From positions 1 to 26,172 of the IMG/VR virus record IMGVR_UViG_2548876702_000015: a DNA stretch of 26,172 nt, one strand, 5' to 3'. This DNA is from a virus. Its lineage: Duplodnaviria; Heunggongvirae; Uroviricota; Caudoviricetes. A program made the position numbers and the translations under genes. Every line of letters starts with the position of its first letter. Positions within the stretch are counted from its first letter, which is position 1. Positions 1 to 26,172 of the stretch are shown here, one piece after another. The notes beneath the pieces are model-generated. The model searched no databases and was not told the origin of the DNA. It worked only from the letters and a program-made list of their open reading frames with translations.

Positions 1-519
1 GAATATATTTCTACATCAACTGAATATCTCGCTGTCGGCGTCGGTATCCCGGCATGTTCCTGTCTGGATGCACCAGGTACACATAAAGCTGGTTATGCAA
101 TCTGTCGCTCTGTAGATTTAAATTCATGGGAATATGTGCCAGACCATCGCGGTGAAGTTGTCTATAGTACCGAAACGGGAGATACCAAAGAAATCACAGT
201 TCCGGGTGATTACCCTGAAAATACAACCACTATCGCCCCATTAACGCCATACGATAAATGGGATGGTGAGAAATGGGTGACGGATACCGAGGCACAGCAT
301 AGCGCCGCACTAGACGCGGCAGAAGTAAAGCGCCAGTCGCTGATTGATGCTGCAATGGCTTCCATCAGTCTGATTCAACTGAAATTACAGGCCGGGCGGA
401 AGCTGACGCAGCCAGAAAACACCCGACTTAACGCTGTGCTGGATTATATTGACGCGGTGACGGCAACAGATACCAGCACCGCACAGGATGTCATCTGGCC
501 TGAACTGCCGGAGGCGTAG
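1..519 (+). CDS. Tail fibre assembly chaperone, lambda Tfa-like (G'), 5'-partial: reading frame is open to window start
   Basis: Frame 1 has no stop from nt 1 to the stop at 517-519. Translation (..SWEYVPDHRGEVVY..YDKWDGEKWVTDTEA..DVIWPELP) matches the central and C-terminal parts of lambda Tfa as recalled. The track start at 136 is a GTG inside the open frame. Convergent with G, 3' ends overlap. Confidence 0.7.
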   Translation, partial: EYISTSTEYLAVGVGIPACSCLDAPGTHKAGYAICRSVDLNSWEYVPDHRGEVVYSTETGDTKEITVPGDYPENTTTIAPLTPYDKWDGEKWVTDTEAQHSAALDAAEVKRQSLIDAAMASISLIQLKLQAGRKLTQPENTRLNAVLDYIDAVTATDTSTAQDVIWPELPEA

Positions 520-931
520 GCCATTCAATATCTGGCGCACCGGAAGTATCGACCAGTTCCAGTGCGTCCAGATAATCCAGCCACAAATTATATTGCACCA
601 GTTCCTCACCTTTCAGGCGACCAATCGCCGCTTTACCAGGCCATTGCTTACTGTTTATGTATTCGTTGACCTGATTAATCAACTGCTGCTTTTTCAGTTC
701 GGCTGCGGCAATTTGTTCCTCATGAGTTGGCGGTGGAATATCAATCCATGCAGGCATTCCGTCGATGACACCTCTGTATTTTCCTTCTGGTGCTTCCTTC
801 ATAAATTCGGCAGCAACAGTGTCGTCAATTTCGATTCCATCATCGGGCCATTCGCCGGATTCCTGATAAGCGATTTTAAGCTCCACAGGGAAAAACGCAT
901 TTTTATCGGCACTGAAAATATATTTCTGCAT
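491..931 (-). CDS. G: Tail fibre assembly protein (P2 G-like)
   Basis: 146 aa, ATG at 931-929 directly after the H stop. C-terminal Tfa signature (..LWLDYLDALELVDTSGAPDIEWPTPP). Position downstream of H. Confidence 0.8.
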   Translation of the reverse strand: MQKYIFSADKNAFFPVELKIAYQESGEWPDDGIEIDDTVAAEFMKEAPEGKYRGVIDGMPAWIDIPPPTHEEQIAAAELKKQQLINQVNEYINSKQWPGKAAIGRLKGEELVQYNLWLDYLDALELVDTSGAPDIEWPTPPAVQAR

Positions 932-933
932 TT

Positions 934-2340
934 CTACCGTCCTATCGAAATATAACTGAATCTGTATTGCTGTGAGATATCACTGGTTGCCACACGCCAC
1001 GCTGAATTACTGATATGTTCAAAATTTACAGACAAAACCTGCGGGGCAGGAATCGACGGGTCTGACTGAACGGCATCAGACATAACACTGACTGAAACCA
1101 TCGGCTGATTAGGGAATGGTATAGGGAAGTGTCCACTGATAAAGCGGGTCGTGTTTCCTGCAAAAGTGCCAAACTGAACAATATATCCACCTGGTAGCCT
1201 GAACCATCCCGAGCCAGAAGCGAATGCTCCCATATCCGGTATCTGATTATCTCCTGTGCCCACATTCCGTTTTGCCGCTTCTCCCAAACCAAGGTATGCG
1301 AGAAGACCAGCTACATCCTTTCCACTCAAATTGGTAAGCGTATTGTCCAGCGGTTGTTTACCTGCCAGCGCATTAAGCATTGTCGTGGCAAAGTTCGGAT
1401 CATTCCCCAGTGCCGCCGCCAGTTCGTTCAGTGTATCCAGTGCAGCAGGTGCAGAACCCACCATTCCTGCAATCGCCGATTTCACAAAAGCCGTAGTGGC
1501 AATCTGTGTATTGTTGACCGACTGCGCCGCCGTGGGGGCTGTTGGCGTTCCGGTGAGTGCCGGACTCGACAACGGTGCTTTTAGTGCCAGCGCATTGTTA
1601 ATGGTGGTACTGAAATTCGGATCATTGTTAATGGCTGCGGCTATTTCTTTCAGCGTGTCCAGCGTGGCTGGCGCACCATTAATAAGGGCCGTCAGTGCCG
1701 CCTGTACAAACGCAGTGGTCGCAACCTGCGTGGTATTATCCCCCGCCGCTGGCGTTGGCGCTTTGGGGGTTCCGGTAAATGTCGGGCTGGCTTTTGGCGC
1801 GTACTGTGAATGCGGGTCCGGTGCGGCAAGATGTTTTGCCATCTGATCATCCGCGTACACCTTCAGCTCCAGTACCTTGTCATCCACATACTTGCGGGTT
1901 GCCAGCACTACAGCAGGGTCGATTTTCAGGGTGATATTGTCCGTGCTTCTGGTAATCAGCACCATGCGCACGGTCTGAGTACGCCCGCTACCTTCAGCCA
2001 GTTGCGGCTTATAGCTTTCCGGGCAGTTGCCCACGGCAATCAATGCCCCGGACTCATCAAACAAGCCCACTTCACGTATCCACCAACCGCCCTCGTTTTC
2101 AGGGATCACCTGTTCGGCAATAATCTGGCTGCTGTTCTGCGGGTCGATATAAAGCATATTCAGCGCAGCCCGGCGTTTCTCATTTACCAGTGCCGTCTGC
2201 TTTGCGTCCGGCGTTGGCAATACTCCACCGCCATCGCCCACCGCCATATGGGTAATTTTTAGCGGCACACCGAGCGCGGCGGCGCTGGCAAGTTTCGCCG
2301 CGCCAATATCCGTCAGCAGGGTATAAAATTTTGTGCTCAT
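934..2340 (-). CDS. H: Tail fibre protein (P2 H-like), conserved N-terminal baseplate-attachment part plus variable C-terminal receptor-binding part
   Basis: 468 aa. N-terminus MSTKFYTLLTDIGAAKLASAAALGVPLKITHMAVGDGGG is the typical P2 H-family start. Internal Ala/Thr-rich shaft repeats. Followed by G. Confidence 0.85.
   Translation of the reverse strand: MSTKFYTLLTDIGAAKLASAAALGVPLKITHMAVGDGGGVLPTPDAKQTALVNEKRRAALNMLYIDPQNSSQIIAEQVIPENEGGWWIREVGLFDESGALIAVGNCPESYKPQLAEGSGRTQTVRMVLITRSTDNITLKIDPAVVLATRKYVDDKVLELKVYADDQMAKHLAAPDPHSQYAPKASPTFTGTPKAPTPAAGDNTTQVATTAFVQAALTALINGAPATLDTLKEIAAAINNDPNFSTTINNALALKAPLSSPALTGTPTAPTAAQSVNNTQIATTAFVKSAIAGMVGSAPAALDTLNELAAALGNDPNFATTMLNALAGKQPLDNTLTNLSGKDVAGLLAYLGLGEAAKRNVGTGDNQIPDMGAFASGSGWFRLPGGYIVQFGTFAGNTTRFISGHFPIPFPNQPMVSVSVMSDAVQSDPSIPAPQVLSVNFEHISNSAWRVATSDISQQYRFSYISIGR
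1279..1304. other. Candidate 26-bp Hin/Gin/Cin/Pin-family crossover site (hix/gix-like) inside H at the constant/variable junction
   Basis: TTCTCCCAAACC-AA-GGTATGCGAGAA is an imperfect palindrome (10 of 12 half-site positions symmetric) with a central AA. It matches about 19 of 26 positions of hixL (TTCTTGAAAACCAAGGTTTTTGATAA) as recalled. It encodes LLAYLGLGEAA at H residues ~346-356. The partner site would lie upstream of the window. Confidence 0.45.
1321..1740 (-). repeat. Imperfect tandem duplication (~220-bp unit, 2 copies) inside H encoding a repeated shaft motif
   Basis: Protein residues ~201-270 and ~275-340 repeat the pattern NTTQ(V/I)ATTAFV..GAPA.LDTL.E.AAA..NDPNF.TT..NALA.K. The DNA copies are visibly similar (e.g. 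cattgt..ggatcatt.. at ~1379 and ~1596). Boundaries are approximate. Confidence 0.55.
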
Positions 2341-2942
2341 GGATTCACTCTCATTGTGTCAATAACATGGACCGCCCCGCCTTCATGCGCGGTGCCACCG
2401 GAAATAATCGTTTCGTTGATATACGGATAGATCGTGATTTCTTCGCCAAGATAGCTGGCGGCTCCCACCCAATGCGGGCCGCTGGTCTGCAGATTGATGG
2501 ACATGCCGATCATGTGACGGCTACATGGTTTGGCATCGCTTATCAGTCGCTCAAGTTCCAGATAGGTATCTTCAGTGATGCCCTGGTCCTGCACACCAAT
2601 GTCCAGACGAAACGTGCCCGGTGTTTCTCCGGTCTGCCACCACTCAATAATGCGGATCAGGAAGCCGAACGGCTCCACCACCCGCCGTACGGCACTGGTG
2701 GTTCCTTTGTGCTGATGAATATAAAAAGCATCCTTCACTACCTGGCGTTTGACGCTTTCTGTCCAGCCCTCGTCCCAGCGATCCACAGAGAACGCCCAGG
2801 CGAGATAAGGCAGGAAGCTGACCGGACAGGTAGCCGGATTCCACAAGTCACGCAGCGGCACCTGCAAATCAGAAATCCCGCTACAGGTTTGCGCCAGTCG
2901 GCGCTCCAGTGAAGTTGAACCCGGTGGCAGCAGACTATTCAT
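2337..2942 (-). CDS. I: Baseplate assembly protein (P2 gpI-like)
   Basis: 201 aa, ATG at 2942-2940, start overlaps J stop and stop overlaps H start. Position between J and H as in P2. Confidence 0.8.
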   Translation of the reverse strand: MNSLLPPGSTSLERRLAQTCSGISDLQVPLRDLWNPATCPVSFLPYLAWAFSVDRWDEGWTESVKRQVVKDAFYIHQHKGTTSAVRRVVEPFGFLIRIIEWWQTGETPGTFRLDIGVQDQGITEDTYLELERLISDAKPCSRHMIGMSINLQTSGPHWVGAASYLGEEITIYPYINETIISGGTAHEGGAVHVIDTMRVNP

Positions 2943-3843
2943 CCGTTCCTCCGTTGGCTACGCTCCACTGCGTACATGATGCCGCCTGTGTTTTGTTCAG
3001 GACCACATCCGCCAGCGGAGAAGCCAGTTCCACACGTTGAACACCCTCAACATGCAGAGCAGCAAAGATGGCGCTACGGCGAATATCCCGGCCAAGCCTC
3101 GTCTGGCTGGCAATGTACTTCTGCAGACTGGCTTTTGCCGCTGCCATTACCGGCTCTGCTTCCGGTCCCGGATAGAGAAAAATGGTGGCTTCCACGCGAT
3201 ACGGGATGATTTCTGCGCTGCGAACCGTAAGACGGTCAGCCACCGGGCGGACGTTCTCACTGTTCAGAGCTTTTTCCACCACGTCCAGCAGGTCTTTTTC
3301 TGCAGTTCCATCGCCTTCGCGGCTAAGGACAGTCAGCACCACCTCTGCAGGTGCCGGGCTGGTTGCACTGGCATCCGCCACCCGACCGTCGGCGCTTCGG
3401 GCATGAAATTCATAAGCTGCAGTTGGCCCCGCAACAGAAAGCCCTTCAAAGGCTGCAGGCACACGCAGGCGCAACGCTTCATCGCTTTCCATCACAGCTG
3501 CAACGGGCGGCACAACATCATTATCAGCAGGCGTCACCGTCAGGCGTGTCACGTTGTAGTTGGCAGCGAGCTGGTCAAGATCGCCGCCCATCGCGTAAGC
3601 CACCATCACCGCCTGCGCGGCTTCGTTAATGCGCTGGCGCAGAAGCAACTCACGATAAGCGTTCTCCTGCAACAATTTGGTAACGGGTTCAGATTCCAGT
3701 TCCAGCGTGCGGATCACTGCTTCCTGCTCATCTTTCGGATGAAGCGCCACAAATTCGGCCTTGCGTTCGGCAAGCAGCGTCTCAAAGTCCGGCACATCCA
3801 CAATCTGCGGCGCAGGCAACTGCGAAAGGTCAATCACTGCCAT
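2935..3843 (-). CDS. J: Baseplate assembly protein J (P2 gpJ-like)
   Basis: ATG at 3843-3841 preceded by an AGGAG Shine-Dalgarno; 302 aa from MAVIDLSQLPAPQ. The track's longer form (to 3882) lacks an SD and would overlap W by more than 50 nt. Confidence 0.85.
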   Translation of the reverse strand: MAVIDLSQLPAPQIVDVPDFETLLAERKAEFVALHPKDEQEAVIRTLELESEPVTKLLQENAYRELLLRQRINEAAQAVMVAYAMGGDLDQLAANYNVTRLTVTPADNDVVPPVAAVMESDEALRLRVPAAFEGLSVAGPTAAYEFHARSADGRVADASATSPAPAEVVLTVLSREGDGTAEKDLLDVVEKALNSENVRPVADRLTVRSAEIIPYRVEATIFLYPGPEAEPVMAAAKASLQKYIASQTRLGRDIRRSAIFAALHVEGVQRVELASPLADVVLNKTQAASCTQWSVANGGTDE

Positions 3844-4189
3844 TCTCTGCTCCTGTTGATACGGAAAGGGAAACAGGCACACCGTTATTACGCCGCCCGC
3901 TCAGCTCCACCACCATTGAACCGTCAAAATGGCTGTTGATGGTGATGGAATCCAGCGTCAGCCGTGGCTCCCAGCGACTCAGCGCCACATACACTGCCGA
4001 CATGACCTGCAGGCGTAACGCCGGATTTTGTGGCTGGTCTATCAGTGCCGACAGCAGGGAACCATATTCACGGCGAGCAATGCGGCTACCTTGCGGCGTC
4101 AGCAGAATGTCCCGCACCGACTGGCGCAGATGGTCAATATCAGTAATGACTTTGCCGCTGGTATTGTTCATCCCACTATAAAGCGTCAT
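3830..4189 (-). CDS. W: Baseplate wedge protein W (GPW/gp25 family)
   Basis: 119 aa, ATG at 4189-4187 overlapping the V stop (ATGA). Size and position match P2 gpW. Confidence 0.85.
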   Translation of the reverse strand: MTLYSGMNNTSGKVITDIDHLRQSVRDILLTPQGSRIARREYGSLLSALIDQPQNPALRLQVMSAVYVALSRWEPRLTLDSITINSHFDGSMVVELSGRRNNGVPVSLSVSTGAENGSD

Positions 4190-4764
4190 ACCGGGCCTCC
4201 GGTTGTATCGCCGCCTTTCAGGACGCCAGTATGCTGATGCGTATCAACCACGATCCCGTTAGAACTCATCGCTCCGCCGCCCTGGGTAACGCCACCATTG
4301 ATCACCACTTCGCTGTTAATGCGCGTGCGGTCAGCCTCCAGTACAAACTCACTGGTTTTCATGGTGATGTTGTCAGCGGCCTCAATGACCATTGATTTGA
4401 TGCCCCTGACATACCAGCGCCCGGTGGCGGGTTCGTATTCAAACCAGCCACCGTCAGGATGTTCTGTCACGCAGGCGTTCGCCGACGTCGACGGTGGCGC
4501 GAACTGATTCGAATAGATGGCGGGTAACGCAAAGGCGGTTTCCAGATTGCCGCCCAGACTCAGCAGCACCACCTGCTCACCTTCTGATGGTCGCCACCAT
4601 GTGCGGGCATTCCCGGCACGCAGCGTCAGCCAGCTGATCCAGTTGGTTTCAAGCTCGCCTGTTTTCACCCGACAAAGCCAGTTTTCCCGGTCCACTTCGG
4701 TGACTACACCTGTGCGGATCAGATTGGTGATAAGGCGCATGATTTCGGTTAATTGTGCGTTCAT
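4186..4764 (-). CDS. V: Baseplate spike/hub protein V (P2 gpV-like)
   Basis: 192 aa, ATG at 4764-4762. Gly-rich C-terminus typical of gpV spikes. Position between S and W. Confidence 0.85.
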   Translation of the reverse strand: MNAQLTEIMRLITNLIRTGVVTEVDRENWLCRVKTGELETNWISWLTLRAGNARTWWRPSEGEQVVLLSLGGNLETAFALPAIYSNQFAPPSTSANACVTEHPDGGWFEYEPATGRWYVRGIKSMVIEAADNITMKTSEFVLEADRTRINSEVVINGGVTQGGGAMSSNGIVVDTHQHTGVLKGGDTTGGPV

Positions 4765-4810
4765 AGGGAAAGGTTGCCATCAGGGGAAGAAAGGCGGCAG
4801 TGCTGCAACT

Positions 4811-4828
4811 TGTATCAGTGCTGATACA
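4811..4828 (-). promoter_or_regulatory. Candidate late-promoter activator site (Ogr/B-type TGT-N12-ACA dyad) upstream of V
   Basis: Perfect palindrome TTGTATCAGTGCTGATACAA containing TGT-N12-ACA, in the S-V intergenic gap. Centre is about 55 nt upstream of the V ATG. Confidence 0.5.
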
Positions 4829-4832
4829 AAGA

Positions 4833-5279
4833 TCACCCCGCCAGCCATTGCAGAATCATGTCGCGGGTCATTGCCTCAACATCATCATTTACACCCAGCA
4901 GGCGGCGCTCTGCGTAACGGACCTCCGGTCCTTTGCGACTGACGCGATCACGCAGACCGTAATGGTGAACACGGGCAATACGCTGCACCTTGCCTTCAAA
5001 CTGTACGCTGGCAGAGTCGGCGCTGGCGGCAGTTTTCAGGTATTTTGTGGTGCGCAGCTTTGCAAACATCTGACGTTTGATGCGCCCCTTCTTGCTGCGT
5101 GCTGTTACCCTGCGCGGTTCATAACTGCTACCATCTGGATTGCGCTGCATCCTGATATTCTGCTGCTGTGTCCGGCGCAGTTCCTGCGCCAGCTGGCGCA
5201 TCATGCGGCTTCTCGAGGCTGGTTCCAGATTCGCCAGCAAGGCACTCAGCCAGTCGTCCACCTTCTGCAGTTCAGCCAC
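4833..5279 (-). CDS. S: Tail completion protein S (P2 gpS-like)
   Basis: 148 aa, GTG start at 5279-5277 overlapping the R stop. Position and size match P2 gpS. Confidence 0.8.
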   Translation of the reverse strand: MAELQKVDDWLSALLANLEPASRSRMMRQLAQELRRTQQQNIRMQRNPDGSSYEPRRVTARSKKGRIKRQMFAKLRTTKYLKTAASADSASVQFEGKVQRIARVHHYGLRDRVSRKGPEVRYAERRLLGVNDDVEAMTRDMILQWLAG

Positions 5280-5703
5280 GTTTCACCGTCCACATTTCTT
5301 CAGGTGCATCAGGTTCCGCTATAGCTTCAACGCTCGACACACTGCCGTCAGTGCTGACCAGCACACGTTCCGTCAGTTGCAGGTTCAGGCTGATATCACA
5401 GACATCGTTGCGCAGAATATCCACCTCAAAGGTGAATAGCTTTTCCCGTAACGCCGGGTTATTGATGGCATCAGGCTGGTTATCCCTCAGCCACAGCAAA
5501 ACCGGGGCCATCAGCAGATTCTGGTCGCCGCTGAAATCCTCAATCACCGCGTTCAGTGTGTAACGGTACTCCCACGACATGGAGCTGGCCCCCGTGGCAA
5601 CCAGCGAACCGTTATCCACAAACAGATGCAGTTTGTCCGGGTTATTGCGGACATAAGGCACCGCTTTATTGAGGGCGTGGCGCAGGGATTGTGGTTTGTT
5701 CAC
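5272..5703 (-). CDS. R: Tail completion protein R (P2 gpR-like)
   Basis: Likely start is GTG at 5703-5701 with an AGGAG SD 7 nt upstream, giving ~143 aa. Aligns with the P2 gpR N-terminus (..KPDSLRRAL..FVDNG) as recalled. The track start at 5724 is TTG. Confidence 0.75.
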   Translation of the reverse strand: MNKPQSLRHALNKAVPYVRNNPDKLHLFVDNGSLVATGASSMSWEYRYTLNAVIEDFSGDQNLLMAPVLLWLRDNQPDAINNPALREKLFTFEVDILRNDVCDISLNLQLTERVLVSTDGSVSSVEAIAEPDAPEEMWTVKRG

Positions 5704-5956
5704 TGTTTCGCTCCTGACACGCAATAATCATGTCCACTTTGTCTGCACAGACCGCCCAGGCGGCCTCCGTTTCATCCAGCAACGCATTCAGATCACCGTT
5801 AGTGCGCGGTGCTGCCTGCTCCAGCCGACACGGCGTCACTCGCGGACAACCACTGACGGTAAGCTGCACCTCCGGTGAGTGCCGGACGTTCCCGCAGCCG
5901 GATAATGTCAGCAGGCAAAGGAGTATCAGCCCAGTGGCGTAAATCCTCGTTCTCAC
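5666..5956 (-). CDS. lysC: Outer-membrane spanin lipoprotein (LysC/Rz1-like), embedded in lysB and running into R in another frame
   Basis: Signal peptide plus lipobox LLTLSG-C in MRTRIYATGLILLCLLTLSGCGN. Nested out-of-frame in lysB and overlapping R as in the P2 lysB/lysC arrangement. Start codon uncertain (GTG at 5956). Confidence 0.65.
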   Translation of the reverse strand: MRTRIYATGLILLCLLTLSGCGNVRHSPEVQLTVSGCPRVTPCRLEQAAPRTNGDLNALLDETEAAWAVCADKVDMIIACQERNSEQTTIPAPRPQ

Positions 5957-6227
5957 GTTTCAGTTCCTCGATCCGGCGTTGTCGTTGTCTCAGCTGTGTG
6001 CTGGTCTGTTCTGCTTCGGCATAGAGCCGCGCCTGCTCCCGGTTATTGGTTTCAGTCAGAATGGACAGGCTGATAAGCTGGCTGTTGCTCTTTGCCAGTG
6101 CCTGGCTTTTGCTCTGCAGCTCGTTTGCCTGCGTGCTGATGGTCTGGCTGGCATCAGCCAGCCGCCACGTCTGCCAGCCCAGCGCCGCCAGTAATAACGC
6201 CAGCACAACCAGCAGCAACCGGTTCAT
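5799..6227 (-). CDS. lysB: Inner-membrane spanin (LysB/Rz-like)
   Basis: 142 aa with an N-terminal TM segment (LLLVVLALLLAALGW) then a coiled-coil-like Gln/Arg/Glu-rich periplasmic part. ATG at 6227-6225 overlapping the lysA stop. Confidence 0.75.
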   Translation of the reverse strand: MNRLLLVVLALLLAALGWQTWRLADASQTISTQANELQSKSQALAKSNSQLISLSILTETNNREQARLYAEAEQTSTQLRQRQRRIEELKRENEDLRHWADTPLPADIIRLRERPALTGGAAYRQWLSASDAVSAGAGSTAH

Positions 6228-6601
6228 GCTGCTACCTGTTGCGCCATCTGATTACGGGTGATCCAGAAGGCAATAACGGTCAGTAGATAAAAGACCAGGG
6301 TAATAGCCCACCCCGTCCATGCGAGACTTACAACAATCAGCAATCGCATCACCCAACAGATAAATACGTTTTCTTTTCGGGTAATTGTCTTCAGCAAAGA
6401 TGCCCTTAACTCCTGCCAGAGCGGGCCATTCTGAATTAACGCAGCCAGTGCTACCGGAATTACCGCCCATGTCAGCAAACAGGCTACCCAAACGCCGGAC
6501 GCTACCAGTACCGGAAAGATCCCCTGCGGATACACCATTGCTGCGATTAACAGCGCCATCCATAACATCAGAAACAGTCCGCTGATTAATTTCTTTTTCA
6601 T
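6224..6601 (-). CDS. lysA: Lysis regulatory membrane protein LysA-like
   Basis: ATG at 6601-6599 with a GGGAG SD, 2 nt after the endolysin stop. 125 aa, multi-TM hydrophobic protein. The track's longer form (to 6673) would overlap the endolysin gene. Confidence 0.6.
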   Translation of the reverse strand: MKKKLISGLFLMLWMALLIAAMVYPQGIFPVLVASGVWVACLLTWAVIPVALAALIQNGPLWQELRASLLKTITRKENVFICWVMRLLIVVSLAWTGWAITLVFYLLTVIAFWITRNQMAQQVAA

Positions 6602-6602
6602 T

Positions 6603-7115
6603 TCAGTTTGCTCCCTGTAAACACCAGGCCATCTCCCGCGCACGGCGGTTATCCAGCCCCTGATTAAACACACCTTTTACATAAACCCAACGCGGCAACT
6701 GTCGGCACGCATCCGCCCAGCGCCGCTGATTGAGCAATTTCACCAGCGTGGAACTACAGGCATTGCCCGTCCCCACGTTGAAGGCAAACGACACCGTAGC
6801 GTCATACACCTTCTGTGGTGGCTGTTGCTTCACACACCTTTCCAGTGCCCGCTCCACACGCAGCACGTTGGAGATCAGCCCTTCTGCTGCCTGTCGTTCC
6901 GTGATTGTTTTGCCGGGAATGACGCCCGATGTATTACCAATGCCGTCGGTCCAGACACCCGCGCTGCACTGATACGGCTGCAGACGACAGCCTTCGTAAT
7001 CGGCAATCAGTTTCAGCCCCTCCACGGAGGTGTGAAGCTGCTGAAAACCCGGCAGCGTGGCAGCAATAGCCAGCACGGCCCCGACAAGGCAGCGTTTAAC
7101 GATTGATGGATTCAT
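6603..7115 (-). CDS. Endolysin, T4-lysozyme-fold with probable N-terminal SAR (signal-anchor-release) domain
   Basis: 170 aa. Gly/Ala-rich hydrophobic N-terminus (VKRCLVGAVLAIAATLPGF). Catalytic E-x8-D-x5-T-like triad in YEGCRLQPYQCSAGVWTDGIGNT. Confidence 0.8.
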   Translation of the reverse strand: MNPSIVKRCLVGAVLAIAATLPGFQQLHTSVEGLKLIADYEGCRLQPYQCSAGVWTDGIGNTSGVIPGKTITERQAAEGLISNVLRVERALERCVKQQPPQKVYDATVSFAFNVGTGNACSSTLVKLLNQRRWADACRQLPRWVYVKGVFNQGLDNRRAREMAWCLQGAN

Positions 7116-7311
7116 AGTCCTCCCGCGAGATCTGCCCGTCGCGCAGAAGCTGGTAGGCTTTGTGTTTGTAGTACCAGTTGATAGCCAGCATCAGCACACC
7201 AATCATCAGGCCGCCCAGCGTTGAGGCATCCTTGATGGACAAATCGCCCAGCCAGGCCAGCACGACGGCGATGCAATACGTGATAAAGGCGCTGATTCGC
7301 TCAAGCGTCAT
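7096..7311 (-). CDS. Holin (small two-TM membrane protein; pinholin-like given the SAR endolysin)
   Basis: 71 aa, two hydrophobic segments and a charged C-terminus (..LLRDGQISREDYESINR). ATG at 7311-7309. Immediately upstream of the endolysin. Confidence 0.6.
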   Translation of the reverse strand: MTLERISAFITYCIAVVLAWLGDLSIKDASTLGGLMIGVLMLAINWYYKHKAYQLLRDGQISREDYESINR

Positions 7312-7314
7312 AAT

Positions 7315-7518
7315 TCAGTCCCATAGCTGGACGGTCTGCACGGTGGTGGTGGTCGGTATGTCCGGCAGCTCCACCTGCAGCCCGTGAGGTAAAAAGGGGC
7401 CGTATTCGGCAAGCCCCGGATTTGCCTTCAGTACCTGCTCCGTGACACCCTGCGTGCGCCCGTAATGACGCCAGCAAAGCGCGTCCACCGTGTCATACTG
7501 ATACGCACGCACTTTCAT
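7315..7518 (-). CDS. X: Tail protein X (P2 gpX-like)
   Basis: 67 aa, ATG at 7518-7516 overlapping the L stop (ATGA). Size and position as P2 gpX. Confidence 0.8.
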   Translation of the reverse strand: MKVRAYQYDTVDALCWRHYGRTQGVTEQVLKANPGLAEYGPFLPHGLQVELPDIPTTTTVQTVQLWD

Positions 7519-7982
7519 CAGATAAGCTCCACTGTGCAGTGCGGCGCATCCTGCACCCGGCTGATGGCCCAGCGGGCGTCACGCCACAAATCACCGCTGG
7601 CTTCCGCCAGTTCTTCGCCTCGCTTCACACCGGATGCCGTGGCGTCATAGTCCTGGTATCGTTCGTTGAGCATGGCGCGTGCCCAGCAGTAAACCGCGTT
7701 GAAATAGTGCTGAATGCGCTCACTTTTCCCGTCCAGCTGTTCCGCCGGAACCTCTGCCAGCGAGGCATACCCCAGCATCTGCTGGCGTCTGCGAAACTCA
7801 TACAGCTCTGCGTTGACCTCCGAAATTGCCGACAGGGCAACCTGCTTTAAACGCGGCTGCGTCACCGTGCCGTCAGTGCGCATGACACTGCGAAACTCCG
7901 ACAGGTCCACATCAGGCCAGAACGGCGTATTTCTGATGATTTCCGCCTGTTCCGGTGCCTGTTCTGGCGCAACAAACTTCAT
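7518..7982 (-). CDS. L: Head completion/stabilisation protein L (P2 gpL-like)
   Basis: ATG at 7982-7980 preceded by AGGAG; 154 aa from MKFVAPEQ. The track's N-terminal extension (to 8045) is probably not translated. Confidence 0.8.
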   Translation of the reverse strand: MKFVAPEQAPEQAEIIRNTPFWPDVDLSEFRSVMRTDGTVTQPRLKQVALSAISEVNAELYEFRRRQQMLGYASLAEVPAEQLDGKSERIQHYFNAVYCWARAMLNERYQDYDATASGVKRGEELAEASGDLWRDARWAISRVQDAPHCTVELI

Positions 7983-8077
7983 GCTGCTTTCTCCTGAAAT
8001 AGAGGGCGGTGGACGGGGTTTTGATGAGGCTGTGCCTTTCGCCACCCCGTGCCGCCCGTGCGCGGGGGCACGTTCTG

Positions 8078-8728
8078 TCAGCGGCTGTCATTGCGCAGTC
8101 TGCGCTCCAGCTGCTGTTTGTCTTTTTTCACGCCACAGCGGGGATCGAGCTGTAACGCATGGTTGAGATGATTAAGGGCGGACGCCGGATTGCTTTCACT
8201 CAGGACAGCGCCAATCGCTTTATGCAGACGCGCCCGTGACTGGTCCGGCATATCCAGACCGTCTGTCAGCTCCAGCGTCTGCAGCAACAGATCAGCATCA
8301 AAGCCGGTGGCGGCAAGCATTGCGCTCTGCGCGGCGTCTGCCATTTCCTCTGCCAGCACGGTCTGCACGTTGCGGTTACCCAGCGGCATCACCCAGCCAT
8401 GACGCAGGGCATGACGCCCGATCTCCAGCGCTCCGGCATAATCTCCGGCATCAATGCGCCACAGCATCACGTACATCAGCACGTCATCCTGTTGAGCGCC
8501 TCCGGCAGCCAGGACACCCTCTGCCCAGGCGGCGTACTTCGGCAGCAGCTCCACCTTGATTTCCGCTTTTTTGACCGTGGACTGAACGCCCTTGAGACGG
8601 CGGCGGTCTTCCGCCAGTTGCAGCAGCATCAGGTCATAGCCCGACGCGTGGCGAACACTGCCACCCTCGCGAGCGGCCTGTTCAGCCTGAACGCGCAGGC
8701 GATGCTGCCGTGCGGGACTCAGGCTCAT
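8078..8728 (-). CDS. M: Terminase small (endonuclease) subunit M (P2 gpM-like)
   Basis: 216 aa, ATG at 8728-8726 just after the N stop. Position between N and L. Confidence 0.8.
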   Translation of the reverse strand: MSLSPARQHRLRVQAEQAAREGGSVRHASGYDLMLLQLAEDRRRLKGVQSTVKKAEIKVELLPKYAAWAEGVLAAGGAQQDDVLMYVMLWRIDAGDYAGALEIGRHALRHGWVMPLGNRNVQTVLAEEMADAAQSAMLAATGFDADLLLQTLELTDGLDMPDQSRARLHKAIGAVLSESNPASALNHLNHALQLDPRCGVKKDKQQLERRLRNDSR

Positions 8729-8731
8729 GAA

Positions 8732-9790
8732 TTACGCTCCGGTTTCTGCTGCGGCGGCGCTGAAGTCACCAATCTGGATGTTTTCCACCAGTGCGGCGCA
8801 GCGGTAGTCCTCAACCACATAGGCTTCGTTAACGGATTCAAAGTTTTCAATCCGGTCACGTTTCGGGTTGTCGATAACTGAACGGCGGCGGGTGTCTTCC
8901 TGCCAGTAGATGGACAGGTTATCCAGACGGGTGATCAGCAGCGCATTCGGCGGGAAGAACGGCGCACGCACGGCCTGCAGGCCACCCATGCGTTTCTGGC
9001 TGATGATCATATCGGCAGCCAGTTTTTCACTGTTTTCCTGCTCTTTGTTGACCAGCGGGAAATACTTGTCAGACAGCAGTTCACGACCGCAAATCACCAC
9101 CAGATCGTCATCGTCCTGGTAGACCACGTCGATAAGCTCATTGACGGCATCCATCACCACTGCGTCCAGGTTGGCATATTCGCCACCTTTACCGACTTTC
9201 ACCGCACCCGGTGTGGTTTCAGCTCCCGTGGTGGTGCTGCCCATGACGTGATCCGGTGCATCTTCACGGATTTTCTGCAGCCAGCCTTTGTTCACATCCT
9301 GCAGCAGCGGGTTTTCGCTACGGTTGGAGGTTTTCGCACGCTTCACGCCGTTAAAGCCGATCATGATGCGGTCCAGTGCCTGACGTTTTACGATGGCGTC
9401 ACGGATACGCACCTGGAAATCCTGAAACTTCGCCCACAGGTCCAGCTTCGCGTAGGTCAGCACCGTGTCAAAGTTAGTCTGCTCGCATTTGTATTCCACA
9501 TCGACCATCAGCGTCGGATCGACAGGCTCACGCTCTTTAGCTGTGGTATCAGTGGTTCCGGCAATGGTGCTGCCAACACCCAGCCCCAGCAACTGACCAG
9601 ACTGCTCAGTCACTGGCGTGACGTTAATCAGCGTCAGGAATGCGGCGGACTGCTGGATCTGATCTTCCAGCGTCTGCTGCACAGACGGCTCTACAGTGAA
9701 CTTGCTGGACAGTTCTTCAACGGCCACACCGTTCAGACGCGCCAGCTGCTGCAGGTAAGCGTTAAAAGCAAAGCGGGTATTCTTCTTCAT
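8732..9790 (-). CDS. N: Major capsid protein N (P2 gpN-like)
   Basis: 352 aa, ATG at 9790-9788. Size and position typical of the P2-family major capsid protein. Confidence 0.9.
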   Translation of the reverse strand: MKKNTRFAFNAYLQQLARLNGVAVEELSSKFTVEPSVQQTLEDQIQQSAAFLTLINVTPVTEQSGQLLGLGVGSTIAGTTDTTAKEREPVDPTLMVDVEYKCEQTNFDTVLTYAKLDLWAKFQDFQVRIRDAIVKRQALDRIMIGFNGVKRAKTSNRSENPLLQDVNKGWLQKIREDAPDHVMGSTTTGAETTPGAVKVGKGGEYANLDAVVMDAVNELIDVVYQDDDDLVVICGRELLSDKYFPLVNKEQENSEKLAADMIISQKRMGGLQAVRAPFFPPNALLITRLDNLSIYWQEDTRRRSVIDNPKRDRIENFESVNEAYVVEDYRCAALVENIQIGDFSAAAAETGA

Positions 9791-9806
9791 CGGGTTTTGT
9801 GCTCCA

Positions 9807-10640
9807 TCAGCAATTGGTCAGAGTGTCAGCGGGGGCGTTACCGCCTGTTGCACGCTGGCGGTAGTCCTGGCGGCTGTCTTCATGACTCAGCTTATTCACC
9901 AGTTCGTTAAAGGCTGTCTGCTGTGCCTGCAGGGCAGTCTCCAGCTCAGACAGACGTTCTTCCTGCTCAGACAGGGATTTTTCGGTGCGTGCACTCAGGT
10001 TTTGCTGCTCAGTGGCGACCAACTCCACGGCCTTATGCACATCAGAGAACCGGGCATCGTCGGACTGCTCTTTTTTGGTGAACAGTGCCGTGACGCGGGC
10101 AAACAGGGACGGCTTGTCCTCCTGGATTTCTTCCAGTTCGATCACCGTTTCCTCTGCGGCGGTAAAGAGATTGGCGGGATTCTGCTTGCGGTTTGCCAGC
10201 GGGTTATGGGCTGCACTGGCGCTGAATGTCAGCATTTCAGTGCCCAGACTGGCAGGGTCATCAGTGGCAGCCAGGCCGACCAGGTAGGCTTTGCCCGTAT
10301 CAGCGAACTTCGGGCTGACTTCCATAGAGGTGAATAATTTCTGGCCTTTTTTCACCAGCTCCACCAGGGACTCCGTTGGCTCAACGTCGGCATACAGTGC
10401 CATCTTGCCCGCCAGCGGACCTTCCGTGATTTCTTCAGCAAACAGCGCCGTCACCTTGCCGTAGCGGTTAAAGGTGCTGTCCGGCAGATAAGACTTGATG
10501 TGCTCAAGGTTAATCAGCGCGGTATACACCGCCGGGTTGTAGCTGGCTGCCATCTGTTCCAGCCATTCACGCTGGATTTCGCGTCCGTCGGTGGTGGCAC
10601 CTTCCACCCCGATGCGAAAACGCTTTGCTTTCACTGTCAT
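9807..10640 (-). CDS. O: Capsid scaffolding protein O (P2 gpO-like)
   Basis: 277 aa, ATG at 10640-10638. Acidic coiled-coil-like C-terminal half. Divergent from P as in P2. Confidence 0.85.
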   Translation of the reverse strand: MTVKAKRFRIGVEGATTDGREIQREWLEQMAASYNPAVYTALINLEHIKSYLPDSTFNRYGKVTALFAEEITEGPLAGKMALYADVEPTESLVELVKKGQKLFTSMEVSPKFADTGKAYLVGLAATDDPASLGTEMLTFSASAAHNPLANRKQNPANLFTAAEETVIELEEIQEDKPSLFARVTALFTKKEQSDDARFSDVHKAVELVATEQQNLSARTEKSLSEQEERLSELETALQAQQTAFNELVNKLSHEDSRQDYRQRATGGNAPADTLTNC

Positions 10641-10718
10641 GAGCCGTGCTCCGTTAGAAAAAACTTACTGGAGCCTTATGGTTGCGGTGATGGGGGCAGT
10701 GAAACAATGCGCGGTATT

Positions 10719-10736
10719 TGTACCGACAACCACACA
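10719..10736. promoter_or_regulatory. Candidate late-promoter activator site (TGT-N12-ACA) in the divergent O/P intergenic region
   Basis: TGTaccgacaaccacACA in the 142-bp O-P gap. Centre is about 55 nt from the P ATG and about 87 nt from the O ATG. Only one such dyad was found here. Confidence 0.45.
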
Positions 10737-10782
10737 AACCGCAGGCGGGGAAAGCCTTCATTCAAGGCTGTAGGTTTGTGCC

Positions 10783-12549
10783 ATGAACACCACACTGACA
10801 CCCGCAGATCTCGATCCCCGTCGGCAGGCCATGCTGCTGTACTTTCAGGGATACCGCGTAGCCCGCATTGCTGAAATGCTGGGCGAGAAAGTTGCAACCG
10901 TTCACAGCTGGAAAAAACGCGACAAGTGGGGTGACTATGGGCCGCTGGATCAGATGCAGCTCACCACCGCCGCACGCTACTGCCAGCTCATTATGAAGGA
11001 GCACAAAGAAGGGAAAGATTTCAAAGAGATTGACCTGCTGGCGCGCCAGTCGGAACGCCACGCGCGGATCGGCAAGTTTAACAATGGCGGCAACGAAGCC
11101 GACTTAAACCCTAACGTCGCCAACCGCAACAAAGGCCCGCGCCGTCAGCCGGAAAAGAATGTCTTCACCGATGAACAGATTGAGAAGCTGGAAGAAATCT
11201 TCCATTCCTCCATGTTCAACTACCAACGCCACTGGTGGGAAGCCGGAAAAACCAACCGCATCCGCAACCTGCTGAAGTCACGCCAGATCGGCGCGACCTT
11301 TTACTTTGCCCGTGAAGCCCTGATTGACGCTCTGCTTACCGGACGTAACCAGATTTTTCTTTCCGCCAGCAAGGCACAGGCCCACGTCTTCAAACAGTAC
11401 ATCATCGACTTTGCCAAAGAAGTGGAGGTGGAGCTGAAAGGCGATCCGATGGTGCTTCCCAACGGGGCCACACTGTATTTCCTCGGCACCAATGCCCGCA
11501 CTGCCCAGAGTTACCACGGCAACCTGTATCTGGATGAATATTTCTGGATACCGAAATTCCAGGAGCTGCGCAAAGTGGCTTCTGGTATGGCTATTCACAA
11601 GAAATGGCGACAAACCTATTTTTCCACGCCATCCAGCCTGACACACAGTGCTTATCCGTTCTGGTCCGGTGCACTGTTCAACCGTGGGCGCAACAAAGCC
11701 GATAAGGTGGACATCGACCTGTCCCACAGCAATCTGGCCCCCGGCCTGCTGTGCGCAGACGGGCAATACCGCCAGATAGTCACCGTGGAAGATGCGGTGC
11801 GCGGCGGCTGCAACCTGTTCGACCTTGACCAGTTGCGCATGGAGTACAGCCCGGACGAATACCAGAACCTGCTGATGTGCGAGTTTGTGGACGATCTCGC
11901 GTCCGTGTTTCCGCTCAGCGAGCTGCAGGCGTGCATGGTGGACAGTTGGGAAGTCTGGACCGACTTTCATGCTCTGGCCCTGCGCCCGTTTGGCTGGCGC
12001 GAAGTGTGGATCGGTTATGACCCGGCAAAAGGTACGCAGAACGGCGACAGTGCCGGATGCGTGGTGGTGGCACCGCCAGCCGTGCCGGGTGGTAAGTTCC
12101 GCATTCTTGAGCGTCACCAGTGGCGCGGGATGGACTTCCGCGCCCAGGCTGACGCCATCAAAAAACTGACCGAGCAGTACAACGTGACCTACATCGGCAT
12201 CGACTCGACAGGTGTCGGCCACGGGGTTTACGAGAACGTGAAAGCGTTTTTTCCAGCCGTCCGGGAGTTTGTCTATAACCCCAACGTTAAAAACGCCCTG
12301 GTACTCAAGGCCTACGACATTATCAGCCACCGCCGTCTGGAGTTTGACGCCGGACACACCGACATTGCGCAGTCATTCATGGCAATCCGTCGCGCAACCA
12401 CCGCCAGCGGCAACCGCCCGACCTATGAAGCCAGCCGCAGCGAAGAAGCCAGCCATGCGGATCTGGCCTGGGCAACGATGCACGCACTGTTTAACGAACC
12501 GCTGCAGGGCGAATCCGCCAATACCAGCAATATTGTGGAGATTTTTTGA
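10783..12549 (+). CDS. P: Terminase large (ATPase) subunit P (P2 gpP-like)
   Basis: 588 aa, ATG at 10783. Size and divergent position relative to O as in P2. Confidence 0.9.
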   Translation: MNTTLTPADLDPRRQAMLLYFQGYRVARIAEMLGEKVATVHSWKKRDKWGDYGPLDQMQLTTAARYCQLIMKEHKEGKDFKEIDLLARQSERHARIGKFNNGGNEADLNPNVANRNKGPRRQPEKNVFTDEQIEKLEEIFHSSMFNYQRHWWEAGKTNRIRNLLKSRQIGATFYFAREALIDALLTGRNQIFLSASKAQAHVFKQYIIDFAKEVEVELKGDPMVLPNGATLYFLGTNARTAQSYHGNLYLDEYFWIPKFQELRKVASGMAIHKKWRQTYFSTPSSLTHSAYPFWSGALFNRGRNKADKVDIDLSHSNLAPGLLCADGQYRQIVTVEDAVRGGCNLFDLDQLRMEYSPDEYQNLLMCEFVDDLASVFPLSELQACMVDSWEVWTDFHALALRPFGWREVWIGYDPAKGTQNGDSAGCVVVAPPAVPGGKFRILERHQWRGMDFRAQADAIKKLTEQYNVTYIGIDSTGVGHGVYENVKAFFPAVREFVYNPNVKNALVLKAYDIISHRRLEFDAGHTDIAQSFMAIRRATTASGNRPTYEASRSEEASHADLAWATMHALFNEPLQGESANTSNIVEIF

Positions 12550-13595
12550 TGGGAAAGAGTAAGAAGAACCGCGCTGCGGCGACGAAACAGATCCAGCTTA
12601 AAAGTCAAACTACAGCCGAAGCATTCAGCTTCGGCGATCCCGTTCCTGTTCTGGACCGCCGTGAACTGCTGGACTATGTGGAATGCGTACAGATGGATCG
12701 CTGGTATGAGCCGCCTGTCAGCTTTGACGGACTGGCACGAACCTTCCGCGCCGCCGTGCATCACAGCTCACCAATTGCGGTGAAATGCAACATTCTGACC
12801 AGTACCTACATCCCTCACCCGCTGCTCAGCCAGCAGGCTTTTTCACGTTTTGTGCAGGACTATCTGGTATTTGGTAACGCCTACCTGGAGAAACGCACGA
12901 ACCGCTTCGGTGAAGTTATCGCCCTTGAGCCTGCTCTGGCAAAATACACCCGACGCGGGTTAGACCTGGATACCTACTGGTTTGTGCAATACGGTATGAC
13001 AACCCAGCCGTATCAGTTCACGAAAGGCAGCATTTTTCATCTGATGGAACCGGACATCAACCAGGAGATCTACGGCCTGCCAGGTTATCTTTCTGCCATT
13101 CCATCAGCCCTGCTCAACGAGTCCGCCACGCTGTTCCGCCGGAAGTATTATATTAACGGCAGTCATGCAGGCTTCATCATGTACATGACCGATGCCGCGC
13201 AGAACCAGGAGGATGTGAACAACCTCCGCAATGCAATGAAAAGTGCCAAAGGGCCAGGCAACTTCCGCAACCTGTTTATGTACTCTCCTAACGGCAAAAA
13301 GGACGGGCTTCAGATTATCCCGTTGTCAGAAGTCGCGGCGAAGGATGAGTTTCTGAATATCAAGAACGTGAGCCGGGACGACATGATGGCGGCACACCGT
13401 GTGCCGCCGCAAATGATGGGGATAATGCCTAATAATGTTGGGGGCTTTGGTGATGTGGAGAAGGCTAGTCGTGTTTTTGTCCGCAACGAACTGATGCCCC
13501 TGCAGAAACAGCTACAAGAACTTAACTATTGGCTAGGCGAAGAAGCAATACGCTTTGATGCCTACTCCCTAAATTTCACAAACGATTCTTTTTGA
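12549..13595 (+). CDS. Q: Portal protein Q (P2 gpQ-like)
   Basis: ATG at 12549 overlapping the P stop (TGATG); ~348 aa. Position downstream of P, next to the expected cos region. Confidence 0.9.
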   Translation: MGKSKKNRAAATKQIQLKSQTTAEAFSFGDPVPVLDRRELLDYVECVQMDRWYEPPVSFDGLARTFRAAVHHSSPIAVKCNILTSTYIPHPLLSQQAFSRFVQDYLVFGNAYLEKRTNRFGEVIALEPALAKYTRRGLDLDTYWFVQYGMTTQPYQFTKGSIFHLMEPDINQEIYGLPGYLSAIPSALLNESATLFRRKYYINGSHAGFIMYMTDAAQNQEDVNNLRNAMKSAKGPGNFRNLFMYSPNGKKDGLQIIPLSEVAAKDEFLNIKNVSRDDMMAAHRVPPQMMGIMPNNVGGFGDVEKASRVFVRNELMPLQKQLQELNYWLGEEAIRFDAYSLNFTNDSF

Positions 13596-13640
13596 TAAAT
13601 ATGCTGGGCCCCCCCCCGGCATTTACTCACGCCCCAATTT
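13596..13640. other. Candidate cos (cohesive-end) region just downstream of the portal gene, containing a 9-C homopolymer
   Basis: In P2-family genomes cos lies next to the 3' end of Q. The reverse complement here reads GGGGCGTGAGTAAATGCCGGGGGGGGGCCCAGCAT, which resembles the GC-rich P2/186 cohesive ends (GGCG(A/T)GGCGGGGAAAGCA(C/T), as recalled) only loosely. Confidence 0.3.
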
Positions 13641-15377
13641 CCATACTGAATTATACGATAAAATACTTAGTTCAGCAGCTCTTGACCTCATATGATCGGG
13701 CGTCCATTCTCCTTGATATTTATTTTCAAATTCATCAATAAAAATTTTAACTAGCGCATATTGTGATTGTTTATAAATTTCAAGCTTATCCACAACAGAC
13801 TTATTTCCAGCTTTTTCATTTAATTCTTTTGAAAGTGGTAATAAATTTCCTATCATGCTATATACTTCAGAATCCCCCACACTCTGAGGCTGAATATGCT
13901 CTAATGTTAATGAATCAGGCATATACTCCCCCGTTTTCATGTGATGTAACTCAAGTCTATTAAAAATGTACTGAATCAACCTTTTATTTTTCAACTCTTG
14001 ATTTGAAAATTTAAGCATAACAAACTTTTCAACAAACATATTAATGTCTGGTTTTCTCTTCACCAACATTTCAAGCAAAGACTTTATTACTTGTCTATTA
14101 CTAGCTTTAGTAGAACCTTCATCCACTAAAGCCCTAGCAGCTTTAGCATACGCACTTTCAATACCTGATGGTCGCAATGAACAAATAGCATTAAACATAA
14201 AATGAAAGCGTTCAATTGACAGCACTGCATTATTCATATCAACAAGTTTTAGCGTTCCTCTTGCTCTTGCCTTAAATAAAGATAACAAAAATGGTTTATT
14301 CTGAGATATGTTAAACAGCCTTAATGCCTGCAAACCTCGATAAACTGGTTTCATTTCCAGTTCAGGAAAATCCTGTTCTGTAGGCGATGATATTTTCACA
14401 TATATCTCGGCATCTGAAAGTAGCTCATCAATGAACGCTGAAGCATCAATGTCGCCTTTTTTCCACTTATCCAGAAAAGCTTTATAAAGAGTGTCACTAC
14501 TTACATAAGAATATTTTGACACCCACCAATGACGGATAAATGTCTCGATAGAACCGACACCATTACGACTAGCAATTATTTGCCTAATTTTATTCCATTT
14601 AGTTTTTGCATCATCATCAGGATGTGTGCCATTCAGTTTCTTAAATAATTTGTTTTTTATAAGATCTACATAACTTAAGTTTAATCCCCTAGCATTCAGA
14701 GTTTCAAAGATTGTATAAGCTTCATCTTCATCATTAACTGTAATATAAATCACTTTCAGATACCGTAGAACTTGATCCCGCACAGCCTTCAACGCTTCCA
14801 AGTAGATAAATTTCTCTCTATCTACTCCTAATGTCTGGCAAAGATTATCTTCTGAAAGATACTCAGTTAAATCATTATATGAAGATTGCAAGTTTCTTTC
14901 TTCAAGGGACTCCGGTCCTTCATTTCTCTTATCAATATGCTGAATGTTGTTTTGAAAGTATGGCTTAGGAGTTTCATTAACTAATTTAAAAAAAGGTCTG
15001 CCATCGTCATCCATACCAGATATATAATTATTATATATTGATTGAGCTACAGCCAACTCATTTATCAACTTAAATTTATCACATAATGCTGATAACAATA
15101 TAGTAAGAGTCGTAAGACGTTGTTGACCATCTACAATCATCAGCTCAGAGCTAGTTTCCTGCCCGACCAAAACGAGAGCACCGATGAAATACTCATCATA
15201 TTGATACTGCCCATCCTCCTGGTAATGAATATTGGAAACTATATCATGCCAAAGTTCACTTACTTGTTCCTTCCCCCAAGAATATTCTCTTTGGAATCTA
15301 GGGACTATATATTTTTTATTTACAGATAACACGTTTGTTAAGGTTCGAGCATTTGCTTGCAGTTCCACTGAGGCCAC
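13623..15377 (-). CDS. DUF262 (ParB-like, DGQQR motif) + DUF1524 (His-Me finger) nuclease, GmrSD-like candidate type IV restriction / anti-phage protein
   Basis: 584 aa. N-terminal motifs ..YIVPRFQREYSW.. and IVDGQQRLTTL, and FETLNARG, are DUF262 hallmarks. C-terminal LEHIQPQS ... NLLPLSKELNEKAGNK fits the DUF1524 pattern. AT-rich relative to flanking phage genes. Start is GTG at 15377. Confidence 0.7.
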   Translation of the reverse strand: MASVELQANARTLTNVLSVNKKYIVPRFQREYSWGKEQVSELWHDIVSNIHYQEDGQYQYDEYFIGALVLVGQETSSELMIVDGQQRLTTLTILLSALCDKFKLINELAVAQSIYNNYISGMDDDGRPFFKLVNETPKPYFQNNIQHIDKRNEGPESLEERNLQSSYNDLTEYLSEDNLCQTLGVDREKFIYLEALKAVRDQVLRYLKVIYITVNDEDEAYTIFETLNARGLNLSYVDLIKNKLFKKLNGTHPDDDAKTKWNKIRQIIASRNGVGSIETFIRHWWVSKYSYVSSDTLYKAFLDKWKKGDIDASAFIDELLSDAEIYVKISSPTEQDFPELEMKPVYRGLQALRLFNISQNKPFLLSLFKARARGTLKLVDMNNAVLSIERFHFMFNAICSLRPSGIESAYAKAARALVDEGSTKASNRQVIKSLLEMLVKRKPDINMFVEKFVMLKFSNQELKNKRLIQYIFNRLELHHMKTGEYMPDSLTLEHIQPQSVGDSEVYSMIGNLLPLSKELNEKAGNKSVVDKLEIYKQSQYALVKIFIDEFENKYQGEWTPDHMRSRAAELSILSYNSVWKLGRE

Positions 15378-15509
15378 CTACTTTAGTTGTTTGTATTACA
15401 CAGTTTTATAGCATTGGAGTTTGAATGACAACCCGTTGCGCGCGCTCGTATCCCCGCCACGCCTGCCCGCTTTATGTAGTGGTTTTCATGCAGATGCATG
15501 CTCTACGCA

Positions 15510-15540
15510 AAAGCCCGCCAGTTCTGGCGGGCTTTTGCAA
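15510..15540 (-). terminator. Rho-independent terminator (bidirectional hairpin) after the three-gene operon
   Basis: GCCCGCC-agttct-GGCGGGC stem-loop flanked by A-run and T-run (caaaaGCCCGCCagttctGGCGGGCttttgc), 60-90 nt downstream of the stop of the 15600..16016 gene. Confidence 0.6.
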
Positions 15541-15599
15541 AAACGATCCTCAAACGATCATGCGATTTCATGCAGCATAGTCATGCAAAGTAGAAACTG

Positions 15600-16016
15600 C
15601 TATTTAACGTCCGGCGTTTGCGCTGTGGGGGATACTTTTCCATCTAGCGTATTTACAATTGAGAGGGGGTAAATTCCCATTTCAATTCCACAGATCACGT
15701 CGTAACGAGCCTGCGCTTTCTCTCGCATTTCTGGAGAAACAGGGGACGATGGTGCATTTAAAACTGCTTCGGCTTGCTTCTTCAGAGCCTTCAACCGCCT
15801 TTTCAGTTTGATTTCTTGCGGATCAACAGCATAAATCGTCCATGCAAAAGTAAAAACTTCGCTTAAAAGAATTGACACCATCGGTATTGAAGCAATGTAA
15901 AGGTCTTTCCATGTTGGATCTGTAATGAAGCTAGCCAGCTTTATTAGGAAAAGGCCTACACCGCCGCCACCTGTAACACCGACTGCTTTACCGCTTGTTT
16001 TCTTTTGTTCAGGCAT
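15600..16016 (-). CDS. Small membrane protein (2 predicted TM helices), third gene of the uncharacterised three-gene operon
   Basis: ATG at 16016-16014 with a strong AGGAAGGAG SD, 2 nt after the stop of the preceding gene; 138 aa. Hydrophobic segments GVTGGGGVGLFLIKLASFI and IPMVSILLSEVFTFAWTIYAV, with a Lys/Arg-rich helix between. Confidence 0.5.
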   Translation of the reverse strand: MPEQKKTSGKAVGVTGGGGVGLFLIKLASFITDPTWKDLYIASIPMVSILLSEVFTFAWTIYAVDPQEIKLKRRLKALKKQAEAVLNAPSSPVSPEMREKAQARYDVICGIEMGIYPLSIVNTLDGKVSPTAQTPDVK

Positions 16017-16272
16017 GAGAGGCTGACTCCTTCCTCTCACGCTTATTTTTCTCTGCTATATCATCGATGAGCTTTATTAACTCATCATCATTGTTTATAT
16101 AAATATTTGTTTTATAGACATTTTTGTTTGCATCAGTATAAGTGATAGAAACTTTTGTTTCGACAATAACTCGATCGAGCAGGCTACGTATAGCCACTCT
16201 AGCACCTATAAATATAGCTGGAGCTGCAACAAGCAGCCCCAACCATCCTAACACACTAATATCTATAGACAT
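16009..16272 (-). CDS. Small single-pass membrane protein, second gene of the three-gene operon
   Basis: 87 aa, ATG at 16272-16270, 2 nt after the stop of the 304-aa gene. N-terminal TM helix (ISVLGWLGLLVAAPAIFIGARVAI) then a charged soluble tail. Confidence 0.5.
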   Translation of the reverse strand: MSIDISVLGWLGLLVAAPAIFIGARVAIRSLLDRVIVETKVSITYTDANKNVYKTNIYINNDDELIKLIDDIAEKNKRERKESASHA

Positions 16273-16274
16273 TT

Positions 16275-17189
16275 TTAATCCGCATCAGGTTTTATTTTTC
16301 TATCTTTGGCGGCAAAGTGTCGACCCACTTTGATGATCGATAACTTTTCGTCTACCTGGCCACCGGAATCTTTCACAATTTTCTTCATCTTCACAGCAAA
16401 CAATTCGCCAAAAATTTTGGGGGCGTCTGGTCCAGTAACAAGCTTGATGAACTCATTATCTTCCATTCTGACATTGCGCTTTTCACCGCCAAACTCAACA
16501 CGCCAGCCACTTTTTTTGTCAGTATGCGCCGAAACGAATGTCACGGTTGTTTCAAATTCGTCAACTTCTTCTTTGGTTTCAAAGAGAACTTTTGGCGACT
16601 TAAACTCTTCTGCCTCATCTTTATGAATTTTGAGGATTTCTTTCTTAGAGGTGCGCGATTTTTTTACCACAAAATTGTCGATACCATCTTGTAACAGAGG
16701 CTGTCTGACAAACGCGTCAACAGCCTTACGAATCTCTGGGGCATTAACGATTTTTTCGACATCTTCAGAGCAAACAATCTCTTCACCATCGACTTTCAGC
16801 TTAACTTTGTCACTACCGTTAGCTTTCTCGACTATGTCGATCTTACGCCCGTTAAGCTTCTTGAGAACCTCTAAAACTGTAGCACCGCCAACGGCTAAAG
16901 GAATGGCTGACAAACCTAAAATTTGTACAACATCTTTAGCATTAGCTAGATGTTGTACAACCTCAATATCAAACCCAAAGGAACCGGCTATCAATTCAGC
17001 GTCAACGTTAACTTCAATGTCTCGCCCTCCGTTTACAATCTCATTTGCAGAGTAGATAGCCTCACCTAGCCCCTGCAAACTTTTCGCAAACGAAAGAATA
17101 TCCATCTTATGATCGTCGAGAGCTTTGCCTTGATACACAATACTTACTGATTGAGTCTTATCCGCCATTGAGTTCAGATCCGTTGCCAA
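16275..17189 (-). CDS. Hypothetical soluble protein (~297-304 aa), first gene of the three-gene operon; no family recognised
   Basis: Long ORF with coding-like composition, Lys/Glu/Asp-rich C-terminal half. TTG at 17189 or ATG at 17168 are possible starts. AT-rich accessory context. Confidence 0.55.
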   Translation of the reverse strand: MATDLNSMADKTQSVSIVYQGKALDDHKMDILSFAKSLQGLGEAIYSANEIVNGGRDIEVNVDAELIAGSFGFDIEVVQHLANAKDVVQILGLSAIPLAVGGATVLEVLKKLNGRKIDIVEKANGSDKVKLKVDGEEIVCSEDVEKIVNAPEIRKAVDAFVRQPLLQDGIDNFVVKKSRTSKKEILKIHKDEAEEFKSPKVLFETKEEVDEFETTVTFVSAHTDKKSGWRVEFGGEKRNVRMEDNEFIKLVTGPDAPKIFGELFAVKMKKIVKDSGGQVDEKLSIIKVGRHFAAKDRKIKPDAD

Positions 17190-17304
17190 TAAAATGCGCG
17201 CGATTTTACGCCCATCACTATGTTTAATCTATCTATTAATCATTTATCCCTCTAGCTGTCTACTATCGGACTCAAAAAACATGACTCATTACAAACGAAA
17301 CCTA

Positions 17305-17538
17305 TCAATGCAGCCAGCAGTCGTCTTCCCACACCTTCTGCATAATTTTCAGCACTTGTTTTCTTTCTTCGTCCAGTTGCAGTCCGGTCAGTTCCACACC
17401 GTTAGAGCTACCTTTGCGGATACGAATTACCGTTTTGGGATACAGGGGGCGCAGATTGCGGTAAAGCTCGGATTCAAGGGCATCCAGGGTAGACTGGCTA
17501 ATCTTCTGCTCTTTATCGATCATTATTTCAATGCGCAT
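17305..17538 (-). CDS. DinI-family protein (SOS-induced; Tum/DinI-like)
   Basis: 77 aa from ATG 17538-17536 with a GAGGTG SD. MRIEIMIDKEQ..LDALESELYRNLRPLYPKTVIRIRKGSSNGVELTGL..KQVLKIMQKVWEDDCW parallels E. coli DinI (MRIEVTIAK...) as recalled. Downstream of a LexA box. Confidence 0.6.
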   Translation of the reverse strand: MRIEIMIDKEQKISQSTLDALESELYRNLRPLYPKTVIRIRKGSSNGVELTGLQLDEERKQVLKIMQKVWEDDCWLH

Positions 17539-17548
17539 AAAAGTCACC

Positions 17549-17737
17549 TCAGCTGATGACATCCATTGAGCGGTTGTATTCGTGGGTTCTGATTTTTGCC
17601 ATGAGTTCATCTGTCAGTTCAGAAACCCACTGCAAAGCCAGCCCCTTCTCTTCATCACTACACTCACTAGCCGCTACAAGCTTAAGAAAAAAATCAATGC
17701 GCTGGAGCTTCAAAGACTCCAAAAAATAGTCCTGCAT
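17549..17737 (-). CDS. Small hypothetical protein (62 aa), first gene of the LexA-controlled operon
   Basis: ATG at 17737-17735 with a GGAGGA SD. Its stop overlaps the SD of the DinI-like gene (translational coupling). Confidence 0.45.
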   Translation of the reverse strand: MQDYFLESLKLQRIDFFLKLVAASECSDEEKGLALQWVSELTDELMAKIRTHEYNRSMDVIS

Positions 17738-17780
17738 CTTTCCTCCTATGACACCACAAGCAATACTGTATGCATAACCA

Positions 17781-17796
17781 CTGTTTATATTTACAG
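17781..17796 (-). promoter_or_regulatory. LexA (SOS) box overlapping the promoter of the small-protein/DinI-like operon
   Basis: CTGT-TTATATTT-ACAG (cCACTGTttatatttACAGTAta) fits the CTGT-N8-ACAG consensus with an AT-rich centre. On the transcribed strand a TATACT -10 overlaps the box and a TTTACA -35-like hexamer lies upstream. About 40 nt upstream of the ATG at 17737. Confidence 0.6.
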
Positions 17797-17890
17797 TATA
17801 TAATAATCTTACTGATGTAAAACGTTTTTTTACGTTCATCAGCCTGATATGCCTGGTATTATTAAGAGCACGAATTGTTAACCCGCGTAA

Positions 17891-20263
17891 TTAATACAGG
17901 TTTCGCCACTTATCATCTTCCTGCAAACGCTGGTTCCGATAGAAGATACGCAGGCCTGCTCCTGACGGAATACTGCCGCCGCGAAGGAGTAAATCGACCT
18001 CTTTCTCGCTGCCATCAAATCCTCTGGACTTCAGTTCATAGACGAGCTGCTGTCGCTGATGGTCTGTAATTCGCTGTTTGTAGTCTTTACGCCGTTTCGG
18101 TTTCACCAGGCGTAACCTTGCAGCCAGTTCCCGGCGCTCTTTTTTGCTCATACTGTGCAGGTAATCGTGCAACTCCTTGTCATCCATGCGGGTAATGTCC
18201 GTCCTGGTATCCCCATCAGCTGATTTGTCTTTCCCTTGTTGGTTCAAATTTTCAGCAAGGGGACAGTTATTGCCACGAGTCCAAGGGGCGCAAGCGCCCT
18301 GGTCGGCTGCCGCCTCCTGAACATCAACGGCCTTACGAACCATTTTCCACTTCACGGCATGAGTGCAGATCTTGCCCTCTGCAATAGGTGACCAGATGCC
18401 ATAAATACGAATGCCGTGATCGCCATAGGCGGTCGGCTCTTCGTTGATTTCATAAGCGGTTCTGATGAGGTGATATTTGCGGGGAACCAGTACGCCGCCC
18501 TGCTTCATGATGTAGGTGGCAAAACAACCAGCATCAGCAGCAGCCAGGATGGCATCAAGGCGCGGGTTATCCAGTACCGGCGCACCTGCTTTTTTGTCCC
18601 CCTGTTGCCTTGCCGCCTGACCAGCCAGCAATCGCAGTTCACGGTAAGCCTGACGCCCCGGAATGCCAAAGAAGCGGAATTGCTGAACACGATGCAGAGA
18701 CGCCCAGGCATTAACGTATTCAGCATTATCACGTAGGGATTTCCCCGTTTCCTTGCTGATCTCGCCAGCCAGACCACGCCCGTCAATGTTCTTACTGATG
18801 TATTTCGCGATGTAGCTTGTTGGCGTACCTTTGCGCGGGTTAATCAACTCAGACTTAAAGCGCGGCCCAGTGTTATTGCCCAGTTCCTCGCGGTCTTCAC
18901 GGATGGCAAACTTACGCAGTAATGCAGTGATGGCGCGGCGGTCTTTTTTGCGCATAAAACACAACAGGTGCCAGTGAACTGTACCGTCATGATGCGGCTC
19001 AGCCACCCGCACGCCATACCACCGCAATCCGGCTTTGTGCATCGCCTTACGAAATGCAGCAAACATGCCGACCAGATAATCACTGCTTTGTCTTACCGTC
19101 GCATTTGTCCAAGTTGGGTTGGGCCTGCCATTATTTAGCGTGGAATGGAAACGTGACGGACAGGTGATGGTGTAGAAAACGGCGCAGTCACCGCGCATTT
19201 CCGCGATAAGCTCCAGGCCTTTAACACAGGCCATCATCTCATTGCGGCGATGCGCAGGGTTGCTGCTGCTGGCGTTTACCACATCCTCCATGTCCAGCGT
19301 GTCGCCGTCTTCGTTCACCAGTTCATGAGAACGAAAAAACTCCAGCGACTTACGGCGCTGCTCACGTTTATGCATCACGGCTTCATAGCTGACATAGGGA
19401 GATGCTTTTTTGCTGACCAGGCAGACAGCACGCAACTGCTCTTCCCGCCATTCGCAACGCATCTTCCATAATTTCCGGTACCACCAGTCAGCGCACAACA
19501 TACGCGCCAGCGAACCCGGAATGAGTTCATAGGGCACGGGTTTACGGCGGTTTCTTTTCCGGCGGAGTTGCTCAAACGCAGGCGGGATGACATCCAGACG
19601 CAGGGTTTCCGCTGCCACCTTTTCCCATGTCTTGCGGATTTCTTCTGGCTTAACGTCATCGGTGACATACAAATCGCCACAAGCTGCATCAAGGCACATG
19701 CTCATATGCGCAGCTACCAGGGTGGACAGGCGTTTCACCTGATCCTGACTCATTTCAGGCAGGATCAGCAGGCCGTCCAGCCCTTCATGGCTTGCCATAA
19801 AGCGAAAAGAAGTGGATAGCTGACAGTCGCGTACATGCTCCAGCCGTTCCAGACATGGCTTAATCGTCTCACGCAAATAGCGGGAATAAGCCTTTGGCCT
19901 GCCCAGGCTGCTGAAGTATTCAATACGTTGCATCAGTGGCTTGCTGATATGGGAAGGCTGGGCATTAACGTCCGCCAGAATGACCATATCTGGATTAAAA
20001 CGCTGCTGCTCATGCGCCAGCTTTGCCCGACTAATGAGCTTATCCTGCTCCATTTCGCGCTGGACAGGATCACGGGATTCATTAAAGAAATAACGCTCCC
20101 AGACCTGATCACTCAGTGCCTCGCGGCGCAGCTGTTCCTGCTCGTTATCGGCAGCGTACAGAGCGATCAGGTTTGAAAGCGCAGAAACTGAAGATTGCTC
20201 TTCCGTCTCTACGTAAGGATTGATTGCTTTTTTCTCAGCATTCCAGGAATAGCTGTAGTTCAT
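17891..20263 (-). CDS. A: Replication initiation endonuclease A (rolling-circle HUH nickase, P2 gpA-like)
   Basis: ~790 aa from ATG 20263-20261 ([12 protein letters not shown]). HUH-type motif (..[10 protein letters not shown]..). Position at the end of the early operon. Confidence 0.85.
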
Positions 20264-21093
20264 TACGCAATCTCCAGTTCGAGCTGTGAAGGCTGCAAAC
20301 CATTCGACAGCCAATCAGAAACTGAAGGTGGGCGAACAGCTTCAATTGCACCTTTTAAAATTGCGCAACGGTTTTTCAGAATGACAGCTTTCAGCTCCTT
20401 TTCCGTCAGATTGCGCGAATACTCAGCCTCCTGAATAGCCCGCGTCAGCTCAGGATATTTGCTATTAAATTTGGGGACATTGCAGGCAAGATTTGTACTG
20501 TCGGCAGTCGCCAGTGGGTAATTTCCCAACACACGACCGTCAAGCATGCGCAAACCATGAACAGCTGTTTTGAAATTGTGTCGGCAATAAATTGCTTCAA
20601 AAGCGTCCTGCATACGACGATGCCAGTGCGCAGTTCTGATAGCCGCATATTCACCAGACGATCCAAAGCAGACACGAGGCCATTCACGACATAGCTCGAT
20701 AAGCCGATCGATTGACTCGTGCAGATGCCAGACGGGAGTTGCCTTCCCGTAGAACATTTTCGGAACTTCGTTTATCAGGGCATCATTGTCACGTTCACCT
20801 CCGTCCACAACATCAGGAATGACAAAAAAAGCGACCTTAGGATGGTGGTAATAGTTCAGGAGCCATTTATAAAAATCACTCCAGTTAATTTTTAGCCCAC
20901 GCACCCATGCAGAAAATGCGCCGTTATCAATGCCGACGACCTGAGCGTGCTGAATGGACGCCGCAATCTGATCTGGTCGTACATAGGAGACGAAAGCGCC
21001 AGCTCCGCTCACCGCAATACGATGAACGTCGCCAGCACTTCCCCAGACAGGCGTCCCATGGAAATGATGAATTCCGTGGTGCATTTCTTTCAC
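20263..21093 (-). CDS. Hypothetical protein (~273 aa), His-rich N-terminus, co-transcribed between Dam and A; function unknown
   Basis: Track start is GTG at 21093; ATG at 21084-21082 gives [15 protein letters not shown]... Stop overlaps the A start (TAATG). No family confidently recognised. Confidence 0.55.
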
Positions 21094-21944
21094 ACTTGCA
21101 CCCCGAAAATAACAGTAGAGTCACGTCCCCTACTAAAATCGGCACTAAACCAATTAGCAGATTTAGTGGCAATCATCTCTGTTGCAAATTTTCCCTCCCC
21201 CGCTGCAACGCCGATGCTGCGTTTCGCCCTGATGTAGTGGTGAGTGAAATTACGATAAAGGGACCGGGTCAAAGACGTGTTACTGTTAGAAACAATGACC
21301 GGATGTCCTTCTGATGACCGATGTTCAAGAATGGATGCCAGGTGATACTGATCATCTTCAGTGAAACCATCAGTGTGATAGCCGGAAAACGTACCGTCAT
21401 AAGGCGGATCGCAATACACCACATCCCCCACCTTCAACATCGCCAGCGTTTCATCAAAGCTGGCGCAGATAAACGTTGCCCGCTGGGCTTTCTCTGCAAA
21501 TGCGCGAATTTCTTTTTCAGGGAAATACGGATTTTTATAATTACCGTAGGGAATGTTGAAATGCCCGCTCTTGTTATAGCGACATAAACCACGGTAACCG
21601 TGACGATTGAGATACAGGAAATATACCGCTTTCATGAAATCAGTAATTTCAGTGGAGTAATTAAACTCCTGCCTTATGTTGTAATAAGCCGCCTCCCTGT
21701 TTGCTTCCTCAAATAAAGCTCTGGCACGAGATATAAACGCCTCACAATCAGCAGCAACCTTTTTATAGAGGTTGATTAAATCAGGATTAATATCCGCAAC
21801 AAGATAGCTGGGGTAATCCGTCTCCATCATCACTGCACAGGAACCCGCGAAAGGTTCAACCAGTCGCGGGCCAGCAGGAAGATGCTTTTTCAGTTCGGAC
21901 ATTATGGCGGTTTTATTTCCTGCCCATTTCAGGATGGTGCTCAT
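21090..21944 (-). CDS. dam: DNA adenine methyltransferase (Dam/D12 class N6-adenine MTase)
   Basis: ATG at 21944-21942 ([11 protein letters not shown]..). SAM-binding motif ..[10 protein letters not shown].. and catalytic DPPY motif (VYCDPPYDG). 284 aa. Confidence 0.8.
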
Positions 21945-22168
21945 ACAGCACCTCCGTTGTAATGTTTGCCTTTCAGCTCTGCGATTTCCTGACAGGTAAT
22001 GCAAAGCTGCACACCCGGAATGGCACGGCGGCGTGCTGGCGGAATTGGCGCTTCACACTCAACGCAAAGCACGCGGGACACGCCCGGCGTTTTGGCACGG
22101 GCAGCACGGATATGGCGTTGGCGTTCTTCTTCAACGCGCTGCTGTACGAGATCCATTGCATCAGCCAT
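21941..22168 (-). CDS. TraR/DksA-family C4 zinc-finger protein
   Basis: 75 aa, ATG at 22168-22166. CVECEAPIP..(x17)..CITCQ four-cysteine zinc-finger spacing. Stop overlaps the Dam start. Confidence 0.7.
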   Translation of the reverse strand: MADAMDLVQQRVEEERQRHIRAARAKTPGVSRVLCVECEAPIPPARRRAIPGVQLCITCQEIAELKGKHYNGGAV

Positions 22169-22401
22169 CAGTGGATCTCCTGCGCTTCGTTCTGGATTGC
22201 TTCAGCAGTCACACGCAGCAGTTCTGCCGCTTCGACGTGGTTTAGCTGGCGGGAGGTGATATGACACGCCAGGCTATCGAGGCGAGCAGCCATTGCTTCA
22301 GCCCTTGCCCGGCGTTCTTCCAGACGAGCCTCTGTCAGTAAAAGATTAAGACCTGCATCATCCGGTCCGGTTTTGGTCGTGAGGGTTTCAATATTACGCA
22401 T
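22168..22401 (-). CDS. Small hypothetical early-operon protein
   Basis: ATG at 22401-22399 with an AGGAGA SD; 77 aa. Stop overlaps the TraR-like start (ATGA). Confidence 0.5.
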   Translation of the reverse strand: MRNIETLTTKTGPDDAGLNLLLTEARLEERRARAEAMAARLDSLACHITSRQLNHVEAAELLRVTAEAIQNEAQEIH

Positions 22402-22468
22402 AAGCAATTCTCCTGAATTTAGATAAAGGGATGCCCGGCGGGTTTACGCCATTAATTTCATTAGTTGG

Positions 22469-22810
22469 TTAATTCGGCATGGTTAGCCGTCTGGGAAATA
22501 AGCTCACCACTGCACGAAAATGATTCATTGCTTTAATCAGCTCCCGCTTTTCGTCAGTGGTCAGCTCATTAATGCTGATGCTATGACGTTCAGCTGGAAT
22601 TTTTGCCATAAAGAATATGGCAGCCAGTGCCCGTTTATTTTGTTCATTATTGATATCCCGTGGATCACGCATATCTTTAATAAACCGCTCAAGCTCTGAC
22701 TCAATATTCAGGCCAAAAACTTTCGCCCTTAACTCCGCAATGTGATTAAGTCCATTCAGGCGTTCACCGGGGCTTAATGGAACAGTTGCTGCAGCGCCAT
22801 TAATTGCCAT
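22469..22810 (-). CDS. Hypothetical early-operon protein (113 aa)
   Basis: ATG at 22810-22808. Coding-like composition. Position between cII and the replication genes. Confidence 0.5.
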   Translation of the reverse strand: MAINGAAATVPLSPGERLNGLNHIAELRAKVFGLNIESELERFIKDMRDPRDINNEQNKRALAAIFFMAKIPAERHSISINELTTDEKRELIKAMNHFRAVVSLFPRRLTMPN

Positions 22811-22832
22811 ACTTCATATCCCCCAAACGCAG

Positions 22833-23057
22833 CTATCGTTCTTTGTTCTTACGGTAACGCTCAAGAGGAGATACATTTTTTCGTATCGTCTCTTTAACCT
22901 GCTCTCCCCGTAAAAACGTCCCATCCTTTAACGCGAAAAAGTAACTGCCATCGCCCGACAATGACGGATAGCAACAGAGCAAATCATCTTCAGGTACTGA
23001 ATAACTCTCCCCTCTGTAACGAAACTGATAAACCACTTCACTTTCTGCCGCATACAT
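22833..23057 (-). CDS. Small hypothetical protein (74 aa)
   Basis: ATG at 23057-23055 with a GGAG SD 9 nt upstream. Overlaps an alternative ORF in another frame. Confidence 0.4.
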   Translation of the reverse strand: MYAAESEVVYQFRYRGESYSVPEDDLLCCYPSLSGDGSYFFALKDGTFLRGEQVKETIRKNVSPLERYRKNKER

Positions 23058-23224
23058 TTGGACTTTCTCCGTTTCCTCGTGGTCAATTCAGACAGCAATT
23101 CATCTTGTGAATGACATGGATGCCAGCGTTTTCCATCCTCACCCGTGATCCAGCCGTGACCGTAGTGCATTGCCGGGCTTTGTTTTACCAGCAGCGATGC
23201 AAATGATGGTTCTTTCGTCAGCAT
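22928..23224 (-). CDS. Alternative small ORF (MLTKEPSFASLLVKQSPAMHYGHGWITGEDGKRWHPCHSQDELL...), overlaps the 74-aa ORF out of frame
   Basis: ATG at 23224-23222 with an AGGTG SD just after the cII stop. The first ~50 residues look protein-like. The 3' portion overlapping 22833..23057 may not be real, or reflects a frameshift. Confidence 0.3.
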   Translation of the reverse strand: MLTKEPSFASLLVKQSPAMHYGHGWITGEDGKRWHPCHSQDELLSELTTRKRRKSKCMRQKVKWFISFVTEGRVIQYLKMICSVAIRHCRAMAVTFSR

Positions 23225-23231
23225 AAGCACC

Positions 23232-23741
23232 TCACAGCAAACCGAATGAAGCACCGAGGCCAGTCACGGTATCAACTGCACTCGCCATCGCAGGGTTAGC
23301 CTGTAAACGGGCCTGCAATGAAACAGCAGCCAACGCCATCAGTCGTGTTACAGAGTTAATGCTGCTGATAGCATCACGACGACCTGCACTGGTTTTTACA
23401 TCGCCAGATACCGCACCTGCAGCAACACGCCCGATCTCTGCGGTTGCACTCATGACGTAATGTGGCAGTTTCTCTTTTGCCACCTCATTAATTGGTACGC
23501 ATGGCAGGCAGTGAATCTGTGCCAGAAAACCATCTACCAACGTTGAATCTTCAGTCAGATCGGTAAGCAGCCAGATTTCTGGTGCGGTTAATAAATGAGG
23601 TTGAGCTGGGTTCAGCTTGTTCCGCAGAATCTGCACATTCATGCCCGCACGTTCTGCCAGTTGCACCAGATTGTGGCGCAGTGCGAATGCACGACAGGCT
23701 TCATCAAAATGTGGATGTTTGGAAACTTGGTAATCAAACAT
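23232..23741 (-). CDS. cII: CII-like lysogeny-establishment transcription activator (coliphage 186 CII homolog)
   Basis: ATG at 23741-23739 gives 169 aa starting [24 protein letters not shown].., which I recognise as close to 186 CII (169 aa). Sits downstream of the apl-like gene. Confidence 0.65.
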
Positions 23742-23805
23742 GGTTTTCAACTCCGAACTTATCGCAAAATCGAACTCAGCGTCTTATTGCGAAAATAGAC
23801 GTCTA

Positions 23806-24009
23806 TTAAGCAGACAAAGCATCAACAGTCAGAGCAGCCAGGTTAATCATTACCTTTTCACGTTTTTTGTCTTTACGAAGACGATGACGAGGTAGTCGGC
23901 CATCAGCCAACATGTCGTTAATCGTATCAATAGAAAGGCCAGTCAGTTCGCTATAACGTTCGATTGTGACATGTGGTGTATTCAGAGTAATTGAAATGTT
24001 AGGTGTCAT
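23806..24009 (-). CDS. apl: Apl/Cox-like excisionase-repressor (small HTH protein, first gene of the early lytic operon)
   Basis: 67 aa, ATG at 24009-24007. HTH-like ..[25 protein letters not shown].. with a basic C-terminus. Divergent from cI. Confidence 0.55.
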
Positions 24010-24154
24010 AAGGCAACATTCCTTCTAGGTATGGCTTGTGGCGAGCCGTTGTTTGTCGTGATTAGTAGTGAAGGCTCCAAAAGAACACTTCTGGTTCAAC
24101 TTTAAGATCGCTTTTGGAATCTGTCAACGAATTTTGGATTTCTTTGGAGGACTT
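24010..24154. promoter_or_regulatory. Lysis-lysogeny switch region (pR/pL promoters and operators) between divergent apl and cI
   Basis: 145-bp gap between the divergent early-lytic (apl-cII) and immunity (cI-int) operons. Individual operators were not resolved by eye. Confidence 0.4.
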
Positions 24155-24724
24155 GTGGATTTCAATAGCGGCGGTAAGAAAGCCATAGAACGTTTAGTTG
24201 AAGCATATGGGTTCGGTACCCGTCAGGCTCTCTGTGATCATTTAGGTGTTTCTAAGAGCACCATGGCAACGCGCTATATGCGTGATATTTTTCCAGCAGA
24301 TTGGGTAATCCAGTGCGCCCTTGAAACGGGCACCTCGCTTAATTGGCTAACAACAGGGCATGGTTCAAAGCAAGCATCAGCAAATACAAATACTATAGAA
24401 GTAGAAAAATATTTATTGTCTGATGGAGCATTGCAGAAAGACGGTTTTTATATTTTTGATAAGGAATTTCTACCCTCTACGTTTAAAAAACCTTTTGTCA
24501 TCACAGATAACAATTCTGAATTTATTTGTGATAAAGAATTTGATGATATACGTGATGGTAAATGGGTAATAAGTATTGATGGCGAAATAACGATCCGTGA
24601 CATTACTCGTTTACCCGGTGGAAGAATCTTCGTCGAGGGTGGAAACAGAGCCTTCGAATGCAAGATAGAAGACATTGAAATAATTGGTAAAATTATAAGT
24701 TTAACAGTCAAGTATGTTAAATAG
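24155..24724 (+). CDS. cI: Immunity repressor CI (coliphage 186 CI-like)
   Basis: GTG at 24155 with a GGAGG SD 4 nt upstream; ~189 aa. N-terminal HTH ..LVEAYGFGTRQALCDHLGVSKSTMATRYMRD..ALETGTSLNWLTTG parallels 186 CI (..ICEAYGFSQK..ALETGANLQWLLTG) as recalled. Confidence 0.7.
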   Translation: MDFNSGGKKAIERLVEAYGFGTRQALCDHLGVSKSTMATRYMRDIFPADWVIQCALETGTSLNWLTTGHGSKQASANTNTIEVEKYLLSDGALQKDGFYIFDKEFLPSTFKKPFVITDNNSEFICDKEFDDIRDGKWVISIDGEITIRDITRLPGGRIFVEGGNRAFECKIEDIEIIGKIISLTVKYVK

Positions 24725-24739
24725 TACCGGGAGGAAACT

Positions 24740-24931
24740 ATGCTTGGTAAGGTATTTTTTGTGGTTTTGTCATGTTCTTTGTTATTAAACCCACTAACTA
24801 CCTATGCTAGAAATTATCCCTGCTCAGGGAAAAAGGGAGGTGTTTCTCACTGTACCTCAGATGGCAAATTCGTTTGCAATGATGGAACTATTAGTAAATC
24901 CAAAAAAATCTGTACTAAAAACTCACGATAA
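24740..24931 (+). CDS. Small secreted cysteine-rich protein (moron) between cI and int
   Basis: 63 aa, ATG at 24740 with a GGGAGG SD. Signal-peptide-like N-terminus ([23 protein letters not shown]). Mature ~40 aa with 4 Cys ([33 protein letters not shown]). AT-rich. Confidence 0.5.
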
Positions 24932-25119
24932 CTTTTGCTTTTATATCTGCGTCTAAAATAAAAATGAGCCGCAGGTTAACCGCAAAAGTTACATGCTCAC
25001 ATAGCAAAAAGAATAGCCAACTTCATGATGGCTTCAGTGAGATGTATGGTCGTAGGATTTCATACATTGACACTGGTTATACATACAGTAAAAATGCTCT
25101 CTACTGGAGGGCATTTTTT

Positions 25120-26172
25120 ATGGCAGTACGAAAACTCACCACAGGGAAATGGCTTTGCGAATGTTACCCCGCCGGACGTAGTGGACGTCGTGTGCGTAAA
25201 CAATTCGCCACCAAAGGCGAAGCTCTGGCTTTTGAGCGCCACACGATGGAAGAAACCGAAGCAAAGCCCTGGCTGGGTGAATCAGTGGATCGTCGAACAC
25301 TGAAAGACGTAGTTGAGCTATGGTTCAAACTACATGGTAAATCTCTGACAGCTGGGCAGCATGTCTATGACAAATTGCTGTTGATGGTTGACGCTCTGGG
25401 TAATCCTCTTGCAACCGATCTCACCTCTAAAATGTTTGCCCACTATCGAGATAAACGCCTGACAGGCGAGATCTACTTCAGCGAGAAATGGAAGAAAGGA
25501 GCAAGCCCGGTCACCATTAACCTGGAGCAAAGCTATCTAAGTAGTGTTTTTAGCGAACTATCCCGTCTGGGCGAATGGTCGTATCCGAACCCACTGGAGA
25601 ACATGCGAAAATTCACCATCGCAGAAAAAGAGATGGCATGGCTTACCCATGAGCAGATTGTTGAATTGCTGGCTGATTGCAAACGTCAGGACCCAATTCT
25701 GGCACTGGTAGTTAAGATATGCTTAAGCACAGGCGCACGCTGGCGTGAAGCCGTAAATCTTACCCGCTCCCAGGTGACCAAATACCGAATTACCTTTGTC
25801 AGAACGAAGGGGAAGAAAAACAGAAGCATCCCTATCAGTAAAGAGCTTTACGAAGAGATCATGGCGCTTGATGGGTTCAATTTCTTTACAGACTACTATT
25901 TTCAATTTTTATCCGTGATGGAAAAAACGTCTATCGTGCTCCCTCGCGGTCAACTCACACACGTTCTGCGCCATACGTTTGCGGCGCACTTCATGATGTC
26001 GGGTGGAAACATTCTCGCCTTACAAAAAATTCTCGGACACCACGATATAAAAATGACTATGCGTTACGCACATCTGGCACCAGATCATCTGGAAACGGCG
26101 CTCCGTTTCAATCCTCTGGCAACGCTGCCAAGTGGCGACAAAGTGGCGGCAGCGGTTGGCATTACCCCGTAA
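25120..26172 (+). CDS. int: Tyrosine integrase (P2/186 Int family)
   Basis: ATG at 25120 with a GGAGG SD; 350 aa starting MAVRKLTTGKW.., paralleling P2 Int (MAIKKLDDGRYEV..). Catalytic-region motifs ..LSTGARWREA.. and ..HVLRHTFA..MTMRYAHL. Stop is at the window edge. Confidence 0.85.
   Translation: MAVRKLTTGKWLCECYPAGRSGRRVRKQFATKGEALAFERHTMEETEAKPWLGESVDRRTLKDVVELWFKLHGKSLTAGQHVYDKLLLMVDALGNPLATDLTSKMFAHYRDKRLTGEIYFSEKWKKGASPVTINLEQSYLSSVFSELSRLGEWSYPNPLENMRKFTIAEKEMAWLTHEQIVELLADCKRQDPILALVVKICLSTGARWREAVNLTRSQVTKYRITFVRTKGKKNRSIPISKELYEEIMALDGFNFFTDYYFQFLSVMEKTSIVLPRGQLTHVLRHTFAAHFMMSGGNILALQKILGHHDIKMTMRYAHLAPDHLETALRFNPLATLPSGDKVAAAVGITP

Follow-up and report, generated by a model that had tools for sequence, protein, structure and literature searches.

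The window analysed here, a 26,172-nt stretch of DNA, opens within a group of tail-fibre genes. Its first 519 nucleotides (1..519, + strand; stop codon at 517–519) encode residues 29–200 of G′, a TfaE-like tail-fibre assembly chaperone that belongs to the silent tip. The first 84 nt of this gene are absent from the window, since the full gene in the E. coli contig L003 (positions 7822–8424) specifies a protein of 200 aa, with Caudo_TAP_N and Caudo_TAP domains. Facing G′ on the opposite strand is G (491..931, − strand), the 146-aa chaperone of the expressed tip, with a Pfam Caudo_TAP domain (E = 9e-34). The two genes converge and their 3′ ends overlap by 29 nt (491–519), as the original prediction had described. 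G is co-oriented with the tail-fibre gene H (934..2340, − strand) and starts 3 nt past the H stop codon. The 468-aa H protein carries a Phage_tail_fib domain at residues 1–150 and a C-terminal Gp53-like_C domain at residues 381–468. Its constant N-terminal part (1293..2340, − strand; residues 1 to ~349) lies outside the invertible segment, while Hv, the variable C-terminal receptor-binding module that is currently expressed (934..1278, − strand; residues 355–468), lies inside it, as do G and G′. Positions 1..1292 make up the window's share of this ~1.88-kb segment, and some 590 nt more lie upstream, up to the core of a partner site.

The boundary between the two parts of H is a 26-bp recombination (crossover) site at 1279..1304, TTCTCCCAAACCAAGGTATGCGAGAA, which runs in frame within the gene and consists of an inner half-site (1279–1290), an AA core (1291–1292) and an outer half-site (1293–1304). 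Because the site encodes H residues 346–354 (LLAYLGLGE), the variable part comprises the last 114 residues, about one quarter of the protein; the expectation that a variable C-terminus begins at the site was borne out, and its share of H is smaller than the third originally proposed. The palindromic pattern TTCTCNNAAACCAAGGTTTNNGAGAA has a single match in the 26-kb window (1 mismatch, + strand) and gave 0.00 matches in 100 dinucleotide-preserving shuffles, which upholds the earlier description of an imperfect 26-bp palindrome with central AA at this position. BLAST matches to many phage genomes begin or end at 1278/1279 or at 1292/1295, that is, at the site. Its inner arm and core are identical to TTGGTTTGGGAGAA, the sequence common to both P-segment repeats of the E. 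coli K-12 element e14, as quoted in PMC12529663, and its half-sites resemble Mu gix (read from NC_000929). The outer half-sites, TTCTCGCATACC and TTTTCTTAAACG, fall short of a perfect palindrome. A resemblance to hixL had been proposed; it holds for the 26-bp length and the AA core, although, among characterised systems, the e14 P segment with PinE is a closer relative than hix with Hin.

Sequence upstream of nucleotide 1 was read from contig L003 rather than from the window's own record. L003 extends further upstream and can supply this sequence because it is identical to the window over 8,340 nt (0 mismatches). The partner site, alternative H C-terminus and serine invertase that had been predicted to lie upstream of nucleotide 1 are all present there. 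Exactly two sites occur in the 13.4 kb of L003, in inverted orientation and with cores TT and AA, where shuffles gave an expectation of 0.00. The partner, at L003 8919–8944, lies 578–603 nt upstream of window nucleotide 1, and the two cores (L003 7049–7050 and 8931–8932) are 1,882 bp apart. Across inner arm and core the two sites are exact inverted repeats of 14 bp, found both by an inverted-repeat search with a 12-nt seed and by the pattern search. The locus thus has the paired inverted 26-bp sites with matching 2-bp cores that mark Gin/Hin/Cin/Pin systems. Next to the partner site, and in frame with it, is H′v, a promoterless alternative C-terminus for H with a Collar domain. The same arrangement recurs elsewhere: each whole cassette locus (10 of 10) has one site pair, ~1.8–1.9 kb apart, and L017, which has no cassette, has no sites. 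In L001 an inverted-repeat search with an 8-nt seed missed the pair, because a mismatch in the H-side inner arm splits the seed. A third site, as in the multi-inversion systems of one EPEC prophage or p15B Min, was not found in L003 or the cassette loci.

An intact serine invertase gene of 188 codons (L003 9000–9566, outside the window) starts 55 bp past the partner site, and at every intact locus a Gin/Pin homologue is found at this distance from one site. The product contains Resolvase (E = 7e-53) and HTH_7 (E = 1e-15) domains and aligns over its full length with the Gin structures 3uj3 and 4m6f (E = 6e-93), with the catalytic serine in the motif YVRVSTNDQ; this architecture, with its active-site serine, is that of the Fis/enhancer-dependent invertases. 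It is 73% identical to Mu Gin, 85.6% to e14 PinE and 66% to P1-type Cin, and 99.5% identical to the invertase of Klebsiella phage KP12. The enhancer of Fis-dependent invertases lies within the invertase gene, at its 5′ end, and comprises two Fis sites ~100 bp from the closest recombination site. Here, counted from the first base of the start codon, two Fis-like G-N13-C 15-mers, assigned by sequence resemblance, occur 21 and 70 nt downstream; the first, a putative Fis site, is centred 96 bp from the site core. Between them, ATTTG and TAATG resemble the ATTTA and TAATG described for hin. The Fis-contact residues Q-x-x-R-L (Hin Q151, R154 and L155), which are conserved in Fis-dependent invertases and not in resolvases (PMC3798978), are present as QIGRLL (EQWAQIGRLLEAG here versus EWEQAGRLLAQG in Gin). 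Consensus scans for a promoter upstream of the invertase gene and for terminators around it returned nothing above the shuffle expectation. Since the promoters of Gin-family invertases are weak, such a scan is an insensitive test for the promoter.

When the segment is inverted in silico, the reading frame is preserved and the result is a 518-aa H with G′ directly after it. Native and flipped H have the first 354 residues in common and then diverge, LLAYLGLGE being followed by AAKR... or GSALP..., and each tip brings its own Tfa-family chaperone: G comes after Hv, and G′ comes after H′v with an ATGA overlap. A constant N-terminus thus meets either of two C-termini at an in-frame site. The constant part of H stays attached to the baseplate operon V-W-J-I-H and joins the variable module that is turned towards it. 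The tips fall into two separate Pfam families, Gp53-like_C and Collar, which fits, at the level of domain assignment, recognition of different receptors.

Both orientations occur in nature, as judged by comparison across isolates rather than within one culture. The predicted 518-aa flipped H is, verbatim, a deposited E. coli protein present on 8 contigs; the native 468-aa form is present on 12. When the in-silico junction was used as a BLAST query, the flipped junction was recovered from complete genomes at up to 100% identity, and of 5,426 complete E. coli genomes, 392 have a native-type junction and 503 a flipped-type one. One complete E. coli genome (L005) contains a full flipped locus that is colinear with the inverted L003 sequence over 5 kb at 97.9% identity. 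Compared with native L003, the block corresponding to L003 7049–8935 is inverted in L005 with 98.9% identity, and the alignment breaks at both sites. Natural isolates, then, include both orientations of the segment, and the breakpoints coincide with the sites.

The cassette is seated in a P2/186-like tail region with the order V-W-J-I-H-G, followed by sheath FI and tube FII, as seen in the annotation of near-identical loci and in Pfam calls on L003. Such an order, together with P2-family capsid, terminase, portal and lysis genes and an integrase, is characteristic of the P2/186-like prophages (Peduoviridae), among which the element is placed. The remainder of the window matches a prophage with CI, CII, Fil, a replication endonuclease and an integrase; no tRNA genes were found in the window. 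The exact G protein is found in P2-like, Mu-like and other prophages, and among the matches listed 10 of 10 have a Resolvase-family gene annotated next to the cassette.

Based on these results, we conclude, with a probability of about 0.93, that a 186/P2-like E. coli prophage carries an invertible host-range cassette of the Pin/Gin type, whose H-proximal two thirds occupy window positions 1–1304. The anatomy and homologies of the cassette, its in-frame fusions and its two natural isomers with breakpoints at the sites are direct observations. We infer that the invertase is catalytically active in the window's own strain, that its activity depends on Fis and that each tip confers its own host range. 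In this layout the constant part of H is transcribed with the baseplate genes and ends at the 26-bp site. Between the sites lie Hv and G, then, on the other strand, G′ and H′v, with the partner site ~1.88 kb off, a short way beyond the window, and the invertase gene 55 bp past it. In the mechanism we propose by analogy with Gin and Hin, the invertase would bind both sites, be activated by an enhancer to which Fis binds at the 5′ end of the invertase gene, cut the 2-bp core and exchange strands, so that the segment flips. The window orientation would yield H with the gp53-like tip and co-expressed G, and the flipped orientation H with the Collar-domain tip and co-expressed G′. If the segment flips in this way, a lysogen population would release phage with two receptor specificities.

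Could the cassette instead be a fossil, derived from an invertible segment but now fixed in one orientation because its outer half-sites have decayed, its invertase is not expressed or its enhancer has been lost? Locked relatives do exist: L002 has a frameshifted invertase, H26 an IS1 insertion within the cassette, and L007 a 104-aa invertase remnant. The imperfect outer half-sites and the failure of the scan to find a promoter-like site upstream of the invertase gene point the same way, although the latter carries little weight given the insensitivity of that scan to the weak promoters of this family. However, the window-identical contig encodes a full-length invertase with its catalytic serine, and the 8 contigs with the exact flipped H combine the same H-constant and H′v alleles with 0 residue changes, against 12 native contigs. 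This same-allele pattern is hard to obtain otherwise and thus argues for recent switching, which makes a fixed orientation improbable.

An origin of the 26-bp palindrome by chance within the H coding sequence would be compatible with its single copy in the window, but shuffles of both the window and L003 gave 0.00 matches, the partner stands at the predicted place and the pair is conserved at every cassette locus examined; we reject this reading. It is also highly improbable, more so than a fixed orientation, that the two arrangements are products of RecA-type or illegitimate recombination, or of fibre modules passing horizontally between prophages, with the 26-bp element serving as a conserved coding motif (LGLGE) at a module boundary. 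The exchange of modules would account for the way in which homology between otherwise different phages begins or ends at the site, for the identical G chaperone in P2-like, Mu-like and other backbones, and for the several such cassettes in many genomes (median 2 places per genome). Nonetheless, L005 is a clean inversion bounded by both sites with the rest colinear, a Gin/Pin homologue accompanies one site at its constant 55-bp distance, and the homologous e14 repeats have been inverted experimentally by Pin-family enzymes (PMC12529663). Exchange at the site is, moreover, compatible with an invertase and forms no true alternative to it. Recombination by RecA was rejected: the shared repeat, at just 14–17 bp, is too short to be efficient, and both the site-bounded inversion and the adjoining invertase oppose it.

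Reading the locus as an invertible cassette has consequences for annotation, in which two "phage tail protein" fragments and a "recombinase family protein" beside H form one functional unit. The unit adjoins H in many P2-like prophages of E. coli, Klebsiella and Salmonella, and any H prediction made from an assembly represents one product out of two; in short-read assemblies such segments cause breaks or appear in the wrong orientation. Release by a lysogen of a phage mixture with two specificities bears on host-range prediction and phage typing. The switch may also serve the lysogen. Flipping joins the gp53-like tip to an 18-codon stub beside the invertase gene, and the resulting 132-aa ORF corresponds in position to e14 StfE2, a protein that, according to a 2025 report, prevents phage T2 from adsorbing (PMC12529663). 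We offer as a speculation, and a rather unlikely one, that P2-like prophages carry an invertase-gated superinfection-exclusion protein as part of a mobile, two-purpose module. If this were true, a cassette with identical G across P2-like, Mu-like and other prophages could be operated in trans by the invertases of co-resident prophages.

Host-range switches of this kind are already well known, and the one described here is real and not novel; the mechanism of inversion has been a textbook subject since the work on Mu Gin and e14 Pin. The layout shared with the Mu G and e14 P segments, which the original prediction had recognised, is confirmed by a gene order that matches e14 and by a logic (Sc-Sv-U / U′-S′v) that matches Mu. 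In the e14 P segment, which lies in a cryptic prophage of E. coli K-12 (stfP-tfaP / tfaE-stfE / pinE), the order is the same as here: constant fibre, site, variable tip, chaperone, convergent chaperone, silent tip, site, invertase. The cores are 1,827 bp apart in e14 and 1,882 bp apart here. Identity to e14 is 85.6% for the invertase and PinE, 89.5% for G′ and TfaE, 58% for H′v and StfE and 56% for G and TfaP. The gp53-like tip had no BLASTP match to StfP at E ≤ 1e-5; fused to the stub, it is 27% identical to the inversion product StfE2. e14 is a defective lambdoid element, whereas the present cassette lies in an apparently complete 186/P2-like prophage and its constant part, unlike that of e14, is a full P2-type H with a Phage_tail_fib domain.

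The Mu G segment with Gin has 26-bp sites with half-sites of the form TTnTCnnAAACC, as here; the site lies 54 bp from the invertase gene in Mu and 55 bp here, and in both gin and the present gene Fis-like motifs occur at +21 and +70 nt from the first base of the start codon. Another member of this group is the P1 C segment with Cin. The Mu core is GA rather than AA, and its segment is 3.06 kb rather than 1.9 kb long. Searches of Hv, H′v, G and G′ against the Mu G region (S, U, U′ and S′) gave no hits (tblastn, E ≤ 1e-3), and the cargo is therefore unrelated to that of Mu, though the recombinases and sites are related. Salmonella Hin, with hixL and hixR, likewise has 26-bp sites with an AA core, a recombinase of the same family and the conserved Fis-contact residues; its 52-residue DNA-binding domain, the only part of Hin among the solved structures, matches the invertase described here (E = 6.5e-9). 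Hin flips a promoter that controls flagellin genes, whereas inversion here fuses coding sequences.

The same phage type with a cassette between H and sheath FI is represented by P2-like prophages of EPEC E2348/69 and by Salmonella Fels-2 with fin. These invertible loci resemble the present one in layout, with an invertase at the same hotspot and alternative C-termini on a constant N-terminus. In the EPEC E2348/69 prophages both orientations coexist in culture, as seen by read mapping and PCR (Goldberg et al. 2014, PMC4272514), and for Fels-2 fin a comparison of two Salmonella strains pointed to inversion (PMC7953296); tail-fibre inversion in P2-like phages has also been noted in general (bioRxiv 10.1101/2024.10.15.618418). 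Three sites and four variants are present at one EPEC locus, compared with two of each at the present locus. The cassette itself is related to the e14 P segment and is seated in a 186/P2-like prophage.

The tail-fibre gene H (934-2340, minus strand) encodes a 468-aa protein with Pfam Phage_tail_fib at its N-terminus and Gp53-like_C in its variable C-terminal tip, Hv. Two chaperone ORFs matching Pfam Caudo_TAP accompany it in the window's first 2.4 kb: G (491-931, minus strand; 146 aa) and G′ (1-519, plus strand; open at the window start), which converge with a 29-nt overlap. The crossover site, TTCTCCCAAACCAAGGTATGCGAGAA, is located inside H at 1279-1304 and codes for H residues 346-354 (LLAYLGLGE). 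Our site pattern, first drawn from the hix/gix consensus and then anchored on real sites (Mu gixL and gixR from NC_000929, and the e14 repeats), matches 1279-1304 only in 26 kb, with 0.00 matches in 100 shuffles. The 26-bp palindrome in H and the converging chaperones of the original prediction are confirmed. In megablast comparisons, matches to many phage genomes start or stop at 1278/1279 or 1292/1295, making the crossover site a mosaic boundary.

The exact H protein was found on 16 public contigs. One of them, L003 (600 kb; E. coli assembly GCA_047595155.1), shares 8,340 bases with the window without a single mismatch and continues past window nt 1 (L003 nt 8340), supplying 84 nt of G′ absent from the window and completing a 200-aa protein. 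An inverted partner site, an alternative H C-terminus and a serine invertase had been predicted upstream of nt 1, and all three are present in L003. H′v, the silent fibre tip, is a 549-nt ORF that runs in the same direction as G′ and encodes a Collar domain (L003 8424-8972); the pattern search places the partner site, TTCTCCCAAACCAACGTTTAAGAAAA, at L003 8919-8944; and 55 bp past it lies a 188-aa Resolvase + HTH_7 gene (L003 9000-9566), followed by the sheath gene FI. Exactly two sites occur in the 13.4-kb L003 locus (0.00 expected), with a core-to-core distance of 1,882 bp. A repeat finder returned them as a 27-nt inverted pair, and across the inner half-site and core the inverted match is exact over 14 bp. 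Since their cores read TT and AA on one strand, the two sites are inverted relative to each other. Eight of the 16 exact-H contigs were grouped with L004 (GCA_019523085.1), the one member of this group that was read; it terminates inside the silent H′v, at the equivalent of ~380 nt before the window start, suggesting that this repeated or invertible region is a place where short-read assemblies break.

When L003 was inverted in silico, core to core, the H frame remained intact, giving a 518-aa product that is the same as window H up to residue 354, continues into the Collar module and is directly followed by G′. This exact 518-aa protein is a deposited E. coli protein on 8 contigs, and the 468-aa window form is found on 12. 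A 1,199-nt query spanning the predicted flipped junction gave full-length, single-piece matches in six complete E. coli genomes, with identity up to 98.7%. One of these loci, L005, has the complete flipped arrangement: H::Collar and G′ are followed by oppositely oriented G and a gp53-like fragment, and these by the recombinase and the sheath gene. Over 5 kb, L005 and inverted L003 are colinear, with 97.9% identity; native L003 aligns to L005 in three pieces, the middle one (L003 7049-8935) being inverted. Among 5,426 complete genomes, 120-nt junction probes detected the native type in 392 and the flipped type in 503. All ten cassette loci fetched whole have one site pair, ~1.8-1.9 kb apart, and in these loci the outer half-sites remain with the flanks in either segment orientation. 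Taken across isolates, these sequence comparisons support inversion of the segment. The original interpretation is supported in all of its testable predictions.

L002 (CP019275.1), a 37,446-bp circular record, is listed as E. coli plasmid p13P477T-2 and comprises an entire P2-like phage genome; it has the same cassette, presumably locked because its invertase is frameshifted. In E. coli CFSAN051542, the full-length hit that best matches window 1-2400 (NZ_CP020835.1 1253230-1256405) has IS1A inserted within the cassette.

The invertase aligns end to end with crystallised Mu Gin (3uj3, 4m6f; E=6e-93), and the catalytic motif YVRVST is part of the alignment. Its identity is 73% to Gin, 85.6% to e14 PinE, ~66% to a P1-type Cin and 99.5% to the Klebsiella phage KP12 invertase, and the site-to-gene spacing of 55 bp in L003 matches the 54 bp of Mu. 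Two Fis-like G-N13-C 15-mers occur both in this gene and in gin, 21 and 70 nt past the first base of the start codon. From the site core to the centre of the first 15-mer is 96 bp; the native hin enhancer is ~100 bp from hixL (PMC3798978). According to the same paper (PMC3798978), Hin residues Q151, R154 and L155 are found specifically in invertases that depend on Fis, and the protein encoded here contains QIGRLL. We infer that it is Fis-dependent.

The annotated silent-tip ORF begins beyond the invertible segment, its ATG lying in the 55 bp that separate the partner site from the invertase gene, and each orientation therefore yields a different ORF fused to an 18-codon stub (L003 8919-8972; flipped counterpart, L005 5625-6023). 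The window's state gives a 182-aa StfE-like ORF; in the flipped state the stub joins the gp53-like tip in a 132-aa StfE2-like ORF with a gp53-like domain. The latter is the positional counterpart of e14 StfE2 (27% identity, E=3e-5), which according to a recent report prevents T2 from adsorbing (PMC12529663).

The cassette is carried by a 186/P2-like prophage, whose genes run from baseplate and tail fibre through lysis, capsid, terminase and portal to replication endonuclease, CI, CII, Fil and an integrase ORF (24964-26172, plus strand) whose stop codon is the exact window end. Between the portal and replication genes, a minus-strand cargo island (13623-17189) looks like a P2 anti-phage defence hotspot. 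It encodes a 584-aa GmrSD-family type IV restriction enzyme (Pfam GmrSD_N + GmrSD_C; PADLOC HEC-06, E=4e-90), a 304-aa protein matching PADLOC candidate PDC-S42 (E=8e-44) and two small ORFs (15600-16040, 16009-16272) with no family match. A Dam-type N6-adenine methyltransferase (MethyltransfD12, E=1e-76) lies at 21090-22004 on the minus strand.

The cassette moves between phage backbones. The exact 146-aa G also occurs in P2-like prophages whose H constant parts differ, and identical G with the cassette is found in a Mu-like prophage (L008; Mu Gp45/46/48 baseplate), in another element of myovirus type, where an invertase truncated to 104 aa lies beside non-phage genes (L007), and in a rearranged single-site locus between terminase/portal and tail genes (L009). 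For L007, L008 and the P2-like prophages with other H constant parts, homology to L003 begins at L003 7046, within the site. It is a long-standing idea that such recombination sites double as module-exchange points, and both the sharing of G and the start of homology inside the site fit such exchange.

The closest known system is the P segment of e14 in E. coli K-12, which matches the cassette in gene order and shares its inner arm and core, TTGGTTTGGGAGAA. TfaE (89.5% to G′) and PinE (85.6% to the invertase) are close homologues; StfE (58% to H′v) and TfaP (56% to G) are more distant. Neither the fibre tips nor the chaperones of the cassette are related to their Mu counterparts. The feature belongs to a well-known class, its sequences are common in databases, and P2-like prophages are already known to invert tail-fibre segments: read mapping and PCR showed this in EPEC E2348/69 (PMC4272514), genome comparison documents it in Fels-2 with fin (PMC7953296), and it has been described as general to the P2 tail-fibre hotspot (bioRxiv 10.1101/2024.10.15.618418).

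Follow-up and report, generated by a model that had tools for sequence, protein, structure and literature searches.

The window analysed here, a 26,172-nt stretch from an E. coli P2/186-like prophage, carries between its portal gene Q and its cos site a gene for a nuclease of the GmrSD family. Our preferred reading, to which we assign a probability of about 0.7, is that the product of this low-GC cargo gene is a HEC-06-type nuclease made of one chain and needing no partner; it would be expressed in the lysogen and would cut hypermodified phage DNA. The domain architecture, the family-defining motifs, the fold class, and the position and boundaries of the cargo are established here; by analogy with characterised relatives, the protein most likely acts on its own as a restriction nuclease that is regulated by NTP and depends on DNA modification (type IV-like). 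Phage-borne defence genes of this kind are known, and the present one is a further case rather than a new mechanism. The family, the motifs and the hotspot have all been described already and no new mechanistic question is opened; the gain lies in adding an intact GmrSD/HEC-06-type nuclease carried by a temperate P2-like phage to the known cases.

A cargo gene between Q and cos

The features of the region are listed below in the order of their coordinates.

12546..13595, plus strand: portal gene Q, from the Pfam Phage_portal match and the annotation of the same prophage; left boundary of the cargo slot
13601..13622, no strand assigned: poly-C9 hairpin, -12.9 kcal/mol and z = -2.5 on the plus strand
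13623..15368, minus strand: coding sequence of the GmrSD-family (HEC-06-like) nuclease, 581 aa from the second GTG
13668..14009, minus strand: C-terminal DUF1524/GmrSD_C His-Me finger (beta-beta-alpha) nuclease domain, from Pfam; residues 457-570 of the 584-aa ORF
13896..13901, minus strand: codons of the catalytic Glu-His pair (LEHI), from alignment
14643..15335, minus strand: N-terminal DUF262/GmrSD_N (ParB/Srx-like NTPase/sensor) domain, from Pfam; residues 15-245 of the 584-aa ORF
15117..15131, minus strand: codons of the DGQQR motif (predicted NTP-binding/hydrolysis loop), from sequence and alignment
15374..15379, minus strand: Shine-Dalgarno-like AGGTGG, 5 nt upstream of the GTG at 15368
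15405..15431, minus strand: putative promoter of the nuclease gene, read by hand from the sequence
15438..15587, no strand assigned: conserved cos block, common to about 90 P2-like phage records
15445..15463, minus strand: cos core, GGCGTGGCGGGGATACGAG on the minus strand, aligning to P2 cosL/cosR GGCGAGGCGGGGAAAGCAC and equivalent to the 19-nt cohesive end of P2
15500..15544, minus strand: strong hairpin with a U-run inside the cos block, fold energy -30.6 kcal/mol, z = -6.55

Much of what a preliminary description had read from the letters of this region is borne out. The mechanical ORF runs from the first GTG at 15377 down to 13623 on the minus strand (584 aa), and its translation contains the quoted motifs IVDGQQRLTTL, LEHIQPQS and NLLPLSKELNEKAGNK. 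The gene is AT-rich as described, with a GC content of 34.4% against 54.8% for P and Q together, and it converges on Q, the two stop codons lying 27 nt apart. Translation almost certainly begins at the second GTG, position 15368, which gives 581 aa, because homologues all begin MEL..., a 54%-identical allele has its ATG exactly at the matching codon, a Shine-Dalgarno-like sequence stands at the right place, and PGAP also annotates 581 aa.

One claim has to be revised. From its end some 30 bp from the portal stop, the gene had been placed at or over cos; the cos core in fact lies beyond the other end of the gene, about 77 bp upstream of the nuclease start and not at its 3' end. This core was located by comparison with the homologous junctions of Cartapus, Fels-2 and P2. 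The same sequence occurs in Cartapus (where it is annotated as a putative cos), Fels-2 and L009, and it differs from P2 at 5 of the 19 positions; a search with the P2 cohesive end allowing up to 3 mismatches found nothing. The cargo module extends from 13596 to about 15436, with the cos block as its right-hand boundary, and the nuclease gene is inserted between Q and cos. P2 has at this position only a 167-bp spacer with the terminator tQ.

The gpA-gpQ region next to cos is a known defence hotspot of P2-like phages (Rousset et al. 2022, PMC9122126). In the window the same arrangement is found, with gpA at 17891-20314, Q at 12546-13595, cos at 15445-15463, a foreign GC content (34% against 55%) and occupants that vary between phages. 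Five different occupants of the Q-cos slot were seen in P2-like phages, those of related phages being AbiU/AIPR, SEFIR/TIR (bSEFIR), DUF4145 and the 54%-identical HEC-06-like allele. The old/tin locus of P2 is similar in being variable anti-phage cargo beside cos, between A and Q, and expressed from the prophage. However, old and tin are on the side of cos facing gpA, at the right end of the virion DNA, whereas the nuclease gene is on the side facing Q, at the left end. In this way the map of the P2 hotspot is sharpened, with cargo on both sides of cos and a Q-side slot that repeatedly holds single-gene defences, each flush against the conserved cos block.

The gene may also have its own transcription signals. 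A putative promoter consists of TTGTCA (15431-15426), a 15-nt spacer and an extended -10, TGcTATAAA (15413-15405), and TGgTGTAAT occupies the same alignment column as this extended -10 in the 54%-identical allele. A scan for consensus promoters and terminators showed no enrichment and matched nothing upstream of the nuclease gene; the candidate escaped that scan because its 15-nt spacer is non-canonical. On the far side, the strong hairpin inside the cos block likely ends the upstream operon (304/87/146 aa) as a terminator and insulates the nuclease gene. Nothing but the poly-C hairpin fills the 27 nt between the stop codons of Q and the nuclease, and this hairpin may act as a weak bidirectional terminator.

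Family membership and characterised relatives

The nuclease belongs to the GmrSD family as defined by Pfam PF03235 plus PF07510 (Machnicka et al. 2015), since both domains, all motifs, a helical linker and the fold similarity are present. GmrSD_N/PF03235 matches at 1e-38 (133.9 bits, cut-off 33.2; profile positions 3-199 of 199) and GmrSD_C/PF07510 at 1.2e-11 (45.2 bits, cut-off 23). In the 581-aa numbering, the DUF262 motifs are QR (Q26 R27), I78-V79-D80-G81-Q82-Q83-R84 and FxxxN (F221...N225), and those of DUF1524 are E490-H491, N508 and N517. QR, DGQQR, FxxxN and EH...N...N are invariant in an alignment of 25 homologues. An AlphaFold2 (AF2) model with a pLDDT of 84.8 shows the beta-beta-alpha nuclease element (strand 491-494, strand 512-515, helix 517-523) and an all-helical linker, residues 236-479, which joins both domains in one polypeptide. 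The only PDB fold matches of this model at E<=1e-4 are DndI, SspE and BrxU. Together with a full-length PADLOC match to HEC-06, these results uphold the earlier proposal of a GmrSD architecture with a probable anti-phage, type IV-like role. An NCBIfam search returned no model for the nuclease.

Comparison with the known enzymes places the protein more closely. It shares with GmrSD itself (Eco94GmrSD, EcoCT596 GmrSD) the two Pfam domains, DGQQR and the His-Me finger in a single polypeptide, but there is no close sequence relationship, the nuclease motif reads EHI where GmrSD has DHIYP, and the PADLOC type IV model mREase_IV matches the N-terminal domain only (5.6e-16). Among solved structures, DndI (PDB 9JFL; sequence match 1.5e-12, fold match 9.8e-15) and SspE (PDB 6JIV/7DRR; fold match 7.7e-14) come closest in both sequence and fold, and both have the same three-part architecture. 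Their identity to the window nuclease is nevertheless 15-18%, and they work with dndBCDE or sspABCD modules, sensing self phosphorothioate rather than foreign hypermodification. BrxU (PDB 7P9K) has the same fold class and catalytic motifs, but its fold match is weaker (5.7e-5), a phmmer comparison with the nuclease gave no match at E<=1, and the window is a prophage context without BREX genes. The RLFDS motif of BrxU is absent from the translation of the nuclease and is reported to be absent from HEC-06, which is described as distinct from BrxU.

The best PADLOC model is PDLC04154 (HEC-06), which was top among the 34 models matched, with an E-value of 3.8e-90 over residues 1-581 and model positions 1-566 of 569. 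HEC-06, the PADLOC 'Hma-embedded candidate 06' of PADLOC-DB v2, is an experimentally validated GmrSD-like defence family in E. coli (Payne et al., bioRxiv 10.1101/2024.01.29.577857). The same model is also best for the tested allele, WP_096851903 from E. coli MOD1-EC1687, whose sequence was taken from Table S2 of the paper and an E. coli genome. The window nuclease and this allele are 26% identical (E 2e-35) and colinear end to end, and this allele is the nearest experimentally tested relative. Each consists of a single chain of about 560-580 aa arranged as DUF262-linker-DUF1524, and both are on E. coli prophages, the first 399 nt of the tested allele being identical in a Rac-like prophage of strain S3.

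The same preprint reports that defence is abolished by Q79A/R80A in the DGQQR motif and by E471A/H472A, and that S46A has no effect (bioRxiv 10.1101/2024.01.29.577857). E471/H472 align to E490/H491 of the window protein, and DGQQR is likewise in register. Ser46 falls at a variable position, occupied by His in the window protein, which fits with the neutral S46A result. There are also differences: the window gene sits in the P2 Q-cos slot and is not embedded in Hma, BREX or type I R-M; its nuclease motif is EHIQP rather than EHICP; and the protein falls in a subclade of its own, which is tightly conserved (53-56% identity from enterobacteria to cyanobacteria). A search for the EHICP motif among the homologue matches did not find the tested sequence. 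The PADLOC 'Orf5' and HEC-06 models overlap, because the tested allele also matches an Orf5 model at 4e-175. With its full-length best model, and as a single gene whose neighbours differ in every context examined, the window gene can be assigned to the HEC-06 kind, and the RefSeq label "DUF262 domain-containing protein" could become "GmrSD-family (HEC-06-like) defence nuclease".

Proposed function and its alternatives

By analogy with these relatives, the nuclease would be transcribed from its own promoter in the lysogen. Its N-terminal DUF262 ParB-like domain would bind and hydrolyse NTP and gate the enzyme, and its C-terminal His-Me finger would cut the incoming DNA of competitor phages, the target most probably being hypermodified bases, for example the hmC or glucosyl-hmC of T-even phages. 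The lysogen and its resident prophage would both be protected, and host DNA with only Dam/Dcm marks would be spared. HEC-06 is reported to block T4, and HEC-06_Bact, a 22%-identical Bacteroides homologue, restricts T-even phages and not the unmodified T4-GT7; modification dependence in the HEC-06 family rests on this one distant homologue, in vivo. Consistent with the definition of type IV enzymes, no cognate modification partner stands beside the nuclease or its homologues in the contexts examined. For phage therapy and typing, lysogens of this prophage may resist T-even-like phages.

Alternatively, the protein could be an infection-triggered nuclease of the abortive-infection kind, in which a cue other than modification, such as nucleotide pools or a phage protein, sets off indiscriminate DNA degradation. 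DUF262 is an NTP-binding switch in BrxU and SspE, Abi-type proteins (AbiU/AIPR, SEFIR/TIR) fill the same slot in other phages, and GrwAB, a two-gene GmrSD-like system, did not cleanly rescue infected cells. We consider this unlikely, as all characterised single-chain GmrSD relatives discriminate by DNA chemistry and the protein has no sensor domain in addition to the canonical three parts. The position of the gene, adjoining cos and the portal and terminase genes, together with its HNH-type motif, could also suggest a packaging accessory, a ParB-like/HNH protein that aids terminase at cos. HK97 gp74 is the model for such a role, a small HNH protein that is conserved beside terminase throughout the related phages and points in the same direction as the packaging genes. 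The window nuclease has 581 aa, is encoded on the strand opposite the P-Q operon and is absent from P2, Fels-2 and Cartapus, and assignment to the gp74 type was rejected. P2 packages normally with only 167 bp and a terminator at this position, unrelated genes fill the slot in related phages, GC content is 20 points below that of the packaging genes, and homologues occur in the replication-nin region of lambdoid prophages and in non-phage chromosomal sites, cyanobacteria included. A packaging role is accordingly extremely improbable.

Questions of self-recognition arise from two other genes of the prophage. The preliminary description was right that the prophage carries its own Dam, a D12-class enzyme at 21090..22004 on the minus strand, but the self-compatibility problem it saw there is a weak one. 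E. coli is itself Dam+, as is the K-12 MG1655 derivative used for the HEC-06 assay (Dam+/Dcm+). In that delta-RM background the tested HEC-06 was active alone, the available part of the report noting no toxicity; and the marks to which characterised relatives respond are cytosine or 7-deazaguanine hypermodification or phosphorothioate, GATC m6A not being among them. A singleton DpdA-like gene beside Dam raises a sharper question. This 276-aa ORF, at 20263-21093 between gpA and Dam, had no match in Pfam, PDB sequences or PADLOC, and Foldseek against the PDB gave generic TIM barrels only; its link to phage 'queuine tRNA-ribosyltransferase'/DpdA-like proteins comes from PHROGs and a viral structure library only.

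These neighbours enter into a further alternative, a nuclease of the DndI/SspE type that attacks DNA lacking a host or prophage mark (phosphorothioate, or one made by Dam or the DpdA-like protein) and is silenced by that mark on self DNA. In its favour, the best PDB matches in both sequence and fold are the phosphorothioate-sensing DndI and SspE, the phosphorothioate-sensing Tyr25 of DndI aligns with a Phe that is invariant in the nuclease family, and the prophage encodes both Dam and the DpdA-like protein. The low identity to DndI and SspE given above speaks against it, however, and dnd and ssp genes are missing both from the annotated equivalent of the 26-kb window and from the neighbourhood of homologues in five other contexts, where there is no methylase partner either. 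The DpdA-like gene is lacking in related prophages that have this nuclease or an allele of it, the tested HEC-06 needs no partner in E. coli K-12 delta-RM, and a host-specific mark would be unusable for a mobile phage gene. This makes a self-mark nuclease distinctly unlikely. We think it more doubtful still that the HEC-06-like subclade reads a mark other than the cytosine modifications of T-even phages (e.g., 7-deazaguanine or another purine hypermodification), or a self-mark in the style of DndI/SspE; co-residence of the DpdA-like gene and Dam would then be functional, as a split modification/restriction pair.

Distribution of the gene

Among 50,697 deposited phage genomes, tblastn detected nothing closer than distant relatives (at most 27% identity, in Listeria and gut phages), which indicates that the gene is seen in prophages and not in sequenced virions. 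The lambdoid homologue in the replication-nin region is 86% identical, and those in non-phage chromosomal sites are 53-60% identical. Nucleotide matches span 1823-1824 nt against a 1825-nt query, implying small indels. Intact copies with 99.8-99.9% identity are present in 6 complete E. coli genomes, and the 90% cluster of the nuclease has 100 members.

Family, fold and start of the nuclease

The window represents an E. coli prophage of the P2/186-like type (Peduoviridae), in which the nuclease gene can be placed relative to the following features.

10783-12549, plus strand: terminase gene P
12546-13595, plus strand: portal gene Q, followed by a low-GC stretch
13623-15377, minus strand: nuclease ORF, 584 aa
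15445-15463: cos core, 19 nt, read on the minus strand as GGCGTGGCGGGGATACGAG and aligned to P2 GGCGAGGCGGGGAAAGCAC
17891-20314, minus strand: replication gene A (gpA)
21090-22004, minus strand: D12-class Dam methylase gene

Beyond Dam come the early/immunity region and an integrase. An annotated copy of the same prophage segment occurs in six complete E. coli genomes, in one of which (NZ_CP020107) the prophage adjoins rcdA/ybjJ.

The preliminary description assigned the ORF to a GmrSD architecture, and this assignment is well supported. All the motif strings it quoted are present in the translation, and both Pfam profiles whose absence it had named as speaking against the assignment are matched well over the gathering score, namely GmrSD_N (PF03235; 1e-38, residues 15-245 of the 584-aa ORF) and GmrSD_C, or DUF1524 (PF07510; 1.2e-11, residues 457-570). 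Among PADLOC models the best are those of the defence family HEC-06 (3.8e-90, full length), followed by 'Orf5', while SspE and type IV models cover the N-terminal domain only. A PDB sequence search returned DndI (9JFL; 1.5e-12) and, weakly, SspE, with BrxU not among the matches. The AlphaFold model (pLDDT 84.8, built on 25 homologues) begins at the N-terminus with an alpha/beta domain, continues through a long helical linker and ends at the C-terminus in a strand-strand-helix element, and a Foldseek search of the PDB at E<=1e-4 recovered DndI, SspE and BrxU only. Invariant across the alignment of 25 homologues are QR, DGQQR, FxxxN, E490-H491, N508 and N517 (581-aa numbering); QR, DGQQR, FxxxN and EH...N...N are the family-defining motifs of the GmrSD literature.

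The family is large, with 790 clusters (50% identity) at E<=1e-30 and 17,518 at E<=1e-3. The subclade of the window protein is unusually conserved, retaining 53-56% identity between enterobacteria and cyanobacteria; homologues from filamentous cyanobacteria (proteins P0038-P0117) show 51-56% identity to the enterobacterial prophage protein over the full length. Judged from these alignments, such cross-phylum identity is unusually high for a defence gene and points to either recent horizontal transfer or strong constraint.

The start of the gene should, on sequence grounds, be placed at the second GTG (15368), giving a predicted protein of 581 aa. Homologues start MEL... at the equivalent codon, where a 54%-identical allele has its ATG; AGGTGG precedes the codon by 5 nt, and the PGAP annotation is also 581 aa.

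Position between Q and cos

The cos-adjacent gpA-gpQ region of P2-like phages is a documented defence hotspot (Rousset et al. 2022, PMC9122126). As described earlier, the nuclease gene is convergent with Q (stop codons 27 nt apart) and low in GC (34.4%, against 54.8% for P and Q). The idea that it lies at or over cos, since its 3' end abuts Q, was mistaken: the cos core falls within a conserved 150-bp block (15438-15587), found in about 90 P2-like phage records, which takes in the annotated cos of phage Cartapus and aligns to the cos junction of circularised P2. The gene is thus a 1.8-kb insert between Q and cos, where P2 has only a 167-bp spacer with the terminator tQ. Fels-2 is identical to the window through cos, and the sequences part about 9 nt beyond it. 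The cargo module extends from 13596 to about 15436, and the gap between Q and the nuclease holds a poly-C9 hairpin only. Once the DNA is packaged in linear form, its extreme left end would hold the gene together with the region upstream of it.

In the hairpin between the two stops (13601-13622), the nine-C run makes up both the loop and the 3' arm. The six genome copies are 99.8-99.9% identical and span 1823-1824 nt against the 1825-nt query, indicating small indels. Directly across cos, RefSeq/PGAP annotates a 'hypothetical protein, internal stop' pseudogene in a related prophage (L002 15786-15974, window about 15383-15571), most likely an annotation artefact.

Other genes can be found in the Q-cos slot, and all occupants found lie on the strand opposite Q and start just inside cos.

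L016 1737-3434 (Fels-2), opposite Q: AbiU/AIPR (2.7e-112)
L015 3002-4435 (Klebsiella phage ST15-OXA48phi14.1), opposite Q: bSEFIR/TIR (6.9e-103)
L001 3291-3989 (Cartapus), opposite Q: DUF4145 protein (weak PD-T7-4 match)
L014 1735-3409 (p13P477T-2), opposite Q: frameshifted gene
L009 6001-7740 (another E. coli P2-like prophage; H74, NZ_CP019944), opposite Q: 54%-identical HEC-06-like allele

This variety of single genes indicates that the Q side of cos behaves as a defence sub-hotspot of its own. Across cos from the 54%-identical allele lies a HEPN_LA2681 protein, and in strain DSM 103246 an IS2 insertion interrupts the allele.

A three-gene minus-strand operon (15600-17189) lies on the gpA side of cos and probably represents a further, uncharacterised candidate for defence in the hotspot. 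Its 304-aa protein matches PADLOC candidate PDC-S42 (7.8e-44) and the NCBIfam 'LAPAL motif-containing putative phage structural protein' (2e-56); its 87-aa and 146-aa proteins have one N-terminal and two hydrophobic helices, respectively. Between the hotspot cargo and gpA (17305-17839, minus strand) are a DinI-like protein (Pfam 8.4e-21) and a small conserved ORF (phrog_698, 1.5e-37), an arrangement also seen in Fels-2 and related phages.

Relatives, expression and proposed function

According to Payne et al. (bioRxiv 10.1101/2024.01.29.577857), HEC-06 was first found as a gene embedded in Hma systems and protects E. coli from phages, protection being lost in Q79A, R80A, E471A and H472A. The tested sequence (WP_096851903) was obtained from Table S2 of that paper and from the E. 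coli S3 genome, where it lies within a Rac-like prophage (L017 9001-10683). Its alignment with the window protein is end to end (26% identity, E 2e-35), with the mutated residues in register, and the two share their best PADLOC model. A later study states that HEC-06 blocks T4 and shows that restriction by a Bacteroides homologue of 22% identity affects T-even phages but spares T4-GT7, whose cytosine is unmodified.

Closer homologues occur in Klebsiella lambdoid prophages, where they separate the replication genes from the nin region (86% identity; L005-L008 6001-7740), in a Pectobacterium island with many toxin-antitoxin genes (60%), and beside a Fic/MazE pair in a cyanobacterium (54%). The Klebsiella lambdoid and Rac-like locations imply that HEC-06-type genes move among unrelated temperate phage backbones.

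The start codon and cos are separated by a putative promoter, TTGTCA-15 nt-TGcTATAAA (15431-15405), from which the nuclease may be transcribed. A consensus scan did not pick out this promoter; in the allelic gene a -10-like element occupies the corresponding alignment column. A very stable hairpin with a U-run (15500-15544; -30.6 kcal/mol, z -6.55), inside the cos block common to many P2-like phages, may terminate the upstream minus-strand operon, belong to the region recognised by terminase, or do both.

The gene is very likely a GmrSD/HEC-06-family defence nuclease carried as hotspot cargo. Our overall proposal, to which we give a probability of roughly 0.7, is that the nuclease would be expressed in the lysogen, that NTP would gate the His-Me nuclease, and that incoming hypermodified phage DNA would be cut in a type IV manner; dependence on modification, taken by itself, is favoured somewhat less firmly. 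A non-specific nuclease triggered by infection appears unlikely. A nuclease sensing a self mark, as in DndI/SspE, would share the fold of those proteins; no dnd, ssp or dedicated methyltransferase lies beside homologues in the Q-cos slot, Klebsiella, Pectobacterium or cyanobacterium contexts, and we consider it more improbable still. This lack of partner genes argues that the protein is stand-alone. A packaging accessory, to which proximity to cos might point, is scarcely credible for a slot shared with AbiU/AIPR and TIR genes. Publications already cover the family, motifs, defence role and hotspot, and PADLOC would assign the gene to HEC-06. The additions made here are modest, namely a conserved subclade with a predicted function and a clarified position on the Q side of cos.

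Self-compatibility with prophage modification

The prophage does carry its own Dam, and this had been raised as a self-compatibility concern for a modification-dependent nuclease. The concern is weak, because the E. coli chromosome is already GATC-methylated, because the nuclease gene is intact in many lysogens, and because tested HEC-06 functions in a K-12 MG1655 delta-RM host. We take this host to be Dam+/Dcm+.

A sharper question can be asked of a 276-aa ORF (20263-21093, minus strand) wedged between gpA and Dam and probably encoding a singleton DpdA-like DNA transglycosylase. The ORF has a match to PHROG 887 'queuine tRNA-ribosyltransferase' (2.4e-96), and its TIM-barrel-like AlphaFold (AF2) model (pLDDT 84.2) resembles BFVD phage proteins annotated as such (E 3e-7, TM about 0.6). 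It has no Pfam, PADLOC or PDB-sequence match, and its PDB fold matches are generic TIM barrels only. Two related prophages (L002 and L009) lack the ORF, which is present, annotated 'hypothetical', in 103 of 5426 complete E. coli genomes. Singleton DpdA-like proteins have been described in phages of gamma-proteobacteria, and GrwAB, a GmrSD-like system, restricts 7-deazaguanine phages. With this precedent, the DpdA-like ORF beside Dam makes the sharper question legitimate, and one may speculate that the prophage modifies its own DNA and that the nuclease tolerates that mark.

Follow-up and report, generated by a model that had tools for sequence, protein, structure and literature searches.

A putative cos site divides the gpA-gpQ hotspot of a Fels-2/186-like prophage into two cargo slots beside a probable SOS operon

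The interval at positions 13596–17890 of the window (the whole stretch of viral DNA analysed, 26,172 nucleotides of IMG/VR record IMGVR_UViG_2548876702_000015) is the already known cos-proximal gpA-gpQ variable defence hotspot of P2-like phages, and in this phage it is split by cos into two independently assorting cargo slots. Taken as a whole, the locus is very probably the cos-proximal region of a Fels-2/186-like (Peduoviridae) prophage, comprising an SOS operon and the two slots. The interval lies between gpA and gpQ homologues, contains cos and varies in gene content among close relatives, features that, together with defence-type cargo, are shared with the hotspot defined by Rousset et al. 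(2022; PMC9122126). The corresponding place is occupied by tin and old in P2 and by orf97 in 186. Table S5 of PMC9122126 includes the very proteins encoded here, among its accessions being WP_000422658, WP_000764102, WP_001115044, WP_000020716, WP_001154434 and WP_001217573, with the DUF262/DUF1524 protein designated system 10 and termed a type-IV restriction enzyme, and the three-gene unit designated system 37. Both that study and a 2026 follow-up preprint describe one hotspot, whereas here cos makes two slots that vary independently. The first-pass annotation of this DNA had placed the interval at the P2-family variable defence locus; the hotspot was confirmed and its two AT-rich modules are true cargo, but cos did not stand as a flank, nor the DinI operon as cargo. 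Judged from its sequence relationships, the hotspot cargo presumably confers anti-phage defence.

Published work already covers the hotspot, the protein accessions and the association with cos, and the locus itself adds little and is ordinary save for one uncharacterised cassette. Its division into two separately swapped slots flanking cos should nonetheless sharpen the drawing of hotspot boundaries in surveys.

Position of cos and definition of two cargo slots

Homology to cosL/cosR of P2 and 186 and to both immediate flanks identified a putative 19-nt cohesive end, GGCGTGGCGGGGATACGAG, at 15445–15463 on the minus strand. This candidate terminase cut site has the same sequence as the putative cos annotated in phage Cartapus, where a gene likewise lies between cos and portal. 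The cohesive end matches that of 186 at the first 13 of 19 nt and at 15 of 19 overall, its last 7 nt being unlike those of P2 and 186, and the conserved flanks read ...AAAGCGGGCA and CGCGCGC (the P2/186-type GGCG(A/T)GGCGGGG... end). A single cos motif in the same placement was present in 29 of 33 related loci of other species, the remaining four lacking either the portal match or the cos motif. The cos core aligns to that of P2 and 186 in the middle of the interval, contrary to the earlier description of portal and cos as a single flank. The nuclease gene therefore occupies the portal–cos interval, which in P2 and 186 amounts to only about 170 bp and includes a terminator. Surrounding the cohesive end is a cos block (15428–15587, GC 0.48) with repeated CATGCA-type motifs, which is 80–95% identical to related loci over the block only and is the sole conserved DNA separating the two slots. 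Within it a strong hairpin (15500–15544; fold -31.8 kcal/mol, z -7.0) precedes UUUUG and has the same placement as terminator t95b of 186.

Slot 1, from cos to portal, starts 7 nt past the cohesive end; its cargo is a HEC-06-type GmrSD-like nuclease, whilst that of slot 2, from cos to the DinI gene, is a three-gene cassette (PADLOC PDC-S42). Across 30 loci (the window and 29 from other species) slot 1 ranged from 140 to 3328 bp and slot 2 from 163 to 3512 bp, and every slot combination was seen, with both slots empty in Pantoea stewartii. Defence-type domains (TIR, SIR2, KAP NTPase, AbiC, Abi_2, HEPN and AAA_15/21) occur in the cargo of related loci on both sides of cos. Within E. coli, the prophage of strain MB51 is otherwise near-identical and keeps the nuclease and SOS operon without the three-gene operon. 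Pairwise alignment with MB51 and the MB51 annotation delimit the slot-2 cargo segment (15588–17304, minus strand), consisting of the cassette and its upstream region, which is replaced in MB51 by about 95 bp of unrelated sequence. Of 5,426 complete E. coli genomes, eight carried the cassette and six the nuclease allele, with both present in a single genome, the allele without the cassette in five and the cassette without the allele in seven.

In P2 and 186 the A-side slot alone is in use. The junction of the other slot is common to the hotspot of P4 satellites, in which cargo begins a few nt past ...GGCG(A/T)GGCGGGG-N7-(C/T)GCGCG and lies, relative to cos, on the slot 1 side; the P4 element is a satellite without a portal gene and its far flank is the P4 integrase side. 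Given that both slots abut cos, this shared junction hints, as a possibility rather than a probability, that recombination at DNA ends produced at cos may drive the exchange of cargo.

A HEC-06-type nuclease in slot 1

The slot 1 gene (13623–15368, minus strand) encodes a GmrSD-like (DUF262 + DUF1524) nuclease of 581 aa from a GTG at 15368, within an open frame that reaches 15377 (13623–15377, 584 aa), and its product is RefSeq WP_000422658 in the E. coli 13E0767 locus. Pfam matches to GmrSD_N (1e-38) and GmrSD_C (1.2e-11) were obtained, and the protein has both an N-terminal DUF262 (ParB-like NTPase) domain with DGQQR at residues 83–87 and a C-terminal DUF1524 His-Me finger, whose (D/E)HxxP motif reads EHIQP at 493–497 (numbered in the 584-aa frame). 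PADLOC HEC-06 models matched residues 1–581 at 3.8e-90 to 4.4e-84, whereas the best SspE model scored 3.7e-21 and covered the N-terminus only. GmrSD, BrxU and SspE are more distant kin than HEC-06, and the likeness to solved DUF262 proteins lies chiefly in the N-terminal domain. Shared with HEC-06 are the DUF262-linker-DUF1524 layout, the full-length HMM match and the DGQQR/EHIxP motifs; HEC-06 itself carries EHICP, and mutations of DGQQR and EHIxP abolished its defence (Payne et al., bioRxiv 10.1101/2024.01.29.577857). HEC-06 is embedded in an Hma system, whereas the present gene lies in a prophage hotspot. By homology, the protein is predicted to be an NTP-dependent His-Me-finger enzyme restricting incoming phage DNA in a type IV-like manner, and its standing as true cargo is supported.

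A promoter-like sequence, TTGTCA-15 nt-TATAAA (15405–15431, minus strand), was read upstream of the nuclease gene, 14 nt past the cos end, and is a putative nuclease promoter. It was missed by a sigma-70 consensus scan because its spacer is 15 nt. That scan returned 11 sites against 11.2 expected from shuffled sequence, a chance result, and the claim that each module has its own start signals could not be upheld beyond this near-consensus sequence and a LexA box (see below).

An uncharacterized three-gene cassette in slot 2

The cassette comprises three genes on the minus strand. Gene 1 (16275–17168) encodes a soluble protein of 297 aa whose C-terminal domain is predicted to be OB-like; gene 2 (16009–16272), beginning 2 nt past the gene 1 stop, encodes a protein of 87 aa in which hydropathy shows a single hydrophobic helix at the N-terminus; and gene 3 (15600–16016), overlapping gene 2 by 8 nt, encodes a membrane protein of 138 aa that is rich in glycine at its N-terminus and for which hydropathy indicated one clear hydrophobic region and Table S5B of Rousset et al. 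(PMC9122126) gives two TM segments. Homologous gene 2 and gene 3 partners were present in every enterobacterial cassette examined. Over its full length the 297-aa protein matched PADLOC PDC-S42 (7.8e-44), phrog_3243 and NCBIfam NF053583 (LAPAL_fam; 191.7 bits, the cut-off being 60), models that cover this protein and leave the two membrane partners outside them. The family labels conflict, PDC-S42 denoting a defence candidate and NF053583 a 'putative phage structural protein'. Literature searches found no mention of PDC-S42, the LAPAL motif or DUF7946 and no tested function behind the PDC-S42, phrog_3243 or NF053583 labels, and the cassette is not in Table S2 of Rousset et al. (PMC9122126).

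We infer that the cassette is a candidate superinfection-exclusion or abortive-infection module. A more specific proposal, which we put forward tentatively as possible rather than probable, is that of an anti-phage system in which the OB-fold protein would respond to a nucleic-acid or protein cue by gating the membrane pair to kill or seal the cell, with an SOS switch provided by read-through from the LexA-controlled tum promoter. Folding revealed no terminator-like structure 3' of the DinI gene, the strong hairpin occurring only past the cassette, and for this reason the cassette may be co-transcribed by read-through from the SOS promoter. A shared transcript, together with the two small membrane proteins, would also suit a module that acts in the phage's own cycle instead of shutting out other phages, whether of toxin-antitoxin, holin-like or lysis-timing type. 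However, close relatives dispense with the cassette, a lysis module is already present in the conserved late region of the phage, and the soluble partner comes from a family so large (over 3,600 clusters at 50% identity) that it spans members without the membrane proteins, beside repressors, making an own-cycle function unlikely.

A probable SOS-induction operon

Between gene A and slot 2 lie two genes on the minus strand. The first (17549–17737) encodes a 62-aa protein that matches phrog_698 and is 98.4% identical to the Fels-2 product, and the second (17305–17538) encodes a DinI-like protein (Pfam DinI, 8.4e-21), the Fels-2 annotation of which cites TumB of PSP3. Upstream of the 62-aa gene is a LexA box, CTGTTTATATTTACAG (17781–17796), the sole perfect CTGT-N8-ACAG in the window. 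The DinI-like protein shares 40% identity with residues 71–145 of 186 Tum, in the C-terminal half, whilst no similarity was detectable between the 62-aa protein and the N-terminal half of Tum. In Fels-2 and PSP3 a split tum, consisting of an antirepressor and a DinI homologue, functions in SOS prophage induction (PMC3121763); the antirepressor role of the upstream PSP3 gene is a personal communication cited in that paper. By analogy, the 62-aa product is a probable TumA-type antirepressor of CI and the DinI-like product would be of TumB type. The window contains 186-type immunity genes for CI (Phage_CI_repr and Phage_CI_C) and CII (CP76), with Pfam matches at 24068–24724 and 23232–23750, respectively, and an Apl/Cox-like gene at 23806–24009 (phrog_575). 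The arrangement resembles p95-tum-orf97 of 186, where the SOS operon likewise lies directly downstream of A with a LexA site at promoter p95, and in both phages the DinI-like coding part is followed by cargo (orf97 in 186), a terminator and cos; 186 has a single 146-aa Tum whereas two separate genes are present here.

On sequence grounds, the operon is part of the lineage backbone rather than cargo and is very probably a prophage induction switch. The first-pass annotation had counted it as a third accessory module, and a defence function might be entertained from its position inside the low-GC interval, its appearance among the hotspot genes in the tables of Rousset et al. and the modulation of RecA by DinI-like proteins. 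Such a role is nevertheless decidedly unlikely: the operon lies directly downstream of A in prophages of 33 species at 72–100% identity, a query containing it matched 1,281 of the 5,426 complete E. coli genomes, its identity to Fels-2 and the published split tum genes point to SOS induction, and the 186-type CI in the window requires an antirepressor. As the probable induction switch, the DinI operon should be left out of cargo counts.

From gene A towards the portal, the locus could then work as follows. A LexA-repressed promoter would drive the antirepressor-type gene and the DinI homologue, which, once DNA is damaged, would inactivate the 186-type CI repressor. In slot 2, possibly also read through from the SOS promoter, the soluble 297-aa protein would sense an infection cue, with the membrane proteins as effectors. 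Next come the strong terminator-like hairpin and cos, and beyond these the slot 1 enzyme would restrict incoming phage DNA.

Mobility of the cassette

The same trio of genes was found in the P2 slot, beside a CI repressor and within both tail modules and a Mu-like head module, demonstrating that the cassette moves as a unit into unrelated phages, and its identification as true cargo is supported. At about 1.7 kb it represents a well-delimited, mobile and widespread candidate. Location within head or tail gene clusters in some phages, along with the score and name of NF053583 ('LAPAL motif-containing putative phage structural protein'), could alternatively indicate a component of the virion or of its morphogenesis. 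Indirect evidence speaks against a structural role for the 297-aa protein, since the cassette is missing from the near-identical MB51 prophage and occupies non-homologous positions across unrelated phage types, including beside CI repressors. The cassette also occurs in just 8 of the 1,281 genomes that matched the island query in E. coli, has foreign GC3 and matches a PADLOC defence-candidate model, so that a virion component appears very unlikely and a mobile defence candidate is the preferred reading.

Base composition and boundaries

Sliding-window analysis bore out the AT-rich dip noted earlier at ~13.6–17.9 kb, composition across the window not being uniform. GC content in 500-bp windows was 0.33–0.45 across 13501–18000, whereas the structural genes on the left-hand side gave 0.52–0.62 and gene A 0.52–0.55, the drop from about 0.55 spanning the portal stop (13595) to the replication gene A stop (17891). 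Overall GC of 13596–17890 was 0.392, and the 4295-bp window with the lowest GC in the whole sequence starts at 13651 (median of all such windows, 0.503). Alignment with P2, 186 and related prophages agreed with the portal and gene A as conserved flanks, with the cargo between them replaced among relatives. The left flank is the portal gene (gpQ homologue; 12546–13595, plus strand; Pfam Phage_portal 4.8e-19), named 'phage portal protein' by RefSeq in the near-identical 13E0767 locus, and the right flank is replication gene A (17891 to about 20305–20314, minus strand; Pfam Phage_GPA 1.3e-127; RefSeq 'replication endonuclease').

The three gene modules described previously, the GmrSD-like nuclease, the three-gene operon and the LexA/DinI operon, were all recovered from Pfam matches and open reading frames, with every gene on the minus strand. 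Third-position GC was low and foreign-looking in the nuclease (0.275) and cassette genes (0.31–0.39), whilst that of the DinI gene (0.56) and 62-aa gene (0.52) was near the gene A value (0.57). Despite the unbroken low GC and the single coding strand, acquisition of the whole 4.3 kb as one horizontally acquired island with three modules is extremely improbable, being refuted by empty-site and mixed-combination genomes (MB51 and the seven E. coli genomes with the cassette without the nuclease allele) and opposed by the conserved cos block between the cargo units and the backbone-like GC3 of the SOS operon.

The convergent portal and nuclease genes are separated by a 27-bp gap (13596–13622) containing a weak hairpin (plus-strand fold -12.9 kcal/mol, z -2.5) and a C9 tract, the counterpart of which in strains 13E0767 and MB51 is C7.

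Composition and gene content of the AT-rich island

In a sliding-window plot the GC content falls to 0.33-0.45 over approximately 13.5-18.0 kb, compared with 0.52-0.62 in the structural genes to the left and 0.52-0.55 in gene A. The island itself (13596-17890) has a GC content of 0.392 against a median of 0.503 across all windows of equal length, and the stretch of island length with the lowest GC content in the whole sequence begins at 13651, confirming the compositional drop that had been described from the sequence by eye. The limits of the island coincide exactly with the gap between the portal stop codon (13595) and the gene A stop codon (17891), and all genes within the gap are on the minus strand. 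As the first-pass annotation had proposed, three gene modules are present: a gene for a 581/584 aa protein with Pfam GmrSD_N and GmrSD_C domains (13623-15377), three packed genes encoding proteins of 297, 87 and 138 aa, here termed the cassette (15600-17168), and a 62-aa gene with a DinI-family gene (17305-17737) downstream of a LexA box at 17781-17796, the sole perfect one in the window. A consensus promoter and terminator scan did no better on the window than on shuffled sequence, promoter matches being no commoner, and so lends no support to the proposal that each module has start signals of its own. The description of composition and gene content stands, but the interpretation of the island as a portal/cos to gene A interval of accessory modules is supported only in part, as detailed below.

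The window is a P2/186-type prophage of the family Peduoviridae with an immunity region of 186 type, comprising CI (Phage_CI_repr, Phage_CI_C), CII (CP76) and a Cox/Apl-like gene. The flanks of the island are 95-97% identical to those of Klebsiella phages KP12 and 4LV2017 and Escherichia phage vB_EcoM-813R9, and 92% identical to those of Salmonella phage RE2010. The island is identical to that of the E. coli 13E0767 prophage except in a homopolymeric tract, and identity in the backbone around it is 98.9% over 9.6 kb; this level of identity, together with divergence past approximately 20188, rules out that the window derives from strain 13E0767 itself. The tract in question (13606-13614) falls within the 27 bp separating the portal and nuclease genes, which are convergent; it is C9 in the window and C7 in both 13E0767 and MB51, and folds into a weak hairpin, supplying both loop and stem.

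The LexA-controlled operon is part of the prophage backbone

The 62-aa product and its Fels-2 counterpart share 98.4% identity, and the annotation of the neighbouring Fels-2 gene cites TumB of PSP3. In both Fels-2 and PSP3 tum is split in two (Lemire et al. 2011, PMC3121763). The DinI-like product shares 40% identity with the C-terminal half of 186 Tum; no alignment was obtained between the 62-aa protein and the 186 Tum N-terminus. GC3 values of the two SOS genes (0.52 and 0.56) are like that of gene A (0.57) and unlike those of the cargo, and the low GC content of this stretch comes largely from intergenic DNA. The backbone-like GC3, the Fels-2 identity and the published split of tum argue against the earlier assignment of this operon as an accessory module; judged from sequence comparison, it is the predicted SOS-induction switch of the prophage and not accessory cargo. 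Such an operon is textbook for 186-like phages.

A cos homologue divides the island

A search for the P2/186 cos 19-mer allowing up to 3 mismatches gave no match in the window, since the site departs from it at 4 positions; alignment located it instead. This cos homologue lies at 15445-15463, where the minus strand reads GGCGTGGCGGGGATACGAG and the 186 counterpart is GGCGTGGCGGGGAAAGCAT. The block around it, conserved over 15428-15587, aligns with the cos flanks of P2 and 186, and the site itself matches without differences the 'putative cos site' used to open the phage Cartapus genome record. Also within the block, at 15500-15544, is a hairpin of high stability (-31.8 kcal/mol, z -7) with UUUUG after it, in a position matching that of terminator t95b of phage 186. 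In several E. coli genomes RefSeq/PGAP annotates the cos block at 15383-15571 (4786-4974 of locus record L001) as a pseudogene ('hypothetical protein, internal stop'); as this is a packaging site and non-coding, the annotation is most likely an artefact.

In P2 and 186, 168-177 bp separate cos from the portal stop codon, and this stretch holds only a terminator. Portal and cos had been taken as a single flank of the island, which is true of those two phages but fails for the window given a putative cos at 15445-15463, which places the nuclease gene on the portal side of cos. A comparable arrangement is seen in Cartapus, with a DUF4145 gene between cos and portal. On the portal side of cos, conservation ends 7 nt past the 19-mer, after CGCGCGC (window 15438-15463), and slot-1 cargo begins where P2 and 186 retain approximately 170 bp. 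The same junction after CGCGCGC is found in the P4 satellite hotspot clones (Rousset et al. 2022, Table S2A, PMC9122126), the P4 hotspot being positionally equivalent to one of the two slots described here, namely that between cos and portal (slot 1); the other, slot 2, extends from the DinI gene to cos.

The two slots are filled independently

Using the 62-aa gene as anchor, 33 loci from 33 other species were retrieved, 29 of which had a portal match and the cos core; in these the core was present as a single copy, located between SOS operon and portal. Among these 29 loci and the window (30 in total), slot 2 (DinI or 62-aa gene to cos) ranged from 163 to 3512 bp and slot 1 (cos to portal stop) from 140 to 3328 bp, and every combination of filled and empty slots was found. 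In Pantoea stewartii neither was filled (203 and 164 bp), slot 1 alone was filled in six loci and slot 2 alone in several. The GC content of empty slot 1 was mostly 0.59-0.68 (0.44 in one locus), high as in P2 and 186; that of filled slots was 0.33-0.47. Across loci L016-L048, retrieved from other species, 42 of 44 slot-1 ORFs (23 species) pointed from cos towards the portal stop, and slot-2 ORFs were in both orientations. Cargo on either side of cos carries predicted domains of defence type, with TIR, SIR2, KAP NTPase, AbiC, DndB, Schlafen/AlbA_2 and AAA_15/21 in slot 1 and Abi_2, HEPN, GmrSD_N, AAA_15/21, cytosine methylase and HATPase_c_3 in slot 2.

The island query matched 1,281 of 5,426 complete E. 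coli genomes, most of the listed matches covering only the cos and SOS-operon part (approximately 17% of the query). Of the 5,426 genomes, 8 have the cassette and 6 this nuclease allele, with a single genome having both. The same prophage is present in E. coli MB51, where it has the nuclease but no cassette, and its alignment with the window sets the limits of slot-2 cargo at 15588-17304, with one edge exactly at the DinI stop codon.

The gpA-gpQ hotspot, its position next to cos and the defence genes it carries have been published, the island's own protein accessions are present in the supplementary tables (Rousset et al. 2022, PMC9122126), and a 2026 preprint has widened the hotspot survey to thousands of elements. 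In neither report was a statement found of a hotspot that cos divides into two slots varying independently, with one equivalent in position to that of P4, or of removal of the tum/DinI operon from the cargo. Both points are refinements rather than discoveries. The cassette is a catalogued and widespread candidate.

The slot-1 nuclease

The best PADLOC matches of the nuclease were HEC-06 models (3.8e-90, full length). HEC-06, a GmrSD-like protein whose defence activity has been validated by experiment, needs both its DGQQR motif (NTPase) and its EHICP motif (His-Me nuclease) for defence (Payne et al., bioRxiv 10.1101/2024.01.29.577857). In the window nuclease, residues 83-87 read DGQQR and residues 493-497 EHIQP. 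Among solved proteins, those with DUF262 and SspE are closest to it, mainly via the N-terminal domain. On these similarities the protein is assigned to the validated family, and would act by NTP-dependent recognition and then cleavage of incoming phage DNA. DUF262/DUF1524 proteins constitute hotspot system 10 (231 occurrences, 'type-IV restriction enzyme'), which was outside the set tested by Rousset et al. (PMC9122126).

The slot-2 cassette

The 297-aa protein matched PADLOC PDC-S42 (7.8e-44), phrog_3243 and NCBIfam NF053583, the last named 'LAPAL motif-containing putative phage structural protein'. An exhaustive profile search gave 3,604 clusters (50% identity), almost all with lengths of 280-320 aa. 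Enterobacterial members sharing at least 48% identity are invariably followed by two small membrane genes, closely spaced or overlapping, and these partners are homologous among enterobacterial cassettes. The trio was found in the P2 slot, in Proteus prophages adjoining an S24-type CI repressor, between genes for the tail chaperone and tape-measure proteins, within a Mu-like head module, and in Klebsiella beside primase and SSB genes. Occurrence in such unrelated contexts indicates moron behaviour and does not fit the structural gene implied by the NCBIfam name. The cassette corresponds to system 37 (Table S5B, 104 occurrences; '2 TM in protein 2, 1 TM in protein 3'), which is missing from the tested set (Rousset et al. 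2022, PMC9122126); identity with the validated three-gene 'no predicted domain' system protecting against P1 in that study was ruled out, the cassette sequences being absent from Table S2.

Searches with the 297-aa family gave no match in PDB by sequence and nothing significant with Foldseek against PDB; BFVD matches were low-TM only, to uncharacterised proteins including one DUF6575 protein, and Pfam DUF7946 matched weakly, under the cut-off. A literature search returned nothing on DUF7946, PDC-S42 or the 'LAPAL motif'. Among viral contigs, two single-protein scans for distant relatives were empty and a broad alignment was too divergent, and a distant homologue (approximately 26% identity) was found in a GC-rich contig (L070, 5971-8210), alone, without membrane partners and convergent with a CI-like HTH/S24 repressor gene.

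We tentatively suggest that the cassette may be a new OB-fold-plus-membrane-effector defence system, possibly SOS-boosted. The 297-aa protein would be a soluble sensor, possibly nucleic acid-binding, controlling two membrane effectors and leading to exclusion or abortive infection. No terminator-like fold was present at the DinI-cassette junction and a strong one follows the cassette, making SOS read-through into the cassette plausible by analogy with orf97 of phage 186.

Other features of the window

Directly upstream of gene A, and overlapping its start, is a 276-aa ORF (20263-21093, minus strand) without a Pfam match that corresponds to phrog_887 ('queuine tRNA-ribosyltransferase', moron/auxiliary category, 2.4e-96) and is unrelated to 186 orf84, which occupies the equivalent place. 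The 13E0767 prophage departs from the window past approximately 20188 and has a Dam methylase directly after gene A; this region looks like another variable spot. In the window the early operon encodes a D12-class Dam methylase (21090-22004, minus strand) upstream of gene A; such a gene is common in this phage lineage and bears on restriction through self-protection or evasion. At the start of the window, two tail-fibre-assembly (chaperone) ORFs at 136-519 (plus strand) and 491-931 (minus strand) lie in a lower-GC patch (0.45-0.46), suggesting a duplicated or invertible tail-fibre/chaperone segment.

Follow-up and report, generated by a model that had tools for sequence, protein, structure and literature searches.

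A mobile three-gene cassette in the P2 gpA-gpQ hotspot carries a relative of MMB gp29 and is a candidate anti-phage module

Three minus-strand genes, here called g1, g2 and g3, occupy positions 15600-17189 of the window, the whole 26,172-nt stretch of viral DNA analysed (IMG/VR record IMGVR_UViG_2548876702_000015). We interpret this trio as an accessory ('moron') cassette that a P2-like prophage carries in its cos-proximal cargo slot on the A side. On balance, we consider it likely to encode an anti-phage module that is expressed from the prophage and acts by abortive infection or exclusion; it would be a proteobacterial variant, with three genes, of the mycobacteriophage MichelleMyBell (MMB) gp29/gp30 system and of the PADLOC candidate PDC-S42. 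The original prediction, made from the sequence alone, had proposed a defence or exclusion module, and this proposal has gained ground: g1 is a full-length homologue of MMB gp29 and matches the PDC-S42 model, and the genes travel as a mobile cassette that also occupies cI-adjacent sites. The accompanying claim that the system was undescribed does not stand. An identical trio is listed as System #37 by Rousset et al. 2022 (PMC9122126), so it cannot be called unrecognised, and NCBIfam, PHROG and PADLOC models exist for the g1 family. The trio is not a categorically new system. Its features are as follows.

15591..17306, minus strand: mobile cassette, comprising the trio and its own AT-rich upstream non-coding part, delimited by homology breakpoints and GC content
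16275..17168, minus strand: g1, 297 aa, LAPAL / PHROG 3243 / PDC-S42 / MMB gp29 family
16009..16272, minus strand: g2, 87 aa, with one predicted TM helix near the N-terminus (aa 5-23) and a charged C-terminal domain after it
15600..16016, minus strand: g3, 138 aa, with a GGGG motif, two hydrophobic segments and a basic helical C-terminal tail
16027..16032, minus strand: Shine-Dalgarno sequence of g3 (AAGGAG), within the g2 coding sequence, read directly from the sequence
17169..17306, minus strand: cassette-specific upstream non-coding region, which travels with the cassette and not with the backbone
15507..15538, minus strand: hairpin GCAAAAGCCCGCCAGAACTGGCGGGCUUUUGC, likely the operon terminator, a backbone element identified by its 14-bp stem and fold z-score
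15445..15463, minus strand: cos-like 19-mer GGCGTGGCGGGGATACGAG, marking where the A-side cargo slot ends

The presence of three minus-strand ORFs was confirmed, with some revision of their boundaries. The first gene had been read as encoding 304 aa from a TTG at 17189, but its start is most likely the ATG at 17168, giving 297 aa, because the MADKTQ start is common to the close homologues, to PGAP and to Rousset; it is present in all rows of the close-homologue alignment apart from the two most distant. Gaps of 2 nt had been described at both junctions. This holds between the g1 stop and the g2 ATG (TAA AA ATG), whereas the end of g2 and the start of g3 share 8 nt (ATGCCTGA, 16016-16009), and an overlap of 8-35 nt at this junction is kept in all lineages examined. 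A good Shine-Dalgarno sequence for g3, AAGGAG at 16032-16027, does lie inside the 3' end of g2. The predicted AT-richness was likewise borne out, the GC content being 0.39-0.45 here and 0.52-0.61 in the backbone of the phage. On the cassette strand, a promoter scan gave no sigma-70-like match of at least 9/12 and none that was convincing; a relaxed scan of 17169-17306 returned 8/12 at best (TAGATT-17-TAAAAT, 17231-17203).

The strong hairpin terminator that had been proposed downstream is a mixed case. A G+C-rich hairpin with a 14-bp stem does lie at 15538-15507, about 60 nt downstream of g3, and the folding of 15490-15610 is significant (z = -4.4; 0 of 200 shuffles were equally stable). However, just four U follow the stem, the terminator scan did not call the hairpin, and the element belongs to the backbone and not to the cassette, since it sits in a block (15502-15590) matched in about 760 E. 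coli genomes. We take the 19-mer GGCGTGGCGGGGATACGAG to be cos-like, with 4 mismatches to the 186 cos and 5 to the P2 cos. The 19-mer recurs in a P2-hotspot clone from Rousset, and the hairpin element is also found in the pFR109 insert of the same study.

The three ORFs are genuine genes and all three are under purifying selection. Compared with the closest diverged copy (L059, whose g1 is 94% identical at the amino-acid level), dN/dS is 0.056 for g1, 0.146 for g2 and 0.077 for g3, values that come from this copy alone, more distant pairs being saturated or having no orthologue found. Orthologues of each gene are kept across genera.

The cassette, 1.7 kb in length, lies between a DinI-like gene and cos. 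It is flanked by DinI and gene A at one end and by cos plus the portal gene at the other, which confirms the predicted location between the portal/cos end and gene A. Homology of the backbone to hundreds of E. coli P2-like prophages ends at about 15590 and resumes exactly at 17307. The backbone was found in 1,125 of 5,426 genomes and the full cassette in 7, and in the P2 hotspot surveyed by Rousset the trio occupies 104 of 18,150 loci (about 0.6%). The cassette is therefore variable cargo of the P2 gpA-gpQ hotspot, near-identical prophages differing in its presence. In strain PEC148, the Q-side slot holds a SieB-family gene. This P2 slot is a documented defence hotspot, which also holds partition systems and cdt toxins (Rousset et al. 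2022, PMC9122126).

It had been suggested that the three genes be sought as a unit in other elements, and they recur in many. The same layout of a large, a 1-TM and a 2-TM protein is found in a Klebsiella prophage, near which an Imm_superinfect gene is also present; in a Proteus lambdoid prophage, directly downstream of a cI-like repressor; in the tail module of a siphovirus (L008); in the head module of a Mu-like prophage (L108); in a Vibrio Vinavirales virus, adjoining an integrase; and on Pseudomonas megaplasmids. The trio is thus a mobile accessory cassette found in many unrelated elements. Next to g1 homologues, g2 orthologues occur in 33 loci and g3 orthologues in 31, with identities in Klebsiella, Proteus and the Mu-like prophage of 32-38% for g2 and 36-43% for g3; g2 and g3 are co-inherited with one branch of the g1 family.

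Profile searches place g1, at the sequence level, in the LAPAL / PHROG 3243 / PDC-S42 family. It matches NCBIfam NF053583 with 191.6 bits against a cut-off of 60 (2e-56, profile positions 2-290 of 292), PHROG 3243 at 1.6e-59 (positions 4-290 of 293) and the PADLOC PDC-S42 model PDLC05015 at 7.8e-44 (positions 3-293 of 302). MMB gp29 matches the same three models (2.5e-53, 7.3e-81 and 1.6e-16, respectively), and an hhalign comparison of the g1 and MMB gp29 families gave 96.2% with an E value of 2.2e-9 over 267 collinear columns, spanning the full length. The original prediction could match none of the three proteins to a family: for g1 this is superseded, while the lack of a match to RexAB, Kiwa or Zorya stands. 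The family comprises at least 3,660 clusters at 50% identity and ranges over Actinobacteria, Proteobacteria, Patescibacteria and others. The profile searches that had been proposed therefore found the g1 family, but a structural search with Foldseek against the PDB gave nothing significant and no solved relative was found; a profile search of PDB sequences returned the MS2 coat protein as its sole match, at chance level (E 0.026). No recognisable enzyme fold, and no TIR or other enzymatic domain, was found in g1. A full-text search of the literature found no mention of PDC-S42, 'LAPAL motif', the WP accessions of the trio, DUF7946, phrog_3243 or NF053583.

The layout of g1 comprises an N-terminal alpha/beta module, a Gly/Ala-rich hydrophobic segment and a C-terminal OB-fold-like barrel at about aa 198-285. 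G62/S63/F64, W222, D237 and F240 are invariant residues of g1. Its hydrophobic peak, at residues 80-101 ('LAPAL'), is moderate and conserved: a peak at positions 70-125 is shared by 91% of the 146 family representatives, by 85% within the MMB clade and by every close homologue (100%), and the hydrophobicity of the segment is moderate in most homologues (median KD 1.05-1.56). Because this Gly/Ala-rich segment is conserved, the earlier description of g1 as soluble should be treated as provisional. The predicted single TM segment of g2 and the two of g3 agree both with their hydrophobicity and with Rousset's Phobius note ('2 TM in protein 2, 1 TM in protein 3'). The one hydrophobic helix of g2 has a KD peak of 2.15, and g3 has a weak segment at aa 13-31 and a strong one at aa 39-64; its AF2 model, which is all-helical and of low confidence (pLDDT 64), was used for helical content alone. 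In PHROGs, g2 matched phrog_36230 alone, and weakly, and g3 gave no match; neither gave a match in PADLOC-DB v2 (E up to 0.01).

Several observations lead us to favour the anti-phage interpretation. The trio is a good candidate because g1 belongs to the family of MMB gp29, and MMB gp29/gp30 is the sole experimentally validated member of that family. This prophage defence was reportedly described by Dedrick et al. in 2017, and DefenseFinder names it 'MMB_gp29_gp30'. In second-hand accounts, the MMB prophage lowers the plating of Tweety by 4-5 logs (PMC8549241), the defence resembles abortive infection in that adsorption and injection go ahead (PMC6426606), and two components make up the system, gp29, which is toxic, and the membrane protein gp30 (PMC11856565). 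The interpretation gains further weight because unrelated elements carry the trio as a conserved unit, because all three genes are under purifying selection with a conserved g2/g3 overlap, and because stand-alone relatives of g1 hold a rexAB-like position: one such group lies directly downstream of CI in lambdoid prophages, where lambda has rexAB. It also accords with the slot itself, a defence hotspot, and with the finding that 6 of 8 randomly picked P4 hotspot loci of unknown function gave protection (PMC13586616). Against it stand the dissimilarity of g2 and g3 to gp30, the absence of partners from most distant relatives, the lack of a convincing promoter in our scans and the moderate hydrophobicity of the g1 segment. 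Distant relatives of g1 are mostly stand-alone, with a TM ORF within 400 nt downstream in 21 of 78 and none of these g2- or g3-like; membrane partners are therefore no family-wide requirement.

From these comparisons we infer a defence function, together with a membrane target and the division into sensor and effector set out in the following scheme. g1 may serve as the sensing and/or toxic subunit, acting without a recognisable enzyme fold. Its C-terminal OB-fold-like barrel would bind a phage-derived ligand, either protein or nucleic acid, and its Gly/Ala-rich segment could contact the membrane or g2/g3. Translational coupling would yield g2 and g3 at a fixed stoichiometry, and the two may act as a holin-like membrane effector or, alternatively, restrain g1. 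Upon activation, membrane energetics would be compromised and phage production halted.

Other functions for the cassette have to be weighed against this scheme. The trio could be a toxin-antitoxin-like addiction module or another lysogenic-conversion module without an anti-phage role, for example one in which g2/g3 keep a toxic g1 in check and the prophage or plasmid is thereby stabilised, or one with a function in membrane stress or fitness. The toxicity of MMB gp29 reported in PMC11856565 would fit such a module, as would the copies on Pseudomonas megaplasmids, replicons in which addiction modules are frequent, and the presence of genes other than defence genes in the P2 hotspot (the partition systems and cdt toxins of PMC9122126). 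We nevertheless regard it as unlikely: PMC6426606 and PMC8549241 describe a demonstrated defence phenotype for the MMB homologue, the hotspot is enriched in defence and PADLOC lists the g1 family as a defence candidate. Toxin-antitoxin and abortive-infection functions can, moreover, coexist.

Among the classic determinants of superinfection exclusion are small proteins of the inner membrane made by prophages, and g2 and g3 are predicted membrane proteins. With g1 in a peripheral position, they might block the entry of incoming phage DNA at the envelope without killing the cell, like SieB, Sie or Charlie gp32, and both the SieB-family gene in the PEC148 Q-side slot and the Imm_superinfect gene near the Klebsiella trio could be cited in favour. 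This seems to us a little less plausible still than an addiction module. MMB, the sole characterised relative, is reported to permit adsorption and DNA injection (PMC6426606), most family members are missing a membrane partner, and a conserved 297-aa protein of cytoplasmic type with an OB-like domain is atypical for superinfection exclusion.

We give far less credence to an accessory lysis-timing module, in which g3 and g2 would form a holin/antiholin-like pair, regulated by g1, for the lytic cycle of the prophage itself. The architecture of g3 (two hydrophobic segments and a highly basic tail) and of g2 (one TM segment and a charged tail) is indeed holin-like, but neither Pfam, PHROGs nor NCBIfam gave a match to a holin or lysis family, a full set of lysis genes is already present elsewhere in P2-like phages, and only about 0.6% of otherwise comparable prophages have the trio, which also occurs on non-phage megaplasmids. 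That g1 is a phage structural protein, as stated by its NCBIfam name ('LAPAL motif-containing putative phage structural protein') and hinted at by the two trio copies within structural clusters (the L008 tail module and the L108 Mu-like head module), is barely credible, since those copies are insertions between conserved structural genes and come with two membrane proteins, g1 is otherwise found in the P2 hotspot, which is non-essential, or downstream of cI, next to integrases or on megaplasmids, it is missing from more than 99% of P2-like prophages with the same backbone, MMB gp29 is a defence gene (PMC6426606, PMC11856565), and our searches found no fold match to structural proteins and did not place g1 among them. 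The name, which is spreading in RefSeq, is probably a misnomer.

Returning to the anti-phage interpretation, we would also entertain, as a tentative and rather doubtful extension, that the gp29/LAPAL/PDC-S42 family may be a new class of non-enzymatic OB-fold sensor-effectors, which work alone or gate small membrane partners that are specific to a lineage and interchangeable (gp30 in actinophages; g2 and g3 in proteobacterial phages and megaplasmids). If this is true, the E. coli trio would offer a tractable entry to a first mechanism for MMB gp29/gp30 and PDC-S42.

Among known systems, Kiwa, Zorya and the others in PADLOC can be set aside, as a PADLOC-DB v2 scan (E up to 0.01) gave a single match for the three proteins, that of g1 to PDC-S42. 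Rst_3HP (hp+hp+hp, from E. coli E1114), which protects against P1, shares with the trio the P2 hotspot and three genes without a clear domain, but its proteins are different and larger (about 330, 350 and 225 aa) and carry no TM note; the Rst_3HP and AC1 proteins in Table S2A are unrelated to the trio in size and sequence. Rst_2TM_1TM_TIR, from the P2-like phage AC1, occupies the same hotspot and likewise combines a larger cytoplasmic protein with a 2-TM and a 1-TM protein. There, however, the large protein is a TIR enzyme, whereas g1 has no TIR domain; the gene order differs, and g2 and g3 have no PADLOC match. Lambda RexAB, Sbash gp30-gp31 and CarolAnn gp43-gp44 follow a similar logic, a prophage-expressed cytoplasmic sensor with a membrane partner that brings about abortive infection, and share their cI-adjacent position with several relatives of the trio. 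A RexAB-like identity was rejected: g1 contains no DUF4747 (RexA) in Pfam (E up to 0.1), the partners have one and two TM segments against four in RexB-like proteins, and there is no PADLOC match.

The closest relationships are with three entries. System #37, catalogued for the P2 gpA-gpQ hotspot in Table S5B of Rousset et al. (Cell Host Microbe 2022; PMC9122126), is the same entity as the trio: its proteins, of 297 aa (MADKTQ...), 138 aa (MPEQKK...) and 87 aa (MSIDIS...), are identical (WP_000764102, WP_001115044 and WP_000020716). It is recorded there with 104 occurrences and without a name or Pfam domain, and it does not appear in the validated or tested lists of that study. PDC-S42 of PADLOC-DB v2 is a single-gene defence candidate whose model fits the stand-alone members of lambdoid prophages best (4.8e-86 for L084), whereas g1 has two dedicated membrane partners. 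MMB gp29 and g1 form one family, with sizes of 310 and 297 aa and a pairwise identity of about 20-29%. Each resides in a non-essential region of a temperate phage, and each is followed immediately by a translationally coupled gene for a small membrane protein. MMB has one such partner, a 67-aa, 2-TM protein (phrog_12868) whose gene overlaps gp29, whereas the trio has two (87 aa with one TM segment and 138 aa with two) and no member of the gp30 family; an alignment of g2 orthologues with gp30 has no conserved columns. Homology of g2 or g3 to gp30 or to the AC1 membrane proteins is not detectable, short TM proteins exceeding the reach of the method. The hosts also differ, Actinobacteria for MMB and Enterobacterales for the trio, and a defence phenotype is on record for the MMB system only. 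If the trio is defensive, System #37, PDC-S42 and MMB gp29/gp30 would constitute one widespread family with modular membrane partners, and the trio would provide an E. coli model for working out its mechanism.

The trio on the minus strand (g1, 297 aa; g2, 87 aa; g3, 138 aa) is already on record and does not form a categorically new system: it is System #37, and a three-gene proteobacterial variant of the family containing PDC-S42 and gp29/gp30, the prophage defence pair of mycobacteriophage MichelleMyBell (MMB). The gpA-gpQ hotspot was analysed by Rousset et al. 2022, whose Table S5B enters the same proteins as 'System #37' (104 occurrences; no Pfam domain; annotated '2 TM in protein 2, 1 TM in protein 3'), and whose Table S5A also carries their RefSeq accessions (PMC9122126). 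The original prediction of an undescribed system is thus superseded. The trio is absent from the validated (Table S2A) and tested-negative (Table S2B) lists of the same study (PMC9122126) and unmentioned in a 2026 P2/P4 hotspot survey (PMC13586616). Identity with the validated 'hp+hp+hp' system of Rousset (Rst_3HP) was rejected, as the proteins differ. In the literature searched, the link between System #37, PDC-S42 and MMB gp29, and the modular, lineage-specific nature of the membrane partners, are apparently unreported. The relevant features are:

13623-15377, minus: portal-side cargo, a GmrSD-type gene (DUF262 + DUF1524) matching PADLOC HEC-06 (3.8e-90) and BREX-associated Orf5 models
15463-15445, minus: cos-like 19-mer GGCGTGGCGGGGATACGAG, separating the trio from the GmrSD-type gene
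15538-15507: G+C-rich hairpin, 14-bp stem
15600-16016, minus: g3, from ATG
16009-16272, minus: g2
16032-16027, within g2: g3 Shine-Dalgarno AAGGAG, a good match
16275-17189, minus: g1 as an ORF from TTG
17305-17610, minus: DinI-like gene, mechanical ORF of 101 aa (77 aa from a later RefSeq start)
17549-17839, minus: phrog_698 gene, mechanical ORF of 96 aa (62 aa from a later RefSeq start)

ORF reading places the three minus-strand genes head to tail, as predicted. Judged by orthologues of each across several genera and by dN/dS (g1 0.056, g2 0.146, g3 0.077, against one diverged copy whose g1 is 94% aa-identical), all three are real genes. The first protein had been given as 304 aa, but the ATG at 17168 is almost certainly its start, making g1 297 aa long; RefSeq and Rousset's table both begin the protein at MADKTQ, as do the close homologues (every aligned row bar the two most distant). 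Of the two 2-nt gaps described, that between g1 and g2 (TAA-AA-ATG) exists, but g2 and g3 share 8 nt, from the g3 ATG to the g2 stop (ATGCCTGA, 16016-16009). Given this overlap and the Shine-Dalgarno sequence inside g2, which was correctly placed, the case for translational coupling holds and has, if anything, gained strength. The trio region is indeed AT-rich (GC 0.39-0.45 versus 0.52-0.61 in the phage backbone on both sides), and hydropathy agrees with the expected TM content: g2 has a single clear TM helix (aa 5-23) and g3 two hydrophobic segments (aa 13-31, weak; aa 39-64, strong). In g1, a Gly/Ala-rich stretch at aa 80-101 is moderately hydrophobic. The predicted strong terminator survives as a hairpin (z = -4.4 on folding 15490-15610), but just four U follow the stem and a simple terminator scan missed it.

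The full 15500-17300 stretch occurs in 7 of 5,426 complete E. coli genomes, plus one partial copy. Positions 15502-15590 alone are matched in about 760 of the 5,426, and about 1,125 genomes show backbone homology restarting exactly at 17307, where the DinI-like gene has its stop codon. These breaks at 15590 and 17307 therefore delimit the mobile unit as 15591-17306, which brings along its own AT-rich, non-coding upstream stretch of 138 nt, where the top sigma-70-like match in a promoter scan was merely 8/12. Since the cos-like 19-mer lies at 15463-15445, cos separates the trio from the GmrSD/HEC-06-like gene, and the hotspot consists of two cargo slots flanking cos, one on the gene-A side (trio) and one on the portal side (other gene). 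Strain PEC148 carries the same trio with a SieB-family gene in the portal-side slot, so the trio is an independent module. The gene at 13623-15377 is likely a type IV restriction-like defence gene; RefSeq labels its product merely 'DUF262 domain-containing protein'. A PGAP pseudogene ('hypothetical protein, internal stop') at 15383-15571 (4384-4572 in the collected locus L113) spans the cos site and the hairpin, and probably reflects miscalled non-coding backbone, given how widely 15502-15590 is conserved. The DinI-like and phrog_698 genes are backbone, not cargo; their mechanical ORFs overlap, and the later RefSeq starts abolish the overlap.

The trio had been matched to no known family. In fact three curated profiles, independent of one another, match g1 along its full length, namely NCBIfam NF053583 (2e-56; 191.6 bits, cut-off 60), PHROG 3243 (unknown function; 1.6e-59) and PADLOC candidate PDC-S42 (7.8e-44); the family has no Pfam model. 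MMB gp29 matches the same profiles (NF053583, 2.5e-53, full length; PHROG 3243, 7.3e-81; PDC-S42, 1.6e-16), and the two families align profile to profile with 96.2% probability and E 2.2e-9 over 267 collinear columns; pairwise BLASTP is collinear but weak. From the common profiles and this alignment, g1 is therefore a gp29-family protein. The sole hit in sequenced phage records, in a Vibrio Vinavirales virus, carries the depositor's gene note 'MMB_gp29_gp30__gp29'. Twelve of 37 family members show weak N-terminal likeness to Pfam DUF7946 (best E 1.4e-5). Separately, in the large protein of pFR87 'HP + 4TMs' (Rousset Table S2B, P4 hotspot; tested, defence not seen), roughly the first 100 residues show a weak match to the g1-family N-terminal module (NF053583, E 0.0021, aa 19-114), the module behind the DUF7946 hits too. 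It may be an N-terminal domain that proteins with membrane partners have in common.

A profile search with g1 homologues recovered 3,660 clusters at 50% identity (E up to 1e-3), 2,255 of them at 1e-10 or better; of the best 150 listed, nearly all match over the full length and measure about 250-350 aa. The family spans Gamma-, Beta- and Alphaproteobacteria, Actinobacteria, Nitrospirae, Planctomycetes, Bacillota and Patescibacteria. For g1, the AF2 model (pLDDT 81, pTM 0.62) has no whole-chain PDB match (Foldseek against PDB, nothing below 1e-3), its BFVD matches are uncharacterised phage proteins only, including an MMB-like one from phage Pipsqueaks, and the sequence family has no solved structure. 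The columns that are invariant or nearly so in the broad family alignment (G62, S63, F64, P157, W222, D237, F240, V281) do not suggest a catalytic site. Peak hydrophobicity is moderate (median KD 1.05-1.56) and, in 85-100% of members, lies at one spot in the alignment (about positions 82-92); AF2 does not render the g1 segment as a TM helix.

The question whether the trio recurs as a unit was answered in the affirmative at 26/26 loci with close g1 homologues, in varied backbones. After the large protein come a 1-TM protein of 81-89 aa and a protein of 135-220 aa with two hydrophobic segments, and the second and third genes always overlap by 8-35 nt; 33 loci carry a g2-like ORF and 31 a g3-like one. 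The trio lies between an Imm_superinfect gene and SSB/primase in a Klebsiella prophage, directly downstream of a cI-like S24 repressor in Proteus lambdoid prophages, in a siphovirus tail module, between a gpS-like gene and protease in a Mu-like head module, and next to the integrase in the Vibrio Vinavirales virus. Trio-type genes also adjoin IS26/IS6100 on Pseudomonas megaplasmids (a roughly 400-kb family). On one of these, P. aeruginosa pBM413 (locus L112, 4980-6556), the proteins have 308, 84 (1 TM) and 139 aa with a 35-nt overlap, and the large one is only 27% identical to g1; such sets occur on 29 Pseudomonas plasmids in PLSDB, adjoined by IS26, IS6100 and aph(3')-Ia.

Most distant relatives of g1, in contrast, are stand-alone genes: just 21 of 78 have a TM ORF within 400 nt downstream, g2- or g3-like in 0/21. 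In lambdoid prophages, one stand-alone group follows CI directly, as rexAB does in lambda; a 307-aa member without a membrane partner occupies this place in enterobacterial prophages (L084, 5389-6894; likewise L083, L085, L086, L093, L106, L107). A Mycolicibacterium gp29-like gene retains a 67-aa gp30-like partner, and no relationship of gp30 (phrog_12868) with g2 or g3 could be detected. As partners thus differ or are missing, the membrane proteins have been added to a conserved core protein in a lineage-specific way.

We marginally favour a prophage-expressed anti-phage module of abortive-infection or exclusion type, since the g1 family includes a validated defence protein, PADLOC lists that family as a candidate, the cassette is mobile between unrelated elements, a known defence hotspot and cI-adjacent positions are occupied, and all three genes are under purifying selection. 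Plating of Tweety drops 4-5 orders of magnitude with the MMB prophage (PMC8549241); the defence resembles abortive infection, with adsorption and injection going ahead (PMC6426606), and consists of toxic gp29 and membrane gp30 (PMC11856565). A useful prior is that 6/8 randomly chosen P4 hotspot loci of unknown function were protective (PMC13586616). The defence hypothesis was reasonable and is now better grounded. In such a module, g1 would sense a phage component via an OB-like domain and engage the membrane, or g2/g3, via its hydrophobic segment, while g2 and g3, produced in a fixed ratio, would form or restrain a holin-like lesion collapsing membrane energetics. Toxin-antitoxin-like addiction or another lysogenic-conversion function is an unlikely alternative reading, superinfection exclusion at the envelope level a slightly less likely one, and an accessory lysis-timing module improbable. 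Least plausible is a structural role for g1, which its NCBIfam name implies and which is contradicted by variable, mostly non-structural contexts and megaplasmid copies. The name 'LAPAL motif-containing putative phage structural protein' (NF053583; WP_000764102, 16275-17168) is probably a misnomer, because one member, MMB gp29, is a defence gene, and members lie in defence hotspots, downstream of cI, beside integrases and on megaplasmids.

The trio is a well-posed candidate, in a tractable host, for a widespread family, and would not surprise a specialist. MMB gp29 (310 aa) is followed by an overlapping membrane gene, the 67-aa gp30 with two hydrophobic segments, whereas g1 (297 aa) is followed after a 2-nt gap by 1-TM g2 and two-segment g3. 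PDC-S42, in turn, fits the stand-alone CI-downstream group best (4.8e-86), while g1, a weaker match, comes with two partners.

Follow-up and report, generated by a model that had tools for sequence, protein, structure and literature searches.

A 536-bp segment on the minus strand of the window (by which we mean the whole 26,172-nt stretch of DNA analysed) carries the tum gene of coliphage 186 in its split form, a module that is already known. It very probably serves for the SOS-dependent induction of a P2-like prophage of the 186/Fels-2 type, in which tum is divided into the two genes tumA and tumB. The element hosting the locus is a P2/186-like (Peduoviridae) prophage, part of which is contained in the window. 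The sequence features of the locus, their conservation and the homologies of its proteins were observed directly, and every element proposed in an earlier sequence-only reading of this DNA was found where that reading had placed it. The genes of the locus and its surroundings are as follows.

17305..17840, minus strand: tum operon, a 536-bp module
17549..17737 (read 17737..17549), minus strand: tumA-like gene, 62 aa plus stop, preceded by AGGAGG; predicted antirepressor
17305..17538 (read 17538..17305), minus strand: tumB-like gene, 77 aa plus stop; DinI family
17891..20314, minus strand: replication gene A (GPA replicase; Pfam Phage_GPA, PF05840)
12546..13595: portal gene

The operon lies directly downstream of gene A, on the same strand and before the cos/portal end, and this layout is shared with 186, PSP3 and Fels-2. 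Its location between A and cos had been pointed out before, and the recognition of the adjoining gene as a GPA replicase, as in these three phages, agreed with it. Following the minus strand, gene A is succeeded by an AT-rich spacer of 150 bp, the LexA palindrome, AGGAGG as a strong ribosome-binding site, the 62-aa ORF, a gap of 10 nt and the 77-aa ORF. The two ORFs do not overlap; the stop codon of tumA falls within the GAGG ribosome-binding site of tumB, and this close spacing was kept across the relatives compared. Judged from the sequence, translational coupling from tumA to tumB is plausible. A small hairpin at 17560..17543, which covers the stop codon of tumA together with the ribosome-binding site of tumB, was considered as a conserved feature and was rejected, being absent in SopEPhi and ST437phi4.1. 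The module was detected in 1125 of 5426 complete E. coli genomes (about a fifth) and is thus an ordinary one; in E. coli 13E0767 it was 100% identical, in a prophage located beside rcdA/ybjJ with the same layout as in the window.

The two halves of Tum

The 62-aa protein was 98% identical to STM2728 of Fels-2, 100% identical to proteins of many Klebsiella and E. coli phages, and 41-49% identical to stand-alone ORFs of ESSI-2-type phages. When it was compared with 186 Tum by plain BLASTP, no alignment was obtained, and profile methods were thus needed. With hhalign, the profile of the window family was aligned to the family of the 186 Tum N-terminus, residues 1-45 on residues 1-45 (probability 96.6%, E 5e-10), the aligned parts being about 20% identical. 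In the PHROG searches, residues 1-69 of 186 Tum matched phrog_698, the family of the window protein, at 6e-6, and the window protein itself matched phrog_8554 (2e-8) and phrog_1993 (2e-3), the latter being the family of PSP3 TumA (3e-32). A Yersinia ‘tum protein’ formed a bridge between both sides, as it matched the 62-aa protein weakly and was also matched by the N-terminus of 186 Tum. The kinship with Tum for which the sequence-only reading had proposed an alignment was therefore not visible to BLASTP and was recovered by hhalign and the reciprocal PHROG matches. Taken on these profiles, which extend over about 45 residues, the 62-aa protein and the N-terminal half of 186 Tum are homologous.

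The family to which the 62-aa protein belongs has no model in Pfam, NCBIfam or PADLOC, and PHROGs labels it ‘unknown function’. A two-helix hairpin was predicted for it by AlphaFold2 (pLDDT 92); a Foldseek search with this hairpin gave no match under an E of 0.001 and otherwise returned helical hairpins of a generic kind, and a PDB sequence search with the TumA profile returned nothing meaningful. In a word-indexed protein search, relatives were all more than 80% identical among the matches listed. An exhaustive search of representatives with a narrow profile yielded 86 clusters, nearly all of them short stand-alone proteins; no fusion of about 146 aa appeared among them and 186 Tum was not reached. 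The protein is called ‘hypothetical protein’ in the E. coli RefSeq records listed and ‘Levan regulatory protein’ in some other sources, a label that was rejected as unsupported by any family search. A 96-aa reading from the ATG at 17839, which gene callers often assign, was likewise discarded; the gene's own promoter and operator would fall inside it, and such a start is almost certainly incorrect. A literature search with the names ‘tumA’ and ‘tumB’ gave no match.

The downstream 77-aa protein had been assigned to the DinI family, and this was borne out by the Pfam DinI model (PF06183) above its cut-off (E 4e-21, 75.4 bits against 24.2, profile positions 1-63 of 63). In the alignments that had been suggested, the protein was 40% identical to residues 71-145 of 186 Tum (E 2e-23), whereas its identity to E. 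coli DinI (PDB 1GHH), with which it aligned end to end (E 6e-6), was lower, at 29%. It also matched positions 71-148 of phrog_189, and its score with the NCBIfam DinI equivalog NF007893 was 41.4 bits, far below the cut-off of 111. By these comparisons the 77-aa protein is a phage paralogue nearer to the C-terminus of Tum and not an orthologue of DinI. As read from the alignment, fewer acidic residues are present in the TumB helix than in the DinI helix, so that binding of TumB to RecA is not assured.

TumA-like ORFs with a LexA box and without a DinI gene were found in ESSI-2, ESSI2_ev015, ENT90 and YenM_324, and TumA would accordingly be the essential part of the module. This supports a division in which TumA is the putative antirepressor and TumB an accessory modulator. 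The likeness to the 186 Tum module, on which the sequence-only reading had built its interpretation, was found in position, gene order and operator alike, and both halves of Tum were matched.

LexA boxes and the candidate promoter

The following regulatory elements were located upstream of tumA.

17779..17798 (read 17798..17779), minus strand: LexA box 1, TACTGTAAATATAAACAGTG; 17/20 consensus, 24 bits, conserved in 11 close relatives
17764..17783 (read 17783..17764), minus strand: LexA box 2, CAGTGGTTATGCATACAGTA; 14.5 bits
17816..17821 (read 17821..17816), minus strand: candidate -35, TTTACA; 5/6 match to TTGACA, 17 bp from TACTGT
17793..17800, minus strand: candidate -10 region, TACTGT (17798..17793) or TATACT (17800..17795)

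A near-consensus LexA box had been claimed at 17781..17796, and the CTGT-N8-ACAG core is present there as the sole such site in the 26-kb window. As at least one CTGT-N8-ACAG was also found in 24 of 100 shuffles of the window, the bare pattern is weak evidence. The 20-mer TACTGTAAATATAAACAGTG, on the other hand, with its 17 of 20 consensus matches, was equalled in none of the 100 shuffles. The site was further scored, as had been proposed, with a LexA weight matrix made from 23 chromosomal E. coli sites; box 1 obtained 24 bits, above 20 of the 23 training sites and the highest score in the window. The strongest support for box 1 being a real site came from comparative conservation at the sequence level. 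Nine divergent peduovirus loci were compared (the window, 186, Fels-2, PSP3, ESSI-2, ESSI2_ev015, ENT90 and two Yersinia phages), and each of them has a LexA box at the small ORF, with no mismatch in the core and with 17-19 of 20 consensus positions. In eight of the nine the box lies 38-61 bp upstream of the ORF; in ENT90, the exception, it is just inside the annotated ORF, the start of which was probably mis-called.

The operator is double, a feature that the sequence-only reading had missed. The core of box 1 (17796..17781) and that of box 2 (17781..17766) have one G in common, at 17781. Box 2 on its own is weak, at 14.5 bits; only about 1.3e-4 of window positions reach that score. An alignment of 11 phages revealed the conserved islands TTTTACA, ATATACTGTA, CAGTGG and (A/G)TACAGT, with eight bases inside box 2 varying; the flanks around the islands diverge in SopEPhi, ST437phi4.1 and ST13phi12.1, and the lone deviation among the 11 phages was that of ST15phi14.1, with CATTGG instead of CAGTGG. 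A single LexA box was found in 186, in PSP3 and in the ESSI-2 types, as against two in the window.

Both the geometry of the double box and much of its sequence agree with the operators upstream of colicin N and klebicin genes. Those double SOS operators, like that of the window, consist of two 16-bp LexA cores with one common base, and the likeness in sequence can be written as TATACTGTA...A(A/C)CAGTGGTTAT...TACAGT. The 50-nt Fels-2 version of the operator matched more than 1100 plasmid records, mostly at 80-95% identity, and most of these plasmids are mobilizable; in the two plasmid records inspected, the match lay about 40 bp upstream of the colicin N gene (cna) or of a klebicin-type gene. 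In colicin promoters, however, the boxes are downstream of a separate -10 (TAATTT), whereas box 1 of the window overlaps the -10, and the colicin operators regulate a toxin, whereas that of the window regulates a predicted antirepressor. At the double SOS boxes of colicin genes, two LexA dimers are bound and basal expression is undetectable (PMC2994835). By analogy, the window lineage may keep its antirepressor under especially tight, high-threshold SOS control.

With regard to the promoter, the TTTTACA block and its spacing to the LexA box were invariant in the 11 phages, while the flanks diverged. In the annotation of 186, the site is given as the operator at which LexA controls p95, an SOS-dependent promoter, and the -10 of p95, TACTGT, forms the left arm of the box; p95 is annotated as TTCACA-18-TACTGT, and the window reads TTTACA-17-TACTGT. 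By comparison with p95, TACTGT is a candidate for the -10 of the tum promoter. The -10 that had been suggested before, TATACT, starts two bases upstream of TACTGT; it is indeed overlapped by the LexA box, but it has no good -35 at 16-18 bp. Either candidate -10 is covered by box 1. A consensus promoter scan gave no minus-strand promoter at the tum site, and neither candidate -10 passed it.

The CI repressor, the cargo and the int leader

Further features of the window that bear on the operon are listed below.

24155..24724, plus strand: 186-type CI repressor (PF07022 and PF16452), presumed antirepressor target
16275..17168, minus strand: PDC-S42 candidate (PADLOC, E 9e-44)
13623..15377, minus strand: GmrSD/HEC-06 type IV restriction enzyme
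25067..25095, plus strand: candidate LexA-controlled promoter ahead of int (TTGACA, LexA box CACTGGTTATACATACAGTA, AAAAAT)

The CI-like repressor that had been noted at 24155..24724 proved to be of the 186 type, with 33% identity to 186 CI (E 9e-39) and the domains Phage_CI_repr and Phage_CI_C. A match of CI to Peptidase_S24 stayed below threshold (16.6 against 23.3 bits) and covered the C-terminal half of the profile only; induction through self-cleavage of CI was considered and seems unlikely. By analogy with 186, CI would not be cleavable by the RecA-mediated route. As no autocleavage domain is recognisable in it above threshold, another induction route would be needed. In the GenBank annotation, 186 Tum inhibits DNA binding by CI, and Tum has been described to bind its cognate repressor and to block operator binding (PMC3121763).

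An invariant TumA was found to accompany diverse CI repressors, an observation that the sequence-only reading had missed. Six phages (the window, Kp4860-7, 813R9, Cartapus, Kp4846-2 and Kp4865-2) share an identical TumA, and their CI repressors are 41-58% identical to each other; in the reverse case, the CIs of ST15phi14.1 and ST437phi4.1 are 97% identical and their TumAs 82%. Within the six phages, the N-terminal domains of CI had a mean identity of 72% (58-82%), and the linker plus C-terminal domain a mean of 33% (25-50%). For CII and A, identities of 81-99% were found among these phages, so that both follow TumA no less closely than the N-terminal domain of CI. The TumA and CI variants thus do not co-vary, which is compatible with a conserved interface as well as with a target other than CI. 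On the most economical explanation of these identities, TumA probably contacts conserved surfaces of the N-terminal DNA-binding domain of CI, and if so it may act across immunity types.

The homology with related phages ends exactly at the stop codon of tumB. It is followed by 3.7 kb of same-strand, low-GC cargo (30-45% GC, the neighbouring core genes of the phage having about 52-54%), which holds the PDC-S42 candidate, the type IV restriction enzyme and two small ORFs with no family match. This region is the gpA-gpQ defence hotspot of P2-like phages, which is known from earlier work (PMC9122126). No terminator was found after tumB, and the RNA fold of 17180..17320 was no better than that of shuffles (z 0.5), so that transcripts from the SOS promoter could run on into the cargo. 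A parallel is offered by 186, in which orf97 is annotated within the p95 transcript; by this analogy, transcripts of the tum promoter might possibly extend into the cargo.

A LexA box ahead of int, which lies outside the original locus and is related to the SOS circuit, was also missed in the sequence-only reading. The box CACTGGTTATACATACAGTA at 25071..25090 scored 23.5 bits, second-best in the window, and the promoter scan returned TTGACA-17-AAAAAT (10 of 12 matches) containing it; the int ATG at 25120 is about 30 bp downstream. The box was kept in Kp4860-7/4LV2017 (leader 97% identical) and in 813R9 (leader 80% identical). An annotated cargo gene is present between cI and int in 813R9, and in the unannotated Kp4860-7 a distance of about 1.7 kb separates cI from the int leader, as judged by the positions of the matches. 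In Fels-2 and Cartapus, where int abuts cI, the box was not found. The int leader occurred in 803 of 5426 E. coli genomes, and a literature search brought up no description of a LexA box ahead of int.

Putting these observations together, we tentatively suggest that TumA has broad specificity and may induce co-resident heteroimmune P2-like prophages in trans, and that the lineage carries a three-point LexA circuit, although we hold this extension to be doubtful. In such a circuit, tumAB would be expressed only at a high level of damage, the threshold being set by the colicin-type double operator; integrase would be supplied from a promoter of its own, also repressed by LexA, where cargo has uncoupled int from cI; and possible read-through from the tum promoter would make the adjacent cargo of the defence hotspot damage-inducible.

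Induction mechanism, rival readings and known systems

For the mechanism, LexA binding, antirepressor activity, the CI N-terminal domain as target and the role of TumB are inferred from the literature on 186, PSP3 and colicins. In the lysogen, LexA would occupy the double operator over the -10 and the promoter start, and both genes would be silent. Upon DNA damage, RecA would be activated and LexA would cleave itself; since two adjoining boxes must be vacated, the promoter would probably fire only after strong or sustained damage. TumA, predicted to be a 62-aa helical hairpin, would then bind CI, most likely through the N-terminal DNA-binding domain, and keep it from its operators, whereby the early lytic promoter would be derepressed. 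The co-expressed TumB may bind RecA filaments and tune the strength or timing of the SOS signal.

It could be argued that the LexA-like site is a chance AT-rich palindrome and that both ORFs are expressed solely in lytic growth, by transcription running through from A. The frequency of the bare core pattern in the shuffles and the silence of the consensus promoter scan would agree with it, but the 20-mer match was not reached by any shuffle, its 24 bits exceed most of the E. coli matrix sites, the boxes stay conserved where the upstream sequence around them has diverged, a box is met again in nine distant phages, and p95, the counterpart in 186, carries the annotation of an SOS-dependent promoter. 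We regard such a coincidence as barely credible. Granting SOS control, the operon might still be an SOS modulator (a ‘moron’) that is of use to the host or the prophage by tuning RecA through its DinI-like protein, the 62-aa protein being an unrelated accessory and the prophage being induced by some other route. LexA-controlled DinI homologues are common in prophages, and their deletion in Gifsy phages had no effect on induction (PMC3121763); the absence of family models for the 62-aa protein and its empty BLASTP against Tum also fit. Against it stand the profile-level homology of that protein to the Tum N-terminus, a position, order and operator that are those of 186 tum, a CI without an autocleavage domain above threshold, and the TumA-like ORFs that have a LexA box and no DinI gene, which is the opposite of a DinI-centred prediction. 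The DinI gene belongs to the conserved make-up of the tum module rather than being independently acquired cargo, and the ‘RecA-modulating DinI moron’ that the sequence-only reading had offered as its alternative was for this reason set aside; we judge this explanation quite improbable.

A different question is whether TumA, as an SOS-induced inducer, acts on something other than the N-terminal domain of CI, for instance the C-terminal oligomerisation domain of CI, a further conserved early protein such as Apl or CII, or a host factor. The unlinked TumA and CI variants (identical TumA with CIs of 41-58%, and CIs of 97% with TumAs of 82%) would be in keeping with this, as would the fact that CII and A follow TumA as well as the CI N-terminal domain does. 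The inhibition of cognate CI operator binding by Tum (GenBank; PMC3121763) argues otherwise, and so does the comparison within CI, where the C-terminal part is 25-50% identical among the phages with identical TumA and the N-terminal part 58-82%. A target of this kind seems unlikely to us, and the SOS induction operon with TumA directed at the CI N-terminal domain is the reading that we prefer.

The finding is a confirmatory one: the locus is the predicted switch for induction in a very common prophage class of E. coli, Salmonella and Klebsiella. Naming the 62-aa antirepressor would allow a better prediction of which P2-like prophages are damage-inducible, and the double box, the invariant TumA and the int LexA box are relevant to the tightness with which such prophages are kept silent and to cross-induction.

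The closest known counterparts are the gene pairs of Fels-2 (STM2728 and STM2726.1) and PSP3 (tumA and tumB), which have the same place after A, the same order and a LexA box upstream, and which encode proteins of 62 or 60 aa followed by one of 77 aa. In the annotation of PSP3, tumA is described as ‘similar to 5′ end 186 tum; UV induction of prophage’ and tumB as ‘similar to dinI and 3′ end of 186 tum’. A passage in Lemire et al. (PMC3121763), citing Bunny et al. 2002, states that tum is split in two by a stop codon in Fels-2 and PSP3, and the same passage cites, second-hand from a personal communication, that the upstream gene of PSP3 carries antirepressor activity. Identities of 98% and 97% connect the two proteins of the window with those of Fels-2, and the upstream region of Fels-2 is nearly identical to that of the window, with both SOS boxes included, whereas its CI repressor is only about 38-43% identical. 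The TumA of PSP3 is a distant member of the family (phrog_1993, matched by the window protein at E 2e-3), and its operon has a single LexA box. The cargo downstream of tumB is unlike that of the window.

In 186, the p95 operon is, like that of the window, LexA-repressed, with the -10 inside the LexA box and a position after gene A. The two parts that are split in the window are, however, fused in one reading frame in the 146-aa Tum of 186, the N-terminal ~45 residues of which match the 62-aa protein and the C-terminal 75 residues the 77-aa protein. The DinI-like part of 186 Tum is also made separately from an internal GTG start and is annotated as modulating SOS induction. A more remote parallel is found in the Salmonella lambdoid phages Gifsy-1, -2 and -3, in which the dinI-gfoA/gftA operons combine a LexA-controlled DinI homologue and a small antirepressor with a non-cleavable repressor (PMC3121763); the gene order of these operons is reversed, with dinI first, and their antirepressors and repressors belong to other families.

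LexA box and candidate promoter upstream of int

A second locus of SOS-type sequences was found in front of the integrase gene (int), where a strong LexA box scoring 23.5 bits was enclosed by a candidate promoter and lay about 30 bp before the integrase start.

25067..25095, candidate promoter TTGACA-17-AAAAAT, upstream of int, enclosing the LexA box
25071..25090, LexA box CACTGGTTATACATACAGTA, 23.5 bits, upstream of int
25120..26172, int

The box was retained in the int leader of phages Kp4860-7/4LV2017 and 813R9. In 813R9, annotated cargo separates cI and int, and a 1.7-kb gap implies that cargo also separates the two genes in Kp4860-7. No such box was detected in Fels-2 or Cartapus, both of which have int abutting cI. 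The int leader was present in 803 of the 5426 E. coli genomes, and no paper describing its LexA box was found in the literature search.

Two further features lie close to cI, the gene of the 186-type repressor.

24692..24720, minus strand, near-consensus promoter-like site TTAACA-17-TATAAT (11/12 matches)
24740..24931, plus strand, 63-aa Cys-rich ORF inserted between cI and int

The hydrophobic N-terminus of the ORF product is signal-peptide-like in appearance. Its match was phrog_6000 (E 2e-34), which is of 'unknown function'; no Pfam family was obtained, and PGAP labels the ORF of E. coli 13E0767 as hypothetical. The promoter-like site is directed back into the 3′-terminal part of cI, and it could be a chance occurrence or an antisense promoter.

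Invariant TumA, diverse CI and misannotated TumA-like loci

In a comparison of the window with loci L009-L018, phages sharing an identical 62-aa TumA (17549..17737), the predicted antirepressor, carried CI proteins that were only 41-58% identical to one another, and the mean identity among these CIs was 72% for the N-terminal domains and 33% for the C-terminal parts. In 50,697 phage records, nothing closely related to the CI of the window (24155..24724) was present, the best match reaching 58%.

Several TumA-like loci are erroneously annotated in public records. In Erwinia phage ENT90, the annotated start of a 'putative prophage protein' (1459..1698) lies upstream of the gene's own LexA box, and the true start is probably MDNDLQK.... 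Neither ESSI-2 nor YenM_324 has any annotation for its TumA-like ORF (about 1501..1700).

Defence cargo and the double SOS operator of tum

A low-GC defence cargo (13623..17189, minus strand) lies directly 3′ of tumB, the DinI-family gene, on the same strand.

16275..17168, minus strand, PADLOC PDC-S42 candidate
16009..16272, minus strand, small ORF, no family match
15600..16040, minus strand, small ORF, no family match
13623..15377, minus strand, GmrSD/HEC-06 type IV restriction enzyme

Since no terminator was found after tumB in the window, SOS-driven read-through from the tum promoter into this cargo is possible.

The tum operator itself (17764..17798) is a colicin-type double SOS box, in which one G is common to both cores. 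This arrangement was kept in 11 phages, and it resembles the operators that precede the genes for colicin N and klebicin in the inspected Col-type plasmids.

Follow-up and report, generated by a model that had tools for sequence, protein, structure and literature searches.

Enzymes of the DpdA family replace guanines in DNA with 7-deazaguanine bases, and those encoded by phages without preQ0 synthesis genes are termed singleton DpdAs, the largest and least understood group of DpdAs. Such "DpdA-only" phages are a recognised group (Hutinet 2019, PMC6884629), with SEN1, HK106 and 7-11 among those listed in Supplementary Data 1 of that study. DNA base exchange, the presumed common chemistry, has been examined in the Queuovirinae enzymes of CAjan and 9g (DpdA1, preQ0/G+): deletion of dpdA leads to the loss of dPreQ0 from CAjan DNA, and the 9g DpdA alone in E. 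coli is enough for dPreQ0 to appear in plasmid DNA (PMC6884629). CAjan encodes FolE, QueD, QueE, QueC and YhhQ beside dpdA and has ~32% of its G modified. Singleton phages contain dADG at 0.02% of G in 7-11 (PMC6884629) and at 0.13% of G in MED16, where it did not detectably protect against any restriction enzyme tested, while Orion showed zero modification (PMC6884629). Beyond the MED16 and Hutinet papers, we found no literature on DpdA in P2-like phages or on DpdA-Dam fusions.

The locus described here is the early operon of a P2/186-like prophage from E. coli, contained in a window of 26,172 nucleotides (the whole stretch of viral DNA that was analysed). On its minus strand, a TraR/DksA-type zinc-finger gene (21941-22168; PF01258, 4.4e-11) is followed by dam (21090-21944, ATG at 21944), which encodes a D12-class N6-adenine DNA methyltransferase of 284 aa, by a dpdA-like gene (20263-21084), whose 273-aa product is predicted to be a short, Zn-less DpdA-family DNA guanine transglycosylase, and by the replication initiator gene A (17891-20263, ATG at 20263-20261; PF05840, 1.3e-127), whose product is named "replication endonuclease" in RefSeq. 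The placement that the initial annotation had given for dam, the 273-aa ORF and gene A was confirmed, and its description of overlapping stop and start signals holds for two of the junctions: the zinc-finger stop overlaps the dam start in ATGA, and the dpdA stop overlaps the gene A ATG by 1 nt in TAATG, with the GGAGA Shine-Dalgarno of gene A lying within dpdA. The third junction, between dam and the 273-aa ORF, hinges on the choice of start codon. Translation from ATG 21084 to the stop at 20263 yields a protein beginning [10 protein letters not shown] and leaves a 5-nt gap, and only the alternative GTG at 21093, which would give 276 aa, the length of most homologues, produces a GTGA overlap with dam. 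Shine-Dalgarno sequences are present in the operon, and terminators are not in excess.

Family assignment, fold and conserved residues of the 273-aa protein

Searches with the 273-aa protein recovered 1929 homologues at E<=1e-5, and 903 clusters at 50% identity were obtained; the ORF is therefore a real gene. The protein matched PHROG 887, "queuine tRNA-ribosyltransferase", at 2.4e-96, and its closest described relatives are SEN1 gp38 of Salmonella (75% identical), the MED16 gp38 DpdA of Pantoea (55%), HK106 gp29 of Escherichia (38% by tblastn to 43% by MAFFT) and 7-11 gp032 of Salmonella (34-40%). It also shares its motifs and its length class (234-276 aa) with the gamma-proteobacterial singleton DpdAs, "group 3" of Hutinet 2019. 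A profile scan of genome contigs with a diverse family alignment returned 11 loci. The same product is present in RefSeq (WP_001420002.1, 273 aa), where, unlike the DpdA-listed SEN1 gp38, the E. coli allele is still named "hypothetical protein".

Profile comparison extends this relationship to an experimentally validated enzyme. When a 70-sequence family alignment was compared with the CAjan DpdA using hhalign, a match of 98.9% (E 1.8e-17) over 174 columns was obtained at 18% identity, with DNGAFS aligned to DSGAFS, PVWH to PCFH and ADST to CDSS (common patterns D-x-G-A-F-S, P-x-x-H and D-S-[ST]). General databases were silent: the 273-aa protein had no match in Pfam (E<=1), NCBIfam or PADLOC, searches of PDB sequences by phmmer and hmmsearch with the single protein and with close (A1) and diverse (A2) alignments gave spurious coiled-coil matches and no TGT, and hhalign of the family against E. 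coli Tgt alone showed no signal (0.7%). The validated CAjan DpdA likewise lacks Pfam, NCBIfam and PDB-chain sequence matches.

The AlphaFold2 (AF2) model of the protein (pLDDT 90.5) is an eight-stranded barrel with the TGT-like (beta/alpha)8 arrangement. In a viral structure library it had 31 matches at E<=1e-3, and 10 of the 12 that carry descriptive names are phage "queuine/queuosine tRNA-ribosyltransferases"; a Foldseek search of the PDB, which the initial annotation had proposed, was uninformative, placing pyruvate kinase and other TIM barrels on top. The invariant residues D53, D91, H120, H176 and D195 all lie at the C-terminal ends of strands in the model, and D53 (DNGAF), D91 (IPDV), H120 (PVWH) and D195 (ADST) are invariant among the 70 members, at 27-59% identity. 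D53, H120 and D195 align with the CAjan DpdA; the alignment near D91 is ambiguous, and residues were mapped onto the bacterial DpdA structure (7UI4) by spacing only. The retention of the catalytic residues in clusters down to 27% identity argues that TGT-type chemistry has been retained. PHROG 887, the CAjan profile match, the TGT-like barrel and the DpdA-listed homologues together support a TGT/DpdA-like base-exchange enzyme, which had been offered as a guess. On the evidence of its sequence and structural model, we assign the 273-aa protein as a "singleton" phage DpdA, a predicted DNA guanine transglycosylase of the TGT superfamily; it joins a family that is already catalogued and whose function is still poorly understood.

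Several features set the protein apart from other members of the superfamily. The bacterial DpdA of the S. Montevideo Dpd restriction-modification system (7UI4), an enzyme of ~400 aa, carries a Zn site as well as a large insertion, Ins8, depends on the ATPase DpdB and is encoded within a dpdA-K cluster; none of these features is seen here. The Zn site of the C-terminal TGT subdomain (CxCxxC...H) was not found, and the family alignment has no conserved Cys or His past residue 197, which rules out a Zn-binding TGT; the CAjan DpdA also lacks this site. The N-terminus had been described as His-rich, and this is correct in that H7 and H9-G10 form part of a conserved beta-1 motif, HYHGTP (H9 and G10 are at least 90% conserved across the 70 diverse members), but H2, H3 and H6 are lineage-specific, so a His-rich metal tag is ruled out. 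The loop expected to contact the 7-substituent reads GSSG, whereas it reads GGMV in the CAjan and bacterial DpdAs, suggesting that the substrate is possibly not preQ0.

A variable slot 5' of gene A and a probable link to DNA methylation

The upstream partner in this operon had been called a D12-class N6-adenine methyltransferase, correctly so given its matches to PF02086 (1.4e-76, 258 bits) and TIGR00571 "dam" (4.4e-95, 318 bits against a curated cut-off of 115) and the FAGS and DPPY motifs seen in its translation. Its identity to E. coli K-12 Dam is 47%; it scores 289 bits against the host-Dam equivalog model, under the 441-bit cut-off, and matches the PADLOC orphan MTase model at 4.8e-110. 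The phage Dam is probably GATC-specific.

Comparison of related prophages showed that the zinc-finger gene bounds, on the upstream side, a variable slot occupied by Dam, DpdA or both, and that dpdA lies directly 5' of gene A in ~85 related loci. The order ZnF-Dam-DpdA-A was found in 50 loci, ZnF-DUF5405-DpdA-A in 25 (including SEN1) and ZnF-DpdA-A in 10, while Klebsiella phage KP12 has ZnF-Dam-A. SEN1 gp38 and SW9 gp39 occupy the identical slot directly upstream of gene A, although the upstream neighbour in SEN1 is DUF5405 and in this prophage Dam. Among complete E. coli genomes, the DpdA gene is present in 107 of 5426 (~2%); 1240 match the Dam region, and 102 have Dam and DpdA together (>=80% of the query). 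An obligate Dam-DpdA pair is thus ruled out, since related prophages can have either gene alone in this slot.

These distributions bear directly on the strongest alternative, namely that Dam and the DpdA-like gene are unrelated accessory cassettes that share a slot upstream of gene A and have no functional coupling. The occurrence of Dam alone, DpdA alone, DUF5405-DpdA and both in the slot fits this explanation, as does the small share of Dam-region genomes that have both genes. Against it stand natural fusions of the two activities: DpdA and D12-class Dam are joined in a single chain in two lineages (L012 and P0272), and a third lineage (P0274) combines DpdA with an MT-A70 methylase. Three further composite proteins, P0011 (Dam 1-193 with DpdA 45-272), P0125 (DpdA with GPD) and P0273 (DpdA with A), were not counted as fusions, being probable artefacts of frameshift, deletion or assembly. 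Methylase genes also occur near dpdA relatives, since a C5-methylase-like gene adjoins one fusion locus and MED16 has an adenine methylase six genes upstream of dpdA. Such repeated fusion is difficult to account for unless the partners have a substrate or a selective advantage in common; we place independent cassettes at slightly below even odds. The proposal that the coupling of the gene to a methylase points to a DNA-modification role is supported with a qualification: the coupling is facultative, but the natural DpdA-methylase fusions support a functional link.

Precursor supply and a proposed DNA-marking mechanism

In contrast to CAjan, this prophage has no homologues of FolE, QueD, QueE, QueC or YhhQ within the window, and none were found in the related loci examined; the same lack of a phage preQ0 pathway characterises the singleton DpdA phages SEN1, SW9, MED16, HK106 and 7-11. 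The base must therefore come from the host, and because the 9g DpdA alone modifies plasmid DNA, the host pool is sufficient. Relatives of the protein have their own ties to deazapurines: a gene for a Vut_1/YhhQ-family transporter lies directly upstream of dpdA relatives in three independent contexts (Tbat1_6, L100/L101 and L102), and one relative (P0201) is a QueD-DpdA fusion protein. Together, the DpdA-Dam and DpdA-MT-A70 fusions and the adjacency of YhhQ-type transporters argue for a DNA substrate and a combined modification role.

With the family membership, fold, conservation of catalytic positions, operon anatomy and the methylase and deazapurine links of relatives as the observed basis, we infer the identity of the inserted base, its target sites, the modification level and the biological benefit. 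Our preferred reading, to which we give a probability of roughly 0.7, is that singleton DpdA and Dam form a module in which a host-derived 7-deazaguanine is placed into phage DNA as part of two-enzyme marking. The dpdA gene would be co-transcribed with dam and gene A, and coupled to them in translation, in the early lytic operon, and its position there implies that the enzyme is made upon prophage induction or infection. The product would be a compact TIM-barrel enzyme of the TGT superfamily without the Zn subdomain, acting by double displacement, with D195 (ADST) as the proposed nucleophile, D53 (DNGAF) as the proposed general acid/base, and D91 and H120 as proposed base readers. It would take selected guanines out of the double-stranded DNA of the phage and put in their place a 7-deazaguanine base, either preQ0 or its amide ADG, supplied by the queuosine pathway of the host. 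Sparse dPreQ0 or dADG is expected to result, well below 1% of G, as measured in phages with homologues. Together with the m6A of Dam, this activity would constitute a two-enzyme DNA-marking module, the likeliest benefit of which would be evasion of restriction by the host or of other defences that sense DNA.

A more specific version, which we offer tentatively and consider unlikely, is that the DpdA branch with the GSSG loop is tuned not to preQ0 but to ADG or another host intermediate and may be half of a two-base marking unit with the N6-adenine methyltransferase. Given the recurrent fusions, the methylase might bring the transglycosylase to particular sites, for example a G beside a methylated A; if so, a doubly modified motif could evade both methylation-sensitive and methylation-dependent nucleases.

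Alternatively, the protein may remove a base without inserting a 7-deazaguanine, as a glycosylase-like or otherwise diverged enzyme, or may support gene A without catalysis. Its invariable position directly upstream of gene A in related loci, with translational coupling, would suit such a role, as would the very low modification of singleton DpdA phages, down to zero in Orion, and the unlikeness of its 7-substituent loop to that of preQ0-specific DpdAs. However, the proposed catalytic residues are all invariant across the divergent clusters, the family also occurs in lambdoid and lytic phages that lack gene A, and the Vut_1 adjacency and QueD fusion tie it to deazapurines; we regard a diverged or non-catalytic protein as rather improbable. 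An RNA substrate, with the protein acting as a phage-encoded tRNA-guanine transglycosylase and altering the wobble modification of host or phage tRNA, draws on the superfamily fold and on the "queuine tRNA-ribosyltransferase" names of relatives in databases, but it is very improbable: neither Pfam TGT (PF01702) nor E. coli Tgt is matched, neither a Zn subdomain nor C-terminal tRNA-binding parts are present, the nearest characterised relatives modify DNA, other relatives are fused to DNA methyltransferases, and the gene is embedded in a DNA-replication operon. Binding or transfer of a protein-linked 7-amido-7-deazaguanine with no DNA base exchange, by analogy with Cap10 of type IV CBASS (9NTN), which has Cap9 and a CD-NTase as partners and a protein-linked base as its substrate, is scarcely credible given that the operon and window contain no Cap9/QueC-like enzyme or CD-NTase with an M(G/S)G(G/S)GG start, that the neighbours are Dam, the TraR/DksA zinc-finger gene and gene A, and that relatives, by their fusions and genomic surroundings, indicate a role on DNA.

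A DpdA-family label would mark these P2-like prophages out as potential carriers of DNA with 7-deazaguanines, a point of relevance to restriction, to defences of the GmrSD and glycosylase types, which sense such bases, and to modification calling by nanopore or SMRT sequencing. A convenient test system would be an inducible E. coli prophage that has two modification genes only and whose host offers complete queuosine genetics; the methylase fusions and transporter adjacency lead to concrete testable hypotheses. A GmrSD-type nuclease gene (13623-15377) is itself found in the cargo island of this window; it belongs to the variable cargo and was missing from every other locus examined, which rules out a fixed DpdA-GmrSD association. 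In a sister prophage, a TIR-domain gene takes the place of GmrSD.

Identity of the 273-aa protein

The window is a P2/186-like prophage of E. coli, and the queried 1.9-kb region has 99.9% identity matches in many complete E. coli genomes. The unassigned 273-aa ORF (20263-21084, minus strand) is labelled "hypothetical" by RefSeq in 107 of the 107 E. coli genomes carrying it and has no match in Pfam, NCBIfam or PADLOC. It matches PHROGs family 887, "queuine tRNA-ribosyltransferase", at 2.4e-96, and tblastn against phage genomes gave a graded series of identities: 75% to SEN1 gp38 and SW9 gp39 of P2-like Salmonella phages, 61% to the Flyfo siphovirus Tbat1_6, 55% to Pantoea phage MED16 gp38, 38% to HK106 gp29, and 34-36% to Salmonella phage 7-11 and many vibriophages. 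Hutinet et al. 2019 (Supplementary Data 1) list the proteins of SEN1 (YP_009217891), HK106 (YP_007151699) and 7-11 (YP_004782407) as DpdA, a DNA guanine transglycosylase, in phages without preQ0 or G+ genes; SEN1 gp38 is thus a P2-like representative catalogued in 2019, and the "third group" of that study, a gamma-proteobacterial singleton cluster, comprises 76 phages. The family is large, with 1929 proteins at E<=1e-5 in a 90%-clustered collection (903 clusters at 50% identity).

We also compared a profile of 70 diverse family members (27-59% identity) with the DpdA of phage CAjan using hhalign, which aligned 174 columns at 98.9% probability (E 1.8e-17). Deletion of CAjan DpdA abolishes dPreQ0 in CAjan DNA (Hutinet et al. 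2019). This validated enzyme has no sequence match in Pfam or PDB either, so the silence of these databases on the 273-aa protein carries no weight. The 273-aa protein is a singleton phage DpdA, so far unannotated and of a kind already catalogued; the PHROG, the CAjan profile match and the DpdA-listed homologues bear out the TGT/DpdA-like enzyme that the initial annotation had offered tentatively. In three chimeric database proteins, exactly this DpdA is joined to other sequences: to gene A via a frameshift (P0273), to Dam residues 1-193 via an internal deletion (P0011) and to a GPD baseplate protein (P0125). These chimeras probably stem from pseudogene formation or misassembly in single genomes.

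Fold and active site

AlphaFold2, run with 50 homologues, predicts an eight-stranded beta/alpha barrel (pLDDT 90.5, pTM 0.88). Unrelated TIM barrels reach 14.1, so the fold alone is only supportive, and Foldseek against PDB was non-discriminating for this model. A viral structure library returned 31 matches at E<=1e-3, and 10 of the 12 with descriptive names were phage "queuine/queuosine tRNA-ribosyltransferase". Active sites of TIM barrels lie at the C-terminal ends of the strands, and each of the residues invariant across the 70 members (D53, D91, H120, H176, D195 and S196) occupies such a position in the model. The strand motifs are HYHGTP (b1), (L/I)DNGAFS (b3), IPDVIDG (b4), PVWH(L/M)HES (b5), GSSG(E/Q)Y (b6), HGLRML(D/N) (b7) and SADSTN (b8).

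Among the residues essential in S. Montevideo DpdA, D95 is the general acid/base, four residues ahead of the gate Phe99, D130 and H181 recognize the base, G206-G207-M208-V209 form a Gly-rich loop and D256 is the nucleophile (PMC10164549). The order and spacing of D53...F57, D91, H120, G141-S-S-G144 and D195 in the 273-aa protein fit this scheme, and H176, 19 residues ahead of D195, resembles the H226/D248 pair of Cap10. From this spacing and the CAjan alignment, we infer the corresponding roles for these residues. The 273-aa protein lacks the structural Zn site that TGT and bacterial DpdA possess: no Cys or His is conserved past residue 197 in the family alignment. As CAjan DpdA likewise lacks it, this site is not defining for phage DpdAs.

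DpdA and Dam in a modular operon slot

Downstream of a promoter-like site (24127-24099, minus strand), the early lytic operon carries, in order, cox/apl-like, cII, fil-like, DUF5347, DUF2732, a TraR/DksA zinc-finger gene (ZnF; 21941-22168), Dam (21090-21944), dpdA and replication gene A (17891-20263), all on the minus strand. The Dam assignment is unambiguous by sequence criteria: PF02086 is hit at 1.4e-76, TIGR00571 scores above its cut-off, the FAGS and DPPY motifs are both present, and identity to E. coli Dam is 47%. Together with the operon coordinates, this confirms the initial description of a Dam gene with an adjacent 273-aa ORF. The overlapping stop/start signals described at the same time stand for the ZnF/Dam junction (ATGA) and the dpdA/A junction (TAATG, with a GGAGA Shine-Dalgarno sequence). 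Between Dam and dpdA, a GTGA overlap exists only if translation starts at GTG 21093, giving 276 aa, the usual homologue length; the ATG start chosen by RefSeq leaves a 5-nt gap. A terminator-like hairpin lies within the Dam 3' end, just ahead of the dpdA start (21135-21113, minus strand; eight pairs, three of them G-C, then a T-run), and is probably a chance occurrence, as the 11 such sites in the region are not above the shuffled expectation of 7.2 +/- 2.2.

Upon induction or infection, the early operon would make Dam, DpdA and A together. During A-driven replication, Dam would methylate adenines, probably in GATC, and DpdA would replace a minor share of the guanines with a 7-deazaguanine taken from the host, by the double displacement with an Asp nucleophile that is typical of the family. 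The putative benefit is likely that the phage escapes certain restriction or DNA-sensing systems. The dADG of MED16 gave no protection against the enzymes tested, and 7-deazaguanine can also be a liability, being targeted by GmrSD-like GrwAB and Dag glycosylases.

The slot between ZnF and A is modular, and in a sample biased to close relatives it took four forms: ZnF-Dam-A (Klebsiella phage KP12), ZnF-DpdA-A (10 loci), ZnF-DUF5405-DpdA-A (25 loci, the SEN1 type) and ZnF-Dam-DpdA-A (50 loci, including the window). The Dam region has matches in 1240 complete E. coli genomes. Dam and DpdA occur as a pair, at a query coverage of 80% or more, in only 102, and the total with a DpdA gene is 107. Dam and DpdA thus do not form an obligate pair. 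Wherever a P2-like prophage has DpdA, it always adjoins gene A. In a sister prophage, that of E. coli 13TMH22 (L001 4602-6367), a tail gene is split by IS1203, an IS3-family element, so at least some carriers of the pair are defective prophages.

In relatives, DpdA is nevertheless repeatedly joined to adenine methylases. Rosenbergiella metrosideri JB07 encodes a 577-aa DpdA-linker-Dam(D12) protein in one uninterrupted ORF (L012:7953-9686, plus strand), with all DpdA motifs intact and a PF02086 match at 4.7e-51. A 575-aa DpdA-Dam from a different DpdA sub-branch (P0272) occurs in two independent assemblies within a lambdoid prophage (L100/L101:6001-7728), and a siphophage contig encodes a 483-aa DpdA-MT-A70 protein (P0274, L102:721-2172). 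In MED16, an adenine methylase lies six genes upstream of DpdA. The methylase fusions indicate that the substrate of the family is DNA, and that the combination of deazaguanine insertion with adenine methylation has been repeatedly selected. Two genes past the lambdoid fusion, a 264-aa gene (L100:7946-8740, plus strand) has a weak C5 DNA-methylase match (PF00145); with the fusion and a neighbouring transporter gene, it looks like part of a small DNA-modification island.

Base supply and the cargo island

We detected no homologues of FolE, QueD, QueE, QueC or YhhQ in the window or in the 8 kb flanking each of about 90 related loci, so the host must supply the base. The queuosine pathway of E. 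coli yields preQ0 and preQ1. The 9g DpdA alone introduces dPreQ0 into plasmids in E. coli, and 7-11 DNA contains dADG, with 0.02% of G modified (Hutinet et al. 2019). In MED16 DNA, 0.13% of G is modified as dADG, with only traces of dPreQ0. Both chemically analysed phages of the branch thus carry dADG rather than dPreQ0, at low density. No preQ0 hydratase is known in either phage. The loop contacting the 7-substituent is GSSG in the branch of the 273-aa protein (59 of the 70 members have S at position 142), whereas it is GGMV in CAjan and bacterial DpdA, GCCG in HK106 and GCMG in 7-11; a shifted substrate preference of the GSSG branch is possible, though only a lead.

A Vut_1/YhhQ-family transporter gene lies directly upstream of, or overlaps, a DpdA-family gene in three independent contexts: Tbat1_6 (L096:3525-4001), the lambdoid prophage (L100:5564-6031) and the siphophage contig (L102:275-748). 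These short transporters (155-158 aa; host YhhQ is longer) are 57-62% identical among themselves and 27-29% identical to the CAjan YhhQ-like protein. YhhQ is a preQ0/preQ1 importer (Hutinet et al. 2019). In a distant family member (P0201), a QueD/PTPS domain is joined to DpdA, either as a fusion or through a shared gene call. The transporter and QueD contexts link this branch, otherwise an "orphan", to 7-deazaguanine metabolism by evidence other than homology. We found no description of the methylase fusions, transporter adjacency or GSSG loop in the searchable literature, and these features raise the interest of the system modestly.

Lying between the portal gene on one side and the DinI/gene A region on the other, a variable low-GC cargo island (about 13000-17500; 34-43% GC) encodes a 584-aa GmrSD-family type IV (modification-dependent) restriction endonuclease (13623-15377, minus strand; PF03235, PF07510, PADLOC HEC-06 at 3.8e-90), carried by a phage that may itself modify its DNA with 7-deazaguanine and m6A. 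GmrSD was absent within 8 kb in all related loci examined, and an E. coli sister prophage whose Dam-DpdA pair is identical has a TIR-domain gene at this site; GmrSD is not a conserved DpdA partner. The island also holds a 304-aa ORF (16275-17189, minus strand) that scores 7.8e-44 against PDC-S42, a candidate defence family in PADLOC, with no solid Pfam assignment, and an adjoining 146-aa ORF (15600-16040, minus strand) with no Pfam or PADLOC match. Between the CI repressor and integrase, a 63-aa ORF (24740-24931, plus strand) with no Pfam match begins with a hydrophobic, signal-like segment and contains five Cys. It may be an accessory gene, active in the lysogen, for a small secreted protein or lipoprotein; the equivalent site in SEN1 holds a DUF2511 gene.

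What the first reader, a model, noticed from the sequence alone, without database searches (positions are those of the whole stretch)
24740..24931. Small secreted cysteine-rich protein (moron) inserted between the CI repressor gene and integrase
A 63-aa ORF with a good SD, a signal-peptide-like N-terminus and a ~40-aa mature part with four cysteines sits inside the lysogenic cI-int transcription unit and is AT-rich. Genes in this position are expressed in the lysogen and are often lysogenic-conversion or superinfection-exclusion factors.
Basis: partly seen in the sequence, partly recalled or inferred. Interest (0 to 1): 0.45.

Follow-up and report, generated by a model that had tools for sequence, protein, structure and literature searches.

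The report
Prophage YdcA-family small periplasmic protein
This is a real, very strongly conserved 63-residue gene that a 186-like E. coli prophage places directly behind its repressor gene; it belongs to the already named but functionally uncharacterised YdcA family of tiny, basic, disulfide-bonded periplasmic proteins, so it is a catalogued gene whose role is still untested.

Summary
The ORF at 24740-24931 is real. It has a GGAGG Shine-Dalgarno 5 nt upstream, a signal peptide and a 40-residue basic mature part with four invariant cysteines. It is not new: it scores above the curated cut-off of NCBIfam NF007463 (PRK10040, YdcA), matches phrog_6000, and RefSeq calls the same gene "YdcA family protein". 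In the mature domain, synonymous sites are saturated while the amino-acid sequence barely changes.

The gene starts 15 bp after cI, on the same strand. A terminator-like hairpin lies just before int, so the likely transcription unit is cI-ydcA rather than cI-ydcA-int. Phage 186 lacks the gene. However, ydcA co-diverges with one cI lineage, and it also follows cI in Yersinia prophages and, unannotated, in Haemophilus phage HP2. Sister prophages carry defence genes in the same cI-int slot.

The domain is probably homologous to the lobes of Legionella T4SS protein Dis2. It is repeatedly fused to secreted nucleases and also occurs on plasmids and in core chromosomes.

Function is unknown. My best guess, at about 0.3, is a periplasmic module that binds DNA or another polyanion and hinders incoming DNA. 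The exclusion or lysogenic-conversion reading is plausible but untested. Interest is modest.

The parts
24155..24724 (+). cI repressor gene (186-type; GTG start as in RefSeq). It is the upstream partner of ydcA in the same operon.
   Evidence: Pfam Phage_CI_repr and Phage_CI_C. The RefSeq annotation of the 99.8% identical locus L003 gives 4156-4725, which is window 24155-24724. Identity is 33% to 186 CI, 32% to HP2 CI and 66% to the CI of L005.
24730..24734 (+). Shine-Dalgarno GGAGG of ydcA, 5 nt before the ATG
   Evidence: Read from the sequence.
24740..24931 (+). ydcA-family gene: 63 codons plus TAA
   Evidence: ORF list. NCBIfam NF007463 scores 115.8 bits against a cut-off of 93. phrog_6000 E 1.9e-34. 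Precomputed Pfam PF27300:YdcA on homologues. RefSeq 'YdcA family protein' WP_000900883.1.
24740..24808 (+). Signal-peptide coding part (residues 1-23). Signal peptidase I is predicted to cut after T-Y-A23.
   Evidence: Hydrophobic core. Ala23 is invariant in the alignments while the rest varies. dN/dS is about 0.24-0.35 here, against 0.02 or less in the mature part.
24809..24928 (+). Mature 40-aa basic domain, [40 protein letters not shown], with invariant C28, C38, C46 and C58
   Evidence: Alignments A1-A3. pI 9.7. AlphaFold2 block-mean pLDDT is 86-89 across residues 31-50 and 81 across 51-60, with a beta-hairpin at 35-38/44-46. Synonymous sites are saturated with 1-3 replacements among E. 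coli and Klebsiella prophage alleles.
24929..24991 (+). Long imperfect hairpin directly after the ydcA stop codon. It is specific to this cargo variant, and no U-run follows it on the + strand.
   Evidence: RNA fold -20.5 kcal/mol, z -4.8. The scan reports a terminator-like site on the minus strand at 24985-24969. The region is absent from sister variants.
25067..25095 (+). Promoter-like site TTGACA-17-(T)AAAAT in the conserved int leader. Its spacer holds a CTG-N10-CAG palindrome resembling a LexA box.
   Evidence: Promoter scan. The sequence is conserved in all seven cargo variants, with CTG and CAG invariant. It matches the LexA consensus at 16 of 20 positions (my count). Function not tested.
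25090..25119 (+). Terminator-like hairpin plus U6 that abuts the int ATG and contains the int SD (GGAGG 25106-25110). It is the likely 3' end of the cI-ydcA transcript.
   Evidence: Fold -15.9 kcal/mol, z -6.1. The whole spacer folds with z -6.1. The stem is kept by compensatory changes in L005, L015 and L019. The simple terminator scan did not list it.
25120..26172 (+). Tyrosine integrase gene, at the prophage end next to rcdA
   Evidence: Pfam Int_N and Phage_integrase. RefSeq annotation, with rcdA as the neighbour.

Best explanation
**What it is (shown).** This is a YdcA-family gene of a 186-like (Peduoviridae) E. coli prophage. It encodes a 63-aa precursor with a Sec-type signal peptide. 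The mature part is 40 aa, strongly basic, carries four invariant cysteines, and is under extreme purifying selection.

**How it is expressed (inferred from anatomy).**
- It is translated from its own SD on the cI mRNA. That mRNA comes from the lysogenic promoter, and by analogy with 186 also from the CII-activated establishment promoter.
- The protein would therefore be made continuously in lysogens.
- The transcript probably ends at the hairpin and U-run just before int.

**Where it goes (inferred).** It is exported and cut after Ala23. In the periplasm it is oxidised to a two-disulfide mini-domain of the same kind as the lobes of Legionella Dis2.

**What it does (hypothesis).** The domain is a small binding module for a generic polyanionic ligand, most likely nucleic acid. 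That ligand is met in the cell envelope during DNA traffic. In the lysogen the free domain would bind or obstruct incoming DNA, or the envelope site through which it enters, whether the DNA comes from a superinfecting phage, conjugation or transformation. This would protect the resident element.

I put about 0.95 on the identity and localisation part. I put about 0.3 on the DNA/polyanion-binding, anti-entry mechanism.
For: **Identity**
- NF007463 scores 115.8 bits against a cut-off of 93, and phrog_6000 gives E 2e-34.
- RefSeq names it a YdcA family protein. It is 51% identical to K-12 YdcA.

**Export and disulfides**
- The signal sequence is variable but always signal-like, with Ala invariant at -1. 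The four cysteines are invariant.
- K-12 YdcA is described as having a signal sequence and being predicted periplasmic (PMC11340327).
- The solved relative Dis2 has disulfide-pinned lobes near the outer membrane (PMC8486379).

**Selection**
- Window against L005 shows 21 synonymous differences on 21.5 synonymous sites, and 2 replacements on 80.5 sites.

**Operon**
- The gene is 15 bp after cI with its own SD and no intervening promoter or terminator hit.
- A strong hairpin plus U6 precedes int and is conserved with compensatory changes.

**Link to DNA traffic**
- The same N-terminal domain is fused to SNase (P0102), Endonuclease_NS (P0168, P0196, P0194; genome locus L149), a PLD-type domain (P0171) and an HNH-like tail (P0206). 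No other enzyme class was seen among the longer members.
- The domain is basic throughout the family, with a mean net charge of +3.6 over 33-35 residues in 192 distinct domains. Gly/Lys/Ser-rich loops (CSGKKGG, SKSKK) are conserved.
- Carriers are elements that move DNA:
  - prophage lysogeny modules in E. coli, Klebsiella, Yersinia, Haemophilus, Comamonas, Acinetobacter and Kingella;
  - 504 IMG/VR viral contigs;
  - plasmids, including a 3.9-kb MOBQ plasmid where it follows 'traD';
  - a T4SS component, Dis2.
- The slot it occupies holds anti-phage genes in sister prophages: PDC-S20 KAP NTPase, PD-Lambda-1, PDC-M11. In K139 it holds the periplasmic exclusion protein Glo.
- Mobile elements are known to use periplasmic DNases against incoming DNA (PMC12378983).
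Against: - No experiment bears on this protein. DNA binding is inferred only from charge and from domain fusions. An N-terminal domain on secreted nucleases could equally be an anchoring or sorting module.
- During phage infection or conjugation the DNA is normally shielded inside a tube or channel, so a free periplasmic binder may never meet it.
- Many family members sit in ordinary chromosomal contexts: hom-ydcA-cysS, rplS...ydcA-DUF2946-PepSY_TM, cybB-rydC-ydcA. This points to a housekeeping or stress role.
- K-12 ydcA is reported as acid-induced, and its deletion sensitises E. coli W to 3-hydroxypropionate (PMC7642389).
- The protein is absent from PADLOC.
- Signal-peptide cleavage and disulfide pairing were not computed with dedicated tools.
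- The terminator before int is predicted only.
Confidence: 0.3

Rival explanations
1. Envelope-machine adaptor (Dis2-like). The mature domain binds a protein or the inner face of the outer membrane and not DNA. It could dock onto a secretin, a T4SS, a type IV pilus or another outer-membrane complex. In a lysogen this would mask or alter a phage receptor or entry route, giving classical superinfection exclusion by receptor or entry-site modification. In the nuclease fusions it would simply tether the enzyme to the envelope.
For: - The only solved relative is Dis2, a peripheral subunit of the Dot/Icm outer-membrane cap positioned near the outer membrane. Support: Foldseek top hit, profile E 1.7e-4 and 0.0065, hhalign 83%, a Dis2-like protein carrying the precomputed PF27300 hit, and the description in PMC8486379.
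- In several P2-like prophages ydcA is flanked by another signal-peptide or lipoprotein gene.
- K139 Glo is a periplasmic exclusion protein in the same slot.
Against: - E. coli prophage hosts have no Dot/Icm system, and no conserved partner gene was found across 80 loci.
- Extreme sequence conservation across alpha-, beta- and gamma-proteobacteria is hard to reconcile with a protein partner that differs between hosts.
- Dis2 has two lobes and five disulfides, whereas this protein has one lobe and four cysteines.
Confidence: 0.2
2. Host-benefit stress factor (lysogenic conversion in the mild sense). The prophage copy does what chromosomal YdcA does: a periplasmic protective role under acid, organic-acid or envelope stress. 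It would raise lysogen fitness and have no effect on other phages.
For: - Chromosomal ydcA is core in E. coli and Shigella and occurs in core contexts elsewhere.
- It is reported as YdcI-controlled and acid-induced, and its deletion makes E. coli W sensitive to 300 mM 3-hydroxypropionate (PMC7642389).
- Very high conservation fits a generic physicochemical role.
Against: - The published phenotype is a single observation without a mechanism.
- It does not explain the repeated fusions to nucleases, or the preference for lysogeny modules, small mobilisable plasmids and 504 viral contigs.
- An E. coli lysogen already has the chromosomal copy, so a second copy only 51% identical overall adds little.
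Confidence: 0.15
3. Cationic antimicrobial or toxin-like peptide. A small, +7, disulfide-stabilised secreted peptide that harms competitors or non-lysogens, in the manner of a bacteriocin, or that acts as a periplasmic toxin with an unseen partner.
For: - Size, charge and cysteine content resemble defensin-like peptides.
- It is carried on plasmids and prophages.
- K-12 ydcA lies beside the hokB/sokB toxin-antitoxin locus.
Against: - No immunity, export or processing gene is linked to it.
- Sec export ends in the periplasm.
- Chromosomal single-copy genes without a partner are common.
- Constitutive expression with cI would be self-harming.
Confidence: 0.04
4. Chance ORF or decaying remnant with no function.
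For: It is short and AT-rich, and small ORFs of this kind arise easily.
Against: - HMM E-values are around 1e-34.
- There are 459 clusters at 50% identity in the family.
- The exact cI-ydcA-int arrangement is present in 591 of 5426 complete E. coli genomes.
- dN/dS is 0.02 or less in the mature part.
Confidence: 0.01

Closest known systems
E. coli K-12 YdcA (b1419; NCBIfam PRK10040 models NF007462/NF007463; Pfam PF27300 'YdcA'; phrog_6000)
   Same: - Same family. The window protein passes the curated NF007463 cut-off.
- Same architecture: a signal peptide, then PCSG-KGG-x3-C ... F-x-C-x-DG-x2-S-x-S-K-x2-C with four cysteines.
- Same size class, 57 against 63 aa.
- Function unknown in both (PMC11340327).
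   Different: - Only 51% identical overall; the signal peptides are unrelated.
- K-12 ydcA is chromosomal, between rydC and hokB, and reportedly YdcI- and acid-regulated (PMC7642389).
- The window copy is prophage-borne and wired to the cI operon.
- It matches the NF007463 sub-model and not the K-12 sub-model NF007462 (68.5 bits, below the cut-off of 118).
Legionella pneumophila Dis2 (Lpg0823), outer-membrane-cap subunit of the Dot/Icm type IVB secretion system (PDB 7MUC/7MUD)
   Same: - It is the best structural hit (Foldseek probability 0.77) and the best sequence hit in the PDB.
- Shared motif: C-S-K-x-GG-[IV]-x-x-C ... [FLV]-V-C-N-[DN]-G-x-x-S.
- Both have a signal peptide, are disulfide-rich and sit in the Gram-negative envelope (PMC8486379).
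- A Dis2-like protein carries the precomputed Pfam YdcA hit.
   Different: - Dis2 has two tandem lobes pinned by five disulfides and is a stoichiometric part of a T4SS. The window protein is a single free lobe with four cysteines in a host without Dot/Icm.
- The papers I read describe Dis2 as restricted to Legionellales (PMC12716638).
Glo of Vibrio phage K139 (Peduoviridae)
   Same: - Same place and logic. A signal-peptide-bearing periplasmic protein encoded between cI and int on the lysogenic strand of a P2-related phage, annotated as 'periplasmic protein; involved in phage exclusion'.
- This cI-int interval is described as a defence hotspot (PMC9122126).
   Different: - There is no sequence relationship. 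hhalign gives probability 2.7%, and only the signal peptides align.
- Glo is 137 aa.
Periplasmic or secreted DNases of mobile elements that block incoming DNA (Dns of Campylobacter CJIE1; endonucleases of CJIE2/CJIE4; IdeA/SxnA of Vibrio ICEs)
   Same: - They are carried by mobile elements, exported, and act on DNA entering the cell (PMC12378983).
- The YdcA domain is found fused N-terminally to the same kinds of catalytic domains: Endonuclease_NS, SNase, PLD, HNH-like.
   Different: - The window protein has no catalytic domain, so at most it could bind.
- Whether the fused nucleases are themselves on mobile elements could not be checked.
Defence cargo of the cI-int slot in sister prophages (KAP NTPase/PDC-S20, PD-Lambda-1/SNIPE-type, PDC-M11A/B)
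   Same: They occupy the same interval of the same rcdA-integrated 186-like prophage family, on the same strand, upstream of the same conserved int leader.
   Different: - ydcA is not in PADLOC.
- It is not interchangeable cargo. It stays attached to its cI lineage, and the KAP NTPase is inserted downstream of it.

Membership tests
YdcA family (NCBIfam NF007463 / PRK10040; Pfam PF27300; phrog_6000) | Whole-protein HMM score above the curated cut-off | tested here: met
   NF007463 scores 115.8 bits against a cut-off of 93, E 5.3e-34, covering residues 5-63. phrog_6000 gives E 1.9e-34. PF27300 is not in the local Pfam copy but is precomputed on all close homologues.
YdcA family (NCBIfam NF007463 / PRK10040; Pfam PF27300; phrog_6000) | Four conserved cysteines, spaced C-x9-C-x7-C-x11-C here, within the motif PCSG.KGG...C....F.C.DG..S.SK..C | tested here: met
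   P27, C28, S29, K32, G33, G34, C38, F44, C46, D48, G49, S52, S54, K55 and C58 are invariant in 25-26 sequences. The same holds in 50 mature domains.
YdcA family (NCBIfam NF007463 / PRK10040; Pfam PF27300; phrog_6000) | N-terminal Sec signal peptide cleaved by signal peptidase I | tested here: inconclusive
   The n/h/c regions are present, with T-Y-A at -3 to -1. Ala at -1 is invariant in the alignments. No SignalP run or experiment was possible.
Bacterial lipoprotein | Lipobox [LVI][ASTVI][GAS]C at the end of a signal peptide of about 15-35 residues, conserved in homologues | tested here: not met
   V-L-S-C12 loosely fits, but the cysteine is at position 12, leaving only about 7 hydrophobic residues before it. 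Homologues have L-L-F-C, L-L-I-C or no cysteine there. A hydrophobic stretch and the invariant Ala23 follow it.
Moron (autonomous extra gene in a prophage) | Absent from close relatives of the phage | tested here: met
   In phage 186 cI (22433-23011) abuts int (21423-22433) with nothing between them. Sister prophages have other genes or none in the slot.
Moron (autonomous extra gene in a prophage) | Own promoter and terminator, and a base composition distinct from its neighbours | tested here: not met
   No promoter hit lies between cI and ydcA, and the gap is 15 bp. The low GC is shared with the cI C-terminal half and the spacer. cI and ydcA align as one co-diverged block with L005.
K139 Glo-type periplasmic exclusion protein | Encoded between cI and int on the lysogenic strand of a P2-related phage, and exported | tested here: met
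   Window gene order compared with the K139 annotation cI-orf2-glo-int. Export is inferred from the signal peptide.
K139 Glo-type periplasmic exclusion protein | Sequence homology to Glo | tested here: not met
   hhalign probability is 2.7%, and only the signal peptides align.
K139 Glo-type periplasmic exclusion protein | Reduces plating of the same or other phages | not testable with these tools
   Needs efficiency-of-plating assays on lysogens with and without ydcA.
Dis2 (Lpg0823) of the Dot/Icm T4SS | Sequence or structure similarity of the lobe | tested here: inconclusive
   [not shown]
Dis2 (Lpg0823) of the Dot/Icm T4SS | Two lobes with five disulfides, and part of a Dot/Icm system | tested here: not met
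   The window protein has a single lobe with four cysteines. No T4SS genes are in the window or its relatives. The Dis2 description comes from PMC8486379.
Known anti-phage defence systems (PADLOC-DB 2.0) | Match to a defence-protein model | tested here: not met
   No hit for the window protein or for P0012, while the neighbouring cargo genes match PDC-S20, PD-Lambda-1 and PDC-M11.

The most novel reading that the evidence does not exclude
The YdcA domain is a widespread extracytoplasmic DNA-binding mini-domain that has gone unrecognised as such. Prophages (behind their repressor), plasmids (beside mob/tra genes), a T4SS (Dis2) and secreted nucleases would all use it to capture or block DNA in the periplasm. 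The free prophage form would then be a general anti-entry factor against superinfecting phage DNA, conjugation or natural transformation, made constitutively with cI.
Probability: 0.2. Interest if true: 0.7.

Novelty: already known. Interest (0 to 1): 0.3.

Why it matters
About one complete E. coli genome in nine carries this exact cI-ydcA-int arrangement. The domain is also spread by phages, plasmids and chromosomes across Proteobacteria. Yet no function is known for any member.

If the free domain interferes with incoming DNA, it would be a very small, constitutively expressed protective factor linked to the immunity gene itself. It would also give a first functional handle on Dis2 and on the N-terminal domain of a set of secreted nucleases.

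If it is only a periplasmic stress protein, the finding is an ordinary accessory gene. In both cases the gene is already catalogued, so the value here is context and testable leads, not discovery.

Tried and rejected
- **Local Pfam copy.** No family was found for the protein, only a chance GULLO2 hit at E 0.075. The family model PF27300 is newer than the local copy.
- **Structure searches.**
  - BFVD viral structures gave nothing significant.
  - The afdb50 library was unavailable.
- **PADLOC.** No hit.
- **Rfam on 23600-25400.** Only two chance CRISPR-repeat-like hits at E about 1.
- **Isolated phages.**
  - The megablast phage search matched only the apl/cII side.
  - No deposited phage record matches 80% or more of the protein. 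The tblastn hits are in Moraxella, Acinetobacter, Haemophilus and Pseudomonas phages.
- **Unrelated genes with the same name, rejected.**
  - Bacillus YdcA is a rhomboid protease (titles).
  - Gonococcal-island 'ydcA' is described as a toxin-antitoxin component.
- **Other rejected readings.**
  - Glo homology.
  - The lipoprotein reading: Cys12 is too early and the lipobox is not conserved.
  - LDL-receptor class A repeats, which appear just below Dis2 in the PDB profile search (E 0.03-0.1). I regard these as cysteine-pattern resemblance.
  - The UniRef name 'Conjugal transfer protein' for this cluster, which has no visible basis beyond adjacency to 'traD' in some small plasmids.
- **Not tested.** I recalled a motif resemblance to DUF3761 (C-x-DG-T-x-S-x-S ... 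C-S-x-H-GGV, possibly a circular permutation). The only check used a consensus I wrote from memory, which is not evidence.
Full report
**1. The observation**

GGAGG lies at 24730-24734, 5 nt upstream of the ATG. The cI stop codon is at 24722-24724, so only 15 bp separate the two genes.

The N-terminus is [23 protein letters not shown]. It has the three regions of a Sec signal peptide, with T-Y-A at positions -3 to -1, and its hydropathy is 1.9-2.7 over the core. The remaining 40 residues are [40 protein letters not shown]. They are polar, with pI 9.7, 9 K/R against 2 D/E, and four cysteines. A fifth cysteine, C12, lies in the signal peptide.

The ORF is 35.4% GC against 50.4% for the window. 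The low-GC block is wider than the ORF, though. It also covers the C-terminal half of cI (32.7%) and the spacer before int (37.2%). The description is confirmed.

**2. What it is**

The protein passes the curated cut-off of NCBIfam NF007463 (PRK10040.1-2): 115.8 bits against 93, E 5e-34. It also matches phrog_6000 at E 2e-34. The local Pfam copy finds nothing. All close homologues nevertheless carry a precomputed hit to PF27300, which the context tool names 'YdcA'.

RefSeq annotates the gene in a 99.8% identical locus as 'YdcA family protein' WP_000900883.1. The order there is cI, ydcA, int, and the prophage sits next to rcdA. The window is therefore the early and immunity end of a 186-like (Peduoviridae) E. 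coli prophage. Its genes are cII (Phage_CP76), an apl/cox-like gene, a 186-type CI and a tyrosine integrase.

The namesake is E. coli K-12 YdcA (b1419, 57 aa), which is 51% identical. The literature describes it as a small protein of unknown function with a signal sequence, predicted to be periplasmic (PMC11340327). One study reports that it is YdcI-controlled and acid-induced, and that deleting it sensitises E. coli W to 3-hydroxypropionate (PMC7642389).

**3. It is a working gene under very strong constraint**

Alignment of 25-26 family members shows a variable but always signal-like N-terminus that ends in an invariant Ala. An almost frozen mature domain follows, with P27, C28, S29, K32, G33, G34, C38, F44, C46, D48, G49, S52, S54, K55 and C58 invariant. 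The same holds for 50 mature domains drawn from 192 distinct ones.

I ran Nei-Gojobori counts on the 34-codon mature core:

| Region | Comparison | Synonymous | Non-synonymous | dN/dS |
|---|---|---|---|---|
| Mature core | Window vs L005 allele | 21 differences on 21.5 sites (saturated) | 2 on 80.5 sites | not computable (dS saturated) |
| Mature core | Two other allele pairs with computable dS | – | – | 0.015-0.018 |
| Signal-peptide part | Allele pairs | – | – | 0.24-0.35 |

An exhaustive profile search found 459 clusters (at 50% identity) with E <= 0.001. AlphaFold2 gives a small beta-hairpin domain. Block-mean pLDDT is 86-89 across residues 31-50 and 81 across 51-60, and 76 overall.

**4. 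Context in this prophage**

ydcA follows cI by 15 bp on the same strand, with no promoter or terminator hit between them. It must therefore be read from the cI message.

The 188-bp spacer downstream folds much better than shuffled controls (z -6.1). It contains two elements:

- A cargo-specific hairpin at 24929-24991, directly after the stop codon.
- A 13-bp hairpin plus U6 at 25090-25119 (-15.9 kcal/mol, z -6.1). The U-run abuts the int ATG at 25120, and the 3' arm contains the int Shine-Dalgarno.

This int leader, from about 25031-25060 onward, is shared by all cargo variants of the prophage. The stem is maintained by compensatory changes in the E. coli and Klebsiella variants.

I infer that the lysogenic transcript is cI-ydcA and largely stops before int. 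This has not been shown.

**5. Context in relatives**

Phage 186 has cI abutting int, with no gene between them. Relative to the prototype, ydcA is therefore extra.

In the same rcdA-integrated prophage family, the interval between cI and the int leader holds one of four contents:

- ydcA alone. This is the window type, covered at 80% or more in 591 of 5426 complete E. coli genomes.
- ydcA plus a KAP-family NTPase, matching the PADLOC candidate PDC-S20.
- A PD-Lambda-1/SNIPE-type protein, without ydcA.
- PDC-M11A/B plus another gene, without ydcA.

The interval is thus a defence and accessory hotspot. This agrees with published descriptions for K139-like phages (PMC9122126) and with minor P2 hotspots (PMC13586616).

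ydcA does not behave like swappable cargo, for three reasons:

- It stays with one cI lineage.
- The cI-ydcA block of L005 aligns with the window as a single co-diverged stretch at 67% DNA identity.
- The KAP gene is inserted downstream of ydcA, with the break at window 24908.

The same pairing recurs far away. Yersinia prophages have the order cI, ydcA, int. Haemophilus phages HP2 and S2 have an unannotated 60-aa YdcA ORF whose ATG overlaps the cI stop. It is followed by a secreted OB-fold (tRNA_anti-like) protein and then int. HP2 CI is only 32% identical to the window CI, whereas about three-quarters of the mature YdcA residues are the same (tblastn 73.5% over residues 27-60).

I examined 80 species-level genomic loci:

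| Context | Loci |
|---|---|
| 186/HP-type lysogeny module (in six of the seven, ydcA lies one or two genes downstream of cI) | 7 |
| Other P2-like prophages near gpD/gpU, in Comamonas, Iodobacter, Acinetobacter, Kingella and Aquabacterium. In at least four an XRE-type repressor lies one or two genes upstream; several have another signal-peptide or lipoprotein gene alongside. | about 7 |
| E. coli cybB-rydC-ydcA-hokB context | 5 |
| Citrobacter/Atlantibacter rplS ... ydcA-DUF2946-PepSY_TM context | 6 |

A further chromosomal context, hom-ydcA-cysS, was seen for homologue P0052.

Elsewhere, the gene is in the late region of Moraxella phages and in 504 IMG/VR contigs. It is also on 57 plasmids, including a 3.9-kb MOBQ Acinetobacter plasmid where it follows 'traD'.

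**6. Relationships of the domain**

The only solved relative is Dis2 (Lpg0823) of the Legionella Dot/Icm T4SS outer-membrane cap. The evidence is:

- Best Foldseek hit, probability 0.77, E 0.37, 38-44% identity.
- Best PDB sequence hit with the full profile, E 1.7e-4, partly helped by the signal peptide.
- Still the best hit with a mature-only profile, E 0.0065, with both Dis2 lobes aligning.
- hhalign probabilities of 83% and 70% against two Dis2-like proteins, one of which carries the precomputed PF27300 hit.

Dis2 is described as two similar lobes pinned by five disulfides near the outer membrane, with no structural relatives (PMC8486379). It is dispensable for T4SS assembly and function (PMC12716638).

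Longer family members show a consistent pattern. The YdcA domain sits directly after the signal peptide and is followed by a nuclease domain:

- SNase (P0102).
- Endonuclease_NS (P0168, P0196, P0194, and genome locus L149).
- A PLD-type domain (P0171).
- An HNH-like tail (P0206, weak).

Other members have tandem copies, a PBCV basic-adaptor-like Cys domain, or a VasL-like region. No other enzyme class was seen. The domain is basic across the family, with a mean net charge of +3.6 over 33-35 residues.

**7. Mechanism**

These points are shown or strongly supported:

- It is an exported precursor.
- The cysteines are invariant.
- The mature part is under extreme purifying selection.
- It is co-located with cI.

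These points are inferred:

- It is expressed constitutively in lysogens.
- It is oxidised by the Dsb system to a two-disulfide mini-domain.

My best hypothesis for function, at about 0.3, is that the domain binds a generic polyanionic ligand, most likely nucleic acid. The free prophage form would then hinder DNA entering through the envelope. This rests on four observations:

- The repeated fusions to four kinds of secreted nuclease.
- The positive charge and the conserved Gly/Lys/Ser loops.
- Carriage by elements and machines that move DNA.
- The defence character of the slot, including K139 Glo, a periplasmic exclusion protein in the same position that is not homologous.

It also explains why the peptide is nearly identical from Haemophilus to Rhizobium, which a phage-specific exclusion factor would not be.

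The main objections are these. Nothing has been measured. Incoming phage or conjugative DNA is normally shielded. Many copies are chromosomal.

The rivals are:

| Rival | Confidence |
|---|---|
| Dis2-like adaptor that docks on an envelope machine or the outer membrane | 0.2 |
| Periplasmic stress factor like chromosomal YdcA | 0.15 |
| Cationic toxin-like peptide | 0.04 |
| Chance ORF (refuted by the conservation data) | 0.01 |

The remainder is 'something else'.

**8. Comparison and novelty**

Membership in the YdcA family is met on the curated score and on the motif. The signal peptide is supported by comparison only. The protein is not a lipoprotein: Cys12 is too early and the lipobox is not conserved. 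It is not a PADLOC defence protein, not a Glo homologue, and not a Dis2 orthologue, since it has one lobe and no T4SS partner.

The gene and its family are already catalogued, so I rate it 'already known' with an unknown function.

This analysis adds the following, none of which I found in the papers I read:

- The stable linkage to a cI lineage across Peduoviridae.
- The unannotated HP2/S2 gene.
- The probable Dis2 relationship.
- The nuclease fusions.
- The likely insulation of int from the cI-ydcA transcript.

Interest is modest, at 0.3. It would rise if a DNA-entry phenotype were shown.

Noticed in passing
window 25031-25119: The int leader is conserved in all cargo variants of this prophage family. 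It contains a promoter-like TTGACA-17-TAAAAT. Inside the spacer is a CTG-N10-CAG palindrome resembling a LexA box (CACTGGTTATACATACAGTA, 16/20 to consensus, with CTG and CAG invariant in 7 variants). A terminator-like hairpin plus U6 abuts the int ATG and buries the int SD, and its stem is kept by compensatory changes. This suggests int is insulated from the cI transcript and separately, perhaps SOS-, controlled.
   Followed up: partly
[not shown]
   Followed up: yes
window 17779-17798: A strong LexA-box match (CACTGTTTATATTTACAGTA; 3 mismatches, none expected by chance). It lies upstream of small minus-strand ORFs, including a DinI/Tum-like 101-aa ORF at 17305-17610. This is consistent with a 186-type SOS-inducible antirepressor.
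   Followed up: partly
L005 5198-6529; L019 2841-4517; L020 2278-4482; L021 4437-5768: In sister prophages integrated at the same site (next to rcdA), the cI-int interval carries a KAP-family NTPase (PADLOC PDC-S20), a PD-Lambda-1/SNIPE-type protein, or PDC-M11A/B plus another gene. It is a defence hotspot of 186-like prophages.
   Followed up: partly
window 24361-25119: A low-GC block (33-37% against 50% for the window) spans the cI C-terminal domain, ydcA and the spacer, while the cI N-terminal DNA-binding part is 48% GC. This suggests the cI C-terminal domain and ydcA share a history distinct from the rest of the prophage.
   Followed up: no
window 24908 (vs L021 4409): Homology to the ydcA+KAP variant (96.6% from 23700) breaks inside the last codons of ydcA, and the KAP NTPase cargo begins there. 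In that comparison the mature-coding part shows dS 0.86 against 0.16 in the signal part, which hints at mosaicism within the gene.
   Followed up: no
L183 728-904 (Acinetobacter pittii plasmid pApiMCR53a, 3916 bp): A five-gene MOBQ mobilisable plasmid carries a YdcA homologue directly after a 'TraD' gene. In all, 57 plasmids carry the domain, mainly from Acinetobacter and Rhizobium.
   Followed up: partly
L149 1732-2655; L161 3966-4622; proteins P0102, P0168, P0171, P0194, P0196, P0206: These are secreted proteins in which an N-terminal YdcA domain is fused to Endonuclease_NS, SNase, PLD-type or HNH-like nuclease domains. Other members are tandem repeats of 2-3 domains, or carry a PBCV basic-adaptor-like Cys domain or a VasL-like region.
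   Followed up: partly
L004 5443-6176 (E. coli K-12): Chromosomal ydcA lies between the sRNA gene rydC and the hokB/mokB/sokB toxin-antitoxin locus. That is a plasmid-type module, which may mean the 'core' copy also arrived on a mobile element.
   Followed up: no
window 24068 vs 24155: The mechanical ORF list starts cI at GTG 24068 (218 aa). RefSeq starts it at GTG 24155 (189 aa), which fits the Pfam HTH domain beginning at residue 39 of the long form and leaves room for the pR/pL operator region.
   Followed up: no
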